A DNA stretch of 36,065 bases from Bigelowiella natans CCMP2755 (lineage: Eukaryota; Protista; Cercozoa). Location: contig ADNK01002374.1 of NCBI GenBank assembly GCA_000320545.1, positions 1 through 36,065 of the forward strand, in the 5' to 3' direction. Shown one piece after another: positions 1 through 36,065 of this stretch; within the stretch, counting starts at the first letter, position 1, and each line of letters starts with the position of its first letter. A program made the translations under genes and the position numbers. The notes below the pieces were generated by a model that was given only the letters and a program-made list of their open reading frames with translations, was not told the DNA's origin and made no database searches.

Positions 1-338
1 CATCGGGGGGGGGGGGGGGTTCTATTCTCCACGGGGCGCGAAGAAGGTCCCTCTTCAACCCCCTATTTTGTTTTTTCTTCACATTTCCTAACCCCCCTCC
101 TCCCCAAAGGTCCGGCTTTTTTTTTTTAAAAGGTAAAAAATCGTTCGGCTTTCTCACTTCCCCACAACCCCCCCAAAAAAATTATTTTTATAAATAAAAA
201 AATTTTTGGAGAAAAAGAAAGAAAAGAGGGAAAAAAGGTTTTTTTTTGGCCCCCCTTTGGGGGAGCGGGAAAATATTTTTTTTGGGGGGGAATCCCCCCT
301 TAATCCCCCCCCCCCCCCGCCCCCCCCCCCCCCCCCAC
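1..338. other. Low-quality homopolymer-rich sequence (probable contig end or degraded read)
   Basis: Dense runs of G, C, T and A adjoining a ~30-nt poly-C tract. No further Galpha exons can be read although the gene is incomplete. Confidence 0.75.
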
Positions 339-491
339 CAGGCTTGAAGGCATGTAGTCTTGTTTAAATATTTCGCGGACCCTCGTCAAGAAGTACTGAT
401 GATGAAAGAGAAGAAGGATACTAAGGCTGAGGTCAACCACCACCACCAATACTGGCACGGTCATGGCAGAAACACGATGACGATGGTAATA

Positions 492-526
<35 letters not shown>

Positions 527-1283
527 CGTCGTAAGAGAAAGCCTATTGTTGTATTAGGGCGGCAACAACAACAACAACAACAACAACACGTGGATAGATA
601 TATAAATAAATAGTAGAATAATGACCAACCTCATACGAATCTAATAAGTAAAACAAAGATTTATGTTCCACAGCCCTTTTTATCATCTCTGAGTTCTGAT
701 GGAATATGGCAACGATAATTGTGAGAAGAAGAAGATAGAAAAGAAATAAACGATCATATATCATTTAGACCTTATAGAGGTTTTCAATGGCATCAATGTC
801 TTCAGTAGATACTGTCACTCCTCCTCCCTCCTCGTTCTTCGCTGGAAGTTCCATCACCCTGTCTGCTAGGGCCTCATACTTTTGTTCAAGATCGTACTAA
901 TAATACACACACCACGATGCGACAGAGGATAGGAAAAGGAATATCACAACACTAAGCAATCGTAGCAAAGACGCTTTAGGTTATACATCGACGTCATCAC
1001 ATTAATAATTATCACCAGCTCGCGGCAGCCAGTGATAAGTTGCTTTATGGAATCTATGGTGTTCATTCGTATCGTTTCTCTGCTATCCATTCTTTCCTAC
1101 AACGGGGAGGATGATGGATGGCCAGTAGAAGTTGAAGAAATTTCACATATCACAATAGAGCTGCTGTTGCTGTTGGAATAACTCCTCTCCAAAAAATAGT
1201 AATGGATTATTAGATAATTCGCTCTTTTATAATCTTAATGATGACAGTGCTAATGATGGTGACGATGACCGTCATAATGATAA

Positions 1284-1315
<32 letters not shown>

Positions 1316-2225
1316 GTAATGATGCTGTAAGCTATCCTATTTTCCGTACTGATTTCGAGAAACCACCCTTGTAGACGAGCTTCAGCTGCAAAATATCCAT
1401 TTATCACATCAATAGATAGTCCTCTTAATTGAAAGTTCTGGAATAGTTTCCCATTATTATCGTCTTCTCATTAATCTTGAATATTGTCATCATTGCCATT
1501 TCCCTTTTAGCAACAACATATACGCAAAGAGGTCTCGACCTGCTTTACGAGAGTAGACTTTCCACAATCGCCAGTCCCTGGAAGAATCACAAGGACAACA
1601 ATATCTTGGTTAATTTATTCTTCGTGTATCCTCTGCATGTAATATCTGTTCAGACTAATAATTGACCTACTACTATGCGTACAGCGATTCGTTTGACGAT
1701 AATTGTAATACGTGGTAGGAAATACCGAGAAGTAGTATTCGTATCGTTTCCTTGGCTTCTCTATTCATCAGATCCAATCTTCTTGTAACCTGATCATGGA
1801 GAGAAAGAGAAAAGGAAAGATAGACAGATAGATAGATAGATAGAGGAGGACAAGGGGAGGAGTGGGGAGGGATCACATCTGTGCTAATATCTCAACATTT
1901 TTTGCGCCTCGCCATTTTACTGGTGTTCCATTTCTCTGTGGTTCCCTCCTCCTCCTCCTCCTCCTCCTCCTCCTCCTCCTCCTCCTCCTCCTCCATGACT
2001 TATTACCTTTGCATCGTTTCTCATTTCCATCCTGCTATCCCAGTCGTCAACATTAGGGCCTATGATCATCACCGTATATCAACAAAATTAGATCCTTTTT
2101 ACTTCTCCTCCTCGAATCGATAATTGTACGGTATGATGAATGGAATACAGTGCTCGTGGGGATGATGAGCCCTATGAATAGACTGTAAGGTCGGTACCTC
2201 CACAGGCCGAACATGCCACTCCCAT
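339..2225 (-). CDS. Heterotrimeric G-protein alpha subunit, N-terminal part (3' truncated at window start)
   Basis: Nine phase-consistent GT-AG exons on the minus strand: 2225-2198, 2059-2007, 1789-1726, 1577-1540, 1385-1350, 1096-1016, 896-771, 695-630, 395-339. Translation: MGVACSACGGPNVDDWDSRMEMRNDAKVTRRLDLMNREAKETIRILLLGTGDCGKSTLVKQLKLVYKGGFSKSERMDSRETIRMNTIDSIKQLITGCREL...KSLFYLLDSYEYFLTRVREIFKQDYMPSSL. It has an MGxxxS myristoylation start with Cys residues, a G1 P-loop matching the Galpha consensus LLLGAGESGKSTIVKQ, and a helical-domain end resembling LNDSAEYFLD..RI...DYIPT. Confidence 0.93.
492..526. repeat. (ATG/GAT)n microsatellite, intronic
   Basis: Directly visible perfect triplet run; one example of dozens of intronic simple repeats in the window. 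Confidence 0.95.
1945..1994. repeat. (CCT)n microsatellite, intronic
   Basis: Perfect run of about 16 units in the Galpha intron 1790-2006. Confidence 0.95.
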
Positions 2226-2493
2226 TACTGCCTAATCGCAGTTGTACCCTCCGAGCAAGTCGGAGATTAATTGTTCTGATGTTCAATCCCTGTGGCGATC
2301 CCTTTTGTTGTTTCCTCCCTTTCTACTAATCCCCCCTTGCAAATAGGATACTGAACCCTAAGTTTACCTGCTGTCAAATTAGGAAATGCTCGTTACGATG
2401 TAAGAAGGGCAACACACATAACTTAAATTTGAAGGCAGCAAGGCAACTTGGCTTGTGCATACAAACTAAAGCCTTCATCATCTCTTATGTTCA

Positions 2494-2494
<1 letters not shown>

Positions 2495-2533
<39 letters not shown>

Positions 2534-2562
2534 ACACACACACTCACTCTCACACACACACA
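2495..2562. repeat. (CA)n microsatellite in the divergent intergenic region
   Basis: Interrupted CA dinucleotide run between the Galpha and NSF-like start codons. Confidence 0.95.
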
Positions 2563-2837
2563 GCGCTCCAGGAGACAAGACCAGTTAAGATTTAAGCCTT
2601 AGTACTAATTTCAGTCGTATGCAATTTTTGTCAGCGATTTAACCATCAGCGACATAGAATATATGCTGTCGTAATCTCTAAATAATGCCCACAGTCGTGC
2701 TGTGAGCAGTTTCAGTTTGGTTACACCAGAACCTAGTAGGATCTTCTTTGAATGTAGGATGTTCTTGGTTGATATAATTATCCACAAATACAACAACAGC
2801 TGCAACAATACCACTCAGTTGACAATGGGACCCTGAC

Positions 2838-2850
2838 CACGTGACACGTG
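2838..2850. promoter_or_regulatory. Tandem CACGTG palindromes (E-box/G-box) in the divergent promoter region
   Basis: CACGTG-A-CACGTG at 2838-2843 and 2845-2850, ending 16 nt before the ATG at 2867, in the ~640-bp head-to-head gap shared with the Galpha gene. Function is inferred only. Confidence 0.35.
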
Positions 2851-2866
2851 GAACGTCGGCACATCA

Positions 2867-5664
2867 ATGCATACTATCCCCATGTACCTCTGGATCCTAT
2901 TTTCAGCTTCCACTACAGCTTTTGGCAGCGGAAATGCGATTGGCCGAAAGAGCAATTGTTACTCGTATAAACGTGGAGTGGCGAGCTTCTCTCGGATAGT
3001 ACAAACGCCCAAGACCTTAAGGCGGAGGAGAGTATATATGAACGAATTGGGGGTTCACACCCAGCACCGGGACATAAATTTGGCTAGAATATATGGACAT
3101 TCATCATTAAGCAGACTGCATGCTGTGAAGGACCAGCCGGAAGCAGAGGGGATTGATAGACAATCATCTCTGCAGTCACTTAACTCAAGTATGGGCATTT
3201 TTGAGCAAGTAATTGACATGGTACGAGATACAGTGGAGCTCAGCTACCAGAGATTCTACAGCGCCATCGATGGGGGTTCTACTGGGTTTGCAAAATATTC
3301 ATATTATTCGTCTAAAATACGATAACATGTTCGATTCTTGCTAACTCCCTGCCAGGTGGTCGGATTGGGTTGACGACGTCTCTCGTAAAGAGCTTCTCCA
3401 AACTATAAAACGTGTAGGGATCGACAAAGACGCTTCAATGCTATGGGAGTGGTGCCATGATTCGCCATATGTCACCACCCTTGAGCTGGCAAAAGGGAAA
3501 GGCTTTGAGGCACGTGTGTTAGTCGTTCCTGATGGTACTCGAATGACCCGACACTATCCACCTGGTTGCATGATGATGTCCACTGTACTCCATGGAGCTT
3601 GCAGTGTGCGTTCGTACATTACATCAACACGCCAAGGCTCGAATGTAACCAGGGAAACTGCATACCACAAGTAAGACTACGATTATGATTAAAAACTCAC
3701 AGCTCTCAGAGGTTGTTGACCACGTGAAAACACACATTGCTTTTTCGGTTGATGATAATCCACAAACTCATCCACTTCCCTGTTTCTATCTTTCCTCCTG
3801 ATTAGATATAACGTAAAGTCAAACCCTTGGGTATACTATGGAGGACCTCAACGTGTGATTAAGGCGTCAGGAAAGGCTGACGTCGCTGTGATTTTGGAGA
3901 TTACGCTAATGCCCCCGGCAAGGCTTAGCCCAATTTACAAGCAACATACAACAGGTAGTTGCTGTAGCAGTTGTTGCCTAAGTTGAAGAAAGAAGAGGAA
4001 GAAGAAGATGATGTTATGAGCGGGAATTAGGCGGATGAGTAGGAGAGGACGAGAAGGAGTAAGAGTACATTTTACTAAAGCTACACCTATTCCGTGCTTG
4101 ACTATCTTTGTGATATCACCATCTTCTTCTTCATCATCATTATCATCATCATCGTTATCATCATCATCATTATCGTTCTCTCGTAGGCCTTCGGATCTTA
4201 CCGGTAGACAACTCGAGCCGTGCCTTGGGGAAGATGTTCAGGGAGATAAGGGTTATCAATCAAACGGCAGCAGGATCAACAGCGACAACGGATACTAGAG
4301 GCGATGATGATGATACCACAGCTTTCAGCATCCAAGATACTAGGTTATTTGTACATACAACGAGGTTTAATATTATCATGCTTTCCTTGATTTTTGCTGT
4401 TTTTCCACTAGGATGCGGGTTGGGGGACTGGATGATGCATTAGTTAATATCACAAGGAGGATTTTCGCAACGAGGAGATTTCCTCCGCGTACCATTGAGA
4501 AACTGGGCCTCCAACATGTCCGCGGCATGCTTCTGGTCTATATGATAACCGAAGAATATGAACCGAAGAAGATACATATGGCACTTAGTATTACCACCAA
4601 CAACGCCATCACCATCATCACCAATATCATCATTATCATCATCACCATCATCAACCATCCTCCTCCTCATCATCACCATTCAAATTTTCATCAGTATGGA
4701 CCACCTGGATGCGGAAAGACATTGCTTGCTCGCGAAATAGCTACAGCTTTGAACGCTCGTAAACCTAAAATTGTGAGCGGGCCAGAGATCCTGAATAAGT
4801 GGGTCGGAGAGGCGGAGAAATCCATACGAGGGTAGTAAGAATAAGAGAACACGTGATTGTATGTTTCCTACCTACTTGTGATTCGTCAAATTTTGGTCTG
4901 CACACGAGCACCTCATCTTTGGTTTTGTCACTTGCAGGTTATTTGTGGAAGCGGAGCGAGAACAACGGGAGAAAGGGCGAGAAAGCAAGCTTCATGTCGT
5001 CATTCTAGATGAGATGGATGCGGTGTGTAAAGTGCGGGGCTCTGTGAGTGACGGCGGGGTTCGTGACTCCGTGGTGAATCAGCTGCTTGCCAAGCTTGAT
5101 GGTGTTGACCAACTGCACAACCTGCTGGTGATCGGTCTTACGAACAGAAGGGAGCTTATCGACCCAGCACTTCTGAGACCTGGCCGCCTCGAAGTGCAGA
5201 TGTACGTGGGGCTGCCTAACACGAAAGCGCGTCAGGAGATCCTGAACGTCCACCTCTCTGCCATTATCCGCAACGGATTCGCCACGGACGATGCAATCGA
5301 GATGTTTCAGTCGGGTACAATCTCGGAGAGCACCAAAGGCTTCTCTGGTGCTGAGCTCGCTGGCCTCGTCCGCAGCGCTATGTCATTTGCTATCATGCGA
5401 GCAGAATCCAGCGATGAGCTGCAACTTACGGCAGAAGACCTAAAGAAGGCATTGGCGGAGTTGGAAGCCTCGCATGATAGGTTTGGTGCTGCAGGAGGAG
5501 AGCACAGTGGACAGCAACGGCCCTCTTTAATGAGGCGGATAGTTAACTTGCTTGGTCGTCGCAAGACATCATCAACGTCTAACGATGGCAGGGATGAAGA
5601 TCATTTAAGGCTGCATGATATGAAGGAAGATCGTCAGGCCTCGACGTCGGTTAGCGTGCCGTAA
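2867..5664 (+). CDS. NSF/Sec18-like single-domain AAA+ ATPase with a targeting-like leader and a degenerate cupin (PCO/ADO-like) domain, ~675 aa
   Basis: Exons 2867-3285, 3356-3670, 3806-3954, 4187-4343, 4412-4535, 4695-4831, 4938-5664 (2028 nt, phases consistent). The C-terminal half matches NSF D1: [23 protein letters not shown]...[56 protein letters not shown], Walker [11 protein letters not shown], and [21 protein letters not shown]. No D2 domain follows. Confidence 0.9.
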
Positions 5665-6100
5665 CCTCATCGATGACCTACCTGAAGCAATTTTAATTAT
5701 TAATGATGATGGAGACTGCATAGCTAGATAGTATTGCGCACATCTTGTTTGTCTAAGACGTATAGACGTATATTCAATGCAGAAGAAATAGTGCACTCTT
5801 GATGCCATTGAGCCAAGCTAGCAAGCACGGTGGTGTGTACGCTAGCCTAATTAGACATGTGTATGAGCTGTGATGCATTGCTGACACTACTTCATTCGCG
5901 TCCTCTGCGCTCAATGGTGCGCCGCGCTCTGCAGCAACAAGAAATCGATTAGTAAACCATAAACACAAGCAACATGTACTGCATATAACATCTGCGTGCA
6001 ATGTTGTCTTCTATGTTTACTGTACAATTATGAACACGAATTTGAAATGACACCCTGAAGCACTACTACATTCCTTTGAATCCGAATTTCACTCAACGTC

Positions 6101-8934
6101 TTATTCATTCTGTTGATGGTGTTGTTGCATCGCTACGATTCTTTGACGGAAGGCGGTCGATATCACTTGCTTTGGCTGCTCCTGTAGATGGAGTGCCTTG
6201 CTTACAGCAGTGTCAGTACTTGCTTGTTCCAGCGACGGGAGTTGCTTCTCATCCTCATCCTCAATGCTGCTGCTGCTGCTGCTGCTGCTATCGAACAAGA
6301 TTTTGTTAGCTCTTTTTAAAAATCGTGACTTCTCTGCCAGACTGCTGTCACCACCACCACCATTACTACTTCTTCTTCTACTACTACTAGTACTGCTGCT
6401 GCTGCTGCTTCTGCTAAGGGTGCATCCATCGACCACTTTCAAAGACGTCACAGATGACAATGAAGACACAGTTGTCGCTCTAGCCGCCGCTGCAGCTGCT
6501 GAATCTGAAGCTGCTGTAGCAGCAGTAGGGGGGTCTTTCCATTCCCTCGCAAAGGCAGCGTTGGCCATCGGTAGAGTCGTTACCATCAAATCCTCATTCA
6601 AATCCAACTCAATTTCCTACAAAGAAAAACACGACGACGATAGCGTGACACGAAGCTTCCAATGATGATGAAAAATACTATGATAATGATTTAATGTACC
6701 TTCAAGAGACGCCTGCCAATACCAGTCGAAACCGCAAAGTTAGCGGCTGTTGCTATTCTTCGTGTGCCCTGTGTGGAAGACGCTACCCATTCCCTCTCTT
6801 CCTCGTTAGAAGTAGTAGCAGCAGCTCCAGTTATAGCGGCGTTTGTAGCATAAGTATCGCTAGTACTAGTAGTATTAGTAGCAGCACCTCTCTTGCTGTA
6901 TTTCTCTTTGCCGCCATCAATATCATAATCTTCTTCTTCTTCATTGTTGTCATTCTCGCTGCTACTTGGCGAGGCAGAGGATGATGAAGAAGAGAAAAGG
7001 TGAGCTGGATTGATCAACCGCTGCCGCCTCTCACGATTCTCTCTTATCATGGTCTTGAGTTGGTTCTCTTCGTCGTCCTCCTCCCCACCACCACCACCAC
7101 GTGCCCCACTCCTATTCTCAATGCCGCTGCTATTCCTCCTTCCTCTTATCCCCGTACCGGCAACAGCTGCTACTACCCGCTTTTCTGGATCTTTCTCCTT
7201 TGGTCTTTCAACGGCACCATCGCGCTGGTGATAATACTGAGGACGACGATGACGATAGCGAGGGTAATAATGTGCATCCTCTCTGTGATGACGACGACTA
7301 GAAATATTAACTGGGTTTGGTCCTCGACTCTGTTCTCCTCCTCTTGGCTGCTGCTGCTGCTGCTGCCGCCGGGAAAAGGAGGAGAAACCCTGAAACGAGA
7401 GCGAGGATGCATCTGCAGTCATGTTTCGCCGCGGACCTGGTTCATACAAGAGCGGCATCATCGCATTGGAGGAGCGTATTATGTGTGGAACGAAGGAGCA
7501 ACAACAAATAGTAATGGTGACCGCAACAACAAACATCATTGCCAACAAACGAGAAGTTAGAGGAAATATAGTTTTATTGTTTGTTGCTTTTGTTGCCTCG
7601 TGATATCAGTTTTCACGTGATTATTTCAGAATTACCAACGTATCGCTGCGGTGACGGAGACTGCAACTGTGATAACCGAAGGGATTCAGGCTGGTGTTGT
7701 TCCTCCTCCGCCGCCCCCTCCTGTTTATTCTGATAATGATGATGTTGATAGGAAGGCGGAGAAGGAAATGATGACTTGTTTCCAGGTGACTGATAATGAA
7801 GCTGACGGTGATGATCATGACGGCGATGTCGTTTATGATCTATGTCGTCATTGTAGTACAAAATATCATCATCATCATTAACTGCAGTAGCAACACTACG
7901 TTGGCCTCTCTGATTATTCTTTCCTAGTAATGGTGAAATGGGAGTGGAGCGGGTTGAGAGAAATGATGATGCTGGGCTCCTCATATTACTACTAGACGCT
8001 TTTTCATCACTCCTGTTGTTGTTGTTGTGTTTAGAGCGCTGAGGAGGAGGCCGGTTGTGCAGGGAACTACTCAGTCGATAATGATGATGATGATGATGAT
8101 GATGATGACGACGATTATTTCCGTCACGAGAATCATCTTGGGTTGGTTGCGTAAACAGTGGGGACTGGGGTACCGAACTTCGATGCGATGTTGGTTCATT
8201 ATCATCACGACTGTTACTCTTTTCATCCGAGGAGGAGGAGGAGGAGGCAAGAGTAGTAGCATCAGCAGCTCTGCTATATGTGCGTTGTCGTCGTTGTCGT
8301 CGTTGTCGTCGGCTTTGCGCTATCACGTCATCATCTTCGTTGTCGAGATAGTCTTCTTCATCATGATCAATGCGTTTAAGCAGATCGTTGAGATGGTTTT
8401 GAATGCGCTCTTCACACTTTTGCTTACTCTGATGAATCACAGCTTCAAGTTCTGTAGCTGTTGCCTGTAATCAGCGATTTACATTGTGTTTGTGAAAGCA
8501 CTGTACGATACGCAGAATATTAATGCCACACACACACACACACACGCACACGCACACAGAGACACACACATTCCACAAAGATGCTGTTTACTACCTCTGC
8601 TTGGCGAACAAATTCTTGCTGAAGTTTGGATATTCGATCACGAAATTGCTCTCGGATCTCTTTCACCCTAATGGTAGGATAAACGTTCATTGGGACAAGG
8701 ATAATGATGATGATGGTGATGATGATGGCTGCTTCGACGATGGTATCGACATAATGACTACAATCATCAGTACTAATTCTATCCACCATCATCAGCACCA
8801 CGAGTGTACTACTTTTACCACCATACGCAGATATTAGAAGAAAGGAGAAAAGAGGAGGGTTGTTATGATTGGAATAATTGATACAGCATCCTCCCAACGT
8901 ACTACTTGTCTTTTAGCCTATTTGTGTCTGCGTG

Positions 8935-8966
<32 letters not shown>

Positions 8967-10261
8967 TGGTGTGTGTGTTGGTGTGTGTCCATGAAAATAA
9001 TTTACTGGTAGTCGAGTCGGATTTTTTCCATTTTCTTAACGTGAGAGAGCCGCCGCATAGACCCGCTTAGCCTAGTAGCAGCAGACACGCAATATCATCC
9101 ACATCCTCATCATCCTCATCATCATCATCATCATCATCAATATTTTCAATAAAGGGGCTCTACCACCTGTCGACTGATTTGTTTACACTAGGGGTATTAT
9201 TCCCATTCCCTCCTCGGGAGACAAGCAGACTCCTGCGCGGTCTTTCTACGTCACTTTGGTTCAGACGATGATGATGACGGTGATTATGCTTCTTTCCACT
9301 TTTCAACGATTTATTCTTCCCACTCTCTCCTGAAGAAGTCCTCTGTCGCGTTGTTGTCGCAGCAGAACTGATCGTATGATGCCAGTTTGAGGATGGGACT
9401 GCAATATCCACTTTGTGGCCAGACCGTTGAGGAGGTGGTGATGGCAATTCCTCTATATCTGCATCAGGACTTTCGTCGCCGTCGTCGTCGTCTAAATCCG
9501 TAGTAGCGCAATAAGTCCGCCAGTATCTGAGAATTGGCCCGTTACTTTTCTTTCATATGAGGAAATACAAGTGTGGTGTGTAACATTCGTGTGAGGAATC
9601 GCTCTGCTGGCTAATGAATTATACTTATCGCGAAGCGCCGGAGACACTTTTAGCTTTTGGAGACCTCGTAACTTCGTTTCATTCCCATCAGTATTTCCAT
9701 TTTCAGTATGGCGGGTTTTAATGGGGGATTTGTGTCCGTTTACAACGGCACTCACAATATTATTGTCATCATGTTTATTGTCGTCATCATTATTGTTACA
9801 TATCTTTAGGTTCCTTGCATGGAAACCATCGGCACTGGGTAGCGGCAGGCTTAACGATAATTTATGGCGGGGGTCATGTGGTGGCGATGTCAAGAAAGAA
9901 GCGTTGCCGCTGTCGTCGTGATTGGCGCCAGCTTTTGAAAGGCTGCTTCCATTCATTCGGCTTCGCGGACCTTTGGACTTGAGGATTTTCAATAGCCGCG
10001 CTGAACAACCAAAGACGAATTACATTTTAAACAGGAAATGGAGTTACCAAAATCTATCTGTTGAGAATTGGGTTACCTGTATTGTACAGGATGGACACAT
10101 TGCCCTCCTCCCTAAAATATGAACAAAATTGAAATCTTCGATCGTATTTCGCTACTTTGTCATTTATTTTCAAAGGTAGTCCCCTTCTATGCTATCTATG
10201 GGTTTAGAACATACATTTTCACGATGTCTCTCCGAATTGAAACCCGCCGCTCCCCCTCCAT
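6101..10261 (-). CDS. Hypothetical low-complexity/disordered protein with a short central coiled coil, ~1016 aa
   Basis: Phase-consistent minus-strand exons: 10261-10215, 10111-10077, 10000-9625, 9526-9167, 9071-9006, 8917-8906 (optional 12-nt microexon), 8667-8595, 8464-7636, 7436-6700, 6616-6101. These join the ORF-track pieces 9492-9992, 9160-9447, 7613-8440, 6691-7548 and 6101-6607. Helical segment KKMEKIRLDYQ...VKEIREQFRDRISKLQQEFVRQAEATATELEAVIHQSKQKCEERIQNHLNDLLKRID. Poly-S/H/Q/A tracts are present. No family recognised. Confidence 0.72.
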
Positions 10262-10747
10262 GGGCAATTCTGTTCCGATCAAAATTCGAGCTCAACGAGT
10301 GGGCGGCAAAATTAGTCGAGATTCCCCAGAGAGTTTCCGGTAACCACCGGCCCTCTTTGGGCATTTTTCGTGGCAAAATAATTCCAAGAAATTGCTTTGT
10401 TTGCCTTGGCCTTTTTCTCAGCCGGAAAGTTCCAGGAGCTCACAAAGCAATTCTCCGTAGCCCGAAAGTGGATCTGAGTTCGAGGATATAAGGATAATTC
10501 TTCCATACGACAACAAAAGGAAGGACGTTCATCATTGTAGTCGGCAATGTGGTACGGACCTCAGAAATCTAAGTTTAAGCCTGGAAGATAAAATTTAAAA
10601 AATGAAAAGATTAGGTGACGTATTTTTTTACCGACAATTATTAGAAGCGAATAGATGGTGAATGTTGACATTTATTTTGCCGTCGTCAACTCTTCTTGAT
10701 CTGAGAATTCGTCCATACCAGAGCACACAACCCCAGCAGGAAGGAAA

Positions 10748-13245
10748 ATGGCGAAGAAAAAGCGCGGAAACAAAGGGAAACGTGCCAAAGGAGGCAAGGG
10801 AAAGAAATTTGATGAGGTAGGAGATTGCGTCCTAAATTCGAAGCATTCGCTGTTTAGATGTAGTAATCAGAGGGCTTAAAAGCAACTGGGCTACCGTCTG
10901 GGAGTGATTTCGCGACGAAATGATAATTTCATTTTCAATTTTTCTAATACACCACCTTTGCATTGATTCTTGCATGTGACTCCTTTTGCTTTGGCCTATC
11001 ATCGATAGACGAAGAAGGTATTTGGAAACACCGAAGACGACTATGAGAAAGTGGAAAAAGTGCCTCTCTATCTGGTTGATGACATGGCTTCCATTAACAG
11101 GGTAATGTAGTCATCCTGTAGAAAGTGATACTTTTACTCATCTTGAAGAATTCGAAGTCTTTACATTGTTTTTGGAAGCGAAAATATTCGTGGCAACATG
11201 AAGCATAAGAATATGTGTACTGTTCGATGGCAGGACGTCGTGGTGGAGGGCCTCGATATGGTGGAGCCAGGAAGTGGGAAGCTACTGCTGGCTAAAACCC
11301 GTTTAAAACTCTCAAGAGGCCGTCGCTACGGACTTTGTGGAAAGAATGGTAGACGTACATGGCATGTTGTGACATCGAGGAGTTTGTGGACATCTTATTC
11401 TGTTGATGTTCGGTTCTCAGGAATTGGAAAGACCACCCTCCTTAAGTTGGTAGCTTCGGGAAACCTCAAAGAATTTCCTTCGCACCTCAAAGTACTCCAT
11501 GTGCGACAAGAGGTACGCGCAAAACGGCATCCCCCTCTAAAATGCGTTTGCTATGACTGAATCTGATATTGAAGATTCATTCTCATTGTGTGTAGGTTCC
11601 ATGTGATGACCGAAAAGTGGTCCAGTTTGTCTCAGAATGTGATGAGGAATTTAAGTTCCTTCAGGAGGAGGAAGAAAGGTTGTTAGATTATGCACGAAGC
11701 AGGGCTCTTTCATGTATGACTGGCCTTGAGAGTCTTGTGTGTTTTGTTGCGATTACTTACTTTACTTACTATGGTGCAGAATGTACGATCTGCTTGAAGA
11801 CGAAGATGCGGACATTGATTTCGATCCACAGGAGAGACTGGAAAAGATAGAGCAACGACGAAGGGTTGTAGACACATTTATTATTGTCATTAGCTAATAC
11901 TTACTTGTCCAGTTGATCGTGAACGCATATCTTCTTCATCATGATCATCGTCATTATCATCATTCATGCAGGACATTGGGGTAGATACCGCTCAAGCACG
12001 CGCCACGCACATTGTCATGGGTCTTGGTTTCACGAAAGAAATGCGGGAAAAGGTAATTATTTGAGGATGATACAATAAAGAATCTTGCCTACACACACAA
12101 ACACACACACACACACACACACACACATTCTCACCTATATTCTTAGTTACATATACATACCATCGATATATCTAGGCTATATTTAAAATTGCTGAGGATG
12201 CCCTCTGCATATACTTTCTTTCTTTACTGAATACTCTACTCTTATATATACACATGCACATAAATAAATATAAAATCATCATTCTCAGAAAACACAAGAT
12301 CTTTCGGGGGGGTGGCGTTGCCGTGTTGCTCTGGCATGTGCCCTCTTCATTGCCCCAGACTTGCTGCTCCTTGACGAGCCTACTAACCACCTTGATTTCC
12401 CCGGAGTAACCTGGCTCGAAAACTACCTAAAGAAGTACGAAAAGACCGCGATTATAGTTTCACACGACAAGACGTTTCTCAACACAGTCAGCTCAGACAT
12501 CATTCATATCGAAGATCGAAAGCTCAACTACTATAAGGGCAACTACAAGACCTTTGAGAAGGTGCGCGCAGAGCACCGCCGCGCACAGGAGAAGGAGCAC
12601 GAGTCACAACAACTTCGAATCAGGCAGATGAAAGAATTTATCAACCGATACCGTAGCGATGAGAGTAAGGCTTCCCTCGTGCAAAGCCGAGTAAAGGAGC
12701 TCGAGAAGATGGAGAGAGAGGGTCTCGCGGAGGAGGTAAAGGAGGAGAAGAAACTATCGTTCCGCTTTCCCTTACCAACTAAACTAGATCACGACATTGC
12801 GCGTATTATTGATATGGATTTCGGGTACGATCCGAAGAAGATCATCCTGCACAAAGTAAACTTTAACGTTACGATGAAGGACCGCGTTGGTGTTTTGGGC
12901 GTAAATGGCTGCGGCAAGTCGACGCTGCTGAAGCTCATTCTGGAGATGCTTAAGCCAACCGCAGGAAAGCTTGAGTTCAATCGCCATGCACGTGTTGCTT
13001 ATTTCACGCAGCACCACATGGATCTTCTTGACCCGAATCTTACTCCTGTGGAATTCCTGCAGCAAAAATTCAAGGAGGACAACATCAAGACTCATGAGGC
13101 AAGAGGGCACCTCGGAAAGTTTGCGCTAAGTGGGGACCTGCAGCTGCAGCCTATTGGCTTGCTTTCCGGAGGTAAACAACAACAACAACAACATAATGAA
13201 CAATTAATATCTACCTGCAACACCAAATATGATGACCGAGGCCAG

Positions 13246-13279
<34 letters not shown>

Positions 13280-15682
13280 AGTGTGATGGTGACGATGACA
13301 AAACGGGTTCAGAGGGGGTAATCTAGAGTACGTACTTCTTGGGGAAGGGTAGTAGGGAATCAATTGGTAGATGCTGCTGCTGGTGGTGGTGGTGGTGAGG
13401 GTGTCAATTGAGAGCGAGCCACTATTCAGTACAATAATGGAGGGGGGAGAAGCCACCACCACTACTTAGAACTCACACGATTTATTTTGGAAAAAATCTA
13501 TATTAGGCCAAAAGTCAAGGGTATCATTCGCTGCACTGACGTGGAAGCAGCCGCATGTGTTGATAATGGACGAGCCCACCAACCACCTCGACATTGAGAC
13601 TATTGAGGTATTATCATTCCAGCCATGATGGTTCAATGATGATCATGATGATGCTGAGAAGGAGGAGGAGGAGGAGGAGGAGGAGGAGGAGGAGGAAAAT
13701 GCATGTGAGGATGAGGATGGCTTATGTATACTGTTTCAGGCCTTAATCGAAGCAGTGAAAGATTTCCAGGGAGGCATCATTATGGTGAGTCACGATCAGT
13801 ACTTCCTAGAGTCCATTGCAGAGGAATTTTGGGGCATAAACGAAAAGGGAGAGACAAAATCTTTCCTTGACCTAGACGAGGCCAAAGAGTTCAGCTACGG
13901 TAAGACTATTGTTATTACTACTACTAGTAGTAGTACTACTTGTTGGAGTTGGGGTTGAGGGAGGGGGAGCAGGAGGAGGAAAAGGAGGTTGAATTAATAG
14001 TAGTAGCTGAGGGAGGGGGAGCAGGAGGAGGAAAAGGAGGTTGAATTAATAGTAGTTAGCATCATCATCATCATCATTATGTTCTCAACAAATCTGATAA
14101 ACATACGAGACAACAAATGCTTGATTTTCTCAGCCTAATCCATATTTTTAGAATACCGATTCACGGGTGCCACTAACCAACCCCAACCAATCCCCCCCCT
14201 TTGTAGCTTCATGTTTCGAGGAGAAGGAGAAACAAAAAAAATCCTCCGATAGTAAGCGAAGCCAGGTGCAAAAATAAAAAACAACTACAATGGCACTGAC
14301 TATTTTAGTAAATATGCTAGTTATTATGATCACGGCACCGCAAATATCAACAGACCTGAAAACGACATATTTTCTTTTAAACCTATACGTAAATGTGTAT
14401 GCATTTATATGATGTCCAAATGTCGGCACCACCAGCAGCATTGGCAGAGACGTTCCTCCTCTCCGTATCCCTTCTCTGCCCCCACCCTCCTCATCTGATT
14501 TCCCTGCCAACACAGATTAAACAGAACAAGAAGAAACGGCAGCAGGAGGCCAAAGCAAGGCAGCGAGAGAGAGAAGCTCAGTTGGAAAAAGAGAGACAGG
14601 AGCAGGAGCAGAAAGAAGCAGAGGAAAAGGAAGAGAAAGCTAGATTAGCTAAGGTGATAGGCTATTTGTTGCTGATCGAATTTGTTCTTCTCCCAATTAT
14701 TGGAATGTAGAGCCAAAAAATATAAATTACAAGTGAGCAACGGTAGCATACAAAAGCTCATAGCTTTGACCACCGCTTAAATGTTTAATTGTATGTATGT
14801 TGCTCCCTACTTACATTACTACTACTACTACTACTCCTTTTACTACTGCAGGAGGCTTTCATGAAGGAAATAGAGGAATCTGAGAAGCAGAAGGAAGCAG
14901 AGGAAAAGGCTCGTAAGGAGAAGGAAGACAGGGAACGTGCAGAGGTATTACCACTAGTAATACACATAATGATAATGATAAGATAATGCCAATGGGGATC
15001 AGGAAAGGAGAGAGAAAGAGAGAGGGAAGAGAGAGGGGGGGGAATGGGAAGAGGATCAAAGGAAGATAAAACAGATATAACGCCTAATATTAAGGAGAAA
15101 TAGCTGATTTTAAAAAATTTTACAATGAACTAGCGTGAGGCTGCAGAAGCTGCCAAAGCGAAGGTGGAGGAAGCTAAGAGGAAAGCAGAGGAAGACGCTA
15201 AAAAAGCAGCAGCTGCTGCAAAGGCGAAGGAACAGGTGCTTATCGCTGACTTTAACTCCTTTCGTGCCGTAAATGCTCTCTATTTACATAACCCTCTGTT
15301 CTTCAACACACGCATCTACACGCACAAACACACACACACACACGCGCGCGCGCGTATTGCGCATTCGTAATGTGTGTATGCTGATGGTGGCTAGCTCTTC
15401 CTGGTCTGTCCTCCTTTTATCTACCGCAAATTATTGAAGATTACCTTCTCCATCGTGAATATACTTGCTGAAAACTGTTAGGCGGCTGCTGAACCGGAAA
15501 CTTTGAAGAAGCTCACTGCAGCTGCCAAAGAATTTAAGATTGACATTGCAGCTATCCAAGTCTTGCGAGATAACGAAATAGACGATGACGATATCGGGGA
15601 TTTATCCAAAGCTGATCTAAAAGAGCTTGGCCTGAAAATGGCTCAAGTTTTAAGGATCTTGAAGGCAGCGAAAACATTCTGA
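10748..15682 (+). CDS. ABCF3: ABC-F family soluble ATPase (ABCF3/GCN20-like); long model carries a charged helical tail and a C-terminal SAM-like domain
   Basis: Core exons 10748-10816, 11009-11101, 11234-11348, 11421-11512, 11596-11678, 11780-11864, 11972-12052, 12289-13171, 13507-13607, 13740-13899. They continue either to 14134-14138 (stop, 588 aa) or to 14207-14265, 14516-14653, 14852-14944, 15134-15235, 15482-15682 (784 aa). NBD1: [40 protein letters not shown]. Linker [18 protein letters not shown]2: [33 protein letters not shown]. No transmembrane domains. Confidence 0.92.
13956..14056. repeat. Intronic direct duplication, 2 x 49 nt (period 52)
   Basis: TGAGGGAGGGGGAGCAGGAGGAGGAAAAGGAGGTTGAATTAATAGTAGT occurs identically at 13956-14004 and 14008-14056. 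Confidence 0.9.
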
Positions 15683-16520
15683 GTATTATCCATATAATCA
15701 TCTAGGACGTTAACATGTTTAAGCACAGGCTTGTGCCTGTGTGTCGTACATCTATATTCAATACGCTCGATGCGGGGCATGCATGTCTTCGAAATGCATG
15801 TACGAGCATACGCAGCAATCGAAGTGTGCATCGCAGGACTATCGTCATGATACATCGCTAGATCGCACTAGCGATGCCATAATCACATCGACTACATTAT
15901 TACGCATCAGTGCTATATATGAATACGGCTGCGCATATATCTTGAAAGCATATACTTTTATAGATATACTTACATTATACCACATGGCACAATACAGCCT
16001 TATATACACGTATCTGTGCCACTAATCTAGTAATAGATTTATATCTAGCTATCTAGCTATACATGGCAGTCAGCCTTGATGAGTAGTAGAATAGCCAACA
16101 TGTGCATCATATGATTCATTGTCGCGCACACAATAACAATATTGCTTTTACAATAATGTGAAACATGTATGTTATTGCAGAAAGCAACAAACACAATTTA
16201 AGCGCTGTAGCCGAGCTGTGCACAGCTACGTTATTTTGCTTAAAATGACTATGATTGAAAAAATGTAATCATTTCATTACATCCGTCTCATAGTATCTAG
16301 ATGATATATATTTCGTATTACGTGTACAACTATCTACTAGATCTAGACAGAGCAGTAGGCTACGTCGTCGTCTTGTTATGGCTATTCTATGATATATTAT
16401 ACATGTATATCAAGAGCTACATGTGCTATATGCATAAATACATTATATACCCTCGCACAGTCTAAAAGAGCGTCTAACTTTGCCTCGAAGTATCACTCAT
16501 AAACGACGAGTTGTAATTTA

Positions 16521-17571
16521 CTATAACAAATCGGCCCAATTTTTCCCGGGAGGGGAGGTATACGTTAGTTGAATATTGAATTCGTTGTCAATCTAACAAC
16601 AACAGATACACCAAAAAAGTGGCAGAATATCACTTAGAATCATCTCACAGTGGAATATTGTAAAGCAAGTAACATAGTTTCCCTCACCTTTGGGTCTCGA
16701 AATACCCCATCTAAGTCAGACTTTCTTAATAAAAATTGGCCTAAAGGAATCGACGATAGCAGAGTATAAAATGAGGGAGGATGCTAAGAATAAGGGTTTC
16801 TATGAAGGAATCTGCAACACAGCATTTGACTTCACAATGCAAGAATTCTCACGCACCGCTCTTGAAGAGGAAAGCTGTGTGCACCCAAAATTCGCAGAAA
16901 GCCTTTGCTCCTGGGTGATCTGTAGAGATGGTCATTATTGGTAACATTGCATTTTGTTGGAATTTTAATTTATTCAGCACGCAAAGATCTCACACACCAT
17001 AAATATTGACTGGGTAGACTTGGAACCGAACGTCACCGGTGAGGCGTAGAGTTGAGCTTTTCTTCTCCCATGATTTGATATTAAAGGACACGCCGTCCCT
17101 CCGCACTGTATAAACGAAAACGAAAACAAAAATAGCAACACATACACAGTGAACGACAATATGCAAATATCGATCATATTCTATGTTCTTATTTCTCTGT
17201 ATTACGATCAAATCCTGAGCCTACTGCCTCAGCGGAGAACGTGTAGCTCTTTTTATCTTCCCTGCCCAGCTTGGGATTGTACCAGTAGTTGCTTACCATC
17301 TAAGAAAGAAAAGAAAGAAGAACAATTAACGAGGAGGAGGAGAAGAAACCTCGGATCTTATAACCAACCCAACAAGAAATAATCTTCATGCTTCTCTAAA
17401 TTGCAGACCACATTATAATCCAGACGACGACGACAGAAAGTACCAATGTCCAACCCAGCAGCGAATTATCAGATTTTGGGTCTTGGACACCCTTTGATCG
17501 AGCTACAGCATCCATTCACTCATTAGTCGATACCACCGTGTCAACTTAGAGTAGATCCTCTCCCCCCCCCC

Positions 17572-17616
<45 letters not shown>

Positions 17617-18029
17617 ACCTGCAAGCCATCGATGAGATACGTTAATATTGTACAGATTCAAACGCTTAAACTTGCCTAATAGTGATGCATTGATTCATTC
17701 AATCATTCATAGAACACAGCACACCTCACACTCCTTCCAATGGAGCAACGAAATATAGAGACTACTCCGTATCTTTTCTAGGTAAATATCGAAGAAACAT
17801 GCTGCTACATTCGTCGATTGTCTTTATCATTACATCGTTCTCCTAAGTGAGATAATTTTTCCATGGTAATCTTTGCGTCAAGATCACGAATCTTCTCCCA
17901 GTATTCCACATACCGTCTCTGATGAATCATTAGGGTGTATTATCGTATATACCATGCATAAATAAATAAACAAGTAAGCATTATATACACCGCCACTATC
18001 AAACATGCTGCGTTGTGAAGACTAGTATC

Positions 18030-18063
<34 letters not shown>

Positions 18064-18250
18064 TCTCACTAGCATCAGCACCTGGCTAGGCCCATCCACG
18101 CCTACACGCTTGGCTTGCGATACGTCGTCTTCTGTTCTCATTACAGCGAAGCGGGTTAACGCCTTCTCAGCGTAATAATCTTTGTGCTGTATGTGGCCAC
18201 GTCGCGCGTCGGCACACAACACCCACACACAACACCCACACCCACACACA

Positions 18251-18306
<56 letters not shown>

Positions 18307-18481
18307 GGGGAATCAAGAATGAACAATAGTAGCTGACACTCTTCTTATGTTGTTTCTATTATTATTTATCTCAAGTAGAGATACTGGCGTTATCCCTTCC
18401 TCGGAGAATGTCGAATGTCATATCATCATCATCATCATCATCATCATCATTATTCATAAAAATGACGATAATATCATCCAC

Positions 18482-18525
<44 letters not shown>

Positions 18526-18800
18526 ATACAAATTCATAGCTACTATTTTCCTTTTCTGCTAATACGCGAATACGTCTGCTACTACTAGTGCTAGTAGGAC
18601 GATAACTACTATTACTACTACAACAACAACTACTACTACAACAACCAGTTTAAGCAGAATGGAGGCCGTGACTACTCCAGTCCTTCCTTTACCACCCTTA
18701 CAGTGTATCGCGACAACATTCTTTTTGTCCTCTGTTAGAAATTCGCTGCGTGTGGCCAAAACTTGTATGAGGACTTACTTCAATGGGTGGCACGTGGATG

Positions 18801-18837
<37 letters not shown>

Positions 18838-20498
18838 GTCGTCATAGATACCATAAACTCATCTATGAGATAGTTTCCAGTACTTGGTACTACATACAAA
18901 AGCCATAACCTGGTTAAACTACGTCACCTTGCTTCATTGCAGAGCCTGACGAGCAAGCTCAATGGCGGAGGATTATGATCATCGAAGCCAAAGCGCCTTA
19001 CTCGGCCGTGGAAACCATCTTCGGGGTAATCTCTCTCTTCGCAGAGGTTGTATATCCTGTACTTCTCAGGATGACGTGTGTTGAAGAATTTTGTGACTTG
19101 TTTTAGAGGGTTTCGGTAGAGTCCCTCGTACTTTACAGATGGCAGCCCCATAGCAATCACCTGGGGTTCTGAGTCATGGTTATCAAGATGAATCGTAAAT
19201 CATAAACAACACCACTTACTGGCATTAACGTCTGTCATCATCATCATCATCATCATTGCTGCACCCTTCCTTCTTCATACTGGCCTACCTATATAAGTCA
19301 AATCCAGGTCAAATCCACCGCCGATAAAACGCCTTTTACGCCCCCCCACAAGGCGCCGAGCTCCTTTGAGAAGCCCAATGTATCCGATATAGATGCGTAC
19401 CACAATGCGCGCTGGAACAAAAGGCAAAACATCCGTCAGATCATGGTGATATACGCACACAACAAACACACATAGACAGCATACGTCTCCTCGGCGATCT
19501 TCTATAACTCCCAGACTACGACGACGACGATAATGAGTGACTCCTATGGTGATGATGACGATGATGACCAAGATGTAATGGCATGATGCACAGACCGAAA
19601 CTGACGCTCAATTGGACGATAAGGTTTGCGGATACGGGAAGGGTTCCAGGAAATGCCGTTGAAACTTCCACCGCGATTGCAGCAATGAGGAGGAGAGCAT
19701 CCAGAGAGTACCATTTAACGTTGCCTGAGGAAACAAGAAACGAGGGAGAGCCAGATGAAAGAGAAGTATCAGCAATCAATGATACATGAAAGAAAACTTA
19801 GGCGACAGATGGTTCAATTATTAATTAGAAGCGATTGTCTACCCGCACGATACTCGTCGGGCCAGTTGTAAATACAAATCCTACAACCAAACCAAAAGGA
19901 AGGCGGCGATGATTCCGTTAACGAAGAATTGCAACTTATTGTAAATAAAACTGAATTCGGTAATCTACATCATGCACTGAGAAACCTGAGGAGCAGTTCA
20001 AAGACAAAGTATACGTGTAATCCATAGCCGACGTATGTCTCTATGGGCGTTTCTCCGATCACGAACAACTCAAGCAAAATCAGCGCTGCCCACGCCAACA
20101 AAGCCAAGATTACCACTGTAAACATACATAGGAGGAAGGGAGCACGAAGAAGAAAAAATTATGCCAAAATCTTGTGAGAGAGTTAATTAAAGAAGAGGAT
20201 ACTGACCTACATTGTACCATACAGCCTCCAAAATAGCTCCACTGCATGCTTCCCTACAGCCGCTGAAATGGATAAAGTGACCCAAATATAAATTTTATAA
20301 TGGAATCTTTGCTCCTCCTCCTCCATAGTCTTCACTACCCAACAACTACATCCCATATCTATACCGGTATGATCAATAATAATGATACCCTTTCGCAGCT
20401 TGCTCCTTGGGTACGGCTAGGTGGGTTTCTGATCTCTCTAGATCCGGAAGATCATTCGGAAGATCAACCACATTCTCTTTCAACTCAAAATCCTCCAT
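16521..20498 (-). CDS. VSP: Voltage-sensing phosphatase-like protein (VSP/TPTE type: 4-TM sensor domain + PTEN-like phosphatase + C2), ~540 aa
   Basis: 17 phase-consistent minus-strand exons: 20498-20389, 20262-20207, 20115-19986, 19880-19843, 19724-19596, 19411-19289, 19168-18928, 18745-18646, 18186-18082, 17918-17834, 17675-17619, 17502-17444, 17299-17206, 17105-16998, 16919-16857, 16740-16688, 16592-16521. A possible extra 5' exon lies at 20727-20643, splicing to 20512. S1 VVVILALLAWAALILLELF; S2 YVGYGLHVYFVFELLLR; S3 WYSLDALLLIAAIAVEV; S4 LIVQLSVSFARIVVRIY; linker ARRLVGGRKRRFIGGGFDLDLTYI. Phosphatase motifs YRNP, YNLC, FDDHNPP, active site HCKGGKGRTG, GVDGPSQRRYV. C2 motifs LTGDVRF, FCEFWVHT, LRKSDLD. 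Confidence 0.93.
18243..18303. repeat. Compound (CA)n(GA)n microsatellite, intronic
   Basis: Directly visible in the VSP intron 18187-18645, which also holds (ATC)n and (TC)n runs. Confidence 0.95.
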
Positions 20499-22128
20499 TT
20501 CAAATATGTCACCTGTATAGCACCAGACTCTTTAGAATTATTTATTTTACATATATAACTATACTATAACTCAGTTTGTAGTCTGATCATTGATATCTAA
20601 CAGCTGTCAGGGAAATATTTGGTTTATCAGCCCAGATAACACCACGTGCCGCTTGTAGTCTAGTGACATATTCTTTAGAAACCCGCACTTTCTCTTTGTC
20701 ATGACACATATGGGAACTTGCATTCATCTTCCTCGCAGCAAAGAATCACCATTCATTCCAAATTATACTCGGAATAATTAATATTGCTGCTGATATAAAT
20801 TCTCAGCCGCCATGCAAGCAACCAAAGCTATTTGCTGCAGAGAAACACAGCAGTAGTCCTACATTGCCCATATGGACAAACTCTAAATCTGTTTGTTTCT
20901 GGGTATTGGTTCACCTTGAATGCGCTATTCACCTACACTCGCTCTCCAACGCGAGGATGAGGCTTGAGATTGATTTTCAGTTGGGAGGTTTTGCTTAACC
21001 GGTCTCTCCTCTCTCGTTCCCCCCTCCCTCCTTTTTTTTCGTCGGGGCTGCCGTCCCAAACTTCAAATACAGTGAGGTATGTGTAACTTGGTGTACCAAA
21101 CTTATGATCGCTAAATCGATGCTATTTTGTAAATACGTCTTGATAATTGTCATGTCGTACCAACGATAAATCATGCAAATTTGTTTCGGCGCACATGGTT
21201 GCCCGTTATTGTGGTCTGGGAGTGATCAAGAGCCATTTGATCAAGAGGAGCTACTCCAAAATTGAGTTCTTTCATCATAATTTTTAGGTCGCACATATTT
21301 CCCCCCCTTTATTTTTTCCTAGTATTTTAATCAACTTGTCCTTTTTATTCTGGATTGTTCGTTTTGCAACGGAAATCCTTCGTTAAATTGAAAGTCAACA
21401 GGGAAATGCCCCAAAATACCAGGAATAATCGGCCAAAATATAGATCTAGCTACCGTCGTCATCTGAAGACTGTGCAGATGCTTTTGTGATGGCTACTGGA
21501 GTTCCCTACCTGGTCTAAAAATAGATCAAAAGTTACCGATGCTTGTTGTCACAGCAGCACTTTGGAATTGTTGTCGCACTGTTTAAAGGAGGGCAACTAG
21601 ACATCATCTTCACAGAACTCCTTCCCTTCTTCGAATCTATCGGCTCCCAGCTTGCCTCTACGCCCAACTCGATTTTGAACTGCTCATACAGGAACTGCTT
21701 CCCATAAATCCCATACATGTAGATGTAATGCTAATTGTTGTCTTTATGCGACAACCATTCTATGCGGCTTCTTTGCGATTTTACGATAGTCGCAAAATAT
21801 GAATGTGTAGATTTATGCTGAACTGATACTTGAGAGTTGATGAAAGACTTTTTGGTGCCTACGACAAAGATAAGGAAATTATTGAGGTAAAAAACAGCAT
21901 GATTCTGCGGATGTTGGGAGAACCTTGAGATACAAAAGTCTGAAATTTGCTACAAAATGGTGGATTCTGAGCACCGTTTACACACAGGGCACTTTCATCA
22001 ATCTTGGTCCTGATCTAAGTTGATTTGGAGGCTTCCAGCCATTCCATTTGCTAGATAAGGTAATCTCTATTATAGCTACCATACTAGCAGCTGGAATTCC
22101 TATCTAAATTTACTGCATTCATCCCAAG

Positions 22129-25054
22129 ATGATATCCTCGACTCAAGTGCGACACAAGAAGCTGGAAAAGCAGGATGAGAAGTCGGAGGTAGAACATATG
22201 ATTCTAGTCCAACATATTACTAGAATATGATTACTTTCGTAGACTTTGGACTCACATCACAAAGAATGCCAAGATACTTTGCATTTTGAAATGGATCTAC
22301 AAGTCTCACACATAGTGCACTGACAATACACAGCATGTCGTTGAAGAAGATGATATGATGGGTCGCCTTAAAGACCTTGGAGTTTTTGACGAGGATGACC
22401 CTGAAAACCTACTGGATAAAGTGAAGTCATCCCAAGGTGAGAACAGGAACGCTGTGGCGGCATCTCAGGTTGAAAAAATCGAGGAAAAAGGGGGCAGGAC
22501 TGACGCAGCGGTTGCTTCCCCAATGATCATTCGAGAGAAGTCAGAGGAAGAGGAACTTAAAGAGCTTGTCGAGCAGGAAGAAAAGAAGGAAATCGCTAGG
22601 GATATAATGTATTGAAAATGATGTATTCGTATTCGCATAAAAGTATAAAAGGAACTAATTAGATTATTGAAGCTTTCCCATTCATTTGCTTATTATGTTT
22701 GGTCGTGCTACAGATACGATGAAGTGTTGCCTAAGGTCCATCAAAGGGTAAATGAGAAGCAACGGCAGGAGAATTTGAAGAAAGAACTTGTAGAAGACAA
22801 GACCCCAATCCGTGTAATGCCGATTCAAGTCGAGGCTAAGCCCTATGAACCTGTGGCCGGAGAACCACACTCTGGAATGATTCAAGTAGTCACACCTATC
22901 GTCATTGATCCCAGGTGGTGTAGTAATAGTAGTAGTAGTAATAGCAGTAGTATTAGTAGTAATTGTTGAAGAAGTAATAGTGGTAGTAGTAGTAAAAGTA
23001 GGAGTGTGGCAACAACGAGGTCATCCTAAATAACAGTGGATCCGATATTGCAGATAGAGAAGATCAAGATAATGTGCACACTTACGCATCCATACGCTTC
23101 ATAACAGACAAATCAAGGTCGTTGAGTCAAAAACTGATACGGAAGTCAAAAATGTGCAAGTCATTGGATCACTGCAACCAACGGCAAGCGATACCATATC
23201 GCTCTTAAGGGAGGCGGAGGGGAAAGAGGTATCACAGATCATAGTTGAGGAGAAAGAAATGGCTGTCGAAGCAACAACTACTTCCTATCCAGAACTCACG
23301 GAAGCTGCCTACCCAGAGCTGAAGGTGGTGGAAGGAGGAGGAGGAGGAGGAGGAAGAGGATGATGATGCTGCTGAATAAAATCCAATCAATAAACACAAA
23401 GACGGCATTCAATATATGCTTTTGCCTTTCCTATCAGGAAAAAATAACATCGGTTACCGCTGCTGCAGCTATTTCAACAGCAGCCTCTACTACCGCCGTC
23501 ATAGAGCAAAAAATTGAGGAGGATGAAAAGACCCAATTGAGGATACAGGCCATTGGTGCTGGAACAATGATGATGGGAAGCAGCGTAGCCTCTCAACTTG
23601 TTGAGGTAGCAGCAGCAGGAACAGGATTAGTAGTAGTAGGAGTTTTTGGGTGATATACTGAGGATTGATTGTATATCATTATCATTTGCCCCATCAATTG
23701 ATAAAACATAGCTCCTTACTCCGCAGAAGATTCGTTTCTCATTCTCATCACTACGACGTGGCATTGTTTTCTTGACTTAATTGGTGTTTGTCCCTTCTCA
23801 TCGTTAGCAGAAAGATGGTAAGGAGGTTGAGGATGCTCCATTACGAGTGAAATCATCGTTGTTGGTGGCGGACCTGGAGCCTCTCACCAGCGTCATGGAC
23901 TGGGTTATCAAGGACGAAAAGGTGTTTATTATCGCGCTGGCGGTGGGAGTTATCAGTGCTCGTACACATACCAAACGTACGGCACGCATGGAGAAAGAGG
24001 AGAGATGAACAGAGAGCGTTGTGCGTATTATTGATGATGATGATGGTTTTGCGTTATTCAGCTTCGGTTGCGCTCCGACATAGTGGCACTTAGAATCATG
24101 AAGCAACACGACGAAGTGGTCAGTGTTTGCTGTATAATAGCCCACGAAATGCCAACCACCACCTAATAATGTGTTTGTATTTGACCTTCTCTTCAACCTC
24201 TACTACTACTGCTACTACTACTACTACTACTACTATTGCTACTACTACAACTGGCACTCTAGATTACTCCCAATACATTTCTATCCTCTATTGTTACGAC
24301 ATCATACATTTGAACACTGATTCCACTACTGCTGCAACCCTCTCCCCCTTCGTTATGCAGTCCGCAAAAGAGCTGAATGAGTTTCGTATTCGTTCGCACG
24401 TGGACAGTAAGAGCCCCTTCTTCTTACTAGTGAAACGATTCTTCGAGGAGGAGCAGAAGCTCGCATCGGGGCCGGTGCTGTTGAAGGCACGGAAGGAGCG
24501 ATTCGATCAGCAGCTGAAGCTGATGTGGCCGCGAGAATTGAAAACGATATCCAAATCACTGGTCGGCCCGAATAATGGCGTTGTCGTCAGGTACGACTTT
24601 AACTATGAGCGCACATGGGTTAGCGAGAGCGATGCACGAGCGCTGGTCAAGACGCTCAGAGCAGAGAGCGAGCTGTTGCTTCCCGAATTAACTAAGCACA
24701 AGTTTAACAATCGCACTTCCTTTCTGGCCGTGGAGTTACACCTCTTTGAAACGCGCCACTCATCCGCTGCTGTTTCTGCGTCCAACTACTACTACCACCC
24801 GGATGCTGCTACTGGCAGCTCCTCACGTGCAATGGAGCACATTCTGCATTGCGCCGATGTCCTTTTCTACTTTCTCAAAAAGGTGGTATAATGATTAGAA
24901 CAAACGACGGTTATTTTGTGGAAGATGATAGGTAGAGACTGCTAGCAGTTTTGGGGTTGAGGATGCTTGTTGCGCTGAATGGGAGGAAGAGGAGGAAACT
25001 AATTATGTGAATGTTTCAACACATACACACGCACACACACACTCACACACACAA

Positions 25055-25097
<43 letters not shown>

Positions 25098-26747
25098 AAA
25101 AGCACATTCACACAAACAAGATATATGTAGCATGAATATGCACACCTGTTTACTCCATGACATACAGCTCTCGCCCTCCTTCACTTACTAATTGGTCTTT
25201 AATGGGGAACTCTTTCTTCTTTTTCTTCAACCCCCTCCTTTTCCTACCACTCCCAAATGAATGAATGAATAATTGACTTTATTTGGGCTGCTGCTCTTGC
25301 TGAGCACAGGCTTCTCAATCTATTGATAATCACCCTGTACAAGTGTATGATGCATTGCTACCCTTTCATTTAAGGGGAGGCCCTGGGGGGGGGGGGGGGG
25401 GGAAGAGTGGGAGCAGCGTGTGAACATAAAATGATGATGTTGGTCTTTCTTTCTTCGTGGGTGATATTCTACTTACAGACATATAAAGAAGGGAATGGGG
25501 TCGTACAAAACGATGGTAAAGCACAGCAGCTTCATCCTCCTCCTCCTGCTGCTGCTGCTGCTGCTGCCGACAGCTACAAAGTTGCGTGCGAGTCATTTCG
25601 TAAGGCGGTGAACAATTGGATCAAAGTCATCTCGAGTTGGATCTATCATGAGGGCACCTCCAAGGACCAAGAGTAAGTCAGAGAGAGAGAGAGAAAATTC
25701 ATTTTCTCCTACTTCGAATGCATTCCATATTTGTTGTTATCTAGAAAGGCGAACGAGCTTCTGTTCTAACCGTGTATGATCGGGTAGCAATGCTACCTCG
25801 CCTTACCTCCCCCCCCCCCCCCCCCTCCCCTCTAATATCAGATATATATTCCGTCACTTAATTCAAACGAAGGGTTTGCATCAGTACAAGCATATACCGC
25901 AGTTCCCCATCGACATCAACAAATGGGGCGCCGACGTTAACCAACACTTCCTTAAGATCATGTCGTTATAAAATTTACATAGAAATTGAAATGACCAAGT
26001 CAGCAAACAATAGCAATGAATCCATGCACAAACAGAATAATATATATGTGTATATACACATGTATTGAATATGGAGAAATAAATATAAAATCTCTGATGG
26101 AAGGAAGAGAGAACAGCCACAGTTGCTGCTTACACGTCCTATATTTCACCACCATATCCTCTGCAAATAACAACACTCTTAGAATAACCATCACTACTTC
26201 CTTCATGCCCATTATCTTTCTTTCTTTCTTCTTCATCGTCCATACCGCGATGATAGGTACCTCCTCCTCTCGCCCCTAGTTTCCCCGGGGGAGAATGCTG
26301 AGAGGGTGAGCAGTGGCGCTGGTAGCGATGAAGAGAAAAAATGGAGGAACCCAAACCAACAGCAACAGGTTCTGCAGCCTGGATCATCCGCCTCGAAGAG
26401 GAAGAACTCGATGATGGAAGAAGAAATGCGCAAGGTTCATCAAGCGCTCTATAAGGCGAATAAAGACCAGCTGACACAAGCAGATGTAAAGCGATGGAAC
26501 AGGGCTGCACTCACCGAGGAAGATCTCGTCCATCTCATCCAATCTATGCCAATCAAAGAATTTCTGAACCATATCTTCCTTACTGCTTTCAACTCGGCTC
26601 TTGCTGAAGAGGGGGGGGCAAACTGGCAAGCGGAGGTGAATCGTGCTCTAGGGACTGCGAAGGCAGTTATGTATATGATCGGCAACGCTCTCTCAGCGCT
26701 ACCTGGTCTCAATATTTTCAAGGAGAATGTACGGATGATGATGAGAG

Positions 26748-26781
<34 letters not shown>

Positions 26782-28283
26782 AGTTGAATGAGGATGATGG
26801 TTTGCAACGGGAAAATGAGGAGTAGCGAGAGGAGGAGGGTTGGTAGACTCCTATTTGTTTCTTGATTTCATTTTGGAGGACCCCAAATAGGAATATGTGT
26901 GAGAGGACCCGTGCGACCCTTCTTAAATACTTCTATTATTACTTTTTCACTTAGATCTATTAGTTTTTACACAAACTCACTCACTCACTCCCTCAATCAC
27001 GTGTTGAATAACATATGCCATCTTCCTCACACCGCAATTATCATGATTGCAGCTACTTACTCTACTGTTGCTGATACGTTGTATTCACTCTACTCCTACC
27101 CCACCCCCTTTGCCACCAGTTATGCAAAGTACTATGCTGGACGGTGCAGTGTTTGGTAGATTCCTTCATACGCGCAAAGTCAAAGTCCGCCGCTGAGAAG
27201 AAGAAGAGGAAGAAGAAATATACTAACGAAGCAGCTGGAGCACGACCCAAGCCAAAGCTGCCCCCTAGAAGGAAGAAGATGAAAGAAGAGAATAAAGACG
27301 AAAGAAACGAAAGAGAAATGCAGCAGGAGCAGTATTACACCGCCCCAACCACCCCTTTCGAGAGGCTTGTTCGTCGAGAAATCGATTGGTTGTGCGCTCG
27401 TTGCATCGCATTGGTCACAGCAACGGATTCAACACCTTGCCGCTCCTATCTGTGCATGTTTCCTCTCAATCAGCTCTCTCCCGAGGGTGCTAGCCTTGTC
27501 TTTCAGGTGAGTTATATACTGAAAAACTACTAACAATGTGCTGCTGCTGCTGCTGCTGCTGCTGGTGGTGGTGGTGGAACAACAGAATGGGGGCAAACCC
27601 GTGTCTTCTCGGCATCATCAACCCGCACTGATAACTTCATTGATGAATATTTTCATATCCTCCGCCTCCTCCGTTCCTTGGTCCTCCCTTTTCTCCAGAT
27701 TGTGTTTCGTGAGATGAGTCTGTCGTCGTTGCTTGACTCCGGATACAAGGTGGATACACTTAGTTTTGACGGCTGGCAAACAGTGATGGCGTACAACCCG
27801 ACCTTGAGGCGTGGTTTCTTCAAGCACTTCTCAGCAGCAGCAGCAGCAACAACAACAACACGTAGAGGGGGTGAGATCATCGACGACGACATAATGGCCC
27901 CTCTTGTCGCATTGAATACACTGGCCGAATCACAACCTGCAGGCTCCATCCTGCCAGAAATATGGCTGCACGAGATGTTTTTGGCCTCGTTTGTGAACCC
28001 AGAGACGAGAGACAATCTTGCGTTGAGGTCGCAGCCGCTTGTTACAGCTTTGTGTGCGATTCATCCCAATGCTACCTCGCAGTTGCTTAGAGACCTCAAG
28101 ATGTTCTTTAGAGGGAAAATAGGAGCTGTTGAAAAGGGAGGGGGGAGAGGAGCAGCAGCAGGAGGAGGGGGAAAGGCGACAGCAAAGCAACAGCGCAGTA
28201 TGATTAGGGATGTGATTAGAGATATGGTCTTGAACCTCGACTTGAGACGGTGATGTCTACATGAGATGAGATGATTGCTCCTG

Positions 28284-28315
<32 letters not shown>

Positions 28316-30537
28316 GGTGATTACAATGGTATCTGCCGACGACGACACTCTTCATCAAACTTAGAGTTGCGCTTTCGACCTTTTTGCGTCTAATTGCGTG
28401 CATGCACGCACACACGCACACACGCACACACGCACAAACACACTTATTACCATTGTATTGCCATGAAAATATATTTGTTGCAGGTATGTTGTTGACCAGA
28501 AAGATTGCGACATTATAAGGGACTTCTTGCAGCGGCCGGGGCATTTTTGCTTTGAGTTTGGAATGATGATCGCCGAGCGGTGAGGGGGAACGCTAACGAA
28601 CTAGCTGTTGTTCATCATCATAAATATGGGCGTTGATTCTACCATTGCTGCCATGCGGTTCTTCACGCTGCCTTGCCTGCCTTTGTTATCATCCAATTGT
28701 CGTTCTCACCCTATATGTAGGTATAATTACCCTGACCCTGCATCAATAATCCGTCCTCCCTCTCAAGCAGCAGCAGAAGCAGCAGCAGCACAGAAAGAAG
28801 AGAAAGGAAGCCGCTCGTTGTCAAAATGGTCGGCATTGGTGCGAGTGTCTCAAATGCTTTTGGTGGGGCTGGGGGAGGCCCGTTTGGCACACGTCGTCAG
28901 TAGATTCAGCAGCAGCAGCAGCAGTAGCAATAGAGGGGGCAAGGGCTCGGCAGTGATACCTGGCCCCTCCTTAAGCTGGTGGTGTGCGATTCTGAGCAAA
29001 ATCGCTACTCATGATCTCAAAGGGAGGCCAATCGTGTCGGCATCGAGTCAAAGGCAGACCCAATTTCCTTCGCAGGTTGGCCAAAGAAGAAGAAGAAGAA
29101 GAAGAAGAAGAAGAAGAAATATGTAAGAAAAAAATGGTGGGGGAGAATTCATCGCTGCTAAAACATCTTCTCATGAAAACGATCATGGGTAGATTGTGCA
29201 TCATCGTTTTCAAATCCACATGATATCTGTGTCCCTCTTTTGGTCATACTCAATACCTTCTCATCCCCATCCCTGCTCTACGCTTCATATTTTCTCCTCC
29301 TCCTTCTCCCACTCTCTCCTTCTTCTCCCCCCTCCCCAGGAATGTCTTGATCGACTCAAAATAGCCTACCCTAGGTATGCTATTAGTATTAGTTGTAGTA
29401 GCAGCGTGAGCTTCAGGGATAACGATAATGTGCACGCTTTACATTTACCACTACCCGCAATAAACACGTATTATTTATCAACAGTACCCCCTCCCCCCCA
29501 CCACCACCACCACCACCATCATCATCATCATATCCTTTTCGGAAAAACCTTTGACACATGATTCATCATTCATCGATTCATTATCATTATGGGACTGGCT
29601 GATGTTCTTACTGGGTCTCTGTTCATTATAAGCATGACAACGGACAAAGTGCGAGAATTGGTGCTGTCAGACACTGTCCTCAAGTATATTGAGCTCATGA
29701 CCTCCGCCACTGCACACACTCACGCGACATTCAAAGCGAATGGGTGGAGCACGATCAGAGACCTCGCGCAAACAGGCCCCCCCAGCAACAAACTAGCTCA
29801 AAGGGCGCTGTACTCTCTCTTGCCCTCCATTGTGGATGGCGCCAAAGACAACGACAGCAGTATTGACGCTTTCCCAATCATCGAGACGGTTGGTAGCTCT
29901 CTCTAGTGGAATCCCAGTAATAGCATACATGCATGATAATAACCATTTCTCCACAGGTGTTGAACGAGGAGAAACGTACATGGGGAAGATCGCATATGGA
30001 GATAGATGCATTGTCTTCCCTGCTCCAGGCCCACATGGCAACGCTGGCGATACGAGAGATGCACACCATCAAGGTAATCTTGCTAGTAATCTTTTGTTTA
30101 TCAACACGTGAGGGGAACAGTACTAACTAGATGTTGTGATCAACCAAAAAGGGCATGCTCCCCGTTGCACGTTGGAATGCCTTATTTGCTACTGGAACCC
30201 CATCAAATATCGTTGGCGATACGAACGACGTCGTATCAAGGCTGAGTAGTGAAGAGAAGAACAACGGCGGGCATCTTTATCCTACTCCTGCAGATTTGCG
30301 GGGATCAAAGAGCAGCCCCCCTCCCCCTGTGACACGTGCACCTTCTTCTCCTAATGAGGCAAGAGCATGGATCCAGGTGCAAAAGGAGGTCAATCTCTCC
30401 CCCCCGGAAAAGTCCAATCTGGTCGAGTTCTACTTGAAGCAAATATCGAAGCGGGAGAGTGGATACGTGAAGCCGGGACAACCAGTAATGACTGGTACGA
30501 ACGGTAAAGGCTGGCTTGCTGACGATGCTGGTAAGTA

Positions 30538-30571
<34 letters not shown>

Positions 30572-32173
30572 GATAATGAGCATGATTCAAGTCACGTAAT
30601 GATGATGGTGATGATGATGACGATAATGTATATCGACGCTTCTCAGGGCGCAAGCTAATGGATGCTTTGGTCCACTCGTTGTACCGGCTGCAGCCTACCA
30701 ACAGCAAGCATACGCTGCCGCATCTCTCAAAGTTTTTCCGCGAGTACGTGGAGAGACACGGTAGGCTGAATCCCCGGCCGAAGAGGGGGGCTGGGTTTGA
30801 GCCCCCACTGAGTCCTTTAGGAAGCCGCGCCGATCAGAATGCGAAGTATGCCTGGCTGGCCTTCCAGATTCTTACTGAAATGACCGAGATGAACTCTAGA
30901 AACTGGTAGCTCTTACATCATGTCACAACCCTTCCATTGCCATTGTTAATCATCACCATCGACGTCACGGTCATCGTGATTATATTTAATGATAGCAAAA
31001 CTTCACAGGTTTGCCCTTGGCGAGAAAAGCGTGCAACAGGTGACGGAGCGCAATATTTGGAAGAAAGTCCTAAAGAAAGTAGACCCAGTCAACAACAAGA
31101 TTATTCTCTGGGAGAGCGTTATAAGGGAATGGGTCAGACATGCATGCTGTGTTGCCCCTGACCACCCGCTGTTGCCCTCCTTCTGGCAGCAGTTCTTTGC
31201 TATGTATTTCTCCAAGCTTCCTTCTGGTAATTAATGCAAGTAATTGATTCGTGAGGTGATGCTTGGAGCAACTAATAGGGATGTTAGTTGTTAATCCTCG
31301 AAAATGCCATAATCTCTTCTGTGTTGGTGCTGTTCTTAGACAGCAGTACACCATGTGCGGACCCGTTGAATCCTGGGCGTTTTTTTGGCTACCAGTACAT
31401 GCTAGGCAACACAGGAGACTCACTTGTCCGTCAGGCACTTTCACGTCTGAAAGTCCTCACAAAATTCTGGCATAATACGTCAAAGAAGGCAGCTCATCCG
31501 AGCAAGAAGGTCAGCAACTCCTCGACCACGACTGACAACACAACTAATAGAACAACAACAACAACAACAACAACAACAACGATATTATAGTAATGCGTAG
31601 TGGCCTTGATGTTATCACCAACCTAAAGGCATACGCTGAGAAGCTTAGCGCAGTGTACCTTGCCATGCACTCATGGCTACACGTGCAACCGAGGAGGGCT
31701 AACGATGAGGTCAACCGGTGGGGCGTCCTGCCAAATAGCGGAGAAGGCTTTGGTCTCACCGAAAAAGAGCGCAAGTACTACGCCATCTCCCTTCGACACG
31801 ATAGATATTTATTCATTTTATTTTTTTAAAATATTGATACTTATATCGTTACTATGCTCCTAGCGCCACCCCACAGCAAACGCATTCTCGTCTTTAACCC
31901 ACGTTCGATGTGCCGATGAGAAACTGATGCCGCTTCTTCTTCCGTACTCTCGTCGCTGATGACTGTTCCTTTCCCAGATTCTTGAGTATGCGGTGTCCGA
32001 CCCGCAACCTAGAATCAGCAACTACGTGGCGGGTGAACCAGCTGGCGATAAGGGCTCGACTAGGAGCTCTTCCTGCAGATATGTGTGTCCCGCGTCTGGT
32101 TGCAGTGATAGGTACTAACGATGCTGCTGCTGTTGTTGCTACCACGACGATGAGACGAAGATGATTGATGTGG

Positions 32174-32208
<35 letters not shown>

Positions 32209-32664
32209 AATGATGATAATGATGCCCAGAGTAGAAATAAGTACGAGATTCTGAAAGTTTGTTTGTCGCCATCGTCTCACCTTGCCCATTGACGTGGTGG
32301 TGGTGGCAGTTTATGTCATAATTCCTCTCCTCCTTCGATCTTCTTGTATTTGCACACGCCTCCTTCCTTCGTTTGTTCCCCCCCTGTTTAGGCGACGAGG
32401 TAATCGACAGATCACGCAAAACTCTTTGGCTTGACCTCGCGGTAGGTGTAACGGAGGGCGTGGAAAGCGGGATGGACGGCGACATGGTCTCTCTCTCAAA
32501 CAACGTGAGCGGGTTCATAAAGAAGAGTGTCTTCAACTCGGTGTTCTCGCCCTCCGGCGACAACTTCATGGAGATAGAGCGCACGAGAACCAACGCCGCC
32601 AAACTGAGTCTCACCAAGCAGGCCAGACTCCGAGAGAAGAGAACCAGGGTTTGTGTTAGCACGA

Positions 32665-32696
<32 letters not shown>

Positions 32697-33187
32697 CTAG
32701 TGTAGGTAATTATGATAATGGTGATGACGATGATGATGATGACCAATGACGTATATGGAAATCAAGAATGGCTTCGTTTGTAAGGTGTGATGTAATATGA
32801 TGTCGTATAATGTGCGTGTGCTTAGCGTCTCCTTCCCGACTCTAAAGGCGCGTTGCATGTGGAGGGGATGACGTTAATACTACCGGCAAACCTTCGCCTC
32901 CCTGTGTCTGAATCGCTAAGTGATGGAGTCATTCAAAGTGTAAGCGCCTCCATGGAAGCAGCGTGCAAATCCTACTCAGAAAGAGTGTCAAGGCTCAAGG
33001 CCTTCTCTTTGCAGACGAAGCAGCTTGTGCGTGGTTTGTATCGAAACGAGAAGAAAGTTACGAATATCACCCGAGTGGCGGATGGCGGCTTGTTTAAAAA
33101 GTCCGAAGATGTGACTTTCACTTTTAATCACACCACGATTAAGGAGGTACGGCTATACTGCTGCTAGTAGTAGAAGTAATGTTGTTG

Positions 33188-33219
<32 letters not shown>

Positions 33220-35216
33220 GTGCAGGATGATGGTGTTGGCGTGTGCTTACTGGGCCACAAATGCTGCCGCATTGACCATCTGCCATGCAACAACTATATT
33301 TGTTGCATTGTCGTCTTAGGTGGCAGCAGTCCGTAACGCGTTGGATAAGAATCGAGAAAGCGTCGTCGCAGCCTTGAGAGAATCACCTCCACATGAGGCC
33401 TATGCGTTTCGTGACGCTCAAGTAGACGATGTCTGTAGCCAAGTCCTTCTGATCTCAAAGATCGCAGATTACCTTGTTCAATCTTGCTCTTCAATTCAGG
33501 TAGCAACAGTAGCAGCGGTAGTTATGTGATAACGAAGAAGAAGATGTACTCAACTCATACCGATCATTAGTCTGCCTCTGCTGATGCTGCTGAGTACCAT
33601 ATTATTTTGTGTAAATTATACCCATCGTTCTTTTCTTGATCTGCTGCTACTGCCCTATAGTCTTCCTCGCACCCTGATTATGTTGCTCTGGACACGCTCA
33701 AAGGCATTGCACGAAAATGGTGCTTGTAGTGCTAGTAGTAGTAGCAGTAGCAGTAGTAGTAGTAGTAGTAGTCGTCATTACGTGCAACCTAAAACGATGC
33801 GGATGCTGTTTTCTGCTGCTTTTGATGGTGATGCTTATGGTGATGGAGGGGGAGAAGATAACGTTGAATGTGGGGTAGGCTTTATGCTATCGTTGCTATG
33901 GAAGGCCCATCACCGACAAATACCCTGTCACACGCGACCACGTCATTCCATTGCTGACCAAGCTGGCGAGATTTGTGCCCGCAGATATCCAGTCTCAGTT
34001 GCAGCTCGTATCGGCGTTGAGAGAGCACCCAAACCTTGTCAGAGAGCTTGCACCCGCTCTGAATCCTATGCAACTCTTCTCTCCGGTAGTAGTAGTAGTA
34101 GTATGATGCTGCTTCAGTACCATGGACTCACATCGTCATTGTGCTTGTGCGTGTATGCTTGCGAGTGGTTCGTTATGCGTGATCATCATGTGTGAATAGG
34201 TAGCGTTATTGTGTCTCTGCGTTCAAATGAATGATTTCCACGCACAGATTTGAGCCTGCATTATTATCAGTGCTTCTGTCGTCCGTTGTATCTCAAGCAT
34301 GATCTTAATATTGTTTTTCTTTGTTCTTCCTCCTATTCGCTCCATCTCCGACTTGTTTACCGGTTAGGACGGAAAGGACCAGCACACTCGTCACGAGGAG
34401 TACGTCCACTTGTTTACGCAGGCAACCGGGCTCCGATTAAAGATTCTCGGCCAAAAAAACCCGTTGATCGCCGTTGATTTGCTCGCACGATTCAATGTAA
34501 AATTGTGGTTGCAAGCTAAACGACCCGATCTGCATCAAGTTGGAGCGATATTCAACCACACGACCAACACGTTGAGAGAGCAGGTCTATCTATCGACGTT
34601 TATTTGGTTGTTTCCTCCCTCTTGATTCTTACTGCTACTTCTTTTTCTCAACCCTCTCCCCGTTTTCTCCTCCTCTTCCTCCTCCTATATCGTCTCCCAC
34701 AAAGCTTCGACTTCTACTAACTTAGCTATATACTGTGCAGCACATGGCGAGTACGGGTTCAGAGAGCAGCAGTAGTAAGGGATTCCCAAGATTGTTCAAC
34801 TACGAGAGACAGAGAGCAGTGGCCTTCCTTCTACAGGTTGCATTACGAAAGAATCGCGTCATGTATTTTCCCATCGATATTATCAGATTGTCGTCGTCGT
34901 CATCATTGTCGTTTGCATGCATGCTGGTCCCCTATGAACCTTACCTTGTTGCTCTCAATTTGGCCATCTAACCAGGTCTTCGGCGACTGTTCCGGCTATG
35001 AGTTTCCCCGCGCATTTGGCTCTGCTTGGACGGTGTTGTTGCAGCATGCTACCATTGCGCCCATTCGCATCCCTCCTCAATCTTGGACACGCGTCGCTGA
35101 TGCAGCCCCTCTCACGAAGCTATCCTGGGCAAAGCTCATCGAGACCATAACACAGCTAGGAGTACATCTTGCAAGCCACGCACTTGACGCGAAACGTGCT
35201 GCCGCTGCTGCTACTC

Positions 35217-35249
<33 letters not shown>

Positions 35250-36065
35250 CTGATCCTGCTGCTGACGACTCGAAACAGGGAGGGGATGAAAACGCAACAT
35301 CAGCCGCAAGCTTAGCAGCGGCGAATAAGGTGAAGGAGAAGATCTCCTCCTCTTCCTCGCCTTCATGGGCATCTGATATGACATCTCGGGGACTACCCGC
35401 CGTGTATGCGCTCAGCGGGGAATGTGCGAAAGAGATCCTAGGATTTATCAAACAACTGGTGCTTGCTGCCTTGAGGAAACTGCATTATACTAAGTCGCAG
35501 CAGGTGATGAGAGGAAACCATGGCAGCGGCACGATCAACACCCGGCAGATGAAACAGACTCTCAAGAACAACATGAATGAGGTAGGAGGAAGAGGGAAGA
35601 AGGAGGGGAGGACGATTCTCTGTTACCGTATCTATGTAGTCAATACATCCACTCTAAAATAACCGGTTTATCCACTACTATTAGCACGACTACATCATCA
35701 TCATTATCATCATCATCAGAATAAATCATTCAAATCATAATTCAGCTCTGGGGAGCTGTATGGCGAGCGTTTGAGCCATGGTTGTGCGCTGTCGCAAATC
35801 CCGCATATAGTCGTGAAGCCCCCACTCTGACCGAGAAGTACGTTCCTGAGCTGTATGCAAGCTGCCAACGATTCGCACAGGTTGTACGTATGGTTGCTAG
35901 CAAGCAAGCAAGCGCGAAAGAGAGAGGGAGAGAGAGAGTCTGCAAGGAGGAGGGAGAGGAAGAGGAGGAGGAGGAAGTTGCTGAAGCCCGGGGATCAACT
36001 GGTTCTAGGACGTATAAGGGGACGAGAGGACATGGGAAATTGAAGGAGATGAGCGGGGAGGAGAA
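22129..36065 (+). CDS. EPG5: EPG5-like autophagosome-lysosome tethering factor (large multi-exon gene, 3' end beyond window; start codon tentative)
   Basis: Spliced chain starting 22129-22188, 22334-22608, 22714-22914, 23108-23324, 23438-23605, 23808-23921, 24361-24882; last visible exon 35746-35837. Not every middle junction was traced. Segments recall EPG5 blocks in the correct order: SPFFLLVKRFFEEEQKL...LMWPRELKTISKSLVG...YDFNYER, ILHCADVLFYFLKK, HFLKIMSYLLLSPL, LTEEDLVHLIQSMPIKEFLNHI, DHPLLPSFWQQFFAMY (cf. animal DHPLLPLIWQKFF), LWGAVWRAFEPWL. Confidence 0.85.
25063..25095. repeat. (TA)n microsatellite, intronic
   Basis: Directly visible perfect run within an EPG5 intron. Confidence 0.95.
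29084..29118. repeat. (GAA)n microsatellite, intronic
   Basis: Directly visible run just after the donor CAG/GTTGG; it produces the spurious poly-R and poly-E in the ORF track. Confidence 0.93.

What the first reader, a model, noticed from the sequence alone, without database searches (positions are those of the whole stretch)
16521..20498. Complete voltage-sensing phosphatase architecture in an apparently non-animal protist
Seen: hidden across 17 small exons is a full S1-S4 + basic linker + PTEN phosphatase + C2 protein; the ORF track shows only fragments. Known: VSP/TPTE is characterised from animals and close holozoan relatives, whereas other eukaryotes typically have soluble PTENs. Inference: if the host is an alga or rhizarian, as the gene style and plastid-type leader suggest, this indicates deep ancestry, horizontal transfer or independent fusion. 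It would imply membrane-coupled phosphoinositide signalling in that lineage. The many host-style introns argue against contamination.
Basis: partly seen in the sequence, partly recalled or inferred. Interest (0 to 1): 0.85.

Follow-up and report, generated by a model that had tools for sequence, protein, structure and literature searches.

The report
Voltage-sensing phosphatase gene in a rhizarian alga
The chlorarachniophyte alga Bigelowiella natans expresses a 17-exon gene for a protein built like the animal voltage-sensing phosphatases, which suggests that direct coupling of a membrane voltage sensor to lipid signalling is much older than animals and their closest relatives.

Summary
On the minus strand, 20498..16521, 17 coding exons with 16 GT-AG introns encode a 540-aa protein. 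Every exon matches a stored Bigelowiella natans protein (P0273, JGI model Bigna1 90093, also an MMETSP transcript). Marine metatranscriptome contigs show the splice junctions, and 3' RNA tags show a poly(A) site near 16254.

The protein has a four-helix domain, a basic linker (RKRRF), a PTEN-type phosphatase and a C2 domain. The four-helix domain is a diverged voltage-sensor domain. No single-sequence search detects this. It is shown by profile comparisons through other protist relatives, by a confident AlphaFold model resembling the Ci-VSP sensor, and by the ESM Atlas.

In a tree built from the phosphatase domain alone, all 22 sensor-bearing proteins group together (100/94). The P-loop reads HCKGGKGRTG in all 21 scorable sensor-bearing proteins and HCKAGKGRTG in all 78 scorable others. 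Independent fusion is therefore unlikely. Ancient inheritance and old gene transfer cannot be told apart.

The main caveat is that S4 carries only two membrane arginines (R156, R160, spaced i/i+4), so voltage control is inferred, not shown. I found no paper describing such proteins outside animals and choanoflagellates, although the gene model has long been public.

The parts
20915..21035 (-). Non-coding 5' exon (5' UTR). Its upstream end is approximate. It is followed by a 402-nt GT-AG intron (20914-20513).
   Evidence: Loose ends of the metatranscriptome contigs beyond 20514 map uniquely to 20917-20940. The exon contains no ATG when read.
20389..20512 (-). Coding exon 1. ATG at 20498. Residues 1-37, an acidic cytoplasmic N-terminal tail.
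   Evidence: Identical to P0273 residues 1-36. Junction 20262|20389 seen.
20207..20262 (-). Coding exon 2. Residues 37-56: pre-S1 helix and the start of S1.
   Evidence: Helices placed from the models.
19986..20115 (-). Coding exon 3. Residues 56-99: S1 and S2, including the S2 motif F92-x-x-E95-x-x-x-R99.
   Evidence: Invariant columns.
19843..19880 (-). Coding exon 4. Residues 99-112: the S2-S3 loop (ICIYNWPDEYRAG).
   Evidence: A contig loose end before 19985 equals 19868-19880. Frame read. GT-AG boundaries read in the sequence.
19596..19724 (-). Coding exon 5. Residues 112-155: S3 with D120, the S3-S4 loop and the start of S4.
   Evidence: (junction 19411|19596).
19289..19411 (-). Coding exon 6. 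Residues 155-196: S4 arginines R156 and R160, the basic linker KGARRLVGGRKRRF, and GFDLDLTYI.
   Evidence: Its best PDB match is the linker of a VSP entry (9c49).
18928..19168 (-). Coding exon 7. Residues 196-276: the N-terminal half of the phosphatase domain, including the DDHNPP loop.
   Evidence: PDB matches to PTEN and Ci-VSP at E about 2e-20..
18646..18745 (-). Coding exon 8. Residues 276-309: the catalytic P-loop H290-C291-K-G293-G-K-G-R297-T-G.
   Evidence: Pfam phosphatase families. The P-loop is identical to that of Ci-VSP.
18082..18186 (-). Coding exon 9. Residues 310-344: the helix and the 'TI-loop' region (GVDGPSQ).
17834..17918 (-). Coding exon 10. Residues 345-373: the end of the phosphatase domain.
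   Evidence: (junction at 17674/5|17833/4).
17619..17675 (-). Coding exon 11. Residues 373-392: the start of the C2 domain.
   Evidence: The boundary follows from contig arithmetic and from GT-AG.
17444..17502 (-). Coding exon 12. Residues 392-411: a C2 loop.
   Evidence: (17299|17444). The intron that follows is retained in MMETSP isoform P0153.
17206..17299 (-). Coding exon 13. Residues 412-443: C2 strands.
16998..17105 (-). Coding exon 14. Residues 443-479: C2 domain.
   Evidence: Pfam PTEN_C2 at residues 461-527.
16857..16919 (-). Coding exon 15. Residues 479-500: C2 domain.
16688..16740 (-). Coding exon 16. Residues 500-517: C2 domain.
16521..16592 (-). Coding exon 17. Residues 518-540 and the stop codon (16521-16523).
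16254..16520 (-). 3' UTR, ending at a poly(A) site near 16254.
   Evidence: Raw RNA reads of the same species pile up at 16234-16567 and carry T-run loose ends before 16254.

Best explanation
[quoted passage not shown] The protein has three working parts.
- A four-helix voltage-sensor-type domain (about residues 50-170) sits in a membrane.
- Its S4 helix runs on into a basic linker (KGARRLVGGRKRRF).
- The linker holds a PTEN-like phosphoinositide phosphatase (residues 187 to about 355, catalytic C291 and R297) and a C2 domain (about 375-530) against the inner leaflet.

By analogy with Ci-VSP, movement of S4 would be passed through the linker and switch the phosphatase on. The enzyme would then remove phosphate from PI(4,5)P2 and/or PI(3,4,5)P3.

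Shown here: the gene structure, its expression, the domain architecture, homology of each domain, and placement in the VSP clade. Inferred: that the sensor moves with voltage (it has only two buried arginines), the substrate, and the membrane in which the protein sits.
For: Gene model and transcript.

Phosphatase and C2:
- The best PDB sequence hit is Ci-VSP 3awe (E 1.6e-47), with PTEN at 1e-46.
- Pfam PTEN_C2 scores 27.8 bits against a cut-off of 27.1.
- The full-length AlphaFold model has pLDDT 85.6 and pTM 0.84. Its top Foldseek hit is Ci-VSP 241-576 (E 5e-25, TM by target 0.82).

Sensor domain:
- hhalign of the chlorarachniophyte domain (A1) against other protist TM-PTEN domains (A3) gives probability 97.9%, E 5.5e-13, over S1-S4.
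- A3 against holozoan VSP sensors (A2) gives 98.9%, E 3e-17.
- Several A3 members pass the Pfam Ion_trans cut-off.
- The best PDB hits of the A3 profile are the Ci-VSP sensor domain, 4g80 and 4g7v (E 1.6e-14 and 1.2e-13).
- The model of residues 30-200 has pLDDT 82.4. By VIA-align, 48 of the top 50 entries are voltage-sensor domains, and Ci-VSP 4g7v scores Z 11.2, rmsd 3.6 A over 127 residues.
- The ESM Atlas model of residues 30-380 matches a chordate TPTE2 cluster with TM 0.82.

Conserved residues in all seven chlorarachniophyte sequences: F92, E95 and R99 (S2), D120 (S3), R156 and R160 (S4).

Family signature: the fourth P-loop residue is Gly in 21/21 scorable sensor-bearing proteins and Ala in 78/78 scorable others.

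Tree of the phosphatase domain only:
- All 22 sensor-bearing rows fall on one side of a branch (UFBoot 100, SH-aLRT 94).
- With the P-loop and TI-loop columns removed, the tree that holds them together is 47.7 log-likelihood units better than the free quick tree (p-AU 0.906).

Cellular context: the genome has many voltage-gated-channel-type Ion_trans loci and several PIP5K loci.
Against: S4 has only two arginines inside the membrane span, spaced i/i+4. Animal VSPs have three to four at every third position.

Pfam Ion_trans does not detect the B. natans domain itself. Direct comparison with holozoan sensors is weak: hhalign probability 51%, and the A1 profile hits only two Hv1 chains in the PDB at E about 0.7. 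Foldseek E-values for the sensor model are not significant. A Z of about 11 is within the range that unrelated helical bundles can reach (note).

No functional measurement exists. The substrate is inferred from a glycine whose role is itself debated (PMC4322731). The 'TI-loop' residues (DG) differ from both PTEN (TI) and animal VSPs (ET/QT).
Confidence: 0.62

Rival explanations
1. The four-helix domain descends from a voltage sensor but no longer senses voltage. It would serve as a permanent membrane anchor that keeps a PTEN-like phosphatase at a membrane, with the enzyme constitutively active or regulated by other means.
For: Only two S4 arginines, with irregular spacing. Some members of the sister protist group keep only one. 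No single-sequence method recognises the domain as a sensor.
Against: Two arginines in mid-membrane (R156, R160) and the acidic and aromatic partners of the charge-transfer centre (F92, E95, D120) are invariant across the chlorarachniophytes. This is costly to keep in a plain anchor. The S4-linker-phosphatase junction is conserved with animal VSPs.
Confidence: 0.27
2. The architecture arose independently in Rhizaria, by fusion of an unrelated sensor-type domain to a local PTEN paralogue. It would then be a look-alike of VSPs, not a relative.
For: The B. natans genome holds several other PTEN-like paralogues that could have served as fusion partners. The first quick tree without the active-site columns did not recover one group.
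Against: The phosphatase-only tree groups all sensor-bearing proteins at 100/94. The constrained tree is better than the free quick tree even without the active-site columns. The P-loop glycine is shared by 21/21 sensor-bearing proteins against 0/78 others. The sister protist sensors match the Ci-VSP sensor better than any channel in the PDB.
Confidence: 0.05
3. The sensor-type domain itself conducts protons or ions, like Hv1, and the phosphatase is secondary.
For: The only PDB hits of the chlorarachniophyte profile A1 are two Hv1 constructs, at E about 0.7.
Against: S4 lacks the Hv1-type run of three arginines with tryptophan, as read in the sequence. The catalytic residues and C2 domain of the phosphatase are fully conserved.
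Confidence: 0.04
4. The gene is a contaminant or an assembly or annotation artefact. For example, an animal VSP might have been carried into the assembly.
For: None found.
Against: It has sixteen short host-style introns and a spliced 5' leader. It is identical to the JGI B. natans model and to MMETSP culture transcripts. Fourteen DNA runs of the same species label hold 86-96% of the sampled words. The nearest relatives are other chlorarachniophytes, at 57-70% identity in the sensor.
Confidence: 0.01

Closest known systems
Ci-VSP / vertebrate VSP (TPTE, TPTE2)
   Same: The order of parts is the same: S1-S4 domain, basic linker ending in KRR[FY] before GFDLDLTY, PTEN-like phosphatase with P-loop HCKGGKGRTG, and C2 domain. 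Ci-VSP is the best PDB hit by sequence and by fold. The two share a clade in the phosphatase tree.
   Different: S4 has two arginines (ARIVVRIY) against three to four at every third position. The TI-loop reads DG against ET/QT. Sensor identity to animal VSPs is only about 20-28%, and the domain falls below the Pfam Ion_trans threshold. The host is a rhizarian alga.
Choanoflagellate VSPs (Monosiga brevicollis in PMC3440755; Craspedida sp. UC1, P0279 here)
   Same: They are unicellular hosts with the same architecture and the same P-loop glycine.
   Different: The choanoflagellate protein groups with animal VSPs. It has a canonical arginine-rich S4 and a clear Ion_trans match of 47 bits.
Paulinella chromatophora P0155 and unnamed environmental TM-PTEN proteins (P0025, P0052, P0058, P0060, P0100)
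   Same: They are the nearest non-chlorarachniophyte relatives, forming a clade with 99/92 support. They share the S4 pattern R-x-x-x-R or a single R, a glycine as the second TI-loop residue (DG here; SG, GG or AG in them), and the linker ARxxV..NK.RY.
   Different: Several of them pass the Pfam Ion_trans cut-off. Many are much longer (860-1080 aa) and sit in intron-poor contigs of unknown organisms.
PTEN (soluble)
   Same: It has the same phosphatase fold and C2 domain, the N-terminal KRRY-GFDLDLTYI motif and the catalytic Cys and Arg.
   Different: PTEN has no transmembrane domain. Its P-loop is HCKAGKGRTG and its TI-loop is TI.
Hv1 voltage-gated proton channel
   Same: It is a stand-alone four-helix sensor fold and gives weak profile hits.
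   Different: Hv1 has no enzyme domain. Its S4 signature is absent here.

Membership tests
Voltage-sensing phosphatase (VSP/TPTE) | N-terminal four-helix domain homologous to the S1-S4 voltage-sensor domain | tested here: met
   hhalign chain A1-A3 97.9% and A3-A2 98.9%. A3 members pass Pfam Ion_trans. The AlphaFold model matches the Ci-VSP sensor at Z 11.2, rmsd 3.6 A. ESM Atlas TM 0.82 to TPTE2. The direct A1-A2 comparison is weak (51%).
Voltage-sensing phosphatase (VSP/TPTE) | S4 with three or more basic residues at every third position | tested here: not met
   Only R156 and R160 lie in the membrane span, spaced i/i+4. Holozoan VSPs show an RxxRxxR-type S4.
Voltage-sensing phosphatase (VSP/TPTE) | Charge-transfer centre: S2 motif [FYW]xx[ED]xxx[RK] and an S3 aspartate | tested here: met
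   F92-x-x-E95-x-x-x-R99 and D120 are invariant in seven chlorarachniophyte sequences. The motif is as defined in PMC4878010.
Voltage-sensing phosphatase (VSP/TPTE) | Basic phosphoinositide-binding linker between S4 and the phosphatase | tested here: met
   KGARRLVGGRKRRFIGGGFDLDLTYI. The best PDB match of this exon is the linker of a VSP entry, 9c49. K180 and R182 are invariant in 35 sequences.
Voltage-sensing phosphatase (VSP/TPTE) | PTEN-like CX5R phosphatase with the VSP-type P-loop glycine (HCKGGKGRTG) | tested here: met
   The P-loop is identical to that of Ci-VSP. Gly in 21/21 scorable sensor-bearing proteins against Ala in 78/78 scorable others.
Voltage-sensing phosphatase (VSP/TPTE) | C-terminal PTEN-type C2 domain | tested here: met
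   Pfam PF10409 scores 27.8 bits against a cut-off of 27.1. Foldseek to Ci-VSP 241-576 covers the phosphatase and C2.
Voltage-sensing phosphatase (VSP/TPTE) | Phosphatase domain groups with known VSPs and not with PTENs | tested here: met
   100/94 for the group of all 22 sensor-bearing rows. The result is robust to removal of the active-site columns under a constrained search. The tree is unrooted, and the sampling was biased towards hits of this protein.
Voltage-sensing phosphatase (VSP/TPTE) | Phosphatase activity controlled by membrane potential | not testable with these tools
   This needs electrophysiology with phosphoinositide reporters.
PTEN (soluble tumour-suppressor type) | No transmembrane domain; P-loop HCKAGKGRTG; TI-loop Thr-Ile | tested here: not met
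   A four-helix membrane domain lies upstream. The P-loop has Gly and the TI-loop reads DG.
Hv1 proton channel | Stand-alone sensor with an RxWRxxR-type S4 and no enzyme domain | tested here: not met
   The S4 sequence is ARIVVRIYIGY, and the domain is fused to a phosphatase and a C2 domain.

The most novel reading that the evidence does not exclude
The sensor-phosphatase fusion predates the split between the lineage leading to animals and the one leading to Rhizaria, close to the last common ancestor of eukaryotes, and was lost many times. Chlorarachniophytes, Paulinella and a set of unnamed marine protists would then still convert membrane voltage directly into phosphoinositide changes. They would do so with a minimal S4 carrying only two arginines spaced i/i+4, a natural low-charge voltage sensor.
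Probability: 0.35. Interest if true: 0.78.

Novelty: new variant of a known kind. Interest (0 to 1): 0.62.

Why it matters
The papers I could search treat VSPs as proteins of animals and choanoflagellates. A VSP-clade gene that is expressed in a culturable, genome-sequenced rhizarian alga moves the origin of direct voltage-to-lipid coupling far back in eukaryote history. The alternative is an old transfer of the whole gene.

It also gives an easy experimental handle. The cDNA can be expressed in oocytes to ask whether a sensor with only two arginines still moves with voltage. The result would bear on how few charges a working voltage sensor needs and on what phosphoinositide signalling looks like in Rhizaria. 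It might also offer new sensor domains for voltage indicators.

Tried and rejected
**Searches that gave nothing**
- Pfam and PDB searches of the transmembrane exons, run exon by exon, gave nothing useful.
- A word-indexed search with the sensor region alone found only the close family.
- Foldseek on the sensor model gave no significant E-value, although the hit list was almost all voltage sensors.
- Rfam and tRNA scans of the window were empty.
- The search of earlier findings had nothing, by place or by words.
- Literature searches for VSPs in protists, algae, Bigelowiella or Rhizaria found only animal and choanoflagellate reports. One paper I wanted (Sutton et al. 2012) is not held.

**Leads examined and dropped**
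- Hanusia phi P0318 looked like a cryptophyte VSP because it carries both Ion_trans and PTEN domains. I rejected it: it has no sensor next to its phosphatase, and its P-loop is the PTEN type.
- A quick tree without the P-loop and TI-loop columns split the sensor-bearing rows into two neighbouring groups. The constrained search then found a better tree with them together, so the split came from the short search.
- I could not name the organisms behind the unnamed protist relatives. The contigs are metagenomic and the Atlas gave no taxa.
- The 'plastid-type leader' is not in this gene.

- I did not send a typed, joined spliced model to any search. Exons were searched by reference, and the full-length work used stored database proteins.
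- No sensor-domain tree against Hv1, TMEM266 or channels was built, because I had no stored sequences of those families and no protein search left.
Full report
**Working limits**

The spliced model was searched exon by exon, by reference. I did not type or join exon letters into a model for any search, so that joined step is left out. For full-length work I used proteins that the databases returned under their own ids, chiefly P0273, after checking that every exon of the window encodes exactly the matching part of it. Read laying was given 5,001 letters.

**1.

Translating the minus strand of 16400-20600 gives open pieces that read like a PTEN phosphatase preceded by hydrophobic helices.
- The largest exon (18928-19168) hits PTEN and Ci-VSP in the PDB at E about 2e-20.
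- The next exon carries HCKGGKGRTG and matches Pfam phosphatase families.
- The exon before them carries a basic stretch and GFDLDLTYI. Its best PDB match is the S4-phosphatase linker of a VSP entry, 9c49.
- The hydrophobic exons alone match nothing.

**2. Transcript evidence**

Public runs that hold the stretch fall into three sets:
- fourteen DNA runs of one species label, holding 86-96% of the sampled words;
- six marine or seawater metatranscriptome runs, holding 9-26% (the exons);
- one raw RNA run of the species.

Laying four of the runs on 15900-20900 gave twelve skips, all with CT..AC ends, which is GT..AG on the minus strand. Two loose ends define two further junctions. One runs from 19985/6 to 19880. 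The other runs from the exon holding the ATG to a non-coding exon at 20917-20940 and beyond.

One 1181-nt contig joins the C2 domain, the phosphatase, the linker, S4 and part of S3. Another joins S1-S2, the N-terminus and the 5' exon. The raw reads are 3' tags. They pile up at 16234-16567 and carry T-run ends before 16254, which marks a poly(A) site on the minus strand.

**3. Organism and full-length protein**

A full-library search with the phosphatase exon found relatives at 77-100% identity that carry about 200 extra N-terminal residues. Cluster look-ups named the sources:
- Amorphochlora amoebiformis (P0265);
- Norrisiella sphaerica (P0262);
- for the 100% cluster, Bigelowiella natans (P0273, 540 aa, EukProt EP00466_P011752, which is JGI Bigna1 90093 and also an MMETSP transcript).

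Fifteen exons with fixed ends each translate to an exact substring of P0273. The other two read identically. The final model has 17 coding exons summing to 1623 nt. All 16 introns are GT-AG once the ends of exons 3 and 4 are placed at 19986 and 19843 (and reading of the sequence).

The window's genome is 91.4 Mb in 3736 contigs. The host is therefore a chlorarachniophyte, which is both an alga and a rhizarian, not a holozoan. MMETSP isoforms P0153 and P0271 end in retained introns.

**4. Phosphatase and C2 domains**
- P0273 residues 176-540 hit Ci-VSP 3awe at E 1.6e-47 and PTEN at 1e-46. The P-loop is identical to that of Ci-VSP (HCKGGKGRTG); PTEN has HCKAGKGRTG.
- Pfam finds PTEN_C2 just over its cut-off, 27.8 against 27.1 bits.
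- A full-length AlphaFold model built on 35 sequences has pLDDT 85.6 and pTM 0.84.
- Its top Foldseek hits are Ci-VSP 241-576, at E 5e-25 and TM by target 0.82.

**5. Is the four-helix domain a voltage-sensor domain?**

Direct evidence is weak.
- Pfam gives no hit.
- hhalign of seven chlorarachniophyte domains (A1) against nine holozoan VSP sensors (A2) gives only 51% probability, E 1.5e-4, over S1-S3.
- The A1 profile finds just two PDB chains, both Hv1 sensors, at E about 0.7.

Indirect evidence is strong.
- Other protist proteins found in the same searches have a transmembrane domain before the same linker. These are Paulinella chromatophora P0155 and the unnamed P0016, P0025, P0052, P0054, P0058, P0060, P0082 and P0100.
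- P0155, P0025, P0052 and P0100 pass the Pfam Ion_trans cut-off, and P0016 does so.
- Their alignment (A3) matches A1 at 97.9%, E 5.5e-13, over 122 columns spanning S1-S4. It matches A2 at 98.9%, E 3e-17.
- The best PDB hits of the A3 profile are the Ci-VSP sensor domain (4g80 at E 1.6e-14, 4g7v at 1.2e-13), ahead of every channel and of Hv1.

Structure agrees.
- The model of residues 30-200 has pLDDT 82.4 and shows four long helices, with S4 running on into the linker.
- Foldseek E-values are not significant, but the list is nearly all sensor domains.
- By VIA-align, 48 of the top 50 entries are voltage sensors at Z 10.3-12. Ci-VSP 4g7v scores Z 11.2, rmsd 3.6 A over 127 of 136 residues. The tool warns that Z below about 13 can arise between unrelated helical bundles.
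- The ESM Atlas's own model of residues 30-380 aligns to a chordate TPTE2 cluster at TM 0.82 over 345 residues, that is, sensor and phosphatase together.

I conclude that the domain is a diverged voltage-sensor-type domain.

**6. What the sensor keeps and what it lacks**

Invariant in all seven chlorarachniophyte sequences are F92, E95 and R99 in S2 (the [FYW]xx[ED]xxx[RK] motif of PMC4878010), D120 in S3, and R156 and R160 in S4.

R160 aligns with an arginine that is invariant in all 25 sequences of the joint alignment. R156 sits one position off the usual three-residue rhythm. The outer two S4 positions, which are arginines in animal VSPs, are uncharged here.

The same R-x-x-x-R pattern, or a single R, is found across the sister protist group. 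Keeping buried charges with their partners argues for a working electrostatic device. The low charge count means that voltage sensitivity cannot be assumed.

**7. Evolution**

I cut the phosphatase domain only (178 residues from GFDLDLTY) out of 103 proteins, after thinning at 75% identity. I labelled each one by whether its upstream sequence matches a sensor HMM.

The careful tree put all 22 sensor-bearing rows on one side of a branch, with UFBoot 100, SH-aLRT 94 and 100% of 200 bootstrap trees. Within that group there were two subgroups:
- a protist group of six chlorarachniophytes, Paulinella and five unnamed proteins (99/92);
- a holozoan group.

The fourth P-loop residue is Gly in 21/21 scorable sensor-bearing rows and Ala in 78/78 scorable others. 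The TI-loop is TI in 70 of the 71 scorable others, ET or QT in the holozoan VSPs, and DG, SG, GG or AG in the protists.

These columns could be convergent, so I removed them. A quick free search then split the sensor-bearing rows into two neighbouring groups, with five other rows between them on weak branches. The search that held them together found a tree 47.7 log-likelihood units better, with p-AU 0.906.

Independent fusion is therefore unlikely. The tree is unrooted, and the non-sensor rows were sampled by likeness to this protein. Ancient origin with many losses and an old transfer of the whole gene therefore remain open. Reciprocal grouping of the two subclades and the sixteen host-style introns argue against a recent transfer from animals.

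**8. Breadth**

A search from P0025 found more unnamed sensor-PTEN proteins. Some have a canonical arginine-rich S4 (P0306, P0315, P0371). One is close to the Paulinella protein (P0317).

Hanusia phi P0318 is not one of them. It has no sensor next to its phosphatase, and its P-loop has Ala.

The named non-holozoan hosts are thus all Rhizaria. The other relatives come from metagenomic contigs that I could not assign to an organism.

**9. Cellular context**

The B. natans genome holds many Ion_trans loci, including several multi-repeat voltage-gated-channel genes, and several PIP5K loci. Both changing membrane potentials and PI(4,5)P2 are therefore plausible in this cell.

Other PTEN-like paralogues exist in the genome. 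The S1-S3 exons match only this locus.

**10. Literature**

[quoted passage not shown] They are also described for choanoflagellates (Monosiga in PMC3440755; PMC12223298). I found nothing on Rhizaria or other non-holozoan protists. Most subscription journals are not covered.

The role of the P-loop glycine is discussed in PMC4322731. G365A lowers the activity of Ci-VSP on PI(3,4,5)P3 and PI(4,5)P2, but it does not by itself convert the enzyme to PTEN's specificity.

**Verdict**

This is a real, expressed, VSP-family gene in a rhizarian alga, with a charge-poor S4. It is a new variant of a known kind. It is interesting mainly for what it says about the age of the fusion, and as a natural minimal sensor.

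Noticed in passing
window 20444 (minus-strand coding exon 1): All three marine metatranscriptome contigs carry a 12-nt in-frame insertion (CGGAAGATCATT on the + strand) after 20444. It adds one more NDLP repeat to the acidic N-terminal tail. This looks like a strain or population polymorphism.
   Followed up: partly
window 16741-16859: Two metatranscriptome runs show a second junction, 16741|16859, with non-canonical TA..CG ends and one extra letter, beside the canonical junction one to two bases away. It may be an alternative splice, a variant or an assembly artefact.
   Followed up: no
window 17300-17443 and 16920-16997: MMETSP isoforms P0153 and P0271 read through these two introns and end early, which is intron retention in culture transcriptomes.
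   Followed up: partly
window 17555-17623, 18017-18074, 18219-18315, 18486-18522: The introns of this gene hold long microsatellites: (CT)n, (CAT)n and (CA)n(GA)n. Reads were skipped at these places.
   Followed up: no
window 4413-5664 (+) and 11198-13248 (+): By eye, the ORF pieces read like an NSF/AAA-type ATPase and an ABCF-type ABC ATPase. They would be neighbouring multi-exon genes. I ran no search on them.
   Followed up: no
G000 contigs C3040:104244-104855, C2525:12401-12949, C3310:195232-195759, C2326:6340-6852: The same genome has several other PTEN-like paralogues, 39-49% identical over the phosphatase, lying in long open frames of 367-746 aa. This contrasts with the 17-exon VSP gene. 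No S1-S3 match lies next to them.
   Followed up: partly
proteins P0306, P0315, P0371 (JGI, Logan and ENA environmental sequences): These unnamed sensor-PTEN proteins, up to 1500 aa long, have a canonical arginine-rich S4 (for example ARIIRFLRILKFGRRLRK). P0306 and P0315 have the VSP-type P-loop. Their organisms are unknown.
   Followed up: partly
protein P0318 (EukProt, Hanusia phi): This cryptophyte protein has a Pfam Ion_trans domain and a PTEN-type phosphatase with an Ala P-loop. No sensor adjoins the phosphatase, so it is either a different architecture or a chimeric model.
   Followed up: partly
G000 contigs C3708:156562-162119, C1679:117923-125172, C3151, C3424, C3642: These are multi-repeat Ion_trans loci. 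Some sit in open frames of up to 1681 aa and look like four-domain voltage-gated cation channels in B. natans.
   Followed up: no
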